Assembly: GCA_963677595.1 (NCBI GenBank)
Contig: OY782041.1
Span: 1,376,001-1,440,000 of the forward strand
Direction: 5' to 3'
Source of the DNA: Spirochaetia bacterium
GTDB taxonomy: Bacteria; Spirochaetota; Spirochaetia; CAKZLE01
Length of the DNA: 64,000 nucleotides
Numbering within the stretch: position 1 is the first letter of the stretch; each line of letters starts with the position of its first letter. Of the stretch, positions 1 to 64,000 are shown piece after piece. Below the pieces are notes generated by a model. It was given only the letters and a program-made list of their open reading frames with translations, was not told the origin of the DNA and did no database searches. The position numbers and the translations under genes are program-made.

Positions 1-1
1 A

Positions 2-1057
2 ATAAACTTCGAAGATTTCCAGTATCGTTCCATCCTCACAGCAGAACTCCTCCATGAGCACCTCCTGCCGCTTCTGGCAGGGGACGGAGTCACCTATATA
101 CTCCTTGATGAGATACAGATGGTAGAGCACTGGGAAGCTGCCGTGAACTCCCTGCGCCTGGATCGAAGCAATGATATCTACCTTACAGGATCGAATGCAG
201 CTATCCTCTCCGGCAACATGGCGACACTGCTCTCCGGGAGGTATGTCGAGATCAAGGTCATGCCTCTTTCGTTCCCAGAGTATCTGGAGTTCCATGAAAT
301 ATCTGATACGGTGGAGGGATTCAACCGATACCTTGAGACCGGGGGGCTTCCAGGACTGATCGACATCCCGCAGAACAGCACGGTGGTCAGCGAATACCTG
401 AACGGCGTGGTGAACACCATCATCGTCAAGGATATCGCAGCCATGGCTCGAGTACGGGATATCGATATGCTGCGGAAGGTCATTGACTTCCTGGCATCCA
501 GCATCGGGCAGCAGATCACCGCATCAAAAACGGCACATTACCTGACAAGCACCGGAAGGAAGTGCAGCAATGATACGGTAGATACATACCTGCGGCTGCT
601 TGAAGATGCGTATATCGTCTATCGTACCGAACGGTATAATATCAAGGGCAAGAACCTCATGAAGACGAACCATAAGTTCTATATGGTGGACATGGGCCTC
701 CGGAACGCCCTGGTTGGAGCAGTGGGCCAAGATTATGGTTCAGCCCTGGAAAATCTCGTCTTCCTTGAGCTCCTTCGGAGGGGGTATCGAGTGACCACGG
801 GAAGCTACAAAGAATTCGAGATCGACTTCATCGCGGAGAGACCGGATGAGAAACTCTACATACAGGTATGTGCATCGATCATGGACGAGACGACGAGAGA
901 CCGGGAGATCCGGTCGCTGAAGTTCCCCGATGATAATTACCCAAAACTGCTCCTGACCATGGATAGGGTCCCCTTCACTGACTTCGATGGGATCAGGCAG
1001 GTCTACATCCCAGATTTCCTGCTATCTCACAAACCAGTCAAGGACAGCCAGGTGTGA
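2..1057 (+). CDS. AAA_14 ATPase + DUF4143 protein (5' truncated by window edge)
   Basis: Frame open from base 2 (INFEDFQY...ILLDEIQ Walker B), LTGSNA, YLETGGLP, KFYMVDMGLR, EIDFIA PD-(D/E)xK-like tail. Confidence 0.85.
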   Translation: MNFEDFQYRSILTAELLHEHLLPLLAGDGVTYILLDEIQMVEHWEAAVNSLRLDRSNDIYLTGSNAAILSGNMATLLSGRYVEIKVMPLSFPEYLEFHEISDTVEGFNRYLETGGLPGLIDIPQNSTVVSEYLNGVVNTIIVKDIAAMARVRDIDMLRKVIDFLASSIGQQITASKTAHYLTSTGRKCSNDTVDTYLRLLEDAYIVYRTERYNIKGKNLMKTNHKFYMVDMGLRNALVGAVGQDYGSALENLVFLELLRRGYRVTTGSYKEFEIDFIAERPDEKLYIQVCASIMDETTRDREIRSLKFPDDNYPKLLLTMDRVPFTDFDGIRQVYIPDFLLSHKPVKDSQV

Positions 1058-1112
1058 AGGGGATGGCAATAATACAGCTAGGGGTTCTCGTTCATATGCA
1101 TTGACGTCTGGA

Positions 1113-1490
1113 TCACACTCGATGCTTTTCAATCCAAACTTGTATATCAGGCACCTTCCAAGAACCATCAGCAACAGACAAACCCAATTGGACCAAGTCG
1201 TTATCCAGATAATTGATTCGTATCCCGTTAATCTCCAGGAATACATCACACAGATGAACTCCAATTCTCTTGTTCCCATCGATAAATGGATGATTCTGAA
1301 TGAGCCCAAAGCATAAAACCGCTGCTTTTAGCTCTTTTCCAGGGTAGAGTTCTTTTCCATCAAAGGTCTGGAAAGGTGCATATAATGCTGATTCTAAAGA
1401 TCCTTGATCCCTCAATCCCTGGGCTCCACCTGATTCATCAATCAGATACTTATGAATCAGCAAAGTCTGTGTGAGAGAAATCTTGATCAT
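1113..1490 (-). CDS. doc: Doc/Fic-family type II toxin
   Basis: 125 aa, HPFIDGNKR motif, overlaps antitoxin stop. Confidence 0.9.
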   Translation of the reverse strand: MIKISLTQTLLIHKYLIDESGGAQGLRDQGSLESALYAPFQTFDGKELYPGKELKAAVLCFGLIQNHPFIDGNKRIGVHLCDVFLEINGIRINYLDNDLVQLGLSVADGSWKVPDIQVWIEKHRV

Positions 1491-1729
1491 TTAGCCAACT
1501 CTCTATATGCAGCCTCATGCCGCTTGAAGGACCTTCTGGAAACTGCCAGCAGTTCCCCATCAGAGATCTGTTCATCCGCAGCAACCTGATCATATGCAAT
1601 GATCACATACTTTGGAGTATTGTTCTTCAATACTACTACAGCCCCTTGCTCATCCACCGTATGTGCAACTTTGGAGAAATTCCGGTTGACCTCCGTGATG
1701 GAGACAAGGTTTCTCATATCAACCAACAT
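1487..1729 (-). CDS. Phd/YefM-family antitoxin
   Basis: VSITEVNRNFSKVA...VVVLKNNTPKYVI; SD GAGGGAGG before ATG 1729; upstream of doc. Confidence 0.85.
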   Translation of the reverse strand: MLVDMRNLVSITEVNRNFSKVAHTVDEQGAVVVLKNNTPKYVIIAYDQVAADEQISDGELLAVSRRSFKRHEAAYRELAK

Positions 1730-1773
1730 AGTTCCCTCCCTCAATTCATCTACATATAGTATAGTATAATTCC

Positions 1774-1789
1774 AGGTTGAATTCCACCT
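1774..1789. promoter_or_regulatory. Putative phd/doc operator (imperfect palindrome AGGTTGAATTCCACCT)
   Basis: Imperfect palindrome in the promoter region of the TA operon. Confidence 0.35.
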
Positions 1790-1892
1790 ATATAGTATGA
1801 TCGCGTATGTTCTGCGCTTCCATCTTCTTACACACCAGCCTCATATCCTGCCGCTATTGTCCTATCTACATCTTTATTAGCAGGCTGGAAAC

Positions 1893-1921
1893 TTGACACC
1901 GGTCCATTACCTACCTATATT
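1893..1921 (+). promoter_or_regulatory. sigma70-type promoter of Lon-like protease (probably leaderless)
   Basis: TTGACA-N17-TATATT, 8 nt before ATG 1930, no SD. Confidence 0.7.
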
Positions 1922-1929
1922 GGTATCCT

Positions 1930-3996
1930 ATGGCAAACTTGGAGTTTTCAATACAGGAGATATCCCTCGAGGAGGCCTCCTTCAGCTATGATGCGGGGAC
2001 CGTCGAATCATCGACCCCCTCATCCTTCCACGGGGATATCATCGGGCAGCCGCGTGCCGTGAAGGCGATCGAGATGGGGATCATGATCCCCAGCAAAGGC
2101 TACAACATCTTCGTGACTGGGGAGTCAGGCACCGGCAGGTCCACTGCCATCAGGAAGATCCTCTCAGACCAGCCGTTCGACCCAGCCAGGCTCCATGATA
2201 TCGCCTACGTGAACAACTTCATCAAGCCGGAGAACCCGATCGCCCTCATCCTCGCCCCAGGCGAGGGAAGAAAGCTCGTACTCATGATGCAGGAGGTCAT
2301 CAAGCGCCTCAAGGAGTACATCATCAGCGAGCTGAAGAAGGAGGAGGGACTCGTCACCTCCGAGGGCTTATCAGCTTCCATCGCCGAACCGATCGCCGCG
2401 GTGAAGGCTGCTTTCAATGACCCGAAGGTCGAGCTCTTCGCCGACCAGGCTGCCGCCGATATAGGCTCCGTATCCTATATCTTCAACGGGGTACCGCCGG
2501 AGATGGTGATCAGCACCTCGTTCTTCCAGCGCTATGCCATCAACCTCCTTGTCGACCATGCCGACACGAAGGAGAACCCCGTCCATTTCGAGATGCACCC
2601 GACGCTCTCGAACCTGCTCGGGGCCATCGACATCAAGCATGACTCGAATGACGAGAACCTGCCCTTCCTCTCCATCCATGCGGGGACGCTGCTCGAGGCA
2701 GCCGGGGGCTACCTGATCGTCAATGCGGAGGATATCCTGAAAGAGGAGCAGCTCTGGGACCGGATGAAGCAGGTCCTCAAGACCTCCCAGCTCTATATAC
2801 AGAACAACTCGAGCTCCAACCAGGGCAACGGCGTGCGCCCGGAACCGATTCCTGTCGACATCAAGGTCATAGCCCTCGGCACCGAGGAGCTCTATGACTA
2901 TCTCTATAACAACGACCTCGACTTCTACAAGCTCTTCAAGGTATCTGCCGAGTTCGATTTCTCCATGCCCTCCACGCAGGAGAACATCGGGAACTATATC
3001 GGGTTCATCAGGATGATCACCGAGGAGGAGAAGCTGCTGCCCGTGGACATCTCGGGGATCCTGGAGATCCTTCGGTACGGGTCGTTCCTCGTGGAGCAGC
3101 GCAATGAGCTGAGCACGCAGTTCTCGCTCATCGCGGACCTCATCCGGGAAGCCCACTACCATGCCGTGAAATCGGGGGAGTCTGTCATCTCCGGGGATAC
3201 GATCCTCACCTCTCGGGAAGAACGGGACTACCTCTCCAGCCTCCCCGAGGCGAAGATCATCGAGCAGATCCTCACCGGGGAGATGCTCATCCACCTCGAG
3301 GGATCGAAGATCGGGGTCGTGAACGCCCTCGCGGTCCTCGACCGGGGATACTACAGCTTCGGGATCCCTACCGTGATCTCGGCCACGGTCGCTCCCGGCA
3401 CGGAGGGGATCGTGAACATCGAGCACGAGGCGGGCCTGTCTGGGGAGATCCATGACAAGGGGCTGCTGATCCTCGAGGGCTACCTGCGCAAGATGTATGC
3501 GCGGAACTTTCCGCTCTCGATCTATTCCGGCATCTGCTTCGAGCAATCCTATGCTGAGGTGGACGGGGACTCCGCCTCCTCGAGCGAGCTCTACGCCCTG
3601 CTGTCAGCCATCGGGGAGATCCCCATCCGACAGGATATCGCGGTGACAGGGTCGGTGAACCAGACCGGCGAGGTCCAGCCGGTCGGCGGCATCAACGAGA
3701 AGATCACCGGCTTCTTCCGTATCTGCCGGCACCGGGGCCTGACTGGACACCAGGGGGTGATCATTCCCAGGATGAACATCAGGAACCTGATCCTCCCGCA
3801 GTATGTGCTTGATGCGATAGCAGAGCGCAAGTTCCACATCTACCCCGTGAACACGATCGACGAGGGGATGCAGATCCTCTCACAGAGGAAGGCCGGGGGC
3901 CGCACCACCAAGGGCCTCTTTCCCCCGAACACGATCAACCGGATCGTGGAGGACCAGCTCAAACACCTCTCCAGCATCTCCCGAGCCAATAATTAG
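1930..3996 (+). CDS. Lon-like (LonC/AAA_32-type) S16 protease
   Basis: IIGQPRA, GESGTGRS P-loop variant, FEQSYAEVDGDSAS catalytic Ser and VGGINEKI Lys. Confidence 0.9.
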   Translation: MANLEFSIQEISLEEASFSYDAGTVESSTPSSFHGDIIGQPRAVKAIEMGIMIPSKGYNIFVTGESGTGRSTAIRKILSDQPFDPARLHDIAYVNNFIKPENPIALILAPGEGRKLVLMMQEVIKRLKEYIISELKKEEGLVTSEGLSASIAEPIAAVKAAFNDPKVELFADQAAADIGSVSYIFNGVPPEMVISTSFFQRYAINLLVDHADTKENPVHFEMHPTLSNLLGAIDIKHDSNDENLPFLSIHAGTLLEAAGGYLIVNAEDILKEEQLWDRMKQVLKTSQLYIQNNSSSNQGNGVRPEPIPVDIKVIALGTEELYDYLYNNDLDFYKLFKVSAEFDFSMPSTQENIGNYIGFIRMITEEEKLLPVDISGILEILRYGSFLVEQRNELSTQFSLIADLIREAHYHAVKSGESVISGDTILTSREERDYLSSLPEAKIIEQILTGEMLIHLEGSKIGVVNALAVLDRGYYSFGIPTVISATVAPGTEGIVNIEHEAGLSGEIHDKGLLILEGYLRKMYARNFPLSIYSGICFEQSYAEVDGDSASSSELYALLSAIGEIPIRQDIAVTGSVNQTGEVQPVGGINEKITGFFRICRHRGLTGHQGVIIPRMNIRNLILPQYVLDAIAERKFHIYPVNTIDEGMQILSQRKAGGRTTKGLFPPNTINRIVEDQLKHLSSISRANN

Positions 3997-4095
3997 TATG
4001 ATTGGTATGAAAAGTATGAATTAATTTGACTCCTCCCCTATTTATGAGTATCTTTCCCATGAAGCAAGACGGGGAAAACCCCGGGGAGGTGAATT

Positions 4096-4326
4096 ATGGC
4101 AGTTAAACTCTATTCAACACCCACATGCGGGTACTGCAAGATGGCAAAGAGCTACTTTCAGAAGAACAATATCGCGTTTACCGAATTCAACGTCGCCCAG
4201 GATATGAAGCGGGCACAGGAGATGGTCAGCAAGTCAGGTCAGATGGGTGTTCCCGTCATCGATGTCAACGGGCAGGTCATCGTTGGGTTCAACCGACCGG
4301 CGATCGAGAAGGCGCTGAAGCGCTAA
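4096..4326 (+). CDS. Glutaredoxin-like protein (YruB/NrdH type)
   Basis: CGYC, GQMGVPVI, SD GGAGG. Confidence 0.9.
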   Translation: MAVKLYSTPTCGYCKMAKSYFQKNNIAFTEFNVAQDMKRAQEMVSKSGQMGVPVIDVNGQVIVGFNRPAIEKALKR

Positions 4327-5120
4327 TCCACATCCAGTGCAGTGAACCAGTGCTGCATGAGGATGCCAAAGGCCACTGAGACATTCAGCGAGCCTTTGGT
4401 TCCGGCAAGCGGGATCGTAACCCGGCCAAGTGAGCGGTCAGCCAGGGAGAGCATCTCAGGGCTGACGCCAAGCTCCTCCGAGCCGATGATCACGGTCCCC
4501 CTTGCCGGAAACGGGAAAGTTTCAATCGGAGTTCCCCCGAGTTCAAGAGCGAATATCGGGTCAGAGTCTGAGAAGGAGAGGTCTCCCGGGGCCATCGGCT
4601 CCCAGGGTACCGTATCCAGACAGCCCCTGGCCGTCCTTATCGCCCTCGGGTGCTCCGGTGTCGATGTCCCTTCACCTACAAATATCCGCTCCACCCCGAA
4701 CGAATCAGCGGTCCGGAACACGGACCCCACATTGAACGGGGAGCGGAGCCGATCCAGGTAGACCCTGACCGGGTACTGTCTCCTGACAGACCCGTCGAGC
4801 GCACCACCCTCATCTACGAAATCCCAGTCAGCCACAGGAGCCCCGATCTCATCGAGCAGGAGGTAATACAGGTCATCGAGTAAGACCACAACATCCTGCT
4901 GACCGAGAGAGGAGATCCTTCCCGATGCAGTCTGCAGGCGCTCACCTGTCGGTATACTGAGGCTTGCCAGCAGCTCGGGGAGGCTTACCATCCCCCTGAT
5001 GTAGTCAAGATCTATCGCTTCACCACGTGCTGCAGCCCGGCTGTACTCCCTGCAGAGGTGGGCGACCTTCCGGATCCGTGTGCGATCCTTCAGGCTGGAG
5101 AGCTTCTTCAGGGTGATCAA
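4323..5120 (-). CDS. TrmH/SpoU-family RNA methyltransferase
   Basis: LRSPFNVGSVFRTAD, IIGSEELGV, GSLNVSVA SPOUT motifs. Confidence 0.9.
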   Translation of the reverse strand: MITLKKLSSLKDRTRIRKVAHLCREYSRAAARGEAIDLDYIRGMVSLPELLASLSIPTGERLQTASGRISSLGQQDVVVLLDDLYYLLLDEIGAPVADWDFVDEGGALDGSVRRQYPVRVYLDRLRSPFNVGSVFRTADSFGVERIFVGEGTSTPEHPRAIRTARGCLDTVPWEPMAPGDLSFSDSDPIFALELGGTPIETFPFPARGTVIIGSEELGVSPEMLSLADRSLGRVTIPLAGTKGSLNVSVAFGILMQHWFTALDVD

Positions 5121-5809
5121 TCATCCCTCCGCTTCTTCTCCTTCGGAGAGACGAGCACGGCGAACTCACCCTTGATCGAGTCCCTGGCTGCGAACTGCCC
5201 ACACACCTCTTCGGCAGTCCCCTCTACGAACTCCTCGAAGTTCTTCGTCATCTCCCGGCCGATGAGGACCCGCCTCCCAGGATCGAGGTCCTTCAGGACC
5301 TCGAGCACCTTCACGATACGGAACGGCGACTCGTAGATGACGAAGGCCTCATCACGCTCGAGCAATTGCTCGAGCCTGGTCTTTCGCTTGCCGCCCTTGG
5401 GACTGAGGAAGCCCTCGAAGAGCACGTTCTTCCCCATGAACCCGGCGACCGAGCAGAGGGTCGTCAGTGCCGAGACCCCGGGGATGGGGATGACATCGAA
5501 ACCGGCATCCCGGACCGCACGGACGAGTCGGTTGCCGGGATCACTCACCCCGGGGGTACCGGCATCGCTGACATAGGCGATGGAGTTCCCCTCCTGCAGC
5601 AGCTTGATGATGCCCTGGGCAGAGTTCTCCTCATTGTGGGCATGGCAGGCGATCATCCGCTTCTTGATCTCATACTTGTTCAGCAGTCGCTGGGAATGGC
5701 GGGTATCCTCACAGGCGATCACATCGACTTCCTTCAGCGTGTTCAGTGCCCGCAATGTGATATCCTCAAGGTTCCCGATCGGGGTCGCAACCATATATAA
5801 TGTACTCAT
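5117..5809 (-). CDS. rsmI: 16S rRNA C1402 2'-O-methyltransferase
   Basis: ATPIGNLEDIT, ACEDTR, SDAGTPGVSDPG, YESPFR, REMTK. Confidence 0.95.
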   Translation of the reverse strand: MSTLYMVATPIGNLEDITLRALNTLKEVDVIACEDTRHSQRLLNKYEIKKRMIACHAHNEENSAQGIIKLLQEGNSIAYVSDAGTPGVSDPGNRLVRAVRDAGFDVIPIPGVSALTTLCSVAGFMGKNVLFEGFLSPKGGKRKTRLEQLLERDEAFVIYESPFRIVKVLEVLKDLDPGRRVLIGREMTKNFEEFVEGTAEEVCGQFAARDSIKGEFAVLVSPKEKKRRDD

Positions 5810-5867
5810 ACCGCCATTCTACCGGGATGGACTCCTGCACACAAGAGGGAATCTTACCAATACGACG

Positions 5868-5901
5868 TGGCATTATTCGCCTTCATCGGTATTTTTCACC
5901 T
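5868..5901 (+). promoter_or_regulatory. PspF-type upstream activator sites for psp operon 1
   Basis: TGGC-N7-GCCT (5868-5882) and CGGT-N7-ACCT (5887-5901) resemble the E. coli PspF UAS (recalled as TGGT-N7-GCCA). Confidence 0.6.
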
Positions 5902-5950
5902 TTCCACTTCTACAAATACCAAATACAGCCTCCTATTCCCCATAATTTTT

Positions 5951-5966
5951 TGGCATGCTTTCTGCA
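5951..5966 (+). promoter_or_regulatory. sigma54 -24/-12 promoter of psp operon 1
   Basis: TGGCATGCTTTCTGCA, exact GG-N10-GC spacing, ~47 nt before pspA1. Confidence 0.8.
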
Positions 5967-6012
5967 ATATAGTCTTCAAGAACAAAACTACAAGATCCTA
6001 ATGGAGGAAGTT

Positions 6013-6678
6013 ATGAAACATATGAGACGATTCAAGGACATCATCAACGCGAACATCAACGCGACACTCGACAAAGCCGAGAACCCTGAGAAGATGATCA
6101 GGTACATGGTCCAGGAGATGGAGGAGACACTCGTCGACCTCAAGACCTCCTGCGCTGCGAAGATCGCCGAGAAGACCCAGGTCGAGCAGGAGCTCAAGGA
6201 GGTCGAGTCGGTCAGGGACAGGTGGCAGAACCGTGCGGAACTGGCAGTCGAGAAGGGCAAGGACGAACTTGCCCGTGAAGCGCTCATCGAGAAGCAGAAG
6301 GCTGACCGGAGTGTTGAGGCACTCAAGGAACACCTGGCAAAGATAAGCACCATCATCAGCGAGTGCAAGGGTAACACCCTCAAGCTCGAGGAGCGGCTAC
6401 AGAGCGTCAAGGACAAGGAGAGGATCCTCATCCAGCGAGGGATCCATGCCCAGGAGACCATCATCGCCCGGGAGAAGATCAAGGAAGCTACCGGGAACGA
6501 AGCCTACAGGAGGTTCTCAGAACTGGAGAACCGGATCGAACAGATGGAAGCTGAGGCTGAGATGTCCGGTTTCGGGGCAGATCCCCTCAAGGAGGATGCC
6601 TTCTTCAACCTGGAACATGATGAGGCTGTCGAGGCAGAGCTGGCAGCACTGAAGAAGAGCAAGGCAGCGAAGAAATAA
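6013..6678 (+). CDS. pspA: Phage shock protein A (copy 1)
   Basis: RFKDIINANINATLDKAENPEKMIR, WQNRAELA; SD GGAGG before ATG 6013. Confidence 0.9.
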   Translation: MKHMRRFKDIINANINATLDKAENPEKMIRYMVQEMEETLVDLKTSCAAKIAEKTQVEQELKEVESVRDRWQNRAELAVEKGKDELAREALIEKQKADRSVEALKEHLAKISTIISECKGNTLKLEERLQSVKDKERILIQRGIHAQETIIAREKIKEATGNEAYRRFSELENRIEQMEAEAEMSGFGADPLKEDAFFNLEHDEAVEAELAALKKSKAAKK

Positions 6679-6896
6679 TGTTCAGCCAGACGATTGTCAT
6701 CCTGCTCATCACCGTTGGGATACCGGTCATCTGCCTGACCAAGATCATCATGACGAAGATGCAGCAGAACTTTGAGAGACAGACAGGAGGTGACTCGAAG
6801 ACCTACAAGGTCATCGACTCACTCGTAAATACGGTAAGCAGGCTCCAGAAACGTGTCGAGAACCTGGAGACCGTCATACAGAACAGATACGAATAG
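6678..6896 (+). CDS. PspB-like single-TM protein (copy 1)
   Basis: N-terminal TM plus RLQKRVENLETVI tail; between pspA and pspC. Confidence 0.75.
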   Translation: MFSQTIVILLITVGIPVICLTKIIMTKMQQNFERQTGGDSKTYKVIDSLVNTVSRLQKRVENLETVIQNRYE

Positions 6897-6905
6897 GGGT
6901 TGGTC

Positions 6906-7172
6906 ATGAGATTTGATACAAGAAGACGATTATACCGATCGCGAAACGGGATCATCTGGGGTGTCTTCCAGGGACTGGCTGACTGGCTCGAAGTACCGGT
7001 AGGCGTGCTGCGGACCATCGCCATCGTGACCTTCGTCCTGACCGGGTTCTTCCCGCTTGCGGCGATCTATGCCCTGGCAGCCCTCCTGATGCCGGTTGAA
7101 CCGGCATCACACAGGAGCTACCATTATTCGTTCCACGAACACAGCTGGGACAGCCGCTACCATAACAGCTGA
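6906..7172 (+). CDS. pspC: PspC-domain protein (copy 1, short His-rich tail)
   Basis: RLYRSRNGIIWGVFQGLADW PspC motif plus TM. Confidence 0.85.
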   Translation: MRFDTRRRLYRSRNGIIWGVFQGLADWLEVPVGVLRTIAIVTFVLTGFFPLAAIYALAALLMPVEPASHRSYHYSFHEHSWDSRYHNS

Positions 7173-7204
7173 TCCTTAGGGACATTCCCTCCCCTAAGCT
7201 ATAC

Positions 7205-7246
7205 ATAAGCCCAAGGGTGCACTTCGCACCTTTGGGCTTATCTTTT
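7205..7246. terminator. Bidirectional intrinsic terminator between pspC1 and pspF
   Basis: ATAAGCCCAAGGGTGC-ACTTC-GCACCTTTGGGCTTAT followed by CTTTT. Confidence 0.8.
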
Positions 7247-8245
7247 CTATTCCAGCTGTTCCCGGTATTTGCGGTAGATCCCGCGGAACTGGTCGTAGGT
7301 CAGCCCGAGCAGGTCGGCTGCCTGCTTCTGGTTCTGGCCCGAGCGGAAGAGCGCACGCCTGATGAACGAGATATCGAGCTGCTCCTTTGCCCTCTGGTAA
7401 TCCTCGAGCTCGAACCCGTCGCAGTCTGATGAGATCCTGCCGGAAGAGCCCCCACCTTCCTTGAATGGGTTCCTGAAGGGATCGAGCACGAGGTCCGTGA
7501 TCAGGGAGCCTTCGGTCCGGTAGACGGCACGCTCGATCGTGTTCTTAAGCTCCCTGATGTTCCCCGGCCACCCATACGAGAGCATCCTGTCTACCACCTC
7601 GTCCGAGAAGACGGGGTCATCGGCTCTCCCGCATTCCAGGGCCATCCTGGCAGCGAAGTAGCTCGCCAGCAGGAGGATATCATCCCCCCTCTCGCGCAGG
7701 GGAGGGATGAAGAGTACCTCGAAGGAGAGCCGGTCGAGGAGGTCCTGCTTGAACTTCCCCTCACGGCAGAGGGCGGGAAGGTCGGCATTGGTCGCCCCGA
7801 TGATCCTTACATCCACCTCTATCGTCCTCGAGGAACCGACCCGCTCGAAGGAGCCGTACTCCACGACCCGGAGGATCTTCTCCTGGACCTCGAGGGGGAT
7901 CAGCCCGATCTCGTCGAGGAAGAGGGTCCCCCCGTCAGCCTCCTCGAACCTCCCCTTCCTCGTCTTGGATGCCCCGGTATAGGCCCCTGCCTCATGGCCG
8001 AAAAGCTCGGTCTCTATCAGGCTCTGCGGCAGTGCCGCACAGTTGATCGCGACGAAGGGGTCCTGCCATCTCGGGGAGAGGTAGTGCAGCCTCGAGGCTG
8101 CAAGCTCCTTGCCGGAACCCCGTTCACCGATGACGAGGACCGACCGGTCCACCTTCGCAGCAAGGCTCAGCTGCTGCTGGAACTGTATGAATGCTTCCGA
8201 CTCCCCCAGCGGGGTGTCTCGCTTGAATTCCTTGATCTGTATCAT
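7247..8245 (-). CDS. pspF: Phage shock operon sigma54 activator PspF
   Basis: No N-terminal sensor; GERGSGKE, RLHYLSPRW (PspF W56 loop), GAYTGA variant of GAFTGA, WPGNIRELKN, C-terminal LGLTYDQFRG HTH. Confidence 0.93.
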   Translation of the reverse strand: MIQIKEFKRDTPLGESEAFIQFQQQLSLAAKVDRSVLVIGERGSGKELAASRLHYLSPRWQDPFVAINCAALPQSLIETELFGHEAGAYTGASKTRKGRFEEADGGTLFLDEIGLIPLEVQEKILRVVEYGSFERVGSSRTIEVDVRIIGATNADLPALCREGKFKQDLLDRLSFEVLFIPPLRERGDDILLLASYFAARMALECGRADDPVFSDEVVDRMLSYGWPGNIRELKNTIERAVYRTEGSLITDLVLDPFRNPFKEGGGSSGRISSDCDGFELEDYQRAKEQLDISFIRRALFRSGQNQKQAADLLGLTYDQFRGIYRKYREQLE

Positions 8246-8282
8246 GGTCAATAATACCATCTTCCGGCGGTAAATACCACCA
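8245..8282. promoter_or_regulatory. PspF-type UAS pair overlapping the pspF promoter
   Basis: TGGT-N7-ACCA (8245-8259) and CGGT-N7-ACCA (8268-8282). Confidence 0.65.
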
Positions 8283-8340
8283 TATACTGACACCAGCAGG
8301 GAAAAGACGCCGTCCGGCATGCCCGGGGCCTGGTAAATCT

Positions 8341-8356
8341 TGGCATGATTGTTGCT
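8341..8356 (+). promoter_or_regulatory. sigma54 -24/-12 promoter of psp operon 2
   Basis: TGGCATGATTGTTGCT, GG-N10-GC. Confidence 0.85.
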
Positions 8357-8407
8357 TTATAACTTGCATAAGTACAGAAAGAGTACTACCCTTTTTAGGA
8401 GGACTAT

Positions 8408-9073
8408 ATGGGAGTTTTTACAAGATTCAAGGATATCGTGAACGCGAATATCAACTCGATGCTTGATAAAGCAGAGAACCCCGAGAAGATGATCCGACTG
8501 ATGATGCAGGAGATGGAGGATACCCTCATCGACCTGAAGTCATCCTGTGCCGCCAAGATGGCTGCACGGACCAAGACCGAACGGGAACTCAAGGAACTGA
8601 ACGCACGGGTATCCCGATGGCAGAGCCGGGCGGAGCTTGCGATCAGCAAGAAGCGGGATGACCTCGCACGCGAGGCACTGGTCGAGAAGAAGAAAGCCGA
8701 GGGCGAGGCTGCCAGCCTCCAGGATGACCTGGACCAGTACGCACGACTCATCGAGGAGTGCAAGGGCAATATCCTCGAGCTCGAGGAGAAGCTGCAGACC
8801 GTACGGCAGAAGCACAAGATCCTCGTCCAGCGATCGCTCCATGCCCAGGAGCAGAAGAAGGCAAAAGAGAATATCAGGATGGCAGAAGGCAATGATGCCT
8901 TCAAGCGATTCTCCGACCTTGAGGGACGCATCGAGCGTATGGAGGCAGAGGCCGAGATGTCAGATTTCGGCGCTGCAGGGACACTGGAGGATGAGTTCTC
9001 CAAACTCGAGCATACTGATGACATCGAGGATGAACTCAATCAGCTGAAGAAGAAGATAACAAAAGAGAAGTAG
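8408..9073 (+). CDS. pspA: Phage shock protein A (copy 2)
   Basis: MGVFTRFKDIVNANINSMLDKAENPEKMIRLMMQEMEDTL; SD AGGAGG; divergent from pspF. Confidence 0.95.
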   Translation: MGVFTRFKDIVNANINSMLDKAENPEKMIRLMMQEMEDTLIDLKSSCAAKMAARTKTERELKELNARVSRWQSRAELAISKKRDDLAREALVEKKKAEGEAASLQDDLDQYARLIEECKGNILELEEKLQTVRQKHKILVQRSLHAQEQKKAKENIRMAEGNDAFKRFSDLEGRIERMEAEAEMSDFGAAGTLEDEFSKLEHTDDIEDELNQLKKKITKEK

Positions 9074-9082
9074 GTACACGTC

Positions 9083-9301
9083 ATGAGTGAGACTCCATTA
9101 ATCGTTTTCATCGTAATAGGGCTGCCGTCGATCTGCCTGACCGTCATCTTCCTGACGAAGATGATCCTGAAGCAGGGAAAAGAGACCAGGAAACAGAACA
9201 AGGACGAGGATACCGTCGTCATCGAGCAGATCTATTACGGGCTGAAAGACCTTCATAAACGAGTCGATAACCTTGAGACGATCCTGCGATCAAGAGAGTA
9301 G
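9083..9301 (+). CDS. PspB-like single-TM protein (copy 2)
   Basis: TM plus LHKRVDNLETIL. Confidence 0.8.
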   Translation: MSETPLIVFIVIGLPSICLTVIFLTKMILKQGKETRKQNKDEDTVVIEQIYYGLKDLHKRVDNLETILRSRE

Positions 9302-9312
9302 GGGAAATCATT

Positions 9313-9726
9313 ATGCCATACGGTAGAAAACTATATAGATCAAGACATGGCGAACTGCTGGGAGTCTGCCAGGGGATCGCTGACTGGAGGGAGCTCCCGG
9401 TAGGACCGATCAGGCTGCTCGTGATCATCATCGCCGTCTCGACCGCGGTCGTCCCGGTACTCGCTATCTACATCGCGGCAGGGTTCCTGCTGCCCCTCGA
9501 ACCAACCGGCCAACAGAGACGCGAGGCCCGCGGAGGCTTCTGGGGCAGACAGTCCCGCGAAGAGTTCAAGGATAGCTTCAGGAAGGACCGGCACCATACG
9601 GTCCATGACATCAAGGATGAGTTCGAGGACCTGAAGGAGAAGGTGTCAAAGATGGAAGCGGATGTCTTTGACAAGGAGAAGGAGTGGGACAACAAGTTCC
9701 ATTCCTCAGATACGGACAGGCAGTAA
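9313..9726 (+). CDS. pspC: PspC-domain protein (copy 2, with coiled-coil tail)
   Basis: KLYRSRHGELLGVCQGIADW; C-terminal EFEDLKEKVSKMEADV. Confidence 0.88.
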   Translation: MPYGRKLYRSRHGELLGVCQGIADWRELPVGPIRLLVIIIAVSTAVVPVLAIYIAAGFLLPLEPTGQQRREARGGFWGRQSREEFKDSFRKDRHHTVHDIKDEFEDLKEKVSKMEADVFDKEKEWDNKFHSSDTDRQ

Positions 9727-9766
9727 CGGCTGTACACACAGCCGCCTGCTGAGTCCTGGGGGAACC

Positions 9767-10690
9767 ATGAAAAGAATACTGTTACTTACTATGCTGCTGC
9801 TGGCGACGTTCACCCCCCTCTGGGCGAACGGGGGATCTGAGATCCTCCCATCCATCGGGATGAAACGGATCGAGGAGACGGTCATCGAGAAGCTAAGCGA
9901 TACCGGGGTGATCAGCCTGGGATCGATCGCGGCCGATATCGTGATCTACCTGGACAGCAGTGCAGAGACTGTCTCTGCCATCCTGACCGGCCATGCGAGC
10001 GACCCGATCAGCCTGAAGAAGAGCGGGAGCAGGAACAGGCTGTCGATCTCGACAGACTGGCATAACAAGAAGACTATCGTGACCAAGGACCTGGTCCTGG
10101 AAGTACACCTGCCAAAGGACTTCACCGGCGATATCGACGCAGGATCGGTATCGGGGAACGTTGAGCTCCCAGCCGGCAGCTTCGGGACGCTCTCCCTGAG
10201 TTCCACATCCGGGAACATCAGCTTCAGGGATGTGAAGGCCACAGAGTCTTCCCTCCATACCGTTTCTGGTAGTATCGAGGCTGTCAATGCAGCTCTCGGG
10301 GACCTGGAGGTAGAGACGACCTCCGGGAAAGTGACCCTTGCCGAGATCGAGAGCAGGGATGCCTCGGCATCTTCGGTGTCAGGCTCTCTCAGCCTCTCAG
10401 GCCGTGCCGACACGCTCAGGGCCAAGTCGATCTCAGGGGAGGTCACGCTCTCCCTTGAAGCCATCACGGACTCCGTGGAAGCGGAGTCGATCTCCGGTGA
10501 TATCACGATCACCCTGCCGAAGGGTATCGATGCCTTTGGGTCGGTCTCCTCGGTGAGCGGCTCGAAGGATATCAAGCTGGACAGTGTCCATATCTCCGGG
10601 AACAACCGAGTCCTGGAGTTCTCCACCGGCCGGGAAGACATCGAGATCGATGCATCCTCGGTATCAGGGTCGATCCTGATCAGGGAATAA
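9767..10690 (+). CDS. Exported DUF4097/putative-adhesin beta-repeat protein
   Basis: Signal peptide (..PLWANG), repeated S(V/T/I)SG beta-strand units; last gene of psp operon 2. Confidence 0.85.
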   Translation: MKRILLLTMLLLATFTPLWANGGSEILPSIGMKRIEETVIEKLSDTGVISLGSIAADIVIYLDSSAETVSAILTGHASDPISLKKSGSRNRLSISTDWHNKKTIVTKDLVLEVHLPKDFTGDIDAGSVSGNVELPAGSFGTLSLSSTSGNISFRDVKATESSLHTVSGSIEAVNAALGDLEVETTSGKVTLAEIESRDASASSVSGSLSLSGRADTLRAKSISGEVTLSLEAITDSVEAESISGDITITLPKGIDAFGSVSSVSGSKDIKLDSVHISGNNRVLEFSTGREDIEIDASSVSGSILIRE

Positions 10691-10714
10691 CAGCCCGAAG
10701 TAAAAGACATCCAT

Positions 10715-10745
10715 ACGGCAGCCCATCAGGGCTGCCGTTTCCTTC
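10715..10745 (+). terminator. Intrinsic terminator of psp operon 2
   Basis: ACGGCAGCCC-ATCA-GGGCTGCCGT then TTCCTT. Confidence 0.7.
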
Positions 10746-10813
10746 CCCAATAATCCACATCTCCCTCAAGATTCTTATTGTCCAATGATTTATATCATGA
10801 TAGTATCCGCAGT

Positions 10814-12592
10814 ATGGAACAGATGAGACGTACCGTGACATGCGGTGAATTACGGAAAGAAGATGAGAACAGGACAGTCACCCTCAACGGCTGGGTCCAC
10901 AGGAACCGGGACCATGGGGGTGTTCATTTCATAAACATGCGGGATCGCTACGGGATCACCCAGGTCGTGATCGACCAGGATGCCTCTGCGGACTTGCAGG
11001 AAGCAGCCGAAGAGGTGAAGTTCGAGTACTGCATCGCGGTGGAGGGCACCGTGCGGACCAGGCCGGACTCCATGAGGAACCCCGACATGGCTACCGGCGA
11101 TATCGAGGTGACAGCCTCCAAGATCGTGGTCCTCAACACCTGCGGCACCCTCCCCTTCATGATCGATGAGGAGTCTGACGCCAAGGAGGAGCTGCGGCTC
11201 CAGTACCGGTACCTCGACCTCAGGTCATCAGGCATGCAGCGGAGGATCAAGCTCAGGCATGACTTCACCTTCGCGGTGAGAGAGTACCTCTCGAACCAGG
11301 GCTTCTTCGAGATCGAGACCCCTACCCTCATCAAGTCTACCCCGGAAGGGGCACGGGACTTCCTCGTGCCTTCCCGTGTGCAGCCGGGCAAGTTCTATGC
11401 CCTGCCCCAGTCACCCCAGCTCTTCAAGCAGATCCTCATGGTCTCAGGCTTTGACAAGTACTTCCAGATCGCGAGATGCTATAGGGATGAGGATGCACGG
11501 GGGGACCGACAGCTCGAGTTCACCCAGATAGACATGGAGATGACCTTCGTCAACCGTGACCAGGTCTTCAAGGTCACCGAGGGGATGTTCAACCATGTCT
11601 TTGCCAAGACACTCGGCATGGAACTTCCGGCCAATTTCCGGAGGATCTCCTACGATGATGCGATGAACACTTACGGGAGCGACAAGCCCGACTTGCGCTT
11701 CGACATCGAGATGAAGCCCTTCGACGAGTTCGCAAGTAAGAGCTCGTTCAACGCGTTCAAGACGGTCGTAGAGAACGGCGGCTGCGTCAAGGCGCTCGTC
11801 GCACCCGGCTGCGCCCACTACTCGAGGAAGATGATCACCGACCTTGAGGATACGGCTAAGATCTACAAGGCAAAGGGCCTTGCCTGGATGAAGGTCACCG
11901 AGAGCGGCTTCGAGGGTGGAGTATCGAAGTTCTTCGCTGACAGCTTTGATGAGATCACCTCCTATATGGGAGCATCTGCCGGGGATCTCATCCTCATGGT
12001 CGCAGACTCCTGGCTGGTGACCTGTAACTCACTCGGGGCTGTGCGAAGCAGGCTTGGGAAGGACCTCGGGCTCCTCGACCCCAAGCGGTTCGAGTTCTGC
12101 TGGATCATCGACTTCCCCCTCTTCGAGTACAACGAGGATGAAGGACGCTGGGAAGCTGCCCACCATATGTTCTCCATGCCTCAGGAGCAGTACCTCGACA
12201 CTATGGAGTCCAATCCCGGCGAGGTGAAGGGAGACCTCTACGACCTCGTCCTCAACGGCTACGAAGTCGCTTCAGGTTCCATCCGAATCCATGACCCGGA
12301 GATCCAGAAGCGGATCTTCTCCATCGTCGGTTTCTCGGAGGAAGAGGCAGAGAAGCGGTTCGGTTTCCTCCTCAATGCCTTCAGGTACGGAGCACCTCCC
12401 CACGGCGGTATCGCACCGGGACTCGACAGGCTCCTCATGATCATCAGCGGAGAGACCTCGATCAAGGAGGTCATCGCATTCCCGAAGAACTCCGTCGGGA
12501 TCTCACCGATGGACGATTCACCTTCCCCGGTCGATGAGCAGCAGCTTTCCGACCTGCACCTCAAGCTTGACTTGCCTGAAGAAGAGGCATAG
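10814..12592 (+). CDS. aspS: Aspartate--tRNA ligase
   Basis: LQYRYLDLR, TPEGARDFLVPSR, ALPQSPQLFKQ, GAPPHGGIAPGLDR. Confidence 0.97.
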   Translation: MEQMRRTVTCGELRKEDENRTVTLNGWVHRNRDHGGVHFINMRDRYGITQVVIDQDASADLQEAAEEVKFEYCIAVEGTVRTRPDSMRNPDMATGDIEVTASKIVVLNTCGTLPFMIDEESDAKEELRLQYRYLDLRSSGMQRRIKLRHDFTFAVREYLSNQGFFEIETPTLIKSTPEGARDFLVPSRVQPGKFYALPQSPQLFKQILMVSGFDKYFQIARCYRDEDARGDRQLEFTQIDMEMTFVNRDQVFKVTEGMFNHVFAKTLGMELPANFRRISYDDAMNTYGSDKPDLRFDIEMKPFDEFASKSSFNAFKTVVENGGCVKALVAPGCAHYSRKMITDLEDTAKIYKAKGLAWMKVTESGFEGGVSKFFADSFDEITSYMGASAGDLILMVADSWLVTCNSLGAVRSRLGKDLGLLDPKRFEFCWIIDFPLFEYNEDEGRWEAAHHMFSMPQEQYLDTMESNPGEVKGDLYDLVLNGYEVASGSIRIHDPEIQKRIFSIVGFSEEEAEKRFGFLLNAFRYGAPPHGGIAPGLDRLLMIISGETSIKEVIAFPKNSVGISPMDDSPSPVDEQQLSDLHLKLDLPEEEA

Positions 12593-12603
12593 ATACCAGC
12601 CTA

Positions 12604-12636
12604 CAAGGACCCCTGAACGGGGTCCTTGCTGCTTTT
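12604..12636 (+). terminator. Terminator after aspS
   Basis: CAAGGACCCC-TGAAC-GGGGTCCTTG then CTGCTTTT. Confidence 0.7.
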
Positions 12637-12753
12637 ATGGGCAACCAACTCTATTAACGAATCTTAATCTTCCCAATACCTGGAATCAATGTTCATCCTG
12701 TAGATTACAGATACAGACAAAGAAACAACAGGAAACTGTAAGGAGAAGAAAAA

Positions 12754-13347
12754 ATGAAGAGATTAGGATTAGTCGTAGTTTTATTGGCCCTCAGCATGGC
12801 ACTATTCGCAAACGGAGCCCAGGAGCAGGGAACGAAGATCCAGCCGGGCACCCGACTGGCAGCACCGCAAGAGGTTACGGTATCAGGGACCTTGGACGTG
12901 ACAGATGAAGAGATCACCATCAAGACAGCAGACGGGACCTATTCCCTCTCTGCACGCGGTGCAGGGCTGAATGACTACTCAGCACTCGATGGTACCCAGG
13001 TTGAGATAAACGGCCTGCTTACCGACGGTATGTTAGCTGACTGTGATGAGGATTATGACGGGCACATCTTCGTAGCCGAGGCTTCAGCTAACGGAGAGAC
13101 CTATGAGTTCTCATCTTTCGCAGGGAACAGGACCATGCTCTCGAACAGGTCTGACCGATACAGCCAGGGAACCATGGGATCGACCAGAGGATCCGGCAGG
13201 CCAGGGATGACCAGGGGCTCACAGCCCTCACGCTCAAACGACTATGATTCGGTCCGCAGGACTGGCGGGAACATGATGTACGGCGGTTCAGCGAACCAGA
13301 CTCCCCGACAGGGCCAGCAGGGATACGGCTTCAACGGGGCGATCTAG
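12754..13347 (+). CDS. Exported hypothetical protein with Gly/Arg/Gln-rich disordered tail
   Basis: Signal peptide MKRLG...ALFANG, SD AGGAG, downstream hairpin 13386-13407. Confidence 0.75.
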   Translation: MKRLGLVVVLLALSMALFANGAQEQGTKIQPGTRLAAPQEVTVSGTLDVTDEEITIKTADGTYSLSARGAGLNDYSALDGTQVEINGLLTDGMLADCDEDYDGHIFVAEASANGETYEFSSFAGNRTMLSNRSDRYSQGTMGSTRGSGRPGMTRGSQPSRSNDYDSVRRTGGNMMYGGSANQTPRQGQQGYGFNGAI

Positions 13348-13545
13348 CTCAAAGCAGGACGATCCTGCCTTCCCGATCTATATATACGGCCCAGGGAACT
13401 GGGCCGTTTCTGCGTCCCGGGACGCAGGGGATGACTCAACCTCCGGCTGTGAATAACTTTTCATTTCTTATTGAAAAAAGAGTAGAAAAAACTTCCCGGT
13501 ACGGGTATGATGGATGTACATCGTGATTCTATTCACGATTCTTCC

Positions 13546-13617
13546 GGGCGGCTAACTCAGTGGGAGAGTGCTACCTTCACACGGTAGAAGTCAGCAGTTC
13601 AAATCTGCTGCTGCCCA
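13546..13617 (+). tRNA. tRNA-Val (anticodon CAC), CCA not encoded
   Basis: Cloverleaf: GGGCGGC/GCTGCCC acceptor, anticodon arm CTACC-TT-CAC-AC-GGTAG, T-loop GTTCAAATC. Confidence 0.96.
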
Positions 13618-13620
13618 AAC

Positions 13621-13652
13621 ATAAGGACCATCCCTTTGGGGATGGTCCTTAT
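13621..13652. terminator. Perfect hairpin after tRNA-Val (likely bidirectional terminator)
   Basis: ATAAGGACCATCCC-TTTG-GGGATGGTCCTTAT. Confidence 0.75.
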
Positions 13653-13963
13653 GTTTGGTGTTCTGGATAGAACGTGATGCCTACCCTAAGAATATGGTCC
13701 AGTAAGTCTTCATGGGAGAGATGCGTAGCATCCACTATATCGACAAGATATGGGAAGGGGCTCAACTCTTCAAGTTGGGCTTTGAGTGAGGATATGGTTC
13801 TCATCGTAACGTCTTGTCCATATATTGCAATATCTATATCAGAGCTATCCTTGTAGGATCCTAATGCACGGGATCCGAATACTCTCGCTTCGGTGATCTC
13901 ACGATAACGGCTAAGGGCCTTTCTTATGTACGAGATGTCCGCATCAGATAACCCGAACATCAT
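13649..13963 (-). CDS. Minimal nucleotidyltransferase (MNT, HI0073-like) antitoxin
   Basis: FGSRALGSYKDSSDIDI (GS-x10-DxD). Confidence 0.88.
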   Translation of the reverse strand: MMFGLSDADISYIRKALSRYREITEARVFGSRALGSYKDSSDIDIAIYGQDVTMRTISSLKAQLEELSPFPYLVDIVDATHLSHEDLLDHILRVGITFYPEHQT

Positions 13964-14355
13964 AATTCCTTTGTGAGACTGTCGAGCAATGCCCGAAGAA
14001 CCGGATAGAATTTCTCGCGGATCAGCGTCTCTGCTTTTTTCACGTACTCTTCACTATAGGTATGAGCCATAAGATTCCTGCTTTCAAGAGCTTCGATCCA
14101 GGTATGACCATCCTCTATCATTCCTGACCGGAAACCCTCCTGGATGACTTTTCGTGGTGTTGCCGCTTCGATTCCCTCTGAAGAAAGATAATCCTTCAAT
14201 GTTTTCCAGCTGAGTTCGAACGTATACTCAAAGCATTGAACAAGTCCCTGTAGTTCGAATTTGCTGAGCGATGGTAATGCAAGGAACTCCTCAAGCTGTA
14301 CCAGGGCTTTACGAAAATTCTGAGATCGTTGTATCCATCTTACATCCTGTTCCAT
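13960..14355 (-). CDS. HEPN (HI0074-like) protein, putative toxin
   Basis: FEYTFELSWKTLK, RNLMAHTY (Rx4HxY); overlaps MNT start. Confidence 0.88.
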   Translation of the reverse strand: MEQDVRWIQRSQNFRKALVQLEEFLALPSLSKFELQGLVQCFEYTFELSWKTLKDYLSSEGIEAATPRKVIQEGFRSGMIEDGHTWIEALESRNLMAHTYSEEYVKKAETLIREKFYPVLRALLDSLTKEL

Positions 14356-14499
14356 ACGTACCTCTTATGAGTAGTATACAGGAATAAACGATTTTCAGAA
14401 AGTGCCTTCCTCTTCCTGCATCAAGGAGAGGCCGGGGAGCAATCCTTAAACATAGAGGAACCGTTCAATCTATCAGGATGATAGGTATCAGATGCGTCA

Positions 14500-15207
14500 T
14501 TATTCTGCGCTTACGTTCACAGCCTTGATCTCAACGGTTTCTGGAGGTAGAACATCCTTGTCAAATATTGCCTTTAAAAGAATCTTTTGGCTCTCTTTCG
14601 TATGAGATACTATTCGTTCAACAGCACTATGTTTATCCCCTGCAATCATATCTTCAAGAATCTTATGATGGTCATCACTGATCCGTATTCTAAAATCCCG
14701 ATTAGCAAAGTAGATGCGCCTGTACCTGTTACTCTGGTCCCACAAACTTTCCAGTATTCGCAAAAGTGGTTCATTCTTAGCAAGCGCGAAAATCGCAAAA
14801 TGGAAATCACGATTCTGCTGTAACACACTTTCCAGATTATCTTCATCGACGATCTGTGAATCAAGCAGTTCCTTGATTTTCTCCAGATCTGCAGGCTCTG
14901 CGTTGTTGATAGCATCAATAACAGCGATAGGCTCCAACACACTTCGTATTGAAAAAATATGATTAAGATTCTCTATAGAAATGGGGCTTACTATTGCCCC
15001 CCTACGTGGGATCAACTGCACTAAACCATCTGCTGCAAGTTTATCGAGTGCCTGGCGTATCGGAAGACGGCTAAGGCCCAGATTCCGTGCAATCTCATCC
15101 TGGTTTACTCGTTCGCCTGGAAGGCATTCACCAGTGAGTATCAGTGACTTGATATTGTTATAAGCATAAAGTGAAGCCATAATTGGTTTTTGCGTGTTTT
15201 CTACCAT
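14500..15207 (-). CDS. GntR-family (FCD) transcriptional regulator
   Basis: wHTH LGLSRLPIRQAL...IPRRGA; NRDFHFAI FCD domain. Confidence 0.92.
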   Translation of the reverse strand: MVENTQKPIMASLYAYNNIKSLILTGECLPGERVNQDEIARNLGLSRLPIRQALDKLAADGLVQLIPRRGAIVSPISIENLNHIFSIRSVLEPIAVIDAINNAEPADLEKIKELLDSQIVDEDNLESVLQQNRDFHFAIFALAKNEPLLRILESLWDQSNRYRRIYFANRDFRIRISDDHHKILEDMIAGDKHSAVERIVSHTKESQKILLKAIFDKDVLPPETVEIKAVNVSAE

Positions 15208-15228
15208 ACAACGAAACCTCTTCCTTAA

Positions 15229-15885
15229 TCAGTTTAACTGGGCATTATAGCTGTATTTTGTATCAACTTCAAGACTCGTTAAACCAGAACGTAAATCAGC
15301 ACACATCGATTCTTCCTTTGCGTAGAGTTCTTCTGCTTTATCTAACACCTCTGGAAAAATCTCGCTTGGAATCACAGCTACTCCGCTCCGATCTGCGATT
15401 ATTATATCTCCAGGACGTACTTGAACCCCGCCAAATTGTATCAGAATATTAGTAGCTTCTTCCATAGCTCTACCACGAGCTGTTGCTACAACACTCCCTC
15501 GAGCATACACTGGGAAATCCAGGTCAACATAGTCATCTATATCCCTGCACGCACCATCAATCACCACACCAGATAGACCTTTGAGACTTGCGCCTGTTGC
15601 AAGTACTCCACCCCAACAGGAGATGTCGAGTCTTCCCCCATTGTCGATAACAATAATATCCCCTGGTCGTGCACTTTCAATAGCCTTAACTCCTAAATGT
15701 GTTCCAGATGTAGATTTTCCTGCTGGAATCATTCTTAGCGTAACAGCTTCCCCAACAATCTTTTTACGCACCTCACAGATCGGTCGAATCCCAATGGTAG
15801 CTCCAGCACTATGATAAAAATCCAGTGCATCAGCCACATTTGTTGTAGAAAGCTTATACAACCTTTCTCTTTGTAAATCGTCCAT
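15229..15885 (-). CDS. RraA-like/HMG-CHA aldolase family protein (1)
   Basis: NVADAL, CWGG, VIDGACRD, VRPGDIIIADRSG. Confidence 0.88.
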   Translation of the reverse strand: MDDLQRERLYKLSTTNVADALDFYHSAGATIGIRPICEVRKKIVGEAVTLRMIPAGKSTSGTHLGVKAIESARPGDIIVIDNGGRLDISCWGGVLATGASLKGLSGVVIDGACRDIDDYVDLDFPVYARGSVVATARGRAMEEATNILIQFGGVQVRPGDIIIADRSGVAVIPSEIFPEVLDKAEELYAKEESMCADLRSGLTSLEVDTKYSYNAQLN

Positions 15886-16109
15886 TGTTCTTCTCCCTCT
15901 TGGTGATTTTTGATATATGATAATATATACTATTTTCGGTCGATTCGCAACCTTACGATATGCTAATACTCAGTTTAATAGCAAAAATTGTATCCTGAAT
16001 CAAAATTCAGTATGCAATACACCCAAAAATCTCTATCTGTTTTGTTATTTGTATGGTTGTTCTCGGCATTATCTCAATAGCACTTCAGGGAAATTCGTAA
16101 GGAGAGTCC

Positions 16110-17159
16110 CTACGTAATAATTGTATATTGCAATATTACGTATATACCATAGAGCGAGAGCAGTAAGAATCCTTGCCACCGGGGAAAGGTTTTTCCCTTA
16201 TTGGTACTTATGAATATGCGGAATACCCATAAAACCAGAAGCATAGCCGGAAAGTGAATAATGTAGAAGTTTTGCGAGATTGCCAGAGGACGTGCTGTCG
16301 CTGCAGCCCCGATGACAAAGAGGCAGTTCAGGACATCGGCTCCGACAACATTGCCCACCGTAATTTCCGGATGACCCTTACGAACCGCTGTAATTGCTGT
16401 CATGAGCTCCGGGAGTGAGGTCCCAAATGCCACCATAGTAGCTGCGATTACATCCTGGGGAACCCCCAGCTGCAGGGCAAGTTCACTGGCAGCGGGAATG
16501 AGGATACGAGCACCGGAGATAACCATGCCGATCCCTCCTGCGATCATAACCCAACATATTCCCAAGGAAGCATCACTCTCATGAGATGCAGTGTCCGTTC
16601 CCATATCCTCTTCTGTATGCCCACGAGACCAAAGAAGATTCATTACCAAATACACAGCCAGCAAGACAAGGAACCCAATTCCTACTGGTCGACCGAGGGC
16701 CCTCTCGTCAGGAAGAAATAGTAGAGGGAATACCGATATTGCTACCAGCAGGGTCGCTGATCCCACCTGCCACCAGCCATTCCGATTCAGGATATATGTG
16801 TTCATTGGTACTGAGGCGATCAATGCTGTAAAGCCGAAGATCAACCCTGTATCAGCTATGATAGATCCTATACCATTCCCAAGCGCTAGACCTGGATCAC
16901 CCTGGAAGGCCGCCAGTACAGATACAAACGCTTCCGGCATAGTAGTACCGAGAGACACGATAGTAGCCCCAATGACTACTTTTGGTATAGAGGTCCGCTC
17001 AGCAAGATCGACCACTCCATCGATCATGAGATCAGCACCTTTCGATAACAGGAAGACCCCTAGTACGATAACGAGGAGAAGTGCCCATATCGGGAAAGAG
17101 GAGATTAACTCATTCAGTACCTCTTCATCAGAGATATATTGCCAGATAGTATGAATCAT
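16110..17159 (-). CDS. Ca2+/Na+ antiporter (CaCA, YrbG-like)
   Basis: alpha-repeats GTTMPE and GTSLPE, GNVVGAD. Confidence 0.9.
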   Translation of the reverse strand: MIHTIWQYISDEEVLNELISSFPIWALLLVIVLGVFLLSKGADLMIDGVVDLAERTSIPKVVIGATIVSLGTTMPEAFVSVLAAFQGDPGLALGNGIGSIIADTGLIFGFTALIASVPMNTYILNRNGWWQVGSATLLVAISVFPLLFLPDERALGRPVGIGFLVLLAVYLVMNLLWSRGHTEEDMGTDTASHESDASLGICWVMIAGGIGMVISGARILIPAASELALQLGVPQDVIAATMVAFGTSLPELMTAITAVRKGHPEITVGNVVGADVLNCLFVIGAAATARPLAISQNFYIIHFPAMLLVLWVFRIFISTNKGKTFPRWQGFLLLSLYGIYVILQYTIIT

Positions 17160-17222
17160 AATATCCCCATACACGTTCATGAAATAAGCACCTGTTTCTG
17201 TACGCCGATTAGGTGTTTTGTC

Positions 17223-18419
17223 TCAGAAACGGTTGATCTGAGCAGCTGCTCTATTCGGCGTCACGTTCACCGTAAGGGCAACGGCAGAGTTTGCCAGTGC
17301 CATAACCCCTGCCATGATGAATAACAACTCCACACCAAGTTCCTGCCAGACGAACCCACCCACGACGGCGATGACGATACTGATCAGGTGATCTATCGAA
17401 AGGCCTGTTGTCAGGGTAGCGGTCATCTCATCCCTGTCACTGCTGAGACTCTTTACGTAGACACCTCCTGCCATACTGGCGTTAGACAGGATGTTATCCA
17501 GAATGTACGCGATTATGACCGCTATATATGCCGTATCCTGAGGGAAGATATGGTGGGCAAACCCATATACCATGCAGACAAAGAACAGGATAACCGTGTC
17601 CCCCACCATGACTGCCTTGAACCCGATCCTATCAATGGTTTTCCCGATAATGGGGGAAATAAATATATTCAGGGCGGCGCTGACCGCTAATAGAGACGAA
17701 ATCACCGACACCGAAGCTCCATACATGAGTATCAGGGCATAGGGTCCGAAAGTTAGGAACACTTGTTTCCGTGCACCATAGAAGATCTGGAGTAGATAAT
17801 ACTTGCTGTACTTCTTAGCAAAATAGAGGCGCTGTCTTGAAATCTTACGGGTATCACTCTTCAGCTTGAAGGAGATGATGATTGAAAGCCCAACTAAGAT
17901 GATAGCAGCGATGAATATGGTTCGGTAGCCTGCTTCTCCTGAGACAAAGAAGAAAACTATGGGAACGAGGAAAAAACCGGTGACTTTCCCGATGTTCAGT
18001 ATTCCCCGCATAGTGCCGAGCGCCTTGCCTTCCTGGCCTGGCTCAACCGAATTGACAGCATAAGCCTGCCTTAACGGGATCGCAATATGGACACCGGTAC
18101 TCCAGAGCATCAATAGTGCGATTGCAGGAATCAAGTTTTTCCCGACTAGGAAAAACCCAGTTACGCCTACGAGAGCAAATATATAGCCGAACTGCAGTAT
18201 TCGATTTTCGGGGAATCGGTAGAAAAATGCTAAGATTACTACCAGGAAGAGTCCTGGGAGTTCACGAAAGAACTCAACGACACCCCTATCTGCCTTCGAA
18301 ACCTCCAGGATATGAGCAAGGTAGTTATCGAGGACACCCCGGAAGAGGGCGACAGCGATACCGAATAATAAAACAGTGAGACTGAAATAATGAAATTGTG
18401 TTAACTTATCTTTTGCCAT
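17223..18419 (-). CDS. MFS transporter
   Basis: ~12 hydrophobic segments, FRELPG, YGARKQVFLTF, GKTIDRIG. Confidence 0.85.
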   Translation of the reverse strand: MAKDKLTQFHYFSLTVLLFGIAVALFRGVLDNYLAHILEVSKADRGVVEFFRELPGLFLVVILAFFYRFPENRILQFGYIFALVGVTGFFLVGKNLIPAIALLMLWSTGVHIAIPLRQAYAVNSVEPGQEGKALGTMRGILNIGKVTGFFLVPIVFFFVSGEAGYRTIFIAAIILVGLSIIISFKLKSDTRKISRQRLYFAKKYSKYYLLQIFYGARKQVFLTFGPYALILMYGASVSVISSLLAVSAALNIFISPIIGKTIDRIGFKAVMVGDTVILFFVCMVYGFAHHIFPQDTAYIAVIIAYILDNILSNASMAGGVYVKSLSSDRDEMTATLTTGLSIDHLISIVIAVVGGFVWQELGVELLFIMAGVMALANSAVALTVNVTPNRAAAQINRF

Positions 18420-18742
18420 ATGATTTTCTGCCTTATGTGCATACGGAGACTTTCCCCTCATGAACAATACTGAGATTATTTTTCTCATAGACTTGTATTG
18501 CCATGTACTGCTAGTAGGCAAACCGCATGTGAACAGCTCACAGTTTTGTACTACTGACTTCCCTTTCCCCTGCCCCTCAATTCCCATTGTGAAACAGTTT
18601 CTTAAAAAGATTGGTATTTCCAGTAGTTTTCATAGATCATGAGTGTTAATCACCGGAATAACTCATCTCCAGCGCCAATCCTTTGTATGTGGGCTCGGTT
18701 ATACTTTTTTGACAATGTGCGGCTGAACCTTACTGTTCCTGA

Positions 18743-19282
18743 TTATCCAATCGAAGGGTACAATTTGTTCTTAAAGTAAGCTAATTGACCTCCAGCATTG
18801 ATTACATCAAGGATAAAGGAAGGAAACTTATTGAATGCTATTACCGTATCCTGGTCACGATTGATGATTATGCTATTCTCATAATCGAGTTTCAGATGAT
18901 CCCCTGTATTCACAAATTTGCTGATACCAGGGCAAGTTATTGCGGGTAACCCATTATTGATGGCATTACGAAAAAAGTATCGTGAGAATGATTCTCCCAC
19001 AACACATGTTACGCCGGCACCGATCAAAGCAACTACAGGATGCTTGATACTCTTCCCACCACATCCAAAATTCTTCCCTGCAACAACGATATCATAAGCA
19101 CCACCTGAAAAAGGGATGTTCTCGTTTTGGTCGCGTGAGGTTACATTCTCGAATACATGCTGTCCTAACATAACAGGATCAGGATCAGGACGTTCCATAT
19201 TCCAATACGTTTGAGCAATAATTTCATATGTAGTTATATCATCACCACATTTCCATACTTTTCCGGTTCTCTGTAATTCCAT
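18743..19282 (-). CDS. LeuD/HacB-like aconitase-family small subunit (divergent)
   Basis: GKVWKCGDDIT, AGKNFGCG, SFSRYFFRNAINNGLP. Confidence 0.85.
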   Translation of the reverse strand: MELQRTGKVWKCGDDITTYEIIAQTYWNMERPDPDPVMLGQHVFENVTSRDQNENIPFSGGAYDIVVAGKNFGCGGKSIKHPVVALIGAGVTCVVGESFSRYFFRNAINNGLPAITCPGISKFVNTGDHLKLDYENSIIINRDQDTVIAFNKFPSFILDVINAGGQLAYFKNKLYPSIG

Positions 19283-19307
19283 ATTCCCATCCAATCATTA
19301 GTAAGAT

Positions 19308-20552
19308 TTAGTTCGTAGTCGATTTTATATAACCATGCAACGCTGCCATTGCTGCAGTGTATGCAGATGCAAGGAACACCTCCGACTCCTGGCTCCCCAT
19401 ACGTCCTTTAAAATTCCGATTGGTAGTACTAACACACACCTCCCCATCACCAAGCAAGCCTTGGCCAAAGCCGGCACACGATGCACAACCAGGCGTCAGC
19501 ACGGCAGCCCCTGCTTCTAGTAGTTCTGAGATGATCCCTTCCTCTATTGCCTGCTCCATGATAATCTGACTGGCAGGCACGACTATCAAACGTGTGTCAT
19601 TACAGACTTTCTTACCTGCTAAGATCTCAGCAGCCTGTTTTAGATCTTCCATTCGTCCGTTTGCACAGGACCCAATGAATACCTGATCAACCCGTTTCCC
19701 TTCCATTTCTTTGACTGTGTGTATATTATCCATTCTGTGCGGGCAGGCTAGAACAGGTTCTAAACCTGAAAGATCAAGCTCAATGATCTTATTATATTCG
19801 GCTGAATCATCAGGTCTTTGGATATATTCGTCTGGTAATCCCAGATAATCACAGGTCTTCTTGTCTGCCTCAAAGATCACGTTCTTTGCATCAGTTTCTG
19901 CCAGCATATTCGCAATTGCCATACGCCCTTCAATGCTGATTTGGCTCAAACCTGGTCCACCAACTTCCAAAGCCTTGTTTCCTGCCAGATCTGCAGGCAG
20001 TAACGGCAGAAGAGAAAGTGCAACATCTTTGGCTGTCGTTCCTTTGGGCAGTTTACCTGTTAACCCAATACGAATAGTCTCAGGCACTTGAAGCCACAAC
20101 TCACCAGTAGCAAGTATCATTGCTGCATCTGAAGCTGTTATGCCACACCCGAGAGCTCCAATACTTCCATACATTGTGGAATGTGAATCAGTCCCAACAG
20201 CTATCTCCCCTGGTAATGTAAAATCTTCCAGCATCATTTGATGGCTAATGCCGTGGCGTCCGATCTCAGCAAACCTGTTGATTCCATGGAACCGGCAGAA
20301 CTCCCTGATCCTGACTAAGTTATTTGCTTCTTTCACAGTAGTTGGGGGAGCCGTGTGGTCTGCAGATACGAGTATTCTGTCCGGATACTTGACCATACAA
20401 TCCTGCAGAGAGCCAAATTCATGGAGTACAGTCGGGCCAATAAAATCATTAATCATCAACCGGTCTATTTCTACGGTTACTATTTGTGATGGGAACACAC
20501 TCTGATTCCCAGATTTCTTTGCAAGTAGTTTCTCTGTTAATGTCATTCCCAT
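19308..20552 (-). CDS. LeuC/HacA-like aconitase-family [4Fe-4S] large subunit
   Basis: MGMTLTEK, DH, GTDSHS, IGSCANGR, GCASC, STTNRNFKGRMG. Confidence 0.9.
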   Translation of the reverse strand: MGMTLTEKLLAKKSGNQSVFPSQIVTVEIDRLMINDFIGPTVLHEFGSLQDCMVKYPDRILVSADHTAPPTTVKEANNLVRIREFCRFHGINRFAEIGRHGISHQMMLEDFTLPGEIAVGTDSHSTMYGSIGALGCGITASDAAMILATGELWLQVPETIRIGLTGKLPKGTTAKDVALSLLPLLPADLAGNKALEVGGPGLSQISIEGRMAIANMLAETDAKNVIFEADKKTCDYLGLPDEYIQRPDDSAEYNKIIELDLSGLEPVLACPHRMDNIHTVKEMEGKRVDQVFIGSCANGRMEDLKQAAEILAGKKVCNDTRLIVVPASQIIMEQAIEEGIISELLEAGAAVLTPGCASCAGFGQGLLGDGEVCVSTTNRNFKGRMGSQESEVFLASAYTAAMAALHGYIKSTTN

Positions 20553-20732
20553 AAGCAATCTCCCCTCTTTGCCCAACTTCAATCGCCTGATTTCAAGAAA
20601 ACCTCGATACTTCCTAAGACTGTTTTAAAGCTACAATCCAACAGCTATGCAATACTGCGTTTTTCCTGTTAAAAATTCACAATCAAACGCCATCCAACTC
20701 TTCAACTGGAATTACTACATATCTCTTATCTG

Positions 20733-21422
20733 TCAATTGAAATGGACACCCATCTGCTTCAATAAATTACGATAGAAACCGGGATGGTCACTCACATCCA
20801 AATTACCCTTTCGATAATTATCCAGGATCTCTTCTTCCGCATTGAACTTATCAAGTGCAGCATCTATTACCATGGGAGCATCTGCCTGCGGGATTACGAC
20901 AACCCCATCGTGATCGCCAACCAGCAAATCCCCAGGGCATACGACTTGCCCCCCACAGGCTATTGGTACATTAATCTCACCGGGTCCGTTCTTGTATGGC
21001 CCCTGAGGGGTAACCCCTTTCGCAAATACCGGGATGGATAATTCCTGAATGCCTTCAATATCCCGAATACACCCATCAACAACGATGCCCGCTAATCCTT
21101 TCTGCTGTGCATACGTGAACATGATCTCACCTGCAAGAGAACGATTAACTGCGCTGCCCCCGTCAACAACCAGGATATCTCCAGGTTGTGCCATATCCAA
21201 GGCATAATGGAACATGAGGTTATCACCGATAGGAGCTTTCACCGTTATTGCCGTACCTACCATAGGTAACTTATTCATGGAACGAATATACTCGTGCATA
21301 CAGTACATTCGGTTCATCATATCTCCAATATTGCTTGAGGGTATGCCACGAAACTTCTCAACTAATGCTTTTTCCGGTCGTACTACTTCTGTGTTAATTC
21401 TTAATCCAATAGGTACTTTCAT
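20733..21422 (-). CDS. RraA-like/HMG-CHA aldolase family protein (2)
   Basis: GDNLMFH, LAGEIM, VVDGCIRD, GPYKNGPGEINVP. Confidence 0.88.
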   Translation of the reverse strand: MKVPIGLRINTEVVRPEKALVEKFRGIPSSNIGDMMNRMYCMHEYIRSMNKLPMVGTAITVKAPIGDNLMFHYALDMAQPGDILVVDGGSAVNRSLAGEIMFTYAQQKGLAGIVVDGCIRDIEGIQELSIPVFAKGVTPQGPYKNGPGEINVPIACGGQVVCPGDLLVGDHDGVVVIPQADAPMVIDAALDKFNAEEEILDNYRKGNLDVSDHPGFYRNLLKQMGVHFN

Positions 21423-21512
21423 AGTAAACCTCCCTACTATGTAACTAAGCTGTATTGAAAAACAGCATTTGATCTGCGAGCACTACAGGCAGCCTATAGC
21501 ATTCCTTTTTCC

Positions 21513-21581
21513 TCAATTACTTGTCTGATCATATAAATGACATGCGACCCAATGATTCTCTGAAACTTGCTGCAACTTCAG
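21513..21581 (-). pseudogene. 3' remnant of an oligopeptide ABC ATPase gene
   Basis: Translates LKLQQVSENHWVACHLYDQTSN*, like the C-termini of the intact ATPases nearby. Confidence 0.6.
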
Positions 21582-21819
21582 TTTTAGTTTGCTTGTAATT
21601 TGATGAAATCTTTTTTTACTGAAAATTCCAAATCAGCTTAGTCGCACTTATTTTATCAACTACAAAGCACTTATATGATCTTGTAATTGTTCAACAACAG
21701 TTAAAGGCTGAACTTTTTTATTAATAGTTATATAAACCCTAGCCATATAACTCTTAACAAATTCAATAATTCTGCTTTCAAAGCATAAAATTTTACGTTA
21801 TTAAAATATAACTAGAGTT

Positions 21820-21921
21820 GGGCTGTAGGAGTTGAAACTATTTCTTAGCTTTGTCATATACCATCCAGAAAGTCCCAGGAATAATTATTCCTATAATATT
21901 TAATTCCAACTCCTACTGCCC
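21820..21921. mobile_element. MITE-like/IS-end remnant with ~21-bp imperfect inverted repeats
   Basis: GGGCTGTAGGAGTTGAAACTA versus reverse complement GGGCAGTAGGAGTTGGAATTA (18/21); no target duplication seen. Confidence 0.4.
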
Positions 21922-21992
21922 GCTAATCATGTCATTCGAGTATCTAATTCATAAACGTACTGTTCACGACAACTTGTACATTTATGGCTTAA

Positions 21993-22736
21993 TTACAAAG
22001 TTCTTTTAACTTCGCCTCCTCGCGCCTCAATAAGCTGATTAAAATAAGCCCTTCTTTCTAACTCGACTTGTTTCTTGTCAATTTTTACATCATTGCCGGC
22101 TGGTTTTGGTTCTTTCTTCTTCATAAGTCGAGCATGTACAGACATTACCGCTCTACTAGGAATAACTACTAAACCCTCTCTATCTCCATAAACTACATCC
22201 CCAGCTTCTACAACTATGCCACCACAGCAAATAGGAGTATTTAGTTCTCCAGGCCCCCGCTTTGGTGTAGTAACAGTATTAATGCCCTTAAGAAATATTG
22301 GAAAATCGACTTCTTCGAGCTCAGCAATATCACGCCAGGCACCATCAACAACAATACCAGTTGCCCCTGCTTTTTTGGCAGCAATCGCAATGTTACCACC
22401 TCCAACACAAGCAGATGTATAACCTTTATTATCAATAACCATAACATCGCCGGGTTTTATATATTCAAGTGCTTTCTTAATCATGATAGAATCGCCAGGA
22501 GCACACTTTACAGTAAGGGCTGTTCCTATCATCGGAGACATATTTGCATACCCTTCACGAATAGAGCAATCCATAGAGTAAAGCACACCTACTTGATCAG
22601 CCACATCGCATACACCAAACGTACTTATATCTTTCAGAATCTGCTCATCAACTCTTTCAAAATCTTCAATAATACGAAATCCTAAATATGGAAAAGAACC
22701 ATCCCAACTTGGATTCTTTGCAACAGGTAGTTTCAT
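21993..22736 (-). CDS. RraA-like/HMG-CHA aldolase family protein (3)
   Basis: PGDSIMI, VGGGN, VVDGAWRD, GPGELNTPI. Confidence 0.86.
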   Translation of the reverse strand: MKLPVAKNPSWDGSFPYLGFRIIEDFERVDEQILKDISTFGVCDVADQVGVLYSMDCSIREGYANMSPMIGTALTVKCAPGDSIMIKKALEYIKPGDVMVIDNKGYTSACVGGGNIAIAAKKAGATGIVVDGAWRDIAELEEVDFPIFLKGINTVTTPKRGPGELNTPICCGGIVVEAGDVVYGDREGLVVIPSRAVMSVHARLMKKKEPKPAGNDVKIDKKQVELERRAYFNQLIEARGGEVKRTL

Positions 22737-22756
22737 TTTTAAATACCCCTCATTAA

Positions 22757-24343
22757 TTATTTAATCTCAAATGCGTATATTTTCGCTAAATGCAATCTGA
22801 ACTTAATGCAAACGTTTCCTTCAGATATACCACTCAAATCTGAGTTACCATTCCATTCAAGTTCTGCTTCCACTTCATCACCCGATAATCTTCGTGAAGA
22901 TTTAAAAGTATATCCTTCAATTGGATTCCCCTTTTTATCCTGCAACTCAGCTTCCACATAACCCGAATGTCCATCAGTTTTATAATTAATAGTAATCTTG
23001 GTACCAGTGAGTTTGAAAACTCTTGTTGAGAACTCTCCCCTATCTTGGGCAACAACAGAACAAAGACGATTCTTCTTAAATACTGCATATGCCAGATCTC
23101 CAAGAGGAGGTGTCGGGTCTCCTTCAGTCAGACACCTGGGGTATTTATACGGATATTTGTATACACATAAAGGTATGCCAATTTTATCTTCTGGTAAGGG
23201 AAATATATTATAACCTGCTTCTAGATCATCAAAAACCCAGTTCCCGCCTTCATTACGAGTTGCAGCATTTTTGCCAGGTAACCAGTTCCAATATAATCCA
23301 TCTGCAGATACAGCAAATTTCATATCACGATTATCTGTATTGCGGTGAAACATTGTAGCCAACATCAAATATACATCTTCAGTACCTGGATATTTCATAA
23401 CAGGGCAATGCATGATATCATCTGATGGATGATCAGTTAATTTCACTTCAAGACAGGGATAAGGTGTTGGCCATTTTGTAAAATCCTCTGTTTCTGACCT
23501 ACCTACTGAACGACGACCCGCACGCAACATCCTAAAATAACCGACATATTTTTTTATAGAATCATCCCACATACATACGTTCATCTGATCAGAACAATAC
23601 ATCATTACCGGTTCTTGAATCTGGGTCCAATGAATTCCATCTGCAGAATATGCACCAGAGGTAACTGCGCAAGTACCTTGTTTCCCTGGTTTTCCGTTTA
23701 GGGCTTTAGGGTCACAATCTCCGTTAAATCGTTCGATCTGGTGTTCTTTCCAAGAATCAATATCTTCATGTTGCTCTTCACCCCGATAAATAAGCTTGTA
23801 TTTCTGCTCAGGTGGGCAGTTGGGATTCTCATCCTTAAAGATACAACCGCTTGAAAAAAAGTTCCTATTTACCTCACGACCATATATCCCATTGGTATTT
23901 TGTCCTTCAAAAAAGTAAATACCTAATTCAGGCTTTACCCAATTAAAGCCATCTTTTGATTCTGCATAACAAAGAAGCCAACCCACATCATAGTTGTATG
24001 ACATATCGTTTCTATATCTGAAATCATCTGGTACAACTGTATACCAAAGTCTATACATCCCGTCTTCATATATAATGTTGTTTGCATACATGAGATATCC
24101 CTGTTCCCAAGGTTTATCTAGAGGCAAACACGGACCTGTGATTTCTGCCTGTTCAGCTTCAAGTTTTATACCGTATGCAGTATCAGGATATGGACTTGGG
24201 TCTTTAGCCGCCCCCCACTGTGAAACTTTTTTACCATTTAACTTCCAAAAGACCTGTCCCTGCCCAATGTTTCTCCAATCGATAAACATCTGCGGTCCTT
24301 TTAATACCAATGGTTCCTTCTGATCTGGTAATTGTAACAGCAC
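22757..24343 (-). CDS. Cytoplasmic beta-propeller glycosidase-like protein
   Basis: YRLWY, CYAESKDGFNWVKPELG, SADGIHW, SEDF-type and SADGLYW Asp-box-like repeats; C-terminal beta-sandwich; no signal peptide. Confidence 0.7.
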   Translation of the reverse strand: MLLQLPDQKEPLVLKGPQMFIDWRNIGQGQVFWKLNGKKVSQWGAAKDPSPYPDTAYGIKLEAEQAEITGPCLPLDKPWEQGYLMYANNIIYEDGMYRLWYTVVPDDFRYRNDMSYNYDVGWLLCYAESKDGFNWVKPELGIYFFEGQNTNGIYGREVNRNFFSSGCIFKDENPNCPPEQKYKLIYRGEEQHEDIDSWKEHQIERFNGDCDPKALNGKPGKQGTCAVTSGAYSADGIHWTQIQEPVMMYCSDQMNVCMWDDSIKKYVGYFRMLRAGRRSVGRSETEDFTKWPTPYPCLEVKLTDHPSDDIMHCPVMKYPGTEDVYLMLATMFHRNTDNRDMKFAVSADGLYWNWLPGKNAATRNEGGNWVFDDLEAGYNIFPLPEDKIGIPLCVYKYPYKYPRCLTEGDPTPPLGDLAYAVFKKNRLCSVVAQDRGEFSTRVFKLTGTKITINYKTDGHSGYVEAELQDKKGNPIEGYTFKSSRRLSGDEVEAELEWNGNSDLSGISEGNVCIKFRLHLAKIYAFEIK

Positions 24344-24374
24344 TTTTCTCCTCCAATATATTATTTTCTTTGCT

Positions 24375-25373
24375 TTAATAACGATGACATCTTACATAGT
24401 GATTTGACTCAATTTCTTTCATCTCAGGTAACGTATTCATACAAATTCCTCCAAAATCTGAAGCATATCTGCAACGAGTATGAAACGGGCACCCCTTTGG
24501 AGGGTTTATTGGTGATGGGACGTCCCCTTGCATTAGTATCCGGTCGTTTTTCACAGTCGGATCAGGAACAGGGATGGCAGATATGAGTGCTTCTGTATAG
24601 GGATGCAACGGGTTTTTGTATATATCTGCTTTTTCAGCAATCTCGACAATTTTACCAAGATACATGATCCCAATACGGTCAGATACATGCTTGACAACGT
24701 TTAGCCCATGCGCAATAAAAAGTTGTGTTAGATTATATTTTTCTTTAAGATCACACATTAAATTCAAAATTTGTGATTGTACAGAAACATCTAGAGCAGA
24801 TACAGGTTCGTCGCAAACAATAAACTTTGGATTTAAGGCTATGGCTCGGGCTATGCCAATTCTTTGCCTCTGCCCACCCGAAAACTCACCTGGATACCGT
24901 GTAATAGTTTCCTTTGGCAAACCAACATCCTCAAGTAGTGATTCAACTTTTGTTTTTCTTTCTTTCTTACTTAAAATCTTATGAATAATAAAAGGTTCTT
25001 CGAGAAGTTTCCCCACTGTCATTCTTGAATCAAGAGATGAAAAAGGATCTTGAAAAATCAATTGCATTTCTCTTCGAATAATACGCATTCGTTTTTCATT
25101 GTATTGGGTTATATTTTTGCCATCAAATATTACATCACCAGTAGTGTAGTTTGGATAAAGATGTAATAAAGCTTTCCCAGTTGTCGTTTTTCCACAGCCG
25201 GATTCTCCTACAAGCCCGAATGTCTCTCCTTTTCGAATCTGAAATGAGACTCCATTAACAGCTTTAACAGATCCAATTTGATGTAACAGTAAACCCTTTT
25301 TATATATCGGGAAATGCACCTTTAAATCGTTAACTTGTACTAATACCTCTGCTTTCTCATTAGTGTTCATCAT
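24375..25373 (-). CDS. Oligopeptide/dipeptide ABC transporter ATPase (OppF-like)
   Basis: GESGCGKT, FSGGQRQR, CDEP, HPYT. Confidence 0.95.
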   Translation of the reverse strand: MMNTNEKAEVLVQVNDLKVHFPIYKKGLLLHQIGSVKAVNGVSFQIRKGETFGLVGESGCGKTTTGKALLHLYPNYTTGDVIFDGKNITQYNEKRMRIIRREMQLIFQDPFSSLDSRMTVGKLLEEPFIIHKILSKKERKTKVESLLEDVGLPKETITRYPGEFSGGQRQRIGIARAIALNPKFIVCDEPVSALDVSVQSQILNLMCDLKEKYNLTQLFIAHGLNVVKHVSDRIGIMYLGKIVEIAEKADIYKNPLHPYTEALISAIPVPDPTVKNDRILMQGDVPSPINPPKGCPFHTRCRYASDFGGICMNTLPEMKEIESNHYVRCHRY

Positions 25374-26353
25374 TTACACCCCTCAACATAATGACAAGCA
25401 ACCTCACGCTCTTCCCCAACCAAACGCAATTGTGGAGCTTCTCTTTTACAGAGTTCCGTAGCTTTCGGACAGCGGGGATGAAAATAGCAACCTGTCGGTG
25501 GTAAAAGAGGATCTGTCACCATTCCTTTAATAACATGCAGTCTCTTCTCTTCATGATCCAATTTTGGAATAGAAGCAAATAAACCTTGAGTATATGGATG
25601 AAGCGGATTCGCAAAGAGATCTTTGATCTCTCCAGACTCTACGATTTCGCCGCTATACATTACAATGACTCGACTACATATCTCAGCAATAACACCAATA
25701 TCATGAGTTATAAATAATACTGAAGTACCAAACTCATCACGCATCTTACGAATAATATCGAGAACCTGTGCCTGTATCGTAACATCTAGTGCTGTTGTAG
25801 GTTCATCCGCAATGAGTAATTTCGGTTTGCAGCTCAATGCCATTGCAATCATAACACGCTGTCGCATACCCCCAGAAAGTTGATGTGGATACTCTTTAGC
25901 CCTTTGCGCTGCCGAAGGGATCTCAACCAATTTAAGTAGTTTTATTGCTTCTTTGAATGCCTCATCTTTACTCAAACCTTGATGAATGTGGATTGCTTCT
26001 GCAACTTGCTTTCCAATAGAAATAACGGGGTTTAGCGCTGTCATTGGTTCTTGAAATATCATTGAAATCTGGTTACCCCGCACACTTCGCATCTCTTTTT
26101 CCGAAATCTTAGTTAGATCTTTTCCTCCAAAACAGATTTCCCCATTTTTGATTTTTCCCGGAGGAGACGGTATCAAACGTAAAATCGATGAAACAGTCAC
26201 ACTTTTCCCACATCCAGATTCACCAACAATCCCTAAACTCTCACCTTTCTTTATATAGAATGACACCCCACGGACAGCAGGAACTTCGCCATAATCCGTA
26301 AAAAAACTTAGTTCTAGATCTTTTACATCAAGCAAATTGCTATTATTTACCAT
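25370..26353 (-). CDS. Oligopeptide/dipeptide ABC transporter ATPase (OppD-like)
   Basis: GESGCGKS, LSGGMRQR, ADEPTTALD. Confidence 0.95.
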   Translation of the reverse strand: MVNNSNLLDVKDLELSFFTDYGEVPAVRGVSFYIKKGESLGIVGESGCGKSVTVSSILRLIPSPPGKIKNGEICFGGKDLTKISEKEMRSVRGNQISMIFQEPMTALNPVISIGKQVAEAIHIHQGLSKDEAFKEAIKLLKLVEIPSAAQRAKEYPHQLSGGMRQRVMIAMALSCKPKLLIADEPTTALDVTIQAQVLDIIRKMRDEFGTSVLFITHDIGVIAEICSRVIVMYSGEIVESGEIKDLFANPLHPYTQGLFASIPKLDHEEKRLHVIKGMVTDPLLPPTGCYFHPRCPKATELCKREAPQLRLVGEEREVACHYVEGCK

Positions 26354-26421
26354 ATTGTTATCCTAATAACTCTCTGAAGTTTTATGTAATGGTTTTTCAT
26401 AGTTGTTCATATCTTCACTAC

Positions 26422-26775
26422 CTAATCTGTAAGCTGCCAACTAAACCCCTGAGAATCTTTAAAATTGCTCACAGTACGTCCCGTGTCCTTTACAAGGTTG
26501 TTTTCCTTTGTAAAAACTATTCCTTTTTCCTTGAGTTTGTCGTTTGTATCGTTTGAGTCTATTTTAAAAGCTATATGATTAACACCAAGCTTCTCTCCTT
26601 CCTTTGCCGCTCTAACCTCAAAGATCACCTGATTTTCTCCTGGCAAGGCTATTTCAACAGACTGCGGGACTCTATTGGTCCTTCGCACTTCTACAAAACC
26701 AAGCCGTTTCATTTCAGCTACCAAGCTCTCTACATCCATAACCCTGAAATCAATGTGATCTACTCTTTTAACCAT
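26422..26775 (-). CDS. VOC/glyoxalase-fold protein
   Basis: VDHIDFRV, VNHIAF, FKDSQGFSWQL. Confidence 0.8.
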   Translation of the reverse strand: MVKRVDHIDFRVMDVESLVAEMKRLGFVEVRRTNRVPQSVEIALPGENQVIFEVRAAKEGEKLGVNHIAFKIDSNDTNDKLKEKGIVFTKENNLVKDTGRTVSNFKDSQGFSWQLTD

Positions 26776-26804
26776 GTTTGTTCTCCTCTCTATTTCTAAT
26801 TAAT

Positions 26805-27662
26805 CTATTCCATACGTAAAATTCTTCTTACGCCATCTCCAATAAGGTTAATACCGATTACTAAACATGTAATAAATATTGCAGGTGTAGTTGAAATCCA
26901 CCATGTTGTTGCCATGCTCGACTGTCCATCGGCAACCATTCGACCCCAAGTCGCATACGGTCGCGCAACACCCAATCCCAAGAAACTCAACCCAGCTTCA
27001 GCCAGAATAATTGTTGCAATAAGCAGCGTCGCCAAAACCATAACTGAAGGCAATACGTTGGGGATAAGATGCTTGAAGATAATTCTAGCCCTAGTGGCTC
27101 CTAGAACCTTTGCAGCAAGAATGTAATCGGCTTTCGAATGAACAAGTGTTTTTGCCCTAGCTTGCCTGAAGATTACATACCATTCACTTAAAGCAAGCCC
27201 TCCAGCCAACACCCAAACACTAGAGCCTAATACAGTAATAAATAGTATAATAATAAGAATCATAGGGATTGAATGCTGTATTTCTAGGATAATACCCGTT
27301 AAATTATCTACCCATCCTCTATTATATCCACTTATTACACCAAGAATCGTTCCTATTGCAGCAGAACAAAGCACTGAAAGAAAAGCGATGAGTAGCGCCA
27401 ATTGCCCCCCCACCATTACTCTGCTGAGCATATCCCGACCAAGTTGATCGGTTCCAAATAAATGAAAATTACCTTCAATATCATATGAGAGCGGTGCAAC
27501 CCCAATCTTACATAACTCAGACAGATTAGGGTCATACGGTGTCCAAATAAATGATAACAATGTTGCTAATACGATAAATGAAACTAGAATCACACCTGGA
27601 ATTAGTCTGCTCATTCCGCGCCGTTTATACCAAACAATCTTTTTCTTTTGATCCATAGTCAA
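26805..27662 (-). CDS. Peptide ABC transporter permease (OppC-like)
   Basis: GTDQLGRD, YILAAKVLGA, HLIPN. Confidence 0.93.
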   Translation of the reverse strand: MTMDQKKKIVWYKRRGMSRLIPGVILVSFIVLATLLSFIWTPYDPNLSELCKIGVAPLSYDIEGNFHLFGTDQLGRDMLSRVMVGGQLALLIAFLSVLCSAAIGTILGVISGYNRGWVDNLTGIILEIQHSIPMILIIILFITVLGSSVWVLAGGLALSEWYVIFRQARAKTLVHSKADYILAAKVLGATRARIIFKHLIPNVLPSVMVLATLLIATIILAEAGLSFLGLGVARPYATWGRMVADGQSSMATTWWISTTPAIFITCLVIGINLIGDGVRRILRME

Positions 27663-27683
27663 TTCTCCCTATCAAACAGTTTT

Positions 27684-28625
27684 TTACTTATTATGCCTAA
27701 CTCGTGGATCAATAACGCCATACAGCAGATCAATTACTATATTGATTATTATGAACATCAATGCTGTATAGGGAACTAACGCTTGAATCACATTGTAATC
27801 TCTTGCATTGACAGAAGATATTAACAGCTGCCCTATCCCATTGAAGCGAAAAATTCCTTCAATATAAACTGATCCTATGACCAATTTACTAAAACGCATC
27901 CCAATGAGAGTAACTATTGGTATGGCAACATTTCTTAGGGCATGACCAAATAGCACTTTCGTGTGCGGGAGTCCCTTCGCCTTTGCTGTACGTATATAGT
28001 CACTATTCAAGACCATTCCAACCTCAACACGCGTAATTCTTGTCATTGACGCTATAAAGCGTGTTGAAAGACATAATGTTGGCAATATCATTGATATAAA
28101 TGATCCATAACCTCCAGTAGGAAGCCATTTAAGATTGATCCCAAAAATAACGATTAAAACCATTGCTATAAAGAAACCTGGAAACGAAGTAACAAAAAGA
28201 TTACTTGTTACGATTAGATTGTCATACCAAGAATTTGGTCGATACGCTGATAGAATCCCTAATGGTACTGCTACAATTATAGAAAATATTAATGTCATAA
28301 AGGCAAGTAGGAATGTACGGGGCATCCTTTCCTTTATTATACTTATAACCGGAGTGCTTGCCGTTCCACCAATCGCATATTGATATGATACACCCATGTC
28401 CCCGGTAATAAGATTTTTTGTATATTTGATAAATTGCTCCATGATAGGTCTATCTAAACCCCAAGAAGCTTCTAGTTCAGCTACCTGTTCAGGTGTTGCA
28501 TCATTTCCTAGTAAAATATATGCTGGATTACCAGGAACTGCGTGAACCAATGCAAATACTACAACAATCGTGACTAATAAAGTCAATACACCACGCAAGG
28601 CCCTCTGTGCTAACATAGTACCCAT
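27684..28625 (-). CDS. Peptide ABC transporter permease (OppB-like)
   Basis: PGNPA, DYIRTAKAKGL, HALRN; SD AAGGAG. Confidence 0.93.
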   Translation of the reverse strand: MGTMLAQRALRGVLTLLVTIVVVFALVHAVPGNPAYILLGNDATPEQVAELEASWGLDRPIMEQFIKYTKNLITGDMGVSYQYAIGGTASTPVISIIKERMPRTFLLAFMTLIFSIIVAVPLGILSAYRPNSWYDNLIVTSNLFVTSFPGFFIAMVLIVIFGINLKWLPTGGYGSFISMILPTLCLSTRFIASMTRITRVEVGMVLNSDYIRTAKAKGLPHTKVLFGHALRNVAIPIVTLIGMRFSKLVIGSVYIEGIFRFNGIGQLLISSVNARDYNVIQALVPYTALMFIIINIVIDLLYGVIDPRVRHNK

Positions 28626-28702
28626 GGTCTTCCACTCCTTTTCCACTTTCATTTTGCAGGGATCGCATCCGCTCAAGACGCTCTCCCTGCAAAAAACCTA
28701 GA

Positions 28703-30259
28703 TTATTTTTCAATATATGCGTCTTTAAAGAACAACCAACTATTGATAGCTAAACGAGTACCTTTAATATTTGATTGAAAGCCAACACCTATTCTTGACT
28801 CTACTGCAAATATATAGGGGAATTTCTCCCAAAGCAGGGCATTCACTTCTCTTAATTTTTCCTTTCGTTCTTCAGTGGTCAAACCATAACCAGCAGCTGC
28901 GCTGTAATAACCCGGCATGTCCGCAAAATCATCTCCTTCAGCATAACCACGCTTAACCATTTGATTCCAGTAATAATCGGATGTACCACCAAAAGGACCA
29001 GGAGTATTGGCAAGATCCATTTCAAACTCCCCACTATTTTGTTTCTCTGTAATAGCTGCCTTTTCCAATTGCTTAAACTCAACGTTAATACCTACTTGAG
29101 TCAATTGTGACGCAATAAATTCACCTACCTGGACATCGTTCCCAAACTCCCCTGTAGTCATGTACAAGCGAATAAGAGCCCCATCATAGCCAATTTCCTT
29201 AAGTAGCTGCTTTGATCGCTCCGGGTCATAATTGTTAGCTTTGGTACCGGCATCACCACCAAAAGAAAGCTCAGAAGCAACACCAGACATGGGAGCAGTC
29301 AACCCGCCAAATAGATATGTATTGATCGCATCTTGATCAATAGCCAATACCATTGCTTCTCTAAACTTCACATTCCACATCCAGTTATCCTTAGGAACGT
29401 TAAAGTTGATTCTTGTCCAGTTCAATCCAACGGTTCTAAATATGTCAAAATAGTAATCGTCACTAAGCTTTTCGAGATTTTCTATCTGATCCAATGGGAT
29501 TGCTTCAGATATTTCATAATCTCCTGATTGTAGTCCTGAAATACGCGCTGACTGATCACTTACAGCATCTATCACAACTTCATCGAAATACACATCTCCA
29601 TCCCAATATTCAGTCTCAGCCTTCTTTAAAACCAGTGATATTCCTAAATCCCAGCTTTCAACAACATATGGGCCAACCCCCGCCGGATGGGTGAAGTACA
29701 CTTCGTCACCTTCTGCCTTCCATTGTTTCGGTGCATACATCACGATACGAGTAAGCAAATTAGGAATGAAAGCGTTTGCTGCTTCAGTTTTTATATTAAT
29801 GGTATACTCATCAACCTTTTCGATTGTAATCGGCCATGCAGTTCCCCAATGTGATTTATATCGATATGCCAGTTCACGGTCCGTCATCGATGTCAGGTTA
29901 TAGACAACTGCATCTGCATTAAAGGGTTCACCGTTTGTGAACACTACCCCTTCGCGCAACTTGAACTGCCAAGTCAGTTCATCAATCCATTCCCAAGATG
30001 TTGCAAGCCCTGGTTCAAGATCTCCTTCGTCATTTAAACGAGTGAGTGCATCACTTATATTCTGTGTAATAGATGTTGCATACCCATCTGCACGCAACAT
30101 ACCAAGCGTGGATGGCCCTTTCTCCATAGCAATTCTTAGAATCTTGTCTTCTTTTTCTGCAGCAGCGGTTTCCTTATCACCATTAGCACTTACTAATGAA
30201 ATGCTGAATACCAGTATTACACTGATAATTAGAAATACATGCGATACCTTCCTTTTCAT
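28703..30259 (-). CDS. Family-5 ABC solute-binding protein
   Basis: Signal ..VSANG; PGLATSW, FKLREGVVFTNGEPFNADAV, GVGPY; SD AGGAGG. Confidence 0.92.
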   Translation of the reverse strand: MKRKVSHVFLIISVILVFSISLVSANGDKETAAAEKEDKILRIAMEKGPSTLGMLRADGYATSITQNISDALTRLNDEGDLEPGLATSWEWIDELTWQFKLREGVVFTNGEPFNADAVVYNLTSMTDRELAYRYKSHWGTAWPITIEKVDEYTINIKTEAANAFIPNLLTRIVMYAPKQWKAEGDEVYFTHPAGVGPYVVESWDLGISLVLKKAETEYWDGDVYFDEVVIDAVSDQSARISGLQSGDYEISEAIPLDQIENLEKLSDDYYFDIFRTVGLNWTRINFNVPKDNWMWNVKFREAMVLAIDQDAINTYLFGGLTAPMSGVASELSFGGDAGTKANNYDPERSKQLLKEIGYDGALIRLYMTTGEFGNDVQVGEFIASQLTQVGINVEFKQLEKAAITEKQNSGEFEMDLANTPGPFGGTSDYYWNQMVKRGYAEGDDFADMPGYYSAAAGYGLTTEERKEKLREVNALLWEKFPYIFAVESRIGVGFQSNIKGTRLAINSWLFFKDAYIEK

Positions 30260-30673
30260 GTTTCCTCCTAATAAAAAACCTGGCATACACTATCTTTCAG
30301 CCTACGGATAGTTCTGATCAGTTTCCCGATCTTTAACGACAAATCATGCTGCCGCCTGCATATTCCAAACTTTTTTGTATCTGTACTTGGTGCTTAGCTC
30401 AAGCAGTGCAACAGTTGGTCCTACATCATTTCGATAGACAGGAACCCTGATTAATAACAGTCAGTATTCAGATATTTCCTCAAAGCCGCTCCCTCCTTTC
30501 AGAAATAATACTGAAACTAAGTAACTGTTTTAAAAAGACTTATATTCCCACTTATGGGAAACACAATCGTCCATAAAATCAGCAGGCTACCATTTCTCAA
30601 AATCTACAAAGCATCAAGCCCAGACAGGACAACCCACTTAACACTGGAAAAAAGAATCTATAAACCCAAATAC

Positions 30674-31399
30674 TTAGAACACAAAATCTCCACTCATAGC
30701 GAAAGGATACACTGCCTGATACGCTTCAGCATATTGGCAACCCCTACGGCCAAAACTTGATGCATTTGAAGCTCGTATTTCTGCACGTTTTTCATAGCTT
30801 TCCGCTAATTTCGCCTTACCTTCGAAACAGGACATTGCCTGTTTTTTCAGGTCTATGACCTCTGAAATATCCACAAATACGTTAGGCTGGAAATTATTGA
30901 ACTCACTGGCATGTGGCTCAAAACAGAAGATTGGAGTTCTTTTTAATCCTGGTGTTGTACCTTCAATCTCAATCCCATACCCTCCAGCCAGTTCCGCAGC
31001 CAGAATGACATAGTTGAGAACCGATCCATGATCTGGGTTGAGAATATCTTTATTGTGATGTGTTAAAATGAAATCAGGCTGATAGTTTCGGTAATAAGCT
31101 GCCAATTTTTTTAAAGAATCTCGGTCCATTTCTAGAGGATAGTCCTGCAAATCCCAAAAGTCTATTTGATTGACACCTAGAATCTCTGCTACTTTAGTTG
31201 TGTCTCTTTTCCTCACTTTTTTAGCAGTCTCGATATCCATGCCAGTTGTCATCAGATCGTTTGCTTCTCCTCCTGTACCATATGTAAGGATGATAACCTG
31301 AACCTCTCCGCCATTCTTCGTATGCTTAGCTACAGATCCGGAACAACGCCATAACAAATCTCCGGGATGTGCAGAAATTACCAACATTTTTTGTCTCAC
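30674..31399 (-). CDS. PIG-L-family protein resembling 4-oxalomesaconate hydratase GalB
   Basis: SAHPGDLLWR (GalB-type H-x-x-D-x-x-W-R), DYPL, NPDH, FEPH, YAEAYQ; GTG start after AGGAGG. Confidence 0.75.
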   Translation of the reverse strand: MRQKMLVISAHPGDLLWRCSGSVAKHTKNGGEVQVIILTYGTGGEANDLMTTGMDIETAKKVRKRDTTKVAEILGVNQIDFWDLQDYPLEMDRDSLKKLAAYYRNYQPDFILTHHNKDILNPDHGSVLNYVILAAELAGGYGIEIEGTTPGLKRTPIFCFEPHASEFNNFQPNVFVDISEVIDLKKQAMSCFEGKAKLAESYEKRAEIRASNASSFGRRGCQYAEAYQAVYPFAMSGDFVF

Positions 31400-31683
31400 T
31401 GGATCTTCCCTCCTATTTTTTATCAAATATCATTTATCAAATTATCCATCACATAATCCCATCTGTCAAGAAAAATCTGTCTAAGCACAGAAATGCTGAC
31501 TTCGCCGTAGAAGCCACCTGAAGAAAAATGGCGATCATTCATTGGTTTATAGATGGATTCTCATATTTAGGAGGCGGTTCCTACGTCCAGTAATTGGAGA
31601 ACCGGGAGGAGATTTTACGTAACTTTGTAGATTGTTAGTATGTTCTTTATCAATGAGTGCAGGTCAGCCGTTAGTTCTTCAAA

Positions 31684-33195
31684 TCATAGGACCGTATTGA
31701 AACTCTCTCTCACAGCCTGCTCCATGTCAGAGATTTCATCATCTGTCAGGAACTTAAAGTGAGCTGATCTCTTCCTTGCTGAAAGACTGCCGTTGTTCTG
31801 GAGACATACTTGCATGAAGAGGTCAATGAGCCGGTCAGGCATATCAATGATGTCCTGAATCGCTCTCTTAGCGGTGTCATAGTGTGCTAAAAAGTTGAGT
31901 TCATATGAAAGCTCTTCATTGATCGTCATCTTCACGAACTCGTATAAGGCTTCTGCCTGCCGAGTCATATCCATATATCGATACCAGGCTGCTGTTTCCG
32001 TATCAACCGTCATACGACCCGCCTCATCCAGATGATAATCAATGAGCTGCAGTAGGGGTTTGGAGAAAGCCTCCAAGGATGCATCATAAGCCGCCTGTTC
32101 TTTTACCATGACTGCTGAGACCGGGAACATCAGACCATTTGGGACAACCTGTTCCAACGAAAGGATATTGTGTATTAAGAACCGATGGATTCGTCCGTTC
32201 CCATCTTCAAACGGATGCAGGAACACAAAGCCATAGGCTATGATCGCTGCATGTATCACCGGCGAGACATGTCCTGATCTCATCAGGTTGTGAGAAGCGA
32301 TCAAGCCCTCCATCAGACTTGGCAGGTCATCAGGTTTTGGGCTGATGAAATGAATGATCTCTTTCTGATACCCCACTGTCTGCCCAACGTAATTCTGGCT
32401 TGCCCGGTAGCTGCTTTCTTTGAATCGGGGATCAACGATGAGGTTCTGCAGCTCTACCAACCTGTTCTTTGCACAGAAATCTTCTTTCTCGGCAAGTTCC
32501 AGTGATGTTATGAATTTTGCGGTTCGGGATTCGCTGGGTCGTATATGCTCAATCTCGAAGGATGATTTGGTTTCCTTGTGGTACAGATAGTTCAATGCCC
32601 GACGGAGCACTTCCGCTGGATACGAAGTGACAATGTCCTCACACGCTCTCTTGAGGTCAGATGTATCGAGCGCGGAAAGCTTCCTGGTTCTTCTGACAAT
32701 CGGGCAGAACGTACGAGGGCCAAGAAGGTTGTTCACGATTCGGTGTCGTGAAGACCTTGTCCCATTCTGTATCGTGTAATATTCATCTGCTTCAAGTGCA
32801 TCAATATAATTTCCGGCAGTCAGGTTATCGATTGGCAGCTGTTTTTCCCTAAGGAACTCGTAGAAGAACCAGATTCTTCTGGCATACTTCCCGGTTGGCT
32901 TGGACTTGATGTACTTCGTGAGATCTTCTTCAGGGATCTTTTCGAAGATCTGCGTCAGTAAACTCAGATTGACCCCGTCATATTTCAGTGCGAACTCAAG
33001 ATGCCGGCCAAGCGTTTCTCCCGGCCAGTATTGTTTCCTGAATACTTGATCTACCTGTTCCCCATGGAGCCTGGTATCGGAAGTACCTGTTGTGGAGACT
33101 GATGAACGATGCCAATTCGGCATACCTGTGAGGGCAAGTTTCTGCACCAGGTATTCGTAACCAGCCGGGAGAAGATCAAAATCGTTTAATTCCAT
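31684..33195 (-). CDS. Large Fic-domain protein
   Basis: HPFEDGNGRIHR intact Fic motif; N-terminal HLEFALKYDG, PTGKYARRIWF. Confidence 0.9.
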   Translation of the reverse strand: MELNDFDLLPAGYEYLVQKLALTGMPNWHRSSVSTTGTSDTRLHGEQVDQVFRKQYWPGETLGRHLEFALKYDGVNLSLLTQIFEKIPEEDLTKYIKSKPTGKYARRIWFFYEFLREKQLPIDNLTAGNYIDALEADEYYTIQNGTRSSRHRIVNNLLGPRTFCPIVRRTRKLSALDTSDLKRACEDIVTSYPAEVLRRALNYLYHKETKSSFEIEHIRPSESRTAKFITSLELAEKEDFCAKNRLVELQNLIVDPRFKESSYRASQNYVGQTVGYQKEIIHFISPKPDDLPSLMEGLIASHNLMRSGHVSPVIHAAIIAYGFVFLHPFEDGNGRIHRFLIHNILSLEQVVPNGLMFPVSAVMVKEQAAYDASLEAFSKPLLQLIDYHLDEAGRMTVDTETAAWYRYMDMTRQAEALYEFVKMTINEELSYELNFLAHYDTAKRAIQDIIDMPDRLIDLFMQVCLQNNGSLSARKRSAHFKFLTDDEISDMEQAVRESFNTVL

Positions 33196-33226
33196 AGCCA
33201 ATCCTGACAAATCGATTAATTCACTG

Positions 33227-33360
33227 TAAATATAGTTATAATACACCGGTTGTTGAACAAAAACAATTATATAACAGGAAATATGGCAAAAACTATTATA
33301 TATTCCCCACTTTTTTGGATTCCCTGCAAAAACCATTACTCATCTGCAAAAACAGTTATA
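33227..33360. repeat. Five degenerate 14-bp direct repeats (CAAAAACNNTTATA) upstream of fic
   Basis: Copies start at 33227, 33258, 33287, 33327, 33347. Confidence 0.6.
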
Positions 33361-33413
33361 GATCGCATACTTCCTGCAATTTCATATATAACGCTTCCAC
33401 ATCCGAGGATGTC

Positions 33414-35066
33414 CTACTCCTCCAGGAGTTCTGCCAGCTCCACCAGCTGTATGAACTCGGCCCGGTAGCCTTCCTCATCAGGGCCTCTGGAGGCTTTTGC
33501 CAGGGCGGTTACCTGCTCCCAGGAGGAGTCCCCTTTATAGGGGCTGTCCCGCAGCAGCATGCCGAACTCCACCACGGCACTGGCAAAGGTGAAGTCTACA
33601 TCGGTCTCCCCTGATGGATGTGACAGGGCTGCCTCATCAGCCAGGAACTCTATGAGCCTGCTCTCTTCCCTTCCGTCTTCGGGCTTCTTGTACCGGAGCT
33701 TGAAGGACAGGAGGTCATCCGAGGGAATGACCGTATGCTCCTGGAATACCAGGGGATCCGACTGGGGAGCTGATGCTTCCGGGTCGGAGGCCAGGACCAG
33801 CTCGTAGAAGGCGGTGACTGTCTGTCCGGAACCCATCTCACCGGCATCCTTGGTATCATCATTGAAGTCTTCCCGTTCGAGCATGCGGTTCTCATACCCG
33901 ATCAGGCGATAGGAGCTTACGACTGCGGGATTGAACTCGACCTGCACCTTCACGTCCTTCGCTACCGCGAAGAGGTTCCCCCAGATCTCCTTGCCGAGCA
34001 CCTTCTTCCCTTCGAGCAGGTTATCGATGTAGGCATAATTGCCGTTCCCTTTGTTGGACAGCACCTCCATGCGAGAGTCCTTGTAGTTGCCCATCCCGAA
34101 TCCCAGGATCGTGAGGTAGATGTTCTTCTCCCGCTTCTCCTCGATCAGCCTCTCTAGCTCGCCGGTCGAGCTGACCCCGACATTGAAGTCCCCGTCAGTA
34201 CAGAGGATCACCCGGTTGTTCCCTCCCGGGATATAGTTCTGCCCGGCTATCTTGTAGGCAAGCTCGATACCGGCACCACCGGCTGTGGAGCCCCCCGCCC
34301 GCAGTTCTGTAAACGCCTGGAGAATCACCTGCTTCTCTGTCCCGGGGGTGGTCTCGAGGATGGTCCCTGCTGATCCGGCATAGGCCACGATGGAGACCGA
34401 GTCCTGGGGCCGCAGCTGCTCGACGAGGACCTTCATGCTCTTCTGCAGCAGCGGCAGCTTGTTATCATCATACATCGAGCCTGACGTATCGATGAGGAAG
34501 ACCAGGTTCGCGGCAGGCAGTTCTTCGGTCATGATCTCCTCAGCCTTCAGGGCAACGCGGAGCAGCCGGTGTGCGGGAGCCCATGGGGCGGGCTCCATAT
34601 CGAGCTGTATGACTACAGGATGCTCCCCTGTAGGCTGCGGGTAGGCATAGGTGAAGTACTGGAGGAACTCCTCGATGCGGACGGCATCCTTCGGCGGCAT
34701 CTCACCATTCTGGGAGAGGAACCTCCTGACATTCGCATAGCTTGCCGTATCTGCATCTATGGAGAAGGTGGAGACCGGGTGTTCTGAGGTGTTTCGGAAT
34801 GGATTATCTGTTATGCGGTCATACTCTTCCGTGTTCATCTCCGCGGCAGGAGCGTATAACGGGGGCATCGGCTCGGAAGCCATCGCTGGATTCGGCATGG
34901 CCGTAGCCTGAACTGCTGCCATGGGCATCGCCGCTGCCTTCTCTGCTGTAGTATACACTTCGGGAATCGCATCCGCGGCTTTTTCGGAGCCCGAAGCACA
35001 GCCAGCCAGGATGAAGAGGACAGCCAAGACCACCAGGATACTCGTACGGTATGATTTCCATTCCAT
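33414..35066 (-). CDS. VWA-domain lipoprotein (YfbK/DUF3520 type)
   Basis: Lipobox LAGC, STFSIDADTASY, DTSGS MIDAS, TDGDFNVG, YRLIGYENR. Confidence 0.92.
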   Translation of the reverse strand: MEWKSYRTSILVVLAVLFILAGCASGSEKAADAIPEVYTTAEKAAAMPMAAVQATAMPNPAMASEPMPPLYAPAAEMNTEEYDRITDNPFRNTSEHPVSTFSIDADTASYANVRRFLSQNGEMPPKDAVRIEEFLQYFTYAYPQPTGEHPVVIQLDMEPAPWAPAHRLLRVALKAEEIMTEELPAANLVFLIDTSGSMYDDNKLPLLQKSMKVLVEQLRPQDSVSIVAYAGSAGTILETTPGTEKQVILQAFTELRAGGSTAGGAGIELAYKIAGQNYIPGGNNRVILCTDGDFNVGVSSTGELERLIEEKREKNIYLTILGFGMGNYKDSRMEVLSNKGNGNYAYIDNLLEGKKVLGKEIWGNLFAVAKDVKVQVEFNPAVVSSYRLIGYENRMLEREDFNDDTKDAGEMGSGQTVTAFYELVLASDPEASAPQSDPLVFQEHTVIPSDDLLSFKLRYKKPEDGREESRLIEFLADEAALSHPSGETDVDFTFASAVVEFGMLLRDSPYKGDSSWEQVTALAKASRGPDEEGYRAEFIQLVELAELLEE

Positions 35067-35133
35067 TGTGATGCCTCCATATACTAGGGAAACCACGCAA
35101 GGGGGGAATCGTTTCAAAGTTCCTTGGGGTACC

Positions 35134-36300
35134 CTATTGACCGACAGGCCATATTAATTCAAGGGCCTCTTCCCAGGGGAGGACTTGGATCCCGTTCGTG
35201 ATCTGCTTATGTCGGACTTGTGAGGCACAGATCAACTCTGCACCTGGGAAATCACTTGAAAGACGTGAAAGGTTCCTCACATGACGGTCATCGACCTGGT
35301 CGGTAGATTTGATCTCAAGAAGAATCGTGGCTTCCCCCGGGCGCTCTATGATCAGGTCGACTTCCACGTCATCTTTTGTCCGCAGGTACGAGAACCTGAA
35401 GTCTGTCTCATAATAATGATTCAAGCGAAAGCACTCACTGACGAACCAGCCTTCGAAGGCATCCCCATAATCACTGGTCTTGGGTGTAAGGGGCACATTC
35501 AATAGACCCTGCAGTGCCCGCTTCACCCCCTGGTCGAACAGGTAGAATTTAGGACTCTGTCTCTGCACCTTCCGTACTGAACGATGATACGGTTCAAGGA
35601 AGCATCCCAGATGGGTATCGACAAGTATCTGGTAATAGGTCTGTACGGTCTTGTAATCTACTCCTGTGTCTCGGGCAACATTGCTGAAATTCACGATCTG
35701 GGTATCCATCTGGGCCGTTATCGGGAGAAACAGCCTGAAAGGAGTGACTTTTCGAATCAGCTGTTCGACAAGGATCTCCTCTTTCACGTATGTCTGGGTA
35801 TACGCGCGAAGGAATCGTTTCTTATCCTGCTCTGAGCTATAACCCAGGATCCCCGGAAGGGTCCCCCACTGGAGTGCAGCGGGGAGGTCGAACTGTTCGC
35901 CGAGTTCACGAGCTGTGAATGGGAACAGAGCGAACCTGAAGGCACGCCCGGCAAGGAAGTTCGCCCCGCCCCGTTTCAGTTTTCTGCTGCTTGACCCGGT
36001 CAGGGCGAACCGAATATCGCGTTCAGAGAGGATACCATGCACATGATCCAGCAGTTTAGGGACCTTCTGGATCTCATCTATGATGATCCACTGGCCTTGG
36101 GCAAGGGCATCCGCCTGTTCATTCAATAATCCAGGTCGTATGCTGTATCGCTCCTCCACATCAGCATCAAGGAGGTCGATATACCATGCTTCTTGCAGGA
36201 ACGGCAGTGATTTAAGAAGTGTTGTCTTGCCGGTCCCACGGGCACCAAAGAGAAAGAAGCTGTTTGACTCTGATAGTCGCTGAAGACGCTCTATTTCCAT
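35134..36300 (-). CDS. AAA_14 ATPase + DUF4143 protein
   Basis: GARGTGKT, IIDEIQ, LTGSS, KFYLFDQG, EVDLII..EIKS. Confidence 0.9.
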   Translation of the reverse strand: MEIERLQRLSESNSFFLFGARGTGKTTLLKSLPFLQEAWYIDLLDADVEERYSIRPGLLNEQADALAQGQWIIIDEIQKVPKLLDHVHGILSERDIRFALTGSSSRKLKRGGANFLAGRAFRFALFPFTARELGEQFDLPAALQWGTLPGILGYSSEQDKKRFLRAYTQTYVKEEILVEQLIRKVTPFRLFLPITAQMDTQIVNFSNVARDTGVDYKTVQTYYQILVDTHLGCFLEPYHRSVRKVQRQSPKFYLFDQGVKRALQGLLNVPLTPKTSDYGDAFEGWFVSECFRLNHYYETDFRFSYLRTKDDVEVDLIIERPGEATILLEIKSTDQVDDRHVRNLSRLSSDFPGAELICASQVRHKQITNGIQVLPWEEALELIWPVGQ

Positions 36301-36319
36301 GACACCTCCAGGAATCATA

Positions 36320-36360
36320 GACCTAACTCCTAATTTAGCGTTAAAATTAGGAGTTAAGTC
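36320..36360. promoter_or_regulatory. 41-bp near-perfect palindrome between promoter and RBS of the AAA-DUF4143 gene
   Basis: GACCTAACTCCTAATTT-N7-AAATTAGGAGTTAAGTC (16/17). Confidence 0.65.
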
Positions 36361-36408
36361 CAGTATAATCCTATCATGGGTATTTTTCAAGGCTGTCTTG
36401 CGTAATCC

Positions 36409-38385
36409 TCAGTCCTGGATCGGCAGGAAGCAGAAGGCCTCGTCATCTGCCTCACGTATGCACTTCTTGAGCTCGTCCGGCGAGAACTTCACGAACTCGC
36501 CGAGGGTCGTCACGAAATCGGTATCGATCTCGTACCCGTGCTGGATATAGGTGACCTGGTAGAAGGCGAGCTTCTTCTCACGGTGGACGGACTTCTCGAT
36601 CAGCCGCTGCGCACCAGCCTGCAGGAGCTTGAGGCGACCTAAGAGCTCTTCATGGGAGGTGACGCTCCAGACGCCGAGCAGGATCGGCTGGCTGTGGTCG
36701 TTCATATCCCCGACCATCTCGCCGCGCAGCAGGGCATCCCGCACCCCACCGAGGTAGGGGACGAAGTCGAGGTGCTCGGCGAGTTTCCGGTCCGTCGCGA
36801 GGAAGTCCCCCGAGACGGGATCCAAAGTGAAGATCATCACATGGTTCAGGGCCTGCCCATAGGAACGGAAGAGGGGGCCGCGATACTTTACGGGATCGAT
36901 CACCTGCAACAGGTGCGCATTCTGCTTCCGGATCATCCGGATGATGCCGGACAGCCAAGTCCGGAACTCAGGCCGGTCGGTCCGGTAGGAGGCGATGAGC
37001 TTCTCGACTTCGTCTTCCTGCATGAACCCCTCGAGGTAGGCGAGCATGCTCCGGTAGATCTCCCTGATGTTGTACTCCTTCCCGAACTGGTTGATGATGT
37101 CGTACATGAAGATCTCCATCTTCCTCAGCTGCCAGATGAAGGCGATAATCTCCGTCCTGGCAGTATCCCGGTCGATATGCTGCATCTCGATGAGGTCCTG
37201 GAACTCATGGTAGCGCCGCTCGAGCTGGGTGAACCACTTCTCCACCCCGTACTTGGGCCGCTTCAGCCCGATCGTCCAGACAGATCCGACCCCCAGCTGG
37301 CTGATCACCGATATATTGTCCGGGCCGAAGGTCTCATAGACCTGGATCGTTCCCAGTCCCTCACCGGCAGCCCTGCCCTTGGAGGTCTGTCCGACGAACT
37401 TCGGGACCCCGCGTTCATCCAGGGCAAGGAGTGCCCCGGGGATCCCGACGCCGTTATCGTGGATCCGCAAGACCGCCTGGTCCTCCCCGTCCGAGAGATC
37501 GATCTCGATGAGCCCGGGGACACCCCGTTCAGCTATGGCGTCAAGTGCGTTCGATATGATGTTGACCAAAGCTCTGGAGTGGCTGATGTAATAGCCCATG
37601 ACCATGGGGTTGTCACTGTTGAGGGTGAGCTTGACCGTACAGGGTATGTGGGAGCCGTTGATGAAGGGGATGATCCGCTCCAGGATCAGTTCCTGGATGT
37701 TTATCTCATGGGTGACGCTCACAGAGTCCCGGAACTCGTTGAGCATGTTGATCAGGGTGGTCGACTCCCGGTTTATATCCTCGATGATCCTGCCGGCATT
37801 GGCCAGGTCGAGCGTGTCGACGAGGTGGGAGAGGAGCCTGATGGTCTTGCGTGCGTCGTGGCGGGTCTTCCCGATATCCTCTTTCAGGATGGTCCGTGCC
37901 GGGCTCCAGTCCTTATGGTAGATCTGCTCCTGGAGGGTCTTCGCTGATGCTGAGAGGTGGTAGTACCGCCGGTTCCGGTAGACTACCGGCTCGAGGACGT
38001 TGAATCCCTTGTTCTGGAAGTACTCGATCGTGTCATTCTGCTTCTCCCAGAGGTAAAGGTAGATGTTCGCATCAGGGTCCACCTTCTCGGAGAGGTGGTT
38101 GATGAACGAGTTCCCGATCCCCCTCCCCCGGCCAAAGGGGCTGGTGACGATCTTGTAGATATGGAAGTTCATCTTCTGCTCATCGGAGTAGACCTGCATG
38201 TAGCCGAGCACCTCGCCCTCATCGACCCAGGCATAGCTGTGCTCATGGTCCTTGCTGATCTCGATGTCCCGTATATAGGGGGAGGGGATGATGAAGGTAT
38301 CGATGTTCAGCAGCGGGTTGCGGAGGATGCTCTCCTCCAGCCCCTCGTCGAGGGTCTGGATATGTTTTGCGATTGATTCGATCAT
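36409..38385 (-). CDS. GNAT acetyltransferase-histidine kinase fusion with unknown C-terminal domain
   Basis: GNAT motif A RGRGIG; H-box RHDARK; N-box NIISNALDA; G1 DNGVGIP; G2 GEGLG. Confidence 0.8.
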   Translation of the reverse strand: MIESIAKHIQTLDEGLEESILRNPLLNIDTFIIPSPYIRDIEISKDHEHSYAWVDEGEVLGYMQVYSDEQKMNFHIYKIVTSPFGRGRGIGNSFINHLSEKVDPDANIYLYLWEKQNDTIEYFQNKGFNVLEPVVYRNRRYYHLSASAKTLQEQIYHKDWSPARTILKEDIGKTRHDARKTIRLLSHLVDTLDLANAGRIIEDINRESTTLINMLNEFRDSVSVTHEINIQELILERIIPFINGSHIPCTVKLTLNSDNPMVMGYYISHSRALVNIISNALDAIAERGVPGLIEIDLSDGEDQAVLRIHDNGVGIPGALLALDERGVPKFVGQTSKGRAAGEGLGTIQVYETFGPDNISVISQLGVGSVWTIGLKRPKYGVEKWFTQLERRYHEFQDLIEMQHIDRDTARTEIIAFIWQLRKMEIFMYDIINQFGKEYNIREIYRSMLAYLEGFMQEDEVEKLIASYRTDRPEFRTWLSGIIRMIRKQNAHLLQVIDPVKYRGPLFRSYGQALNHVMIFTLDPVSGDFLATDRKLAEHLDFVPYLGGVRDALLRGEMVGDMNDHSQPILLGVWSVTSHEELLGRLKLLQAGAQRLIEKSVHREKKLAFYQVTYIQHGYEIDTDFVTTLGEFVKFSPDELKKCIREADDEAFCFLPIQD

Positions 38386-38565
38386 GAGTCTATTATTACG
38401 GGAAAGGGGGAACTTCACAAGGGGAAGAATCGGGGAAGGAGATGTCGCCCCCACGCTTTTTAACTGATTTCTCATCAAAAACAGATGCAGAAAGGATATG
38501 GTATGATTGACTTATTCTCATTTCGTCATTACGCTAAATATAGATTTTATAGAAGAGAGGAACCT

Positions 38566-39627
38566 ATGAAAGAAGAGAACACGACAGGCATATCGGTATT
38601 CGAGAAATACCTGACTGTATGGGTAGCTGCATGCATCATCGTCGGGGTCGCGATCGGGCGGCTGCTTCCCGGCGTCCCGGAGTTCTTCGGCAAGCTGGAG
38701 GTCGCACATGTCTCGATCCCGATTGCCGTCCTGATCTGGCTCATGATCTACCCCATGATGCTGAAAGTCGACTTCTCGTCGATCACCCACAGGATCCGGC
38801 AGCCGAAGGGACTGGTGATCACCCTGATCGTCAACTGGCTGATCAAGCCCTTCACCATGTACCTGATCGCGGGCCTCTTCTTCAAGACCATATTCGCAAG
38901 CCTCATCCCTGCATCGCTCGGGGAGGAGTACATCGCCGGTGCCGTCCTGCTCGGGGCTGCGCCCTGTACCGCGATGGTCTTCGTGTGGAGCCACCTCACG
39001 AAGGGGGACCCGGCCTATACCGTCGTCCAGGTCGCGATCAATGACCTGATCATCCTGCTGGCCTTCACCCCGATCGTCGCCTTCCTGCTCGGTCTGAGCA
39101 GCATCACCGTTCCCTACGACACGCTCTTCCTCTCGGTCGTCCTCTTCGTCGTCCTGCCCCTCAGTATCGGGGTCCTCTCCCGGCACCTGGTGATCAAGCA
39201 CCACAGCAGAGACTATTTCGAGAACGTCTTCATCCATAAGTTCGACAAGGTGACCATCTCCGGCCTGCTGCTCACCCTGGTGCTGATCTTCTCTTTCCAG
39301 GGGGATGTCATCCTGAGCAACCCGACCCACATCCTGCTGATCGCCGTCCCACTGATCATCCAGACCTTCCTCATCTTCGTCATCGGCTACCTCTGGGGAT
39401 ATGCCTGGAACCTCACCCATGAGATCGCGGCTCCCGCGAGCATGATCGGTGCCAGCAACTTCTTCGAGCTTGCGGTCGCCGTGGCGATATCGGTGTTCGG
39501 GATCTCCTCAGGGGCCACCCTGACCACGGTCGTGGGAGTGCTGGTCGAAGTCCCTGTCATGCTCTTCCTGGTATCGATCGCGAACCGCTCCAGGGGGCGT
39601 TTCCCGAGGAAGGCGGCAGCTGCCTAG
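38566..39627 (+). CDS. acr3: ACR3-family arsenite efflux transporter
   Basis: FEKYLTVWV, MIYPMM, NWLIKPF, APCTAMV, GASNFFELA, GVLVEVP. Confidence 0.95.
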   Translation: MKEENTTGISVFEKYLTVWVAACIIVGVAIGRLLPGVPEFFGKLEVAHVSIPIAVLIWLMIYPMMLKVDFSSITHRIRQPKGLVITLIVNWLIKPFTMYLIAGLFFKTIFASLIPASLGEEYIAGAVLLGAAPCTAMVFVWSHLTKGDPAYTVVQVAINDLIILLAFTPIVAFLLGLSSITVPYDTLFLSVVLFVVLPLSIGVLSRHLVIKHHSRDYFENVFIHKFDKVTISGLLLTLVLIFSFQGDVILSNPTHILLIAVPLIIQTFLIFVIGYLWGYAWNLTHEIAAPASMIGASNFFELAVAVAISVFGISSGATLTTVVGVLVEVPVMLFLVSIANRSRGRFPRKAAAA

Positions 39628-39738
39628 AAATACGCTAGATATAATGCAATCTTACGGGTTGTTATTTACAAACACACTACATAGGGTCTACAATAGAGAT
39701 ATACCACTAAAGTAGATATTTCTTAGGAGGTCTCCCGT

Positions 39739-42700
39739 TTGAGTTCCTCTGAAACCAGGACCCTGTACCTCATTCCCTATGTCCACCTCGACACGCAGTG
39801 GAGGTGGACTACCGCAACTACGATCTCTACCTACCTGCCTGATACCGTGAGGAAGAACCTCGCCCTCATCAGGGACTACCCCGGGTATTCCATCAATGTC
39901 ACCGGGGCCTATCGGTATGCCCTGTTGGAAGAGTACTACCCGGACCTCTTCGAGCAGGTACGGGAGGCGGTCGCGGATGGGGCCTGGCACCCCTCCGGCT
40001 CCCTCTGGGAGGAGACGGATGTCCTGATCCCGAGTGCCGAGTCACTGATCAGGAACATCCTCTACGGGAGGTCGTTCTTCCAGAAACATTTCGGGAGGCA
40101 GACCCTCGATGTCATGCTCCCCGACTCGTTCGGCTTCCATGAGGACCTGCCGACGATCCTCTCCCACTGCCGGGTCAACGGCTTCTCGACCCAGAAGCTC
40201 AGCTGGGACCCGGTCAAACCCATCCCCTTCGACATCGGGATCTGGAACGGGCCGGACGGCTCATCGCTCCCGGTCATCCTGCGTCCCGGCAGGTATGTCT
40301 CCAGGCTCAGGATCCCGCCCCACCTCCATCCAGGCTGGAGGATGCGGATCAGCCGCCACCTGCGCTCCCACTCGCTCGCCAAGGCTGCCAGATACTTCGG
40401 CAACGGCGATATCGGGGGTGCCCCGACACGCCTCTCAGTCTGGAACGCCATGCGCTCAATCCGGCACACCGGCGGGAACCTGCGGACGGTCTGCGGCGAA
40501 TCCGACCGGCTCTTCCGGGAACTCACCGAAGCAGAACGTGAGAGCATGCCGCGGTATGCAGGGGAACTGCTGCTCACCAGGCACTCAGCCGGCTCACTGA
40601 CCTCCCAGAGGATCGTCAAGCGATGGAACAGGAGGAATGAGCAGCTCGCCTTCCTCGCAGATGTCTCCTCTGTCATCGCCTCACGGGAGATCCATACAGC
40701 CTACCCGAAGGAACTGCTCGAGAAGGGGTGGAAGCTGCTTGTAGCCTCCCAGATGCACGACACCCTCCCCGGCACCTGCACCCCGGAGGCCTACCGGGAC
40801 ACCTATAACACCCTTGGTGTCATCGCGAACCTCTTCAACGGGATCATCGACGATGCGGTCTCGGCCCTTGCCAGGCAGCTCCCCCTCCGCAAGCATGAGG
40901 AGGCGATCTTCCTGCTCAACCCGAACTCCACTGCACGGGAGGAGCTCGTCCCCCTCGCCCTGCCGGTCCCGGAGGGCGAGGAGGCTGTGATCCTCGATGC
41001 CGACGGCATCCCCGTCCCCTGCCAGGAACTCCAGCGGGAGGGTGATTCACTCCATCTCGTCTGCCGGCTCAGCGTCCCGCCCGTCGGCTGGAGCTCCTAC
41101 CAGTGGCACAGGAGAGCCCTGGAACCGGTCGAGGAAGAGCCGCAGGAAGAGAAGGCCCCGGAAGGGTTCGTACTCGAGAACCGCCTTCTCAAGGTCACGA
41201 TCGATGATGACGGGAACATCTCCTCCATCTATGTAAAACGTACCAGGACCGAGATGCTGAAGGAACCGGTCAGGTTCGTCTGCCTTGATGAGAGACCGAA
41301 GACCTTTCCCGCCTGGAACATGGAATGGAAGGACAGGAAACGCAGCACCGTGATCACCCTGCCCCCTGCCGAGCGGATCTATCACAGCCGGCGCGGCCCG
41401 CTGCTGAGCTCGATCACCATCGAGCGGACCTTCAACAACTCACGCTTCGTCCATACCGTATCGCTCCACCATCAGGGGGTGGAGGACATGGTCTTCTGCC
41501 GGGACTCCATCTTCTGGCAGGAGCAGGCAAGCTCCCTGAAGCTCTCGATCCTGCTCGCATTCTCCAATGAGTCAGCCTCCTACTCACTGGACACGACAGA
41601 GGTCTCACGCCTCCCCAATGATTCCCACATGTACGAGTTCCCCTCCAAGGGCTGGATCAACCTCGATGCCGATGACGGGTCCTGCGGGTTCTCCTTCATC
41701 CATGGCGATATCTACGGGTCTGACCGTCCCGATGACCATACGATCAGGCCGACGCTCCTCTATACCCCGGGCCGGAGTCACGGGACGTTCATGTTCCATG
41801 ACCAGATGACCCAGGACTGGGGCAGGCACCAGTTCTCCTACGGGCTGCTTCCCCACAACGGCTCCTGGGACACTTCCAAGGCCGCTGCCTACAGCAGCAT
41901 GATCTCGAACCCGCTCCGCCCTTACCAGGTCACGAGGAGTCATCGGGCCCTCAGGAACCACCTGGCACACCCGAGCCGCTCATCATTCATCTCCTTCTCC
42001 ACCCGGAACCTGGACCTGATAGCCTGCAAGCGGTCCGAGGAGGACCAGTCCTATATCATCCTGCGGGTCAGGGAGATCGCGGGACAGGATGTCGTCTCTG
42101 CCTTCATCTCCTTCACCTCCCAGGTCGTTGAGGCCTATGAGGTAGATGGGCTGGAGACCCCGATCCATTCCGTATCGATCATCGGGAATACCCTCTCAGT
42201 GAAGATGCAGCGCAACAGCATCAAGTCATTCGCCGTCAAGCTGCAGGACCAGGACATCTCAGTGACCATCGACTCGGAGAAGCATGCACCGATCCAGGTG
42301 GAGACCGATCTCTTCGAACCGCTGCTCAGCGATGAGTTCGATGAGAGCGAGATCCTCCCATCCGGGCAGATCAGGTATACTTCGATACCGCTGGACTTCA
42401 ATACCGCCACCTGCTCCCCGGACGGCAGTACGGTATCAGGGGATGTGACCTTCCCGCTCGAGCAGATGCCTGAATCCATCATCATCGAGGACATACAGTT
42501 CCCGCTCCACCGGGAAGGGGGGCTCCATGCCCTCGCCTGCGGTGGGGAACGGTTCGAGATCCCGGCCACCCCGGGTGGACACCCTGCCTCGAGGCTCCAC
42601 CTGGTCATGACTGCACAGCATGCAGTGACCGGTTCCTTCACACTCTCAGCCGCCGACGGCTTGTCATCCACCCATGAGCTCTTCATCCCGCCGGTGACCG

Positions 42701-43029
42701 GCTTCATCGCACAGTATGACACCAGGACCTGGAAGCGCCCTGCCAGGTCGCCGAGGGACTACCTCTGGTGGAATCCCTGTACCGGCCTCAAGGAGGGATA
42801 TGTCCATTCCCGGAGGATCGCCTGGTTCACGACCCATATGCATGCGGCAGGGGTGAACCTCCCCCACCAGTTCGGCTACCTCTACTACTTCACCATCCCC
42901 CTGCAGGAGACCGATGCCTTCCTGACCCTCCCCCATGACATCCGGATCCACCTCTATGGTGCAGTGGTCTCGAACATGCTCGTCCATACGGACTCCTGCA
43001 GGATCCCAACGGATACCTGGGATCTATAG
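39739..43029 (+). CDS. GH38 alpha-mannosidase
   Basis: HLDTQWRW, LPDSFG nucleophile, GDIGGAP, GELLLTRH, QMHDTLPG; TTG start after AGGAGG. Confidence 0.9.
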   Translation: MSSSETRTLYLIPYVHLDTQWRWTTATTISTYLPDTVRKNLALIRDYPGYSINVTGAYRYALLEEYYPDLFEQVREAVADGAWHPSGSLWEETDVLIPSAESLIRNILYGRSFFQKHFGRQTLDVMLPDSFGFHEDLPTILSHCRVNGFSTQKLSWDPVKPIPFDIGIWNGPDGSSLPVILRPGRYVSRLRIPPHLHPGWRMRISRHLRSHSLAKAARYFGNGDIGGAPTRLSVWNAMRSIRHTGGNLRTVCGESDRLFRELTEAERESMPRYAGELLLTRHSAGSLTSQRIVKRWNRRNEQLAFLADVSSVIASREIHTAYPKELLEKGWKLLVASQMHDTLPGTCTPEAYRDTYNTLGVIANLFNGIIDDAVSALARQLPLRKHEEAIFLLNPNSTAREELVPLALPVPEGEEAVILDADGIPVPCQELQREGDSLHLVCRLSVPPVGWSSYQWHRRALEPVEEEPQEEKAPEGFVLENRLLKVTIDDDGNISSIYVKRTRTEMLKEPVRFVCLDERPKTFPAWNMEWKDRKRSTVITLPPAERIYHSRRGPLLSSITIERTFNNSRFVHTVSLHHQGVEDMVFCRDSIFWQEQASSLKLSILLAFSNESASYSLDTTEVSRLPNDSHMYEFPSKGWINLDADDGSCGFSFIHGDIYGSDRPDDHTIRPTLLYTPGRSHGTFMFHDQMTQDWGRHQFSYGLLPHNGSWDTSKAAAYSSMISNPLRPYQVTRSHRALRNHLAHPSRSSFISFSTRNLDLIACKRSEEDQSYIILRVREIAGQDVVSAFISFTSQVVEAYEVDGLETPIHSVSIIGNTLSVKMQRNSIKSFAVKLQDQDISVTIDSEKHAPIQVETDLFEPLLSDEFDESEILPSGQIRYTSIPLDFNTATCSPDGSTVSGDVTFPLEQMPESIIIEDIQFPLHREGGLHALACGGERFEIPATPGGHPASRLHLVMTAQHAVTGSFTLSAADGLSSTHELFIPPVTGFIAQYDTRTWKRPARSPRDYLWWNPCTGLKEGYVHSRRIAWFTTHMHAAGVNLPHQFGYLYYFTIPLQETDAFLTLPHDIRIHLYGAVVSNMLVHTDSCRIPTDTWDL

Positions 43030-43060
43030 ATCCCCGGGATCTTTAGATCCCTGGGATTCC
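43019..43060. repeat. Tandem 16-bp palindromes
   Basis: GGGATCTATAGATCCC-C-GGGATCTTTAGATCCC-T-GGGATTCC. Confidence 0.6.
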
Positions 43061-43147
43061 TTGGTGACCCGTTGTTTTTCTGCCCCTATTCTGGTATCCT
43101 GACGCAATATAACGAACGCATACAACCACCATACAGGAGTAGTTCAT

Positions 43148-44896
43148 ATGAGGATGTCCCGACTATTTTCACGTACCCTGCGGGAGGCACCCGCCTCAGC
43201 CGAGAGCAAGGGGTATGAGTACCTTTTAAGGGCAGGCTATATCAGGCAGCTGGGAGCTGGGATCTTCTCCTCACTCCCGCTCGGCCTGAGGACCGTGAGG
43301 AAGATCGAGAAGATCATCCGCGAGGAGATCGATGCGATCGGGGGCCAGGAGATCCAGATGCCCCTGGTCAACCCCGCCGATATCTGGAAGGAGACCGGCC
43401 GGTACTACAGCATCGACAAGGAGCTCAGCCGGTTCGAGGACCGTACCGGCCGTGACATGGTGCTGGCCATGACCCATGAGGAGGCTGTCACCGATATCGC
43501 GAGGGGCGAGATCGACTCCTACAAGCGGCTTCCCTCCCTCGTGTACCAGATCCAGACGAAGTGGCGGGATGACCCGAGGCCGAGGGCTGGCCTGATCCGG
43601 GTACGGGAGTTCACCATGAAGGACAGCTACAGCTTCGACAAGGACTGGGAAGGCCTTGAGGAGCAGTACAAAGCCCACTACCAGGCATATTTCAGGATCT
43701 TCGGCAGGTGCGGTCTCCCCACGATCGCTGTCGGGTCCGACTCGGGCATGATGGGCGGCAAGGTCGCCCATGAGTACATGTACCTCTCCCCCATCGGGGA
43801 GGACTCCATCGTGATCTGCGACAAGTGCGGCATGACTGCCAACCGGCAGGTCGCCAGGTTCGTCAAGGAGGAGTTCCCCGAGGAACCCGCTGCGATGGAA
43901 GAGGTCTTCACCCCCCATACCAAGACGATCGAGGACCTCGCACGGTTCCTCGAGATCCCGGAGAGGAAGACGGCGAAGGGAGTCTTCATGATGGGGACCT
44001 ATACCAACGATGAGGGTGAGGAGTATGAGGAACTCATCTGCGCCGTCATCAGGGGGGACCTCGATGTCGAGGAGGCAAAACTCCAGAATGCCGCAAAAGC
44101 CAACAGGCTGCGGCCCGCACATGATGAGGAGATCAGGGAGAAGGGGATCATCCCCGGCTATGGTTCACCCATCGGGTCGTCAGTGAAGATCATCATCGTC
44201 GATGACAGCGTCGTGAAATCGAACAACCTCGTTGCAGGGGCAAACAAGGAGGAGTACCACTTCCTCAACACCAACTACGGCAGGGATTTCAACGGCACCG
44301 TCGCCGACATCGCGAGTGCCGCGGAAGGCTATGTCTGCCCCGAGTGCGGGGCTCCCCTTCACCTGAGCAAGGGTGTCGAAGTCGGGAACATCTTCCAGCT
44401 CGGTACCAGGTACTCAGAGTCCATGGGCTGTTTCTTCCAGACCGAGGACGGTAAACGGGCCCCGGTCATCATGGGCTCCTACGGGATCGGCGTCGGCCGG
44501 CTCCTCGCCTGCCTCGCAGAGGAGACCAGCACGGAGAACGGGCTGCAGCTCCCGATCACCGTCGCACCCTACCAGGTGCACCTCGTCGGCCTCGTGAAGG
44601 GTTCCGATGTGCCTGACCAGCTCTATGAGGAGCTCACTGCCCGCGGCATCGAGGTACTCTTCGATGACAGGAAGGCCTCCCCCGGCGTCAAGTTCAACGA
44701 TGCGGACCTGATCGGCATACCGAACAGGATTACCGTCGGGAACCGCGGCCTCAAGGAGAACAGCGTGGAACTCCGCGTCCTCAGCGAGGAGGAGAGCAGG
44801 ATGGTCCCGCTCGATACGATCGCTGATACCATCGTGAAGATCATTGATTCGCAGATCACTGCGATCCATGATACAATGGAAGTCAAGAGCCTTTAA
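43148..44896 (+). CDS. proS: Proline--tRNA ligase (bacterial type with editing insert)
   Basis: THEE, YQIQTKWRDDPRPRAGLIRVREFTMKDSYS, EVGNIFQLG, MGSYGIG. Confidence 0.97.
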   Translation: MRMSRLFSRTLREAPASAESKGYEYLLRAGYIRQLGAGIFSSLPLGLRTVRKIEKIIREEIDAIGGQEIQMPLVNPADIWKETGRYYSIDKELSRFEDRTGRDMVLAMTHEEAVTDIARGEIDSYKRLPSLVYQIQTKWRDDPRPRAGLIRVREFTMKDSYSFDKDWEGLEEQYKAHYQAYFRIFGRCGLPTIAVGSDSGMMGGKVAHEYMYLSPIGEDSIVICDKCGMTANRQVARFVKEEFPEEPAAMEEVFTPHTKTIEDLARFLEIPERKTAKGVFMMGTYTNDEGEEYEELICAVIRGDLDVEEAKLQNAAKANRLRPAHDEEIREKGIIPGYGSPIGSSVKIIIVDDSVVKSNNLVAGANKEEYHFLNTNYGRDFNGTVADIASAAEGYVCPECGAPLHLSKGVEVGNIFQLGTRYSESMGCFFQTEDGKRAPVIMGSYGIGVGRLLACLAEETSTENGLQLPITVAPYQVHLVGLVKGSDVPDQLYEELTARGIEVLFDDRKASPGVKFNDADLIGIPNRITVGNRGLKENSVELRVLSEEESRMVPLDTIADTIVKIIDSQITAIHDTMEVKSL

Positions 44897-44923
44897 TTTT
44901 CTGCTTCCAGGCTATACGCTATC

Positions 44924-44960
44924 TGGCTATCCCATTCGTCCCGGGATAGCCATTTTTTTT
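44924..44960 (+). terminator. Intrinsic terminator after proS
   Basis: TGGCTATCCC...GGGATAGCCA then T8. Confidence 0.85.
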
Positions 44961-45044
44961 GTGCCCTGCTGTGCCGTGTTTTCCTGCATCTGTCGATAAT
45001 CTGAAAAGTGTTGATTATGTGCGCACATCGTTGTATCGTGAGGT

Positions 45045-45335
45045 ATGACTGACAAATATCTTGATAAAGAAGAACAGGAATTTGCCGAAGCGTTCGAACA
45101 TATTGACCTTTCTGAGACCCCACCACCCACAGAGACTGAACAGGCGAACTTCAGGGCTGCAGCCAAAGAGTTCATGAAGAAAGAGACGAAGATGAACATA
45201 CGGATCGATTATTTCGAGCTTGAGAAGATCAAGGAATACGCTATGAATGAGGGATTGAAGTACCAGACCTTCGTCAAGAGTGTACTCCACAAGTACATCA
45301 CCGGGCAGCTTGTCGAGAAGAGGAAGCTCGACTGA
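45045..45335 (+). CDS. Orphan CopG/RHH (BrnA-like) antitoxin
   Basis: LDKEEQE, KMNIRID...GLKYQTFVKSVLHKY. Confidence 0.75.
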   Translation: MTDKYLDKEEQEFAEAFEHIDLSETPPPTETEQANFRAAAKEFMKKETKMNIRIDYFELEKIKEYAMNEGLKYQTFVKSVLHKYITGQLVEKRKLD

Positions 45336-45411
45336 TACCGGCTTGTGTCTCTCGGCCGATTCTTTTCTCCTGAGTTTTTACTTTTCCCCCTGATTTGATT
45401 ATATTTACCCC

Positions 45412-46401
45412 ATGGACAGAACTATGAGAGCAGTGACATTCGATCCACAGCATGACAGCTTCAGCCTGAAGGACATCACCATTCCCTCACCCGGCCCGGA
45501 TGAGGTGAGGGTTAGGGTCCTCGCATCCTCGATCAACCCGGTCGACGCGAAGATCATCCACTGGAAACGGCAGGTGAAGGATATGACAGCGGACTGGGTC
45601 CCCGGGGTCGATGTCTCAGGCATCATCGATGCGGTGGGATCTGCGGTGAGAGGATGGTCCCCGGGAGACCGGGTCCTCTATCACGGGAACATGTTCAGGG
45701 ACCATGGCGGGTTCGCCGAGTACGCCATCCATCGGGCTGCCACGCTCATACCCCATCCGGATGTACCACCGGAGACTGCGGCGGCGGTTCCCTGCGCCGG
45801 CTGGACCGCATACCGGGCCCTGGTCGACAAGCTGCAGGTCAGTACACAGGACAGCCTGCTCGTTGGCGGGGGATCCGGCAGTGTCGGGGGCTTCGCCGTA
45901 CAGATCGCGAGGGCACTTGGGGTAGGGACGGTCATCGCGACCTGCTCTCCCGCCAATGCAGCCTATGTGCAGTCTCTCGGGGCTTCCCATACCATCGACT
46001 ACCACCATGAGGACATCGTGGGAAAGGTCATGGAGATAACCGGGGGGACAGGGGCGACCCGTGCCCTCGATACCATCGGAAACGGTGCCGAAGTCCCGAT
46101 CGCGGACTCGCTCGCCTTCGAGGGGCAGATCGCAGAGATCGTATCGCTTCTCAGGCCCGAACTCTATGAGGGTGCTGCCGCGAAGGGTCTGAGCTTCCAC
46201 CAGCTCGCACTCGGGAACGCCCACGGCTCCCCTGCTACCGAACACCTGCTCGTCAAAGCCGGGCTCGCCTGTTCGAGGCTGCTCGAGGAGGGGAAGCTCA
46301 CCGTCACGAGGAAGCGGGTGATCACCCTCGAGGAGGCTGCTTCCCTGATGGGCTCGTTCCTCAAGTCCCGTCCCCAAGAGAAGCTTATTATTGTTCCATA
46401 A
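45412..46401 (+). CDS. MDR-family NADPH:quinone oxidoreductase-like protein
   Basis: SINPVD, VPGVDVSG, GGFAEY, GGSGSVG. Confidence 0.88.
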   Translation: MDRTMRAVTFDPQHDSFSLKDITIPSPGPDEVRVRVLASSINPVDAKIIHWKRQVKDMTADWVPGVDVSGIIDAVGSAVRGWSPGDRVLYHGNMFRDHGGFAEYAIHRAATLIPHPDVPPETAAAVPCAGWTAYRALVDKLQVSTQDSLLVGGGSGSVGGFAVQIARALGVGTVIATCSPANAAYVQSLGASHTIDYHHEDIVGKVMEITGGTGATRALDTIGNGAEVPIADSLAFEGQIAEIVSLLRPELYEGAAAKGLSFHQLALGNAHGSPATEHLLVKAGLACSRLLEEGKLTVTRKRVITLEEAASLMGSFLKSRPQEKLIIVP

Positions 46402-46761
46402 GGCACTTATTGGCATCGCCCCGCAGTCATGAACGTGTTGGTTCCAATCAGTTCTATACATGGTTATGATCATTTATTCTGACCCCAAAACAGGGGAACG
46501 CGATGCGCCCTATTTCGGGTCCCAGGTGCATCCCGAATAACTCCTTACATTACAAATGGAAAGGTAAAAAGTTTTTTCTTTACAAAAGTTCGGTTCATTG
46601 TCAAAAATATTTCGCATCATAAACGGTCCCAGACTGGAAAGCATCTTCCTTTTTTGCTAAGATTGAAGTGTTTCAGAAGAACAGCCTCCCCAACCCCGAA
46701 CTGCCTGTCGTCGACGGACAGATGGAGAGGTAACAACAACTATATAAAAGGATTTGCATAT

Positions 46762-48924
46762 ATGATTGGATTGGTTATCGTAGCAGCACTAGCTGCGCTC
46801 GCCTTCGCTGCCATCAACTTCTATGGCATGAAGCGCAAGGATCCCGGTACCGAAGAGATGCAGCAGATCGCTGAAGCCATTCAAGAGGGAGCTGGAGCCT
46901 TCCTCCGACATGAGTACAAAGTGATCGGTATCGTCGTCGTCGTCATCGCGGCCATTCTCCTGGTAGTCGTCTCCTGGACGGGTGCCGTCGCATTCATGCT
47001 TGGAGCCCTCATGAGTGCCAGTGCCGGCTGGATCGGCATGAACATCGCGACCATCTCGAACGTGAGGGTCTCGAACGAGGCCCGCATGACGAAGAGCATC
47101 GGCAAGACGCTCCGTGTCGCCTTCCAGGGCGGTTCGGTCATGGGGCTCTCGGTCGGCGGTTTCGCCCTCCTCGGACTCTTCATCGTCTATATGGTCTTCG
47201 GTGTAGCCCTGAAGCAGGCCACACCGGAACACCTGGTCTTCCACAAGAACTGGCTCGGCATCAGTGATATCCCGTTCACCATGACCGTATCGAGCTATGC
47301 CCTCGGCTGTTCGATCATCGCCATGTTCAACCGTGTCGGCGGCGGTATCTATACCAAGGCAGCTGACATGGGAGCAGACCTCGTCGGGAAGACCGAGGCA
47401 GGTATCCCGGAGGACGATCCCCGGAACCCTGCGACCATCGCCGACAACGTCGGTGACAACGTCGGTGATGTTGCCGGTCTCGGATCGGACCTCCTCGAGA
47501 GTTATGTGGGTGCCCTGGTATCTGCAGTCATCCTTGCAGCCTACACCTATTTCTCCAACCAGCACGCTAGCAACGCGATCACGGGCAGCCTGATCAGCAA
47601 GCTGATGTACCTCCCGCTCTTCATCGCGGCCGTGGGACTGGTCTCATCGATCATCGGGATCATCTTCCTTCTCGTGAAGAAGGTATCCAAGAACCCGCAC
47701 AAGGAGCTCAACATGGCGACCCTTGTGGGAGCAGGTCTCACGATCATCTCCTCAGGCGTGGTCGTCTATCTCTCCCTCCGGGGCGAGAATGTCTCTGCGA
47801 TCGGGTTCAACCTCGGGGCGCTCTCCCCATGGGTCTGTGCGGTCTTAGGTATCGTCAGCGGTATCGTGATCGGCCAGCTCGCAGAATACTATACCAGTTA
47901 CGACTACAAGCCCACCCAGAAGATCGCTGCATCATCCCAGGAGGGTGCGGCACTGACGATCACCCAGGGTATGTCCGTCGGGATGATCTCGGTCATCGCA
48001 CCGGTCCTCATCCTCGGTATCTGCATCATCGCGGCAAACTCGGTAGCCGGCCTTTACGGTGTGGCCATGGCAGCCATCGGTATGCTCTCCTTCGTCACGG
48101 TCACGGTCTCGGTCGATACCTACGGCCCGATCGCGGACAATGCAGGCGGAATCAGCGAGATGGCAAAACTGCATCCGGAAGTCCGTGAGATCACCGACGA
48201 ACTCGATGCAGTCGGCAACACCACCGCCGCTATCGGCAAGGGGTTCGCCATCGGTTCCGCGGCACTCGCGGCTCTCTCGCTCTTCGCATCCTACCTCTAC
48301 GCACAGGCCGGTGAGGCTTCCGCCAACGGGCTGGAACTGATCCTCAACATGGTCAACACCCTCACCCTGGTCGGGGCGATCGTCGGTGGTGCCCTTCCCT
48401 ACCTCTTCTCAGGCATCCTGATCGAGGCAGTCGCCAATGCGGCACGGAAGATGGTCCAGGAAGTGCGAAGGCAGTTCAAGGCAGACCCCGGGATCATCAA
48501 GGGGACGAGCAAGCCTGACTACAAGACCTGTATCTCGATCTCCTCTGCAGGAGCCCTTGCAGAGATGAAACTACCCGCCCTTATATCGGTAGCGACCCCG
48601 ATCGTGACCGGCTTCCTCTTCGGTGCTGAGTTCGTAGGTGGATTATTGATAGGGACAACCCTTTCTTCCATCATGCTCGCATTGTATACTGCTAATGCAG
48701 GAGGTGCATGGGACAACGGGAAGAAGTATATCGAGCATGGGCACTTCGGTGGTAAGGGGTCAGAAGCCCACAAAGCAGCTGTCGTCGGGGACACCGTCGG
48801 TGACCCGCTCAAGGATACGGTCGGACCTTCACTCGATATCCTGATCAAGATCATGTCGATCGTATCGCTGATCTCCGTTTCGATCTTCAGTAAGTACAAC
48901 CTGTTTGCCTTACTGTTCAACTAG
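46762..48924 (+). CDS. hppA: Membrane pyrophosphatase, K+-dependent type (likely Na+-translocating)
   Basis: KAADMGADLVGK, EDDPRN, DNVGDNVGD, DLLES, GNTTAA (Ala = K+-dependent), GDTVGDPLKD. Confidence 0.95.
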   Translation: MIGLVIVAALAALAFAAINFYGMKRKDPGTEEMQQIAEAIQEGAGAFLRHEYKVIGIVVVVIAAILLVVVSWTGAVAFMLGALMSASAGWIGMNIATISNVRVSNEARMTKSIGKTLRVAFQGGSVMGLSVGGFALLGLFIVYMVFGVALKQATPEHLVFHKNWLGISDIPFTMTVSSYALGCSIIAMFNRVGGGIYTKAADMGADLVGKTEAGIPEDDPRNPATIADNVGDNVGDVAGLGSDLLESYVGALVSAVILAAYTYFSNQHASNAITGSLISKLMYLPLFIAAVGLVSSIIGIIFLLVKKVSKNPHKELNMATLVGAGLTIISSGVVVYLSLRGENVSAIGFNLGALSPWVCAVLGIVSGIVIGQLAEYYTSYDYKPTQKIAASSQEGAALTITQGMSVGMISVIAPVLILGICIIAANSVAGLYGVAMAAIGMLSFVTVTVSVDTYGPIADNAGGISEMAKLHPEVREITDELDAVGNTTAAIGKGFAIGSAALAALSLFASYLYAQAGEASANGLELILNMVNTLTLVGAIVGGALPYLFSGILIEAVANAARKMVQEVRRQFKADPGIIKGTSKPDYKTCISISSAGALAEMKLPALISVATPIVTGFLFGAEFVGGLLIGTTLSSIMLALYTANAGGAWDNGKKYIEHGHFGGKGSEAHKAAVVGDTVGDPLKDTVGPSLDILIKIMSIVSLISVSIFSKYNLFALLFN

Positions 48925-48939
48925 ACAAGGGGGGTTTAG

Positions 48940-49713
48940 ATGATTCATTACTATTTTCTGTTTTCACCGATTGAGGCGCTGATCGCTTCCCAGCTCGAAC
49001 CGAAGGCCTTCGGTATGTACATGGCACAGGGATCGAAGAAGGGTTCTGCAGAACAGCTGATGTTCGCCGAGGTCAAGGGCGAATTCGGGGACTTCTTCGA
49101 CTGGGACTACGCCAAGGAGCGGTGCGTCAAGCACCCCGACGGGCAGCCGAAGACCTCGGTCTACCTCTCGATCTACCGTGTCCTGGAGAACATCCCCACT
49201 GATGCCTTCATGATGGCATACCTGGTGACCAAGGACGGCCGTACCCTCTCCCTCGAGCAGGCTCCCTACAAGGATCCTGAGAACTGGAAGGGATACGCCC
49301 TCTACAAGGAACTCTGCCCCGTCCATCCCCTGATCGTCAGCACGCTGAACCCGAGGGAACTTGGCGAGTACGTCATCAGCGGCACGGAGAAGAAGCTCAC
49401 CCTCCCCGCACTGGTCTTCACCGACATCAGGGTGATCGACTTCAACAACCTGGAGAACAGCGGGAACATCGGGAGCATGTACGACCGGGACCTCGACCAC
49501 CTCAAGGAGTGCATCATGGCCTTGAAGACCGGGAAGGGAACCAAGAAGACGAAGACCGTCGACCGGTCATTCTCCAGCAAGTTCACCTACCAGATCATCG
49601 AGAGCGGTATCTACATCGTGAGGGGGAAGGATATCATCTTCTTCAGGATGCCTACCCGCGAAGAGCTTCGTGAGACTGCCTATGATTGGGGAAGGTCCGC
49701 GAACATCTTCTAG
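48940..49713 (+). CDS. Hypothetical protein co-oriented with hppA
   Basis: 257 aa, host codon usage, 15-nt gap after hppA. Confidence 0.8.
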   Translation: MIHYYFLFSPIEALIASQLEPKAFGMYMAQGSKKGSAEQLMFAEVKGEFGDFFDWDYAKERCVKHPDGQPKTSVYLSIYRVLENIPTDAFMMAYLVTKDGRTLSLEQAPYKDPENWKGYALYKELCPVHPLIVSTLNPRELGEYVISGTEKKLTLPALVFTDIRVIDFNNLENSGNIGSMYDRDLDHLKECIMALKTGKGTKKTKTVDRSFSSKFTYQIIESGIYIVRGKDIIFFRMPTREELRETAYDWGRSANIF

Positions 49714-49741
49714 CTGAAGATAAGACACACAGCATAGCTGC

Positions 49742-49779
49742 AGGGCCTGCTTCCTCTCCGGGGAGCAGGCCCTCTTCTT
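49742..49779. terminator. Hairpin between convergent genes
   Basis: AGGGCCTGCTTCC...GGGGAGCAGGCCCT. Confidence 0.65.
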
Positions 49780-50311
49780 ATCTGCGGAGGTCCCCGGGCA
49801 GCAGGTCCATGAGGATCTGGTCGTATCGCTTCCCTTCCCTCTCCATGGATGACCGCCAGCTGCCAATCTTCTGGAACCCCACCTTCTCATAACAGCGGAC
49901 GGCTCCGGGATTGAAGCTGTAGACCCGTAAGAACAGTGACTTGATATTAAGATAGTCGAATGCATAGCCGCAGAGCAGCCTGAGCGCCTCAGTCCCGATT
50001 CCCCGGCCCCGGTTCTCCTCATCTCCGATGAAGATCCCGGCCTCTGCGGTCCCGTGAAGCTGGTTCCAGTCGAGCAGCCCGCAGTTCCCGAGCAGGGTAT
50101 CCGTCTGTGAATCCACGATCGCATAGGTATGGTCCTGAGAGAGTCTCTCCAGGGCATCCTTCTCCCCATGGAGCGTGATGTTCATCGATGCGATGGTGAG
50201 GGTCCTCGCAGTATCGAGGTCATTGAGCCACTCCGTATACTGGGCTGCATCCTCCAGGCTGATGGGAGAGAGGTAGCACTTCTCCCCTGAGAGTTTCTTG
50301 AAATACCGCAT
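49778..50311 (-). CDS. RimJ/RimL-type GNAT acetyltransferase
   Basis: GIFIGDEENRGRGIG, CYEKVGF. Confidence 0.9.
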   Translation of the reverse strand: MRYFKKLSGEKCYLSPISLEDAAQYTEWLNDLDTARTLTIASMNITLHGEKDALERLSQDHTYAIVDSQTDTLLGNCGLLDWNQLHGTAEAGIFIGDEENRGRGIGTEALRLLCGYAFDYLNIKSLFLRVYSFNPGAVRCYEKVGFQKIGSWRSSMEREGKRYDQILMDLLPGDLRR

Positions 50312-50379
50312 GAAGCACCTCCTGCACGTTCATGATACAGGAGAGCTCTGAGGTTTGACAATATGGGTCAGGTTCTTTT

Positions 50380-50985
50380 TTAGAGACTGCCCAGGGCTTC
50401 CATAGCGAGGCTGTAGTACTCTTCCTCAGCTCGCATGCCGAGAATGGGTTCACCGATCACCTTCCCGTTCCCGTCGACGAAGATGGTCGTCGGGACCGCA
50501 TAAGCGATCTCGAAGATGGTCTTCTCGACCTTCTTGTCCGGCACGATGTTGAGGTAGGTGACCCCGGTGGAATCGATGATCCTCTGGGCTGCGGTTCCGC
50601 TGGTCCTCCCGTCACCAATCACGCCGATGAGATGAATCCCTGCTGCTTCCAGCCTGCCCGAGAGGTTCTCGAGCATCGGCATCTCCTCGATGCAGTAGGG
50701 ACAGGTGGTCGTCCAGATGTTCATCATGGTCAGGTTCTGCTGCTTCAGCAGTTCAGGACCATACGCCTCCCCGCTGAGGGTGACACCGGCGAACATGGCG
50801 AGCTTGTTGTCCTGCTTGAGCAGCAGCGATCCCGTACCATCCCCGCCTGCAGCGGTCGTGGCTGTACCGGCAGTCGTGGAGAGCTCATTCGTTTCCTGGG
50901 CAGGGGCTGCCTCAGCTTCTTTCGAACACCCGGCGATCCCGAGGATGAACCCGGCTGCCAGCATAAAGATTACTATTTTTCTCAT
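50380..50985 (-). CDS. TlpA/ResA-like thioredoxin lipoprotein
   Basis: Lipobox IAGC, WTTTCPYCIEEMP, AVPTTIFVD. Confidence 0.88.
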   Translation of the reverse strand: MRKIVIFMLAAGFILGIAGCSKEAEAAPAQETNELSTTAGTATTAAGGDGTGSLLLKQDNKLAMFAGVTLSGEAYGPELLKQQNLTMMNIWTTTCPYCIEEMPMLENLSGRLEAAGIHLIGVIGDGRTSGTAAQRIIDSTGVTYLNIVPDKKVEKTIFEIAYAVPTTIFVDGNGKVIGEPILGMRAEEEYYSLAMEALGSL

Positions 50986-51009
50986 CTTTACAATATACTC
51001 ACGTACTCC

Positions 51010-51717
51010 CTAGGAATCCAGAAGAATCTTCTTAATTCCCAGCACTTCTTTCTGTGCGTCCATAATCGTGCGGATCCCCCCTTCGGCGGCATCGAGGAGG
51101 CTGTTGAGTTCATCCCGTGAGAAGACGCCCTCCTCCCCGGTTCCCTGGACTTCTACAAGGTCCCCGTCGCGCATGACGACGTTCATATCGACCTCGGCTC
51201 GGGAATCATGGGCATAGTCGAGGTCGCAGATGATCTTTCCCGACACCTTCCCGACACTGACGGCAGCGACCTGGCCGAGGAGGTAGTACCCCGGTCCCGC
51301 TGTTCCCTGCTGGTCCGAGAGGACCTCAAGGGCATCATAGAGGGCCACCCAGCCCCCGGTGATCGAGGCGGTCCGTGTCCCGCCGTCGGCCTGAAGGACA
51401 TCGCAGTCGATGGTGATCGAGACCTCCCCAAGTCTCCCAAGGTCTACGGCAGAGCGCAGGCTCCTCCCGATCAGCCGCTGGATCTCGGTGGACCTGCCGT
51501 CCTTCTTCACGCCGTCCCGGCGTTTCCTCCCCCCGCCGGTGCTCCCCGGGAGCATGGCGTACTCCGCGGTAACCCAGCCCTTGCCGGTCCCCTTGAGGAA
51601 GGGGGGGACATCCGTGCTGATGCTCGCCGTGCAGATGACCTTCGTGTCACCGAAACTGATCAGGCAGGAGCCCGCCGGGTGCTTGATGTACTCTCGTTCT
51701 ATGGTTATTTCTCTCAT
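51010..51717 (-). CDS. rph: Ribonuclease PH
   Basis: [33 protein letters not shown]. Confidence 0.96.
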
Positions 51718-51793
51718 GTGAGTATTCTATCATAATCGGGCAGGTGTGAGCCATCCTCTTTTGTTTCCCGCCCCCATATTGTATAGTAGATGC

Positions 51794-52885
51794 ATGATAA
51801 CAAAAGAGATCATACGACAGGTCCCGAAGGTTGAACTGCACGACCACCTTGACGGGGGCCTCAGGCCTGCGACCATCCTGGAACTGGCTGGTGAGTACGG
51901 GATCAGCCTCCCCGCATCGGATGAACATTCCCTGGAAGCATGGTTCCACCGGGGGGCGAAACAGAAGAGCCTCCCCCTCTATCTCGAGACCTTTGCGGTG
52001 ACCGTTGCCGTCATGCAGACGAAAGAGGCCCTGGAACGGGTCGCCTTCGAGGCCATTGAAGATCTCGCACGAGAGCATGTCGTCTATGCCGAGATCCGGT
52101 TCGCGCCGGTCCTGCACCAGGAAAAGGGCCTGAATACCGAGGACATCGTGTCATCGGTGCTCGCCGGGCTCGAGCGGGGCAGGAGAGCAACGGGGACCGA
52201 GTACGGCCTCATCCTCTGCGCCCTGCGCAGCCAGGATCCCAAGCTGTCACTCGATATTGCCGAACTGGCTGTTGCCTTCAGCGACCGGGGAGTCGTGGGC
52301 TTCGACCTGGCCGGGGATGAGAACGGGCACCCGCCCAAGAAGCACCTCGAGGCCTTCCAGTACATCCGGAACAGGAACTTCAACATCACGATCCACGCCG
52401 GGGAGGCGTTCGGCCTCGAGTCGATCTGGCAGGCGATCCAGACCTGCGGCTCCCACCGCATCGGCCACGGGACGCATCTGATCGAGGACATGACCGTACG
52501 GGGCACGAAGATCGAGAAACTCGGGACACTCGCCAACTTCATCCGCGACAAGCGGATCCCGCTCGAGATGTGCCTCTCGTCCAACATCGGGACCGGGGCT
52601 GCCAAGAACATCGATGAGCATCCCTTCAACATCTTCTACCGGAACCACTTCAGGGTCTTCCTCTGCACAGACAACCGGCTCATGAGCGATACCACACTGA
52701 CGAAGGAGATGGCCCTTGCGGCCGACCACTTCAGCCTCACGCTCCGGGACCTGGAGAAGATCACCCTCAATGCCATGAAATCGGCATTCGCACACCATGA
52801 TGAGAAGATCCGCCTCATCTATGACGTGATCAAGCGCGGCTATGCCGCGGTGCGGGATCAATATGAATACCACGGAGAGCTTTGA
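51794..52885 (+). CDS. add: Adenosine deaminase
   Basis: KVELHDHLDG, TIHAGE, RIGHG, LEMC, TDNRLMS. Confidence 0.92.
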   Translation: MITKEIIRQVPKVELHDHLDGGLRPATILELAGEYGISLPASDEHSLEAWFHRGAKQKSLPLYLETFAVTVAVMQTKEALERVAFEAIEDLAREHVVYAEIRFAPVLHQEKGLNTEDIVSSVLAGLERGRRATGTEYGLILCALRSQDPKLSLDIAELAVAFSDRGVVGFDLAGDENGHPPKKHLEAFQYIRNRNFNITIHAGEAFGLESIWQAIQTCGSHRIGHGTHLIEDMTVRGTKIEKLGTLANFIRDKRIPLEMCLSSNIGTGAAKNIDEHPFNIFYRNHFRVFLCTDNRLMSDTTLTKEMALAADHFSLTLRDLEKITLNAMKSAFAHHDEKIRLIYDVIKRGYAAVRDQYEYHGEL

Positions 52886-53757
52886 TGGACATACCTGCCG
52901 ATGTGATGAAGCAGCTGGAAGTCGACCAGCAGAACGAGATCGACGCCCATGAGATCTATACCAGGGCCGCAGCCCGCTGTAAGGACGAGGAGAACCGGAA
53001 GGTCCTCGAACATATCGCGGCCGATGAGCTCGCCCACTACACCATGCTCAAGAAGCACACCGGGAAGGAGATGCGCTTCCGCAGGAGGAAGGTTTTCTTC
53101 TTCCTCTTCATCACCTCCTTCTTCGGCCTAACCTTCGGGCTGAAGCTCTTAGAGAAGGCAGAGGACAATGCCGTGAACCTCGACTATGCCGGGCTTGATA
53201 CCTACATACCGGGGATCAAGAAGGTCATCGACCAGGAGGAGCGCCACGAGAAGGAGCTGCTCGCGATGATCAACGAGGAGCGCCTCTCCTACATGGGATC
53301 GATCGTCCTCGGGCTCAATGATGCGCTCGTCGAGCTGACCGGGACCCTCGCAGGCCTCTCCTTCGCCTTCCAGAACACGAGGATCATCGCCCTCTCGGGC
53401 CTGATCACGGGGATTGCGGCATCCTTCTCGATGGCTGCCTCCGAGTACCTCTCGACCAAGGCCGATAACGGCGATGATGCACTCAAGTCCTCCCTCTATA
53501 CCGGGGCGGCATACATCATCACGGTCTTCCTGCTGATCCTCCCCTACCTGCTGCTTGACAACTACCTCATCTGCCTGGCAGTGACCCTTACCGTGTCGGT
53601 GGCCATCATCTTCCTCTTCAACTACTATATATCGGTGGCGAAGGATTATAACTTCTCCAAGAGGTTCCTGGAGATGGCAGGGATCAGCCTCGGGGTCGCC
53701 GCTTTCTCGTTCGGCATCGGCGTACTGGTGAAGTACATCTTCGGGGTTGAGCTGTAG
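52885..53757 (+). CDS. Rubrerythrin-VIT1/CCC1 iron transporter
   Basis: N-terminal ferritin-like ExxH pairs; VLGLNDALVE, SMAASEYLS. Confidence 0.88.
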   Translation: MDIPADVMKQLEVDQQNEIDAHEIYTRAAARCKDEENRKVLEHIAADELAHYTMLKKHTGKEMRFRRRKVFFFLFITSFFGLTFGLKLLEKAEDNAVNLDYAGLDTYIPGIKKVIDQEERHEKELLAMINEERLSYMGSIVLGLNDALVELTGTLAGLSFAFQNTRIIALSGLITGIAASFSMAASEYLSTKADNGDDALKSSLYTGAAYIITVFLLILPYLLLDNYLICLAVTLTVSVAIIFLFNYYISVAKDYNFSKRFLEMAGISLGVAAFSFGIGVLVKYIFGVEL

Positions 53758-53758
53758 G

Positions 53759-55000
53759 CTAGATACAGGAGGCAGGGATCTGGATGATCCGCTCATGCAG
53801 CATCTTCACCTCGGTGTCGTTGTTGATCACGATACCGAGCGGGAGGTCCTGACTCTCCACGAAATACCTCAGGGACTTTAGCTGGCTGATGTCCGTCGAG
53901 CTTCCCGACTTGATCTCAATCGGCAGGGTGCCGAATCTCCCATCAAGGACCAGATCCACCTCGATACCGTTCTTTGTCCGGTAATAGTAATAGTCCCAGC
54001 CGCGGACCGGGGAGGCAGAGAGGCCCTTGATCAGTTCCTCTATGATGAACGACTCGAAATTCTGGCCGAAATTCGGCGACCTGAGCATCTTCTCCCGGGA
54101 GTCCACGGATGACAGGTAATGCAGGAGTCCGGTATCCCTCAGGATGCCCTTCGGCATCTTCGTAACGGACTTGACCCTGGTCTTCTCAAAGGAAGGGATC
54201 ATCCTCCAAATGAAGGTCTTGTGTGCGATCTCGAGATAGTCCCTGACTGTCACTTCACTGATATCGAGGGATCTCCCGACCTGGGCTTTGTTGATGATCG
54301 TGCCGGACAGTTCAGAGAGCATGGAGATGAACCGGCGATACCGGACCCTGTCGAGTTTCGGGAAGAGCCTTGAGATATCACGGGAGATATAGATCTGGAA
54401 ATAGAATTCCATCCATTCTTCCAGGAAGGTCTCATCTCCTTTGAGAACAGGACCAGGGAACCCGCCGCGCCGGCAGAGATCCAGGACATCGATGGTCCCC
54501 GAGATCGGCTGCAGACCGCGAAGGGAATCCAGCGTACCAGAAGAGAGCGGCTGCTCGAAGATCGTGTAGAATGGCGACAACGGGACTTCCAGCAGCTCGT
54601 TCATCTTGCAGGTACCAAGCTCAACGATCCCGATCCGACCTGCCAGACTGTCACTGGCGTGCTGGATCAACTCCGGGGAACTGGAGCCGGTCAGGATGAA
54701 GCGGTCAGTCCTGTCGCGGTCGTTGTCAATGACCCCCCTGAGATGCTTGAACAGTCGTGGAAATTCCTGGGCCTCATCTATGACGATCTCTGAATCGAAC
54801 TCCCGGAAGAAGAAGTCAAGGTCCGAGGTGATGAACTCGAAGTCCTTCGAATTCTCCAGGTCGAAGTAGTTCCAGGTCGGCCGCACCATCCTCGACAGGG
54901 TGGATTTCCCGCTCTGCCGTACCCCAAGGATAAGGACTACAGGGAACAGGGAAAGAAGGTGCTCGATCTTCTCCTGCTGGTTTCTCTTAATCAAAGACAT
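53759..55000 (-). CDS. AAA_14 ATPase + DUF4143 protein
   Basis: GVRQSGKS, IDEAQ, LTGSS, RDTGLL, EVDLV..EIKS. Confidence 0.9.
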   Translation of the reverse strand: MSLIKRNQQEKIEHLLSLFPVVLILGVRQSGKSTLSRMVRPTWNYFDLENSKDFEFITSDLDFFFREFDSEIVIDEAQEFPRLFKHLRGVIDNDRDRTDRFILTGSSSPELIQHASDSLAGRIGIVELGTCKMNELLEVPLSPFYTIFEQPLSSGTLDSLRGLQPISGTIDVLDLCRRGGFPGPVLKGDETFLEEWMEFYFQIYISRDISRLFPKLDRVRYRRFISMLSELSGTIINKAQVGRSLDISEVTVRDYLEIAHKTFIWRMIPSFEKTRVKSVTKMPKGILRDTGLLHYLSSVDSREKMLRSPNFGQNFESFIIEELIKGLSASPVRGWDYYYYRTKNGIEVDLVLDGRFGTLPIEIKSGSSTDISQLKSLRYFVESQDLPLGIVINNDTEVKMLHERIIQIPASCI

Positions 55001-55026
55001 ATCCTAATAATACCTTAGGATTTGTC
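54996..55026. promoter_or_regulatory. Inverted repeat over start codon and -10 of the AAA-DUF4143 gene
   Basis: GACATATCCTAA-N7-TTAGGATTTGTC (11/12). Confidence 0.6.
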
Positions 55027-55051
55027 TGCAGTCAAGCTTGCTGTATGAACC

Positions 55052-55705
55052 TTAGCCCCAGGGGCCCCTCCTGTGTGTTCCCCGCCACTCATCGATCGGG
55101 TTGATCCGCAGCCTGACGAGCAGGTAAAGATAGGAGAAGGCGAAGCCGGCAAGGTGGGTGAAGTGGGCTACCCCTGAACGCATCGAAGTCACCTGGCTGA
55201 AGATCTCGATGGCCGTATAAATGACCACAAGGATCGGGGCCTGGATCGGGATGATGCCGAAGACGAAGATCCTCGCCTGGGGGAAATAGGCCGCGAAGGC
55301 GAGCAAGACGGCGAAGACCGCGCCTGAAGCCCCGAGCAGGATCACCCCGTACCCCCCGGTCGCCCAGTAGTAGAAGAACGAGAACAGCCCGGCTAGGAAA
55401 CCGGTCAGGAGGTAGAAGAGCAGGAACTCCTTCGAGCCCATCCTCCGCTCTACCTGCGTACCGAAGAAGAAGAGGCCGAGCATGTTGAAGAGGATGTGGC
55501 TGAAGTTGGAGTGGGCGAACATGTAGGTGAAGAACTGCCAGTAGTAGTGCTCCTGGAGGACGAGACCCGGGATCATGGAGAGGTAGACAAGCAGGTCCCT
55601 GCTGATATAGGTCAGCATGAACACTGCAGCGTTTATGAGTATGAGGTACAACGTCACATTACTGTAGCTGTACCGGAATCTTCTTTGTAGTATTGAGCCG
55701 TTCAT
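55052..55705 (-). CDS. Rhomboid intramembrane protease
   Basis: HILFNM, GASGA catalytic Ser, AHFTHLAG. Confidence 0.93.
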   Translation of the reverse strand: MNGSILQRRFRYSYSNVTLYLILINAAVFMLTYISRDLLVYLSMIPGLVLQEHYYWQFFTYMFAHSNFSHILFNMLGLFFFGTQVERRMGSKEFLLFYLLTGFLAGLFSFFYYWATGGYGVILLGASGAVFAVLLAFAAYFPQARIFVFGIIPIQAPILVVIYTAIEIFSQVTSMRSGVAHFTHLAGFAFSYLYLLVRLRINPIDEWRGTHRRGPWG

Positions 55706-55751
55706 CTGTTAAACATAGATATTTTCTTCCGAACAGTCAAACAGATAATGC

Positions 55752-56792
55752 TCAGGAACGCCTGAACCGATCGATCATCGCCAGCAGTTCATCACGTGCG
55801 AGTGAGTCATCGAAGAGTTCACGGATCTCCGTTACCGACTCCTCGAGGAGCTCCATCGCCCGGGCTTCTGCCTGCTCGACGACCCCGCTTTCCATGAGGA
55901 GCCCGATGAGCCGTTCGACCTCGTCATGGGCCCGATCGATCCCTCGGGTTTTCGCAATAGAGAAGACCTCGAGCACCTCCGGCAGCCGGTCGGGATGCTG
56001 CTGCAGGAAGAGGATGACCGGGAGGCTCTTCTTGTTCTCCACGATGTCATCGCCCCGGTGCTTGCCGGGATTCCCCTCCCGTATATTGATCACGTCATCC
56101 TTGATCTGGAACCCGACCCCGATCTTCTCGGCCAGGACCCCTGCCCTTCGGATGACCGCCCCGTCATCGGTCGCCACGACGGCCCCGATCTCAGCGCTCA
56201 TGCCGGCAAGGCAGCCGGTCTTGAACCGGCACATCTGCTCATACTCCTCCGGATCGGGTATCAAGCCGGCATCCCGGTGCCAGGTGATGTCGAGCCCCTG
56301 GCCGAGATGGACGCGCCGCAGGTATTTCGCATAGACCTGGTAGACCTTCAGCTGCTTGTCTGCAGGCAGGCCGGAATCGTCTATGGCTGCCGTCGGCAGG
56401 TAGTAGAGCAGGTTCCCCGCATTGATCGATACATCCACCCCATGCGTGATATAAGCGGCAGGGGCGCCCCTGCGCACCTCCGATGAGTCCTCGATATCAT
56501 CGATGATGAGCGACCCATTGTGGGGCAGCTCCACCACGGGCGTCAGCCGGTATGCCTGCTGTGCGGCCTCCTCACCCCCGAGCATCTCGGCGATGAGTAC
56601 CATGAGCAGCGGTCTCCACCGCTTCCCGCCGGCACCAAGGAGATCCCGGGCAGGGAGGCAGAACCGGTCATAGGTCCCCGTCGTGGGGTTCTCCACCTTC
56701 GTCCCGGTGACCCAGTCGATCCAGGATGGGGTAACTGCCGCGGGGAGGACTCTCTCGAGTTCCTGTTCTATTCGTTCTAATCGGTCTTGCAT
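55752..56792 (-). CDS. Trans-polyprenyl diphosphate synthase
   Basis: GGKRWRP, FARM DDIED..RRG, GQGLD, KT, SARM FQIKDD. Confidence 0.92.
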   Translation of the reverse strand: MQDRLERIEQELERVLPAAVTPSWIDWVTGTKVENPTTGTYDRFCLPARDLLGAGGKRWRPLLMVLIAEMLGGEEAAQQAYRLTPVVELPHNGSLIIDDIEDSSEVRRGAPAAYITHGVDVSINAGNLLYYLPTAAIDDSGLPADKQLKVYQVYAKYLRRVHLGQGLDITWHRDAGLIPDPEEYEQMCRFKTGCLAGMSAEIGAVVATDDGAVIRRAGVLAEKIGVGFQIKDDVINIREGNPGKHRGDDIVENKKSLPVILFLQQHPDRLPEVLEVFSIAKTRGIDRAHDEVERLIGLLMESGVVEQAEARAMELLEESVTEIRELFDDSLARDELLAMIDRFRRS

Positions 56793-56929
56793 ACCGCAAG
56801 GATAGGTTCGAATACCTCAGCCTGTCAAGGAGACCGCGTAGAAATTTCACACTATCTCCACCCGGGGACAATGTTGCACATACCAGCCGATGATTACCCC
56901 CTCATAAGCCGGTTTTCCGGGTATAAAAG

Positions 56930-56946
56930 TTGGCACGGGCATTGCT
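56930..56946 (+). promoter_or_regulatory. Consensus sigma54 -24/-12 promoter
   Basis: TTGGCACGGGCATTGCT = TGGCACG-N4-TTGC. Confidence 0.85.
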
Positions 56947-56956
56947 ATATACTTGG

Positions 56957-57057
56957 TGCAAAGCAGTTGATTTTTTCATACCTCCTCTATGTGTAGGCGG
57001 TTGATCCGGATCCCTCTCCCTCCCTCCCCTATTCCCGGATCAATCGCCACTTTTTTT
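56957..57057 (+). ncRNA. Candidate sigma54-dependent small RNA with anti-SD motifs
   Basis: Bounded by the sigma54 promoter and a 14-bp stem plus T7; contains ACCTCCT and a CU-rich loop; no credible ORF on + strand. Confidence 0.65.
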
Positions 57058-57087
57058 GTCCTGGCCACATGTGGTATACTCTAGTCC

Positions 57088-57690
57088 ATGGCAAAGAATA
57101 GAGAACAAGCTGATTTCTACACGAAGAAAGCGAAAAAAGAAGGGTATCCCGCCCGTTCCGTCTATAAACTCGAGGAGATCCAGCAGAAGTTCCGGGTGAT
57201 CAAGCCCGGGGATGCAGTCCTCGACATCGGGGCAGCACCGGGAAGCTGGACTCTCTACACCCATCGCGAGCTCATCAAGGGAACAGGATCGATCGTGGCG
57301 GTCGATCTCAAGCCGCTGGGACTCAACCCGGTCCCGCCGACGGTGACTGCCCTTACCGGGGATGCCTTCGGGGAGGATAACCTGCAGGAGATCACCGGAA
57401 GAGGACCCTATAACTGCATCATCAGCGATGCCGCACCAGCAACGACCGGGAACCGGTCGGTCGACACCCTGCGGTCCCAGGGGCTGGCAGAATCGGTGAT
57501 CGAGGTAGCAAGGCAGCAGCTCAAGCCCCACGGCAACCTGGTGATCAAGATCTTCCAGGGCGGCGGAGAACAGGATGTGATCAAGCTGATGCGGGAGTTC
57601 TTCACCAAGGTGAAGCCCATCAAGCCGAAAGCCTGCAGAAACGAGTCCTTCGAGGTCTTCCTCGTCGGGCTCGATCGTAAGGAGGAGTGA
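57088..57690 (+). CDS. rlmE: 23S rRNA Um2552 methyltransferase
   Basis: ARSVYKL, LDIGAAPGSW, ISDAAP, KIFQG, S.E.F. Confidence 0.93.
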   Translation: MAKNREQADFYTKKAKKEGYPARSVYKLEEIQQKFRVIKPGDAVLDIGAAPGSWTLYTHRELIKGTGSIVAVDLKPLGLNPVPPTVTALTGDAFGEDNLQEITGRGPYNCIISDAAPATTGNRSVDTLRSQGLAESVIEVARQQLKPHGNLVIKIFQGGGEQDVIKLMREFFTKVKPIKPKACRNESFEVFLVGLDRKEE

Positions 57691-57691
57691 C

Positions 57692-58297
57692 ATGGGCAAG
57701 GAGAGGGCGTTGCTGATCGTGGACCTGCAGAATGATTTCTGCTTCGGGGGAGCACTCGAAGTACCGGGGGCTGACCAGATCGTGGACGTGGTGAACATGC
57801 TCCAGCGGGACTACTCCTGCATCATCGCGACCCAGGACTGGCACCCGGAGGGGCACTTCTCCTTCGCCTCGACCCATGAGGGCAAGGAGCCCTTCGAGAC
57901 GATCCCCTGGAGGGATGGGCTGCAGGTCCTCTGGCCCGATCACTGCACCGCCGGCACCGACGGGGCTGCCTTCCATCCCGACCTCGACACCGACGGCATC
58001 TGCCTCATCCTGAGGAAGGGCATGGACCCGCTCATCGACTCCTACTCCGCCTTCTTCGAGAACGACCATACCACCCCGACCGGCCTGGAGGGCTTGCTGA
58101 GGTCCCGGGGGATCACCTCCCTCGACATCTGCGGGCTGGCTACCGACTACTGTGTCCACTACACAGCCCTCGATGCACTGGCCTGCGGCTTCTCCGTACG
58201 TATCCTCATCGATGCGGTCCGGGGCCTCGACCAGCCGAAGGGATCCCTGGCAGAGAAACTGAGAAGTTTGGAGGCCCTTGGGGCCTCACTCGCATGA
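57692..58297 (+). CDS. pncA: Nicotinamidase/pyrazinamidase
   Basis: VDLQNDFC, QDWHP, WPDHC, DSYSAF, GLATDYCV. Confidence 0.95.
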   Translation: MGKERALLIVDLQNDFCFGGALEVPGADQIVDVVNMLQRDYSCIIATQDWHPEGHFSFASTHEGKEPFETIPWRDGLQVLWPDHCTAGTDGAAFHPDLDTDGICLILRKGMDPLIDSYSAFFENDHTTPTGLEGLLRSRGITSLDICGLATDYCVHYTALDALACGFSVRILIDAVRGLDQPKGSLAEKLRSLEALGASLA

Positions 58298-58363
58298 GGA
58301 GCAGCAACTGTTGTACCCTGATAATTTTCTGCAACATTTTCACAGAAACCCGGGGTCGGCGTG

Positions 58364-58445
58364 TTGCATAAATATGTGGAAATAGGTACTATCCTACCAA
58401 TTTAAGTCGATGATAAACCGTAATTTCTGTATAAATATACAGAAA
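58364..58445 (+). promoter_or_regulatory. carAB promoter with ARG-box-like operators
   Basis: TTGCAT-N17-TACTAT; TGCATAAATATGTG over the -35 and palindrome TTTCTGTATAAATATACAGAAA. Confidence 0.6.
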
Positions 58446-58473
58446 ATATACAAAAACAAGGAAGGGTATCATA

Positions 58474-59622
58474 TTGAGTACTGCGTATCTGGTCCTGGCT
58501 GACGGGACGGTGTATCAAGGCAGCTCGTTCGGGGCTCCGCCGCTTACTGCACGTGACCTGACGGGGGAGACATCCACCGGCAGCGGTGAGGTCGTCTTCA
58601 ATACGAGCATGACCGGGTATCATGAGATCCTGACCGATCCCTCATACACCGGGCAGATCATCCTGATGACCTATCCCCACATCGGGAATTACGGCTCTCT
58701 AGACCAGTGGTCAGAGGGCGGTCCCGAGCAGGGAGAGCATATCACCCGGATCAAGTCCGCAGGACTCATCGTCCGGGACTACTATGAAGGGCCCATCCCC
58801 CCGGGGAGGGAGACCCTCGCCTCTTTCATGGCACGGGAAGGGATCCCGGGGATCTCGGGAATCGATACCCGGAAACTGACCCTCTCGATCCGCGATGAGG
58901 GAAGCCGGAACGGCATCATCATCGCTCCGGAGGGAACATCCCTCACGGAAGCGGAGTTCGGTACCGCGCTCGCCTGGCTGCGGGGACTTCCCTCGATGGA
59001 GGGGCAGAACCTCATCACCGAAGTGGGGACTGCCGAGACCTGCGTGATCAATGTGGAAGGCTCCTTCAGCATGGGGCTCATCGATTACGGGATCAAGGAC
59101 TCCATAATCCGGGAACTGACCAAACGGGATGTGAAGGTGACCCTCTTCCCCTCGGATGTCACGACAGCCGAGATAGAAACATCAGGCATCCAGGCACTCT
59201 TCCTCTCCAACGGCCCCGGGGACCCAGCGGTCCTCACGCCGCAGATCGAGCTGATCAGGGAGTGCATCGGTAAGATGCCCGTCTACGGGATCTGTCTCGG
59301 TCACCAGCTGATCGCCGAGGCGGTGGGGGCAAAGACCTTCAAGATGGCCTTCGGCCACCACGGCGGGAACCACCCGGTCAGGGATGAGGAGACGAAGAAG
59401 GTCTTCGTCACCTCCCAGAACCACGGGTTCGCAGTCGATCCCAAGAGCATGCCGGCCGACGTGAAGTGCTGGTTCGTCAATGCCAACGACGGTTCCGTCG
59501 AGGGGCTCAAGCACACGAAGCTCCCCGTCATGTCCGTCCAGTTCCATCCCGAGGCATCACCAGGGCCGCATGACGGCAGCTGGTTCTTCGATGCCGTATT
59601 AGCACAAGCGAAAGAGTCCTAG
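58474..59622 (+). CDS. carA: Carbamoyl-phosphate synthase small subunit
   Basis: [38 protein letters not shown]. Confidence 0.97.
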
Positions 59623-59630
59623 GAGGGGTT

Positions 59631-62600
59631 ATGCCTGCAAGAAAAGATATACAATCGATCCTGATCATCGGCAGCGGGCCGATCGTCATCGGGCAGGCCT
59701 GTGAGTTCGACTACTCCGGCACACAGGCAGTGAAGGCACTGAAGGAAGAGGGGTACCGGGTCATCCTCGTGAACCCGAACCCTGCCACGGTCATGACCAC
59801 CCCGGGGATCGCTGACAGCATCTACATGGAACCGCTCTCTGTGGAGTATGTCGAGGAGATCATCAGGAACGAACGGCCTGATGCCGTGCTCACCACGATG
59901 GGCGGGCAGACGGGGCTCAACCTGACGCTCGACCTCGCCAAGGCAGGGATCCTCGAGAAATACGGGGTCGAGGTCATCGGTGCCGGGATCGAATCCATCA
60001 CCCTCGCTGAAGACCGCGGGGAGTTCAAGAAGGTCATCGAGGGCTTGGGGCTCGAGTCCCCCAACTCGGACCTGATCAGGAGCGTCGACGGGGCACTGGC
60101 CTTCAAGGAGAAGATCGGGCTGCCGATCATCATCCGGCCGAGTTATACCCTCGGCGGGTTCGGCGGGAGTATCGCCGAGACGGAGGAGGAGTTCATCCCC
60201 CTCGTGGAAAAGGCCCTCCAGGCCAGCCCCACCCATGAGGCCCTCGTCGAGGAGTCCCTCATCGGCTGGAAGGAGTTCGAGCTCGAGGTCATGCGTGACC
60301 GGGCCGATAACGCCATCATCGTCTGCTCGATCGAGAACATAGACCCCATGGGGGTCCACACCGGCGACAGCATCACCGTGGCACCGATCCAGACCCTCTC
60401 CGACCGGGAATACCAGGTCATGAGGACCGCAGCTATCGACATCCTCAGGGCTGTCGGCGTCGACTGCGGAGGGTCGAACGTGCAGTTCGCCATGAAACCC
60501 GACAGCGACAGGCTCGTGGTCATCGAGATGAACCCGAGAGTATCGCGTTCATCCGCGCTGGCCTCAAAGGCGACCGGCTTCCCGATTGCCCGGTGCTCGG
60601 CCAAGCTCGCCGTGGGCTACACCCTTGATGAGGTTCTCAATGAGATCACCGGCGTGACAGCCTCCTGTTTCGAACCGGTCCTCGATTACTGTGCGGTGAA
60701 GGTGCCCAGGTTCGAGTTGGAGAAGTTCCCCATGGGCTATTCCGCCCTCGGGACCCAGATGAAGAGCGTGGGGGAGACCCTTGCGATCGGCAGGACCCTC
60801 AATGAGGCACTGAACAAGGCGATCCGTGCAACGGAACGGTCCTACCAGGGACTCGGACCCCTCGAAGGTTTCTCTGATGAGGAGCTGGAGAAGATCCTGA
60901 CCTCGGCCCACCCCTTGCGTATCTTCGCCATCTACTCCAAACTCATGGAACTCGGACCCGACGCTGTCGGGGAGCTCTCGGAGAAGACGGGCTACGACAG
61001 GTGGTTCCTCTACCAGATGACCAGGCAGATCGAGCTGGAGAGCTCCATCAAGGCTGCAGGGACAGCGATCACTGCAGACCTTCTTATGCAGGCAAAGAGG
61101 ATGGGCTTTTCTGATACGCATATCGCGAACCTCACCGGGATCCCCGAGCAGGACGTGCGAACCTCACGCCTTGAATCCGGGATCACCCCGGCCTTCCACC
61201 TCGTAGATACCTGTGCCGGCGAGTTCGCCGCACAGACACCCTACTTCTACTCCACCTACGGTGAGATCGATGAGGGGGAACCCATCGGCGAGGGCGGGGT
61301 CATCATCCTGGCAAGCGGTCCCAACCGGATCGGGCAGGGCCTCGAGTTCGACACCTGTTGTACCCTGGCATCCCTTGCCTACCAGGACCACGGGAAGAAG
61401 GCGATCCTCGTCAACTCCAACCCCGAGACCGTCTCCACCGACTTCAACACCTCCGACCGTCTCTATATGGAGCCCCTGACCGCAGAACACGTCATCTCCA
61501 TCATGGAAAAAGAGGGCATCCGGGATGTCGTCGTCCAGCTCGGCGGGCAGACGCCCCTGAACATGGCTGAGACCCTCCAGCAGGCCGGTGCGAATATCAT
61601 CGGGACCCCGATCGAGAGCATCAACGATGCGGAGGACCGGGGCAAGTTCTCAGCCCTCATCACCAGGCTCAAGCTCAGGCAGCCGGAGAACAGGATGGCA
61701 GGTACCAACGAGAAGGTACGTGCGGCAGCCCATGAGATCGGGTTCCCCGTCCTCCTGCGGCCCTCCTTCGTCCTCGGCGGACGGAGCATGTTCATCGCCT
61801 ATAATAACGAAGAGCTTGATGAGTTCCTCCAGAAGGGGATCACGATCTCCGAGGCTGCACCCGTGCTCGTGGACCAGTTCCTCGAGGACGCCTTCGAGTA
61901 CGACCTCGACGCGATCAGCGATGGCTACAATGTCTATATCGGGGGGATCATGCAGCATATCGAGGCTGCAGGGGTCCACTCCGGCGACTCAGCCTGTGTC
62001 TTCCCTCCCTATAAGACTTCTGAGGCGATCAATGAGGAGATGAAGGCTGCGGCTGTCGCGATAGCACGCGAGACCAAGCTGCACGGCTTCCTCAACATCC
62101 AGTTCGCCGTGAAGGACGAGGTCCTCTACATCCTCGAGGTCAACCCGAGGGCTTCCAGGACCATACCCTTCCTCTCCAAGAACTCGAGCGTGAACCTGAT
62201 CGATGCGGTAGTCCAGTCATGGCTCGGCAGGGACCTGAAGGCACAGGGACTCGTCGGGAAGGATGGTATCGGCATGGGAACCTGCACCACCGGCTGGGCG
62301 GTGAAGGAGGCAGTCTTCTCCTTCGACCGGTTCAGCAACATCGACCCGGTACTCGGGCCGGAGATGCGTTCTACCGGAGAGGTCCAGGGTTCAGGCAAGA
62401 CCTTCGGTGAGGCGTTCGCCAAGTCGCAGATCGGGGCCGGGAACCGGCTTCCCCACCAGGGGAAGGTCTTCATCTCCGTCAACAAGCGGGACCGGAAGAC
62501 CATCATCCCCATCGCGCGGGCCTTCGAGCAGCTCGGCTTCTCGATCACGGCGACCAGGGGGACTGCACGGGACCTCTATGATGCCGGGATCCTCTGCGAG

Positions 62601-62852
62601 GTCATCCTCAAGGTACATGAGGGCCACCCGAACATCATCGACAACATCAGGAACCGGAAGATCGACCTGGTCATCAATACCCCCATGGGCTTCATGGCCA
62701 AGAAGAGTGATGATGACATCAGGACCGAGGCCATGAGGATGAAGGTCCCCTACACTACCACGACCAGTGCGGCCGAAGCGGCTATCGCGGCGATCAGGCA
62801 CCTCAACACCACGATCCCGCTGGTCAAGAGACTCCCGGAGTACCGGCAGTAG
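59631..62852 (+). CDS. carB: Carbamoyl-phosphate synthase large subunit
   Basis: [43 protein letters not shown]-like C-terminus. Confidence 0.98.
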
Positions 62853-62875
62853 CCCTTTTTCGCTGAGATTGACAG

Positions 62876-62906
62876 AGGCTGCCCGTGTTCGGGCAGCCTT
62901 CTTCTT
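62876..62906 (+). terminator. Terminator after carB
   Basis: AGGCTGCCCG-TGTT-CGGGCAGCCT then TCTTCTT. Confidence 0.75.
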
Positions 62907-63000
62907 GTGTCGGGGTATAAAAGCGGTTTTGCGTGAGAATTCTCTTGTACACTTCATGAGGATGTTCTATGCTTTTAGAAAATGACTAGTGTGGGGAGTC

Positions 63001-64000
63001 ATGAGTTCTAAAGGTAACTGGCTGAAACTGGCAGTCCATATTCTCTTTATTGTGCTGGTGGTCATCCTGGTGGGCCTGTTCATGTCCATCAGCAGCGATG
63101 CCTACCGGCTTGATACGCACATACAACCGCTCAATGAAGGTTGGACGGTCACCTACGGCGACACGGTCATCGAGGATGCGACACTCCCCATGGAGCTTGA
63201 TGTCCCCCCAGGGACCCCCTACACGATAACCCAGGATGCTGTGTATGCCCAGAAGTCCGCCTCGACCCTGCGGATCAGGGCCTCGATGATGAGCATCACC
63301 GTCCGCATCGGGGGTGATATCATCTTCTCCGAGGACATCACGGAGCAGGATTCATGGTTCCATGACCCCTATGCGAGCGTCTGGCACTTCATCCATATCC
63401 CGGAGGAGCGGTACGGACAGCCGCTGAGCATCACCTTCATCTCCCCCTTGAGCGAGTTCTCTGGAACGTTGAATGCCGTCTATTACGGAGCCGGGGTCTC
63501 CCTGCTCACTGCCGCGATCCGAGAGCGGATCGTCGATTTCTTCATCGCCCTCTTCCTGATCATGGCGGGCTTCGTGTTCATCTTCACCACCCCGCTCACA
63601 AACAGGCTCAATGGTGATGCACGCATCCTCTACCTAGGGGAATTCGCCATCATCATCGGGTTCTGGCTCCTCTCGGAAACCAGGTTCCTGCAGATCTTCA
63701 CCGGGAACCGCTTCCTCATCGGCAGCCTGGGGTATCTATGCGTCGCGCTCATCCCCATCCCGCTGATGCTCTATATTCGCGGGATCGTGCAGAAACGGCT
63801 GCGGAAGGTGTTCACCATCCTGGCGATCGGGTTCGCCATCCTCTTTCTCCATATCATCTATCTGCAGGTGACGGGGAAGGCCTTCTATATCGAGATCACC
63901 CAGTTCTCCCTGATCTTTCTGGTTGCCGCAGCCATCTTCATCATCGGGGTGCTGATCTATGAGACCATACGGCATGCCAACCAGGCTGCCAAACGGTTCC
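63001..64000 (+). CDS. Membrane sensor protein (extracellular domain plus multi-TM; probably diguanylate cyclase-type), 3' truncated
   Basis: Open frame from ATG 63001 (SD GGGGAG) to window end: MSSKGNW..., LNEGW, WLLSET TM block; catalytic domain not in window. Confidence 0.65.
   Translation, partial: MSSKGNWLKLAVHILFIVLVVILVGLFMSISSDAYRLDTHIQPLNEGWTVTYGDTVIEDATLPMELDVPPGTPYTITQDAVYAQKSASTLRIRASMMSITVRIGGDIIFSEDITEQDSWFHDPYASVWHFIHIPEERYGQPLSITFISPLSEFSGTLNAVYYGAGVSLLTAAIRERIVDFFIALFLIMAGFVFIFTTPLTNRLNGDARILYLGEFAIIIGFWLLSETRFLQIFTGNRFLIGSLGYLCVALIPIPLMLYIRGIVQKRLRKVFTILAIGFAILFLHIIYLQVTGKAFYIEITQFSLIFLVAAAIFIIGVLIYETIRHANQAAKRF

Follow-up and report, generated by a model that had tools for sequence, protein, structure and literature searches.

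A stretch of about 101 nt between a polyprenyl diphosphate synthase gene and an rlmE-like gene very probably encodes a small RNA that is transcribed as such and belongs to a real, apparently undescribed family. It lies in the 64,000-nt stretch of DNA analyzed here (the window). From sequence comparisons, we consider it reasonably probable that this RNA acts in trans and independently of Hfq, under the control of a two-component system and sigma54, as a translational repressor of many exported solute-binding proteins (SBPs).

Promoter, terminator and distribution of the RNA family

A sequence-only reading of the locus had proposed a sigma54-driven RNA with its own terminator, and both boundaries were confirmed (Table 1). 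The −24/−12 site, TGGCACG-GGCA-TTGCT, is one of just three strict TGGCACG-N4-TTGCW sites in the 4.33-Mb genome of origin (G000), which contains an RpoN gene and 11 strong matches to enhancer-binding proteins. Similarity among relatives begins at this promoter, and the TGGCA and TTGC of the two boxes are invariant in their alignment (A1). At the other end, a 14-bp stem enclosing a 25-nt loop is followed by T7; the fold of the 101-nt element has a z-score of −4.2 and none of 200 shuffles folded equally well. The single G-U pair in the stem can form on the plus strand only.

Table 1. Positions of the predicted RNA, its control elements and the flanking genes in the window.
Feature	Position	Strand	Basis or remark
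Polyprenyl diphosphate synthase, divergent flanking gene	55752–56792	−	NCBIfam prenyltransferase models, all under curated cut-offs
Enhancer (UAS) site 1, center 88 nt 5′ of −24 box	56835–56851	.	PWM 12.6, own copy excluded from training
Weaker second UAS site	56864–56880	.	PWM 7.3; paired sites visible in relatives
Sigma54 −24/−12 promoter	56931–56946	+	Sequence, invariant boxes in A1, RpoN present
Predicted small RNA, ~101 nt	56957–57057	+	Start inferred from −12 spacing
Conserved 5′ segment, GCAAAGCAGUUGA here vs ACAGAGCAACAG in Sphaerochaetaceae	56958–56970	+	Complement of hydrophobic codons in signal peptides
Core seed: U6-CAU (anti AUG-AAA-AAA) and ACCUCCUC (anti-Shine-Dalgarno)	56971–56987	+	Largely single-stranded
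Intrinsic terminator: stem 56996–57009/57035–57048, C/U-rich loop 57010–57034, U7 (57051–57057)	56996–57057	+	Covariation
Extended −10 TGnTATACT, likely leaderless rlmE transcript	57072–57080	+	Sequence; similar element 5′ of rlmE in family relatives
rlmE/rrmJ-like 23S rRNA methyltransferase, flanking gene	57088–57690	+	TIGR00438, E = 2.9e-51, under curated cut-off

The 5′ 40 nt of the predicted RNA are weakly structured and the terminator stem is the sole stable and conserved helix. The seed had been drawn in the loop of a weak CAUA/UAUG stem, in the manner of cuckoo and AbcR RNAs. This picture does not hold: the stem is absent from both the MFE and centroid structures, its letters are not kept in relatives, and the seed motif is mainly unpaired in the structure ensemble.

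Two checks suggested by the earlier reading, covariation and an Rfam search, both came out in its favor. In six family copies, 7 of the 14 stem pairs are altered on both sides, and 0 of 500 shuffles attain the covariation score; among 58 model-fitted copies, changes on both sides are seen in 11 of 11 pairs, a count biased by the fitting. No Rfam family matched over the element up to an E-value of 10, and 11 homolog loci returned just five weak, sub-threshold matches to unrelated families.

The promoter, the terminator and the U-run-CAU-ACCUCC seed are kept in all six own-family genomes, where the element lies between the prenyltransferase and rlmE genes (as a tandem pair in one of them), and the same unit recurs in 6/6 and 5/6 genomes of two further Spirochaetia families. 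A covariance model, trained on the six own-family copies only and run on 151 genomes of the class, matched 5/5, 6/6, 5/6 and 1/5 genomes of families f1, f12, f20 and f19, respectively; a second f19 copy was read by eye. Two candidates were dropped, one (G669) a weak match without a proper −24 box or enhancer and the other (L103) matching the terminator portion only. In the neighboring order to which f12 belongs, the element pattern occurs in 104 of 151 genomes, some of these matches being due to chance. The strict pattern was found in 4 of 401 genomes of the phylum; since it misses true copies, absence elsewhere means merely that the element was not found in the genomes searched.

A pattern scan spanning 15 of the 64 parts of GTDB gave 124 loci, 43 of them full model matches, of which 36 are titled Sphaerochaeta, Sphaerochaetaceae, Ca. 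Ornithospirochaeta or uncultured spirochaetes, five are of the same sequence type under other labels, possibly through mislabeling, and two come from Desulfobacterales, where the look-alike is shorter. These counts should not be added up, as sequences may be shared between the named and unnamed sets. The canonical Sphaerochaetaceae element was observed at L053, L083, L084, L131 and L158, on possibly misbinned contigs labeled Segatella, Bacteroidaceae, Clostridiales or ‘bacterium’. The Desulfobacterales loci (L044:1148-1244, minus strand; L123:300-403, plus strand) hold a shorter unit of sigma54 promoter, UUUCAU..CCUCCUCC and terminator without the enhancer described below, possibly a convergent or distant small RNA.

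Each locus carries one to three copies, with two or three in many genomes, and tandem paralogs each come with a separate promoter and terminator. The part that stays constant across copies is the 5′ stretch (A)CAGAGCAACAG-U5-7-CA(U/A)-ACCUCCUU, in which CAA replaces CAU in 28 of 56 copies.

Enhancer and candidate two-component activator

The sequence-only reading had also postulated enhancer control, and a motif upstream of the family's promoters now supports it; that reading had overlooked the site itself, as well as a candidate activator, the existence of paralogs and the conservation of the 5′ segment. The family consensus is a 17-bp palindrome, TGTG(A/C)AA-N3-TT(T/G)CACA, mostly 85–120 nt upstream of the promoter. 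In 48 of 55 copies its score lies above the shuffles' 95th percentile, as computed with a PWM that was trained on the copies' own upstream regions with the own-genome copy left out.

The best genome-wide match to this PWM in the genome of origin lies 128 nt upstream of an operon for a membrane histidine kinase and an NtrC-family regulator (G000:836345-838974). All six own-family genomes carry the operon with an enhancer at −128 to −138 and a sigma54-type box at −46 to −50. Six pairs of enhancer and promoter score at least 8 in the genome of origin; the top two precede the kinase operon and this RNA, both at −88/−89, while three of the remaining four have a TGACACA half-site, the type found 5′ of an RpoS-like gene, and one is inside a gene. 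The RNA supplies the sole such pair in 1.2 Mb of a second carrier, G464. Enhancer-like sites also precede kinase homologs at 4 of 24 more distant loci, with the 1.4 kb upstream of many others falling inside the upstream gene. An enhancer stands before a TolC/MFP/ATPase/MacB-kinase-regulator operon in G016, and none was found 5′ of the kinase operon in G464, G457, G406 or G409. The candidate regulator is one of three enhancer-binding proteins retained by G409, a carrier with a 1.5-Mb genome. The kinase itself is more widespread than the detected RNA: it is found in 69 of 151 genomes, including many families in which no RNA was detected.

Taken at the level of sequence, this operon likely encodes the activator of the RNA, and the RNA is predicted to be the main output of the two-component sensor. 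The phosphorylated regulator (G000:836345-837715) would bind the enhancer and activate transcription of the RNA and of the regulator's own operon. The inducing signal may be envelope stress, because the kinase gene follows a MacB-type exporter gene in most carriers examined (with a full TolC/MFP/ATPase/MacB operon in three genomes); this is the least certain step. Envelope stress is also suggested by two distant genomes in which small secreted proteins are encoded behind this enhancer and a sigma54 promoter (L401:2822-3307 and L405:644-1132); the proteins are Gly-rich and have no confident Pfam family. A protein of the window (12754–13347) resembles them by eye, gives no BLAST match and lacks the enhancer. 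Directly 5′ of the kinase operon lies a gene for a 99-aa helix-turn-helix-like protein (G000:C1:839210-839509) that is 91–100% identical across the family, far more than its neighbors.

Two other activators were considered. Nitrogen control of the NtrC/GlnZ type was rejected: the glnA, amtB and nif-linked promoters carry CCTACA-N4-TGTAGG instead. An Rrp2-like regulator is disfavored, its likely sites reading TGTGTCA-N3-TGACACA upstream of RpoS-like and Hsp20-like genes, and only disfavored, because Rrp2-type enhancers reach 14.6 on the same PWM.

The circuits of these other regulators were noted in passing. The palindrome CCTACA-N4-TGTAGG occurs at G000:C1:1073323, 4294895, 4296486, 46614 and 2526073, upstream of amtB-like, glnA-linked and nif-linked genes, and is likely the site of a NifA-like regulator encoded at 4294919–4296454; a nif cluster (G000:C1:40432-46475) has sigma54 promoters and a NifA-like activator. 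A Borrelia-like cascade (G000:C1:3674581-3683548; L193, with homologs L195–L229) places a PAS kinase and an Rrp2-like regulator near the RpoS-like sigma factor gene; in most homologs from Sphaerochaetaceae and the own family, this sigma factor gene is preceded by a sigma54-type promoter and a TGTGTCA-N3-TGACACA enhancer. A sigma54 promoter with an Rrp2-type enhancer also precedes G000:C1:2418312-2418520, which we take to be an Hsp20-like gene. The window itself contains a duplicated psp cluster (6013–9726), with two pspA-like genes around a PspF-like activator and a sigma54 promoter at 8341, a layout shared by relatives.

Seed complementarity, predicted targets and alternative readings

The seed, UUUUUUCAUACCUCCUC, had been recognized as the complement of a Shine-Dalgarno (SD) sequence followed by AUG-AAA-AAA, and this proved correct. 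We ranked predicted duplexes for 3807 genes of the genome of origin, taking gene starts and signal peptides from our own heuristics, with the SBP set comprising the 70 of 98 Pfam matches that passed the signal-peptide filter. An SD followed by RUG-ARR-ARR was present at 35 of the 70 SBP genes, against 50 of 295 among the remaining signal-peptide genes and 43 of 3386 among all others. In G464 (1.2 of 2.8 Mb), the corresponding counts were 29/37, 12/78 and 14/894. Duplex energy separated SBP from non-exported genes with an AUC of 0.69 in the genome of origin and 0.81 in G464, exceeding all 25 and 30 full shuffles and all 25 shuffles that retained only the anti-SD. Most of the separation was due to the U-run-CAU; shuffling the 5′ and 3′ flanks alone altered it little, as judged with the whole-seed duplex. 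Computed pairing thereby supports SBP mRNAs as the best-fitting target class. Since SD and AUG are generic, some of the match to SBP starts may be due to chance.

The earlier expectation of enriched ribosome-binding-site targets held for SBPs as a class and failed for the genes it had named in the window: the SBP at 30259 has the class signature yet ranks 2004–2011 of 3807, and phd comes 2738th with the seed and 108th with the loop only. Of the motifs expected to be conserved, the promoter and seed were and the C-rich terminator loop was not: 37 of 56 distinct copies have it and 19 lack it. Nor does the loop favor SBPs (AUC 0.40–0.44), contrary to its suggested role as a second SBP seed.

The 5′ segment shows a further preference in one branch. 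Against signal-peptide codons, the Sphaerochaetaceae 5′ 12-mer gave an AUC of 0.81, reached by none of 300 random 12-mers and by 12 of 300 shuffles; the AUC was 0.54 on mature coding sequence and 0.78 on own-genome SBPs. The own-family 12-mer gave no significant result against signal-peptide codons (10/60 shuffles, 7/60 random).

Single dedicated targets fared poorly. Bmp-family binding proteins hold duplex ranks 1 and 3 of 3807, and as sole targets they were rejected, their pairing being uneven (−13 to −37 kcal/mol). One perfectly complementary conserved target was likewise rejected: the MKKTVAL-type complement occurs in 3 of 151 genomes and is each time the RNA itself. The RpoS-like sigma factor gene, which pairs well in the genome of origin, was rejected too, as 35 homologous loci do not preserve its first codons.

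We propose that two short helices would form between the RNA and its targets, one at the SD and one in which the U-run-CA covers the start and Lys codons, with the target spacer looping out. The SD-to-start spacing on the RNA is 1–2 nt in 45 of 56 copies, so targets would need a bulge of several nucleotides. Pairing at the SD and the AUG-AAA-AAA start would occlude the ribosome, and the 5′ end of the RNA could extend it across Leu/Val/Ala signal-peptide codons. A wider proposal, which we advance tentatively, is that in Sphaerochaeta-type spirochaetes the RNA recognizes exported proteins as a class through their signal-peptide codons (SD, AUG, Lys-Lys, Leu/Val/Ala), without Hfq or ProQ, and represents almost everything that an envelope-sensing sigma54 two-component system switches on: a switch that would throttle secretion load at translation initiation. 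Hfq was not found in the genome of origin or 31 relatives, and ProQ was found in 0 of 6 genomes.

It is rather unlikely, though worth weighing, that a real sigma54 small RNA acts instead as a broad brake on ribosome-binding sites or regulates a few specific other mRNAs of metabolism or regulation, SBP enrichment arising incidentally from strong SDs and starts rich in Lys. Complementarity to SD and AUG is indeed generic, many of the top-ranking duplexes involve non-exported, cytoplasmic genes, and SBP pairing does not fully explain the strongly conserved flanks and loop. However, the U5-7 run is in register with AAA-AAA, the enrichment is lost when the anti-SD alone is kept (25/25 shuffles lower), and an SD with a Lys-Lys-type start is found in 1.3–1.6% of non-exported genes vs 50–78% of SBP genes.

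We judge it improbable that the RNA binds protein, acting as a decoy for some KhpA/B-type protein or an unknown one, or serves as a decoy for another C/U-rich-seeded RNA, comparable to the sigma54-dependent decoy GlmY. Multiple near-identical paralogs, an unstructured conserved sequence, the failure to find Hfq or ProQ and the presence of KhpB/Jag would all suit such a role, but what is conserved reads as the complement of a translation start, with every part in its proper order. CsrA was not found in the genome of origin, which is 95% complete; this also speaks against a CsrB/RsmZ-type sponge formed by the GGA-rich minus strand.

A cis-acting attenuator or leader of rlmE is very improbable, in agreement with the independent RNA originally proposed. 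Among the 37 copies with at least 500 nt of flank, 27 lie within 900 nt upstream of rlmE, as a leader might, but the other 10 have no rlmE within 900 nt and each tandem copy ends in a terminator. Moreover, rlmE has its own extended −10, as the sequence-only reading had stated; this element ends 7 nt 5′ of the ATG (57088), so rlmE looks leaderless. It is apparently leaderless in family relatives too (the corresponding positions in the window are 57072–57090). Least probable of all, and already largely refuted, is a minus-strand gene for a small secreted-type peptide (SD-AUG-MKK...) for which the plus-strand RNA would be the antitoxin: by eye, GGAGG-U-AUG-AAA-AAA opens a 25-codon frame in the own copy, but no conserved translatable antisense ORF of the type I toxin-antitoxin kind was found, the SD-start spacing is 1–2 nt in 45 of 56 copies, the frame shifts with U-run length (3–7), the ORFs span 7–74 aa without a shared peptide, the start reads UUG in 28 of 56 copies, and both the U-tail and the G-U pairs point to the plus strand.

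Relation to known small RNAs and significance

Among characterized RNAs, the predicted repressor of SBP mRNAs appears to function like AbcR and NfeR1, yet it is a member of neither family. PMC8844928 describes rhizobial AbcR1/2 as tandem paralogous trans-acting RNAs of ~110–120 nt whose anti-SD motifs silence many mRNAs for ABC transporter binding proteins; these are Hfq-binding RNAs under LsrB and RpoH1, with aSD1 in a 5′ hairpin loop. Judged against that account, our RNA shares the tandem paralogs and an anti-SD seed with computed complementarity to ribosome-binding sites of ABC binding proteins. It differs in its sigma54 promoter and enhancer, in having one hairpin, in a seed reaching the start and first codons, and in that no Hfq was found; neither the AbcR Rfam model nor the multi-hairpin fold with aSD1 in a 5′ loop was recovered. 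NfeR1/alpha-r14 (PMC10746234) is Hfq-independent, has anti-SD seeds, targets periplasmic binding proteins and is linked to a two-component system; its three hairpins each carry CCUCCUCCC, and its LsrB-activated, NtrC-repressed promoter has no sigma54 signature. Anti-SD silencing of binding-protein mRNAs without Hfq and a link to a two-component system are the common traits, here predicted, whereas the spirochaete RNA has a single unpaired seed, a true sigma54 promoter and a non-nitrogen enhancer; the repeated CCUCCUCCC loop hairpins and the sigma54-less LsrB/NtrC promoter of the NfeR1/alpha-r14/cuckoo group were not found.

The wiring, a sigma54 promoter with an upstream activating sequence, resembles that of Qrr and GlmY, although the sequence is unrelated and no Rfam homology in sequence or structure was detected. 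Qrr RNAs are Hfq-dependent, as are CpxQ, RybB, MicA, MicL and GcvB, the last of which represses ABC transporter mRNAs. In the Qrr system, an enhancer-binding response regulator (LuxO) and sigma54 drive several RNA copies aimed at quorum regulators (PMC13501541). GlmY, under QseF and sigma54, is a protein decoy, and QseE/F likely reads an envelope signal (PMC6075780). The enterobacterial envelope-stress RNAs CpxQ, RybB, MicA and MicL, under CpxR or sigmaE, repress exported-protein mRNAs (PMC13501541). Lowering exported-protein flux through the mRNAs is thus a likeness, predicted here; unlike those RNAs, ours has a spirochaete host in which no Hfq was found.

Our literature search, covering mainly open-access papers, found no such spirochaete RNA and no published seed matching a consensus signal-peptide start; the passages of PMC8632094 that it covered make no mention of Sphaerochaeta. 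Because a candidate activator, its site and a target class can all be named, direct testing is possible in cultured Sphaerochaeta. If the proposal is true, a branch of the spirochaetes in which we found no published small-RNA work would have a conserved, multi-copy regulatory RNA family, and the spirochaete sigma54 regulon would include an RNA product in addition to the Borrelia-like Rrp2-RpoS cascade. Such an RNA would offer a model for multi-target pairing without Hfq or ProQ and would suggest that targets are selected by their signal-peptide codons and not by untranslated elements.
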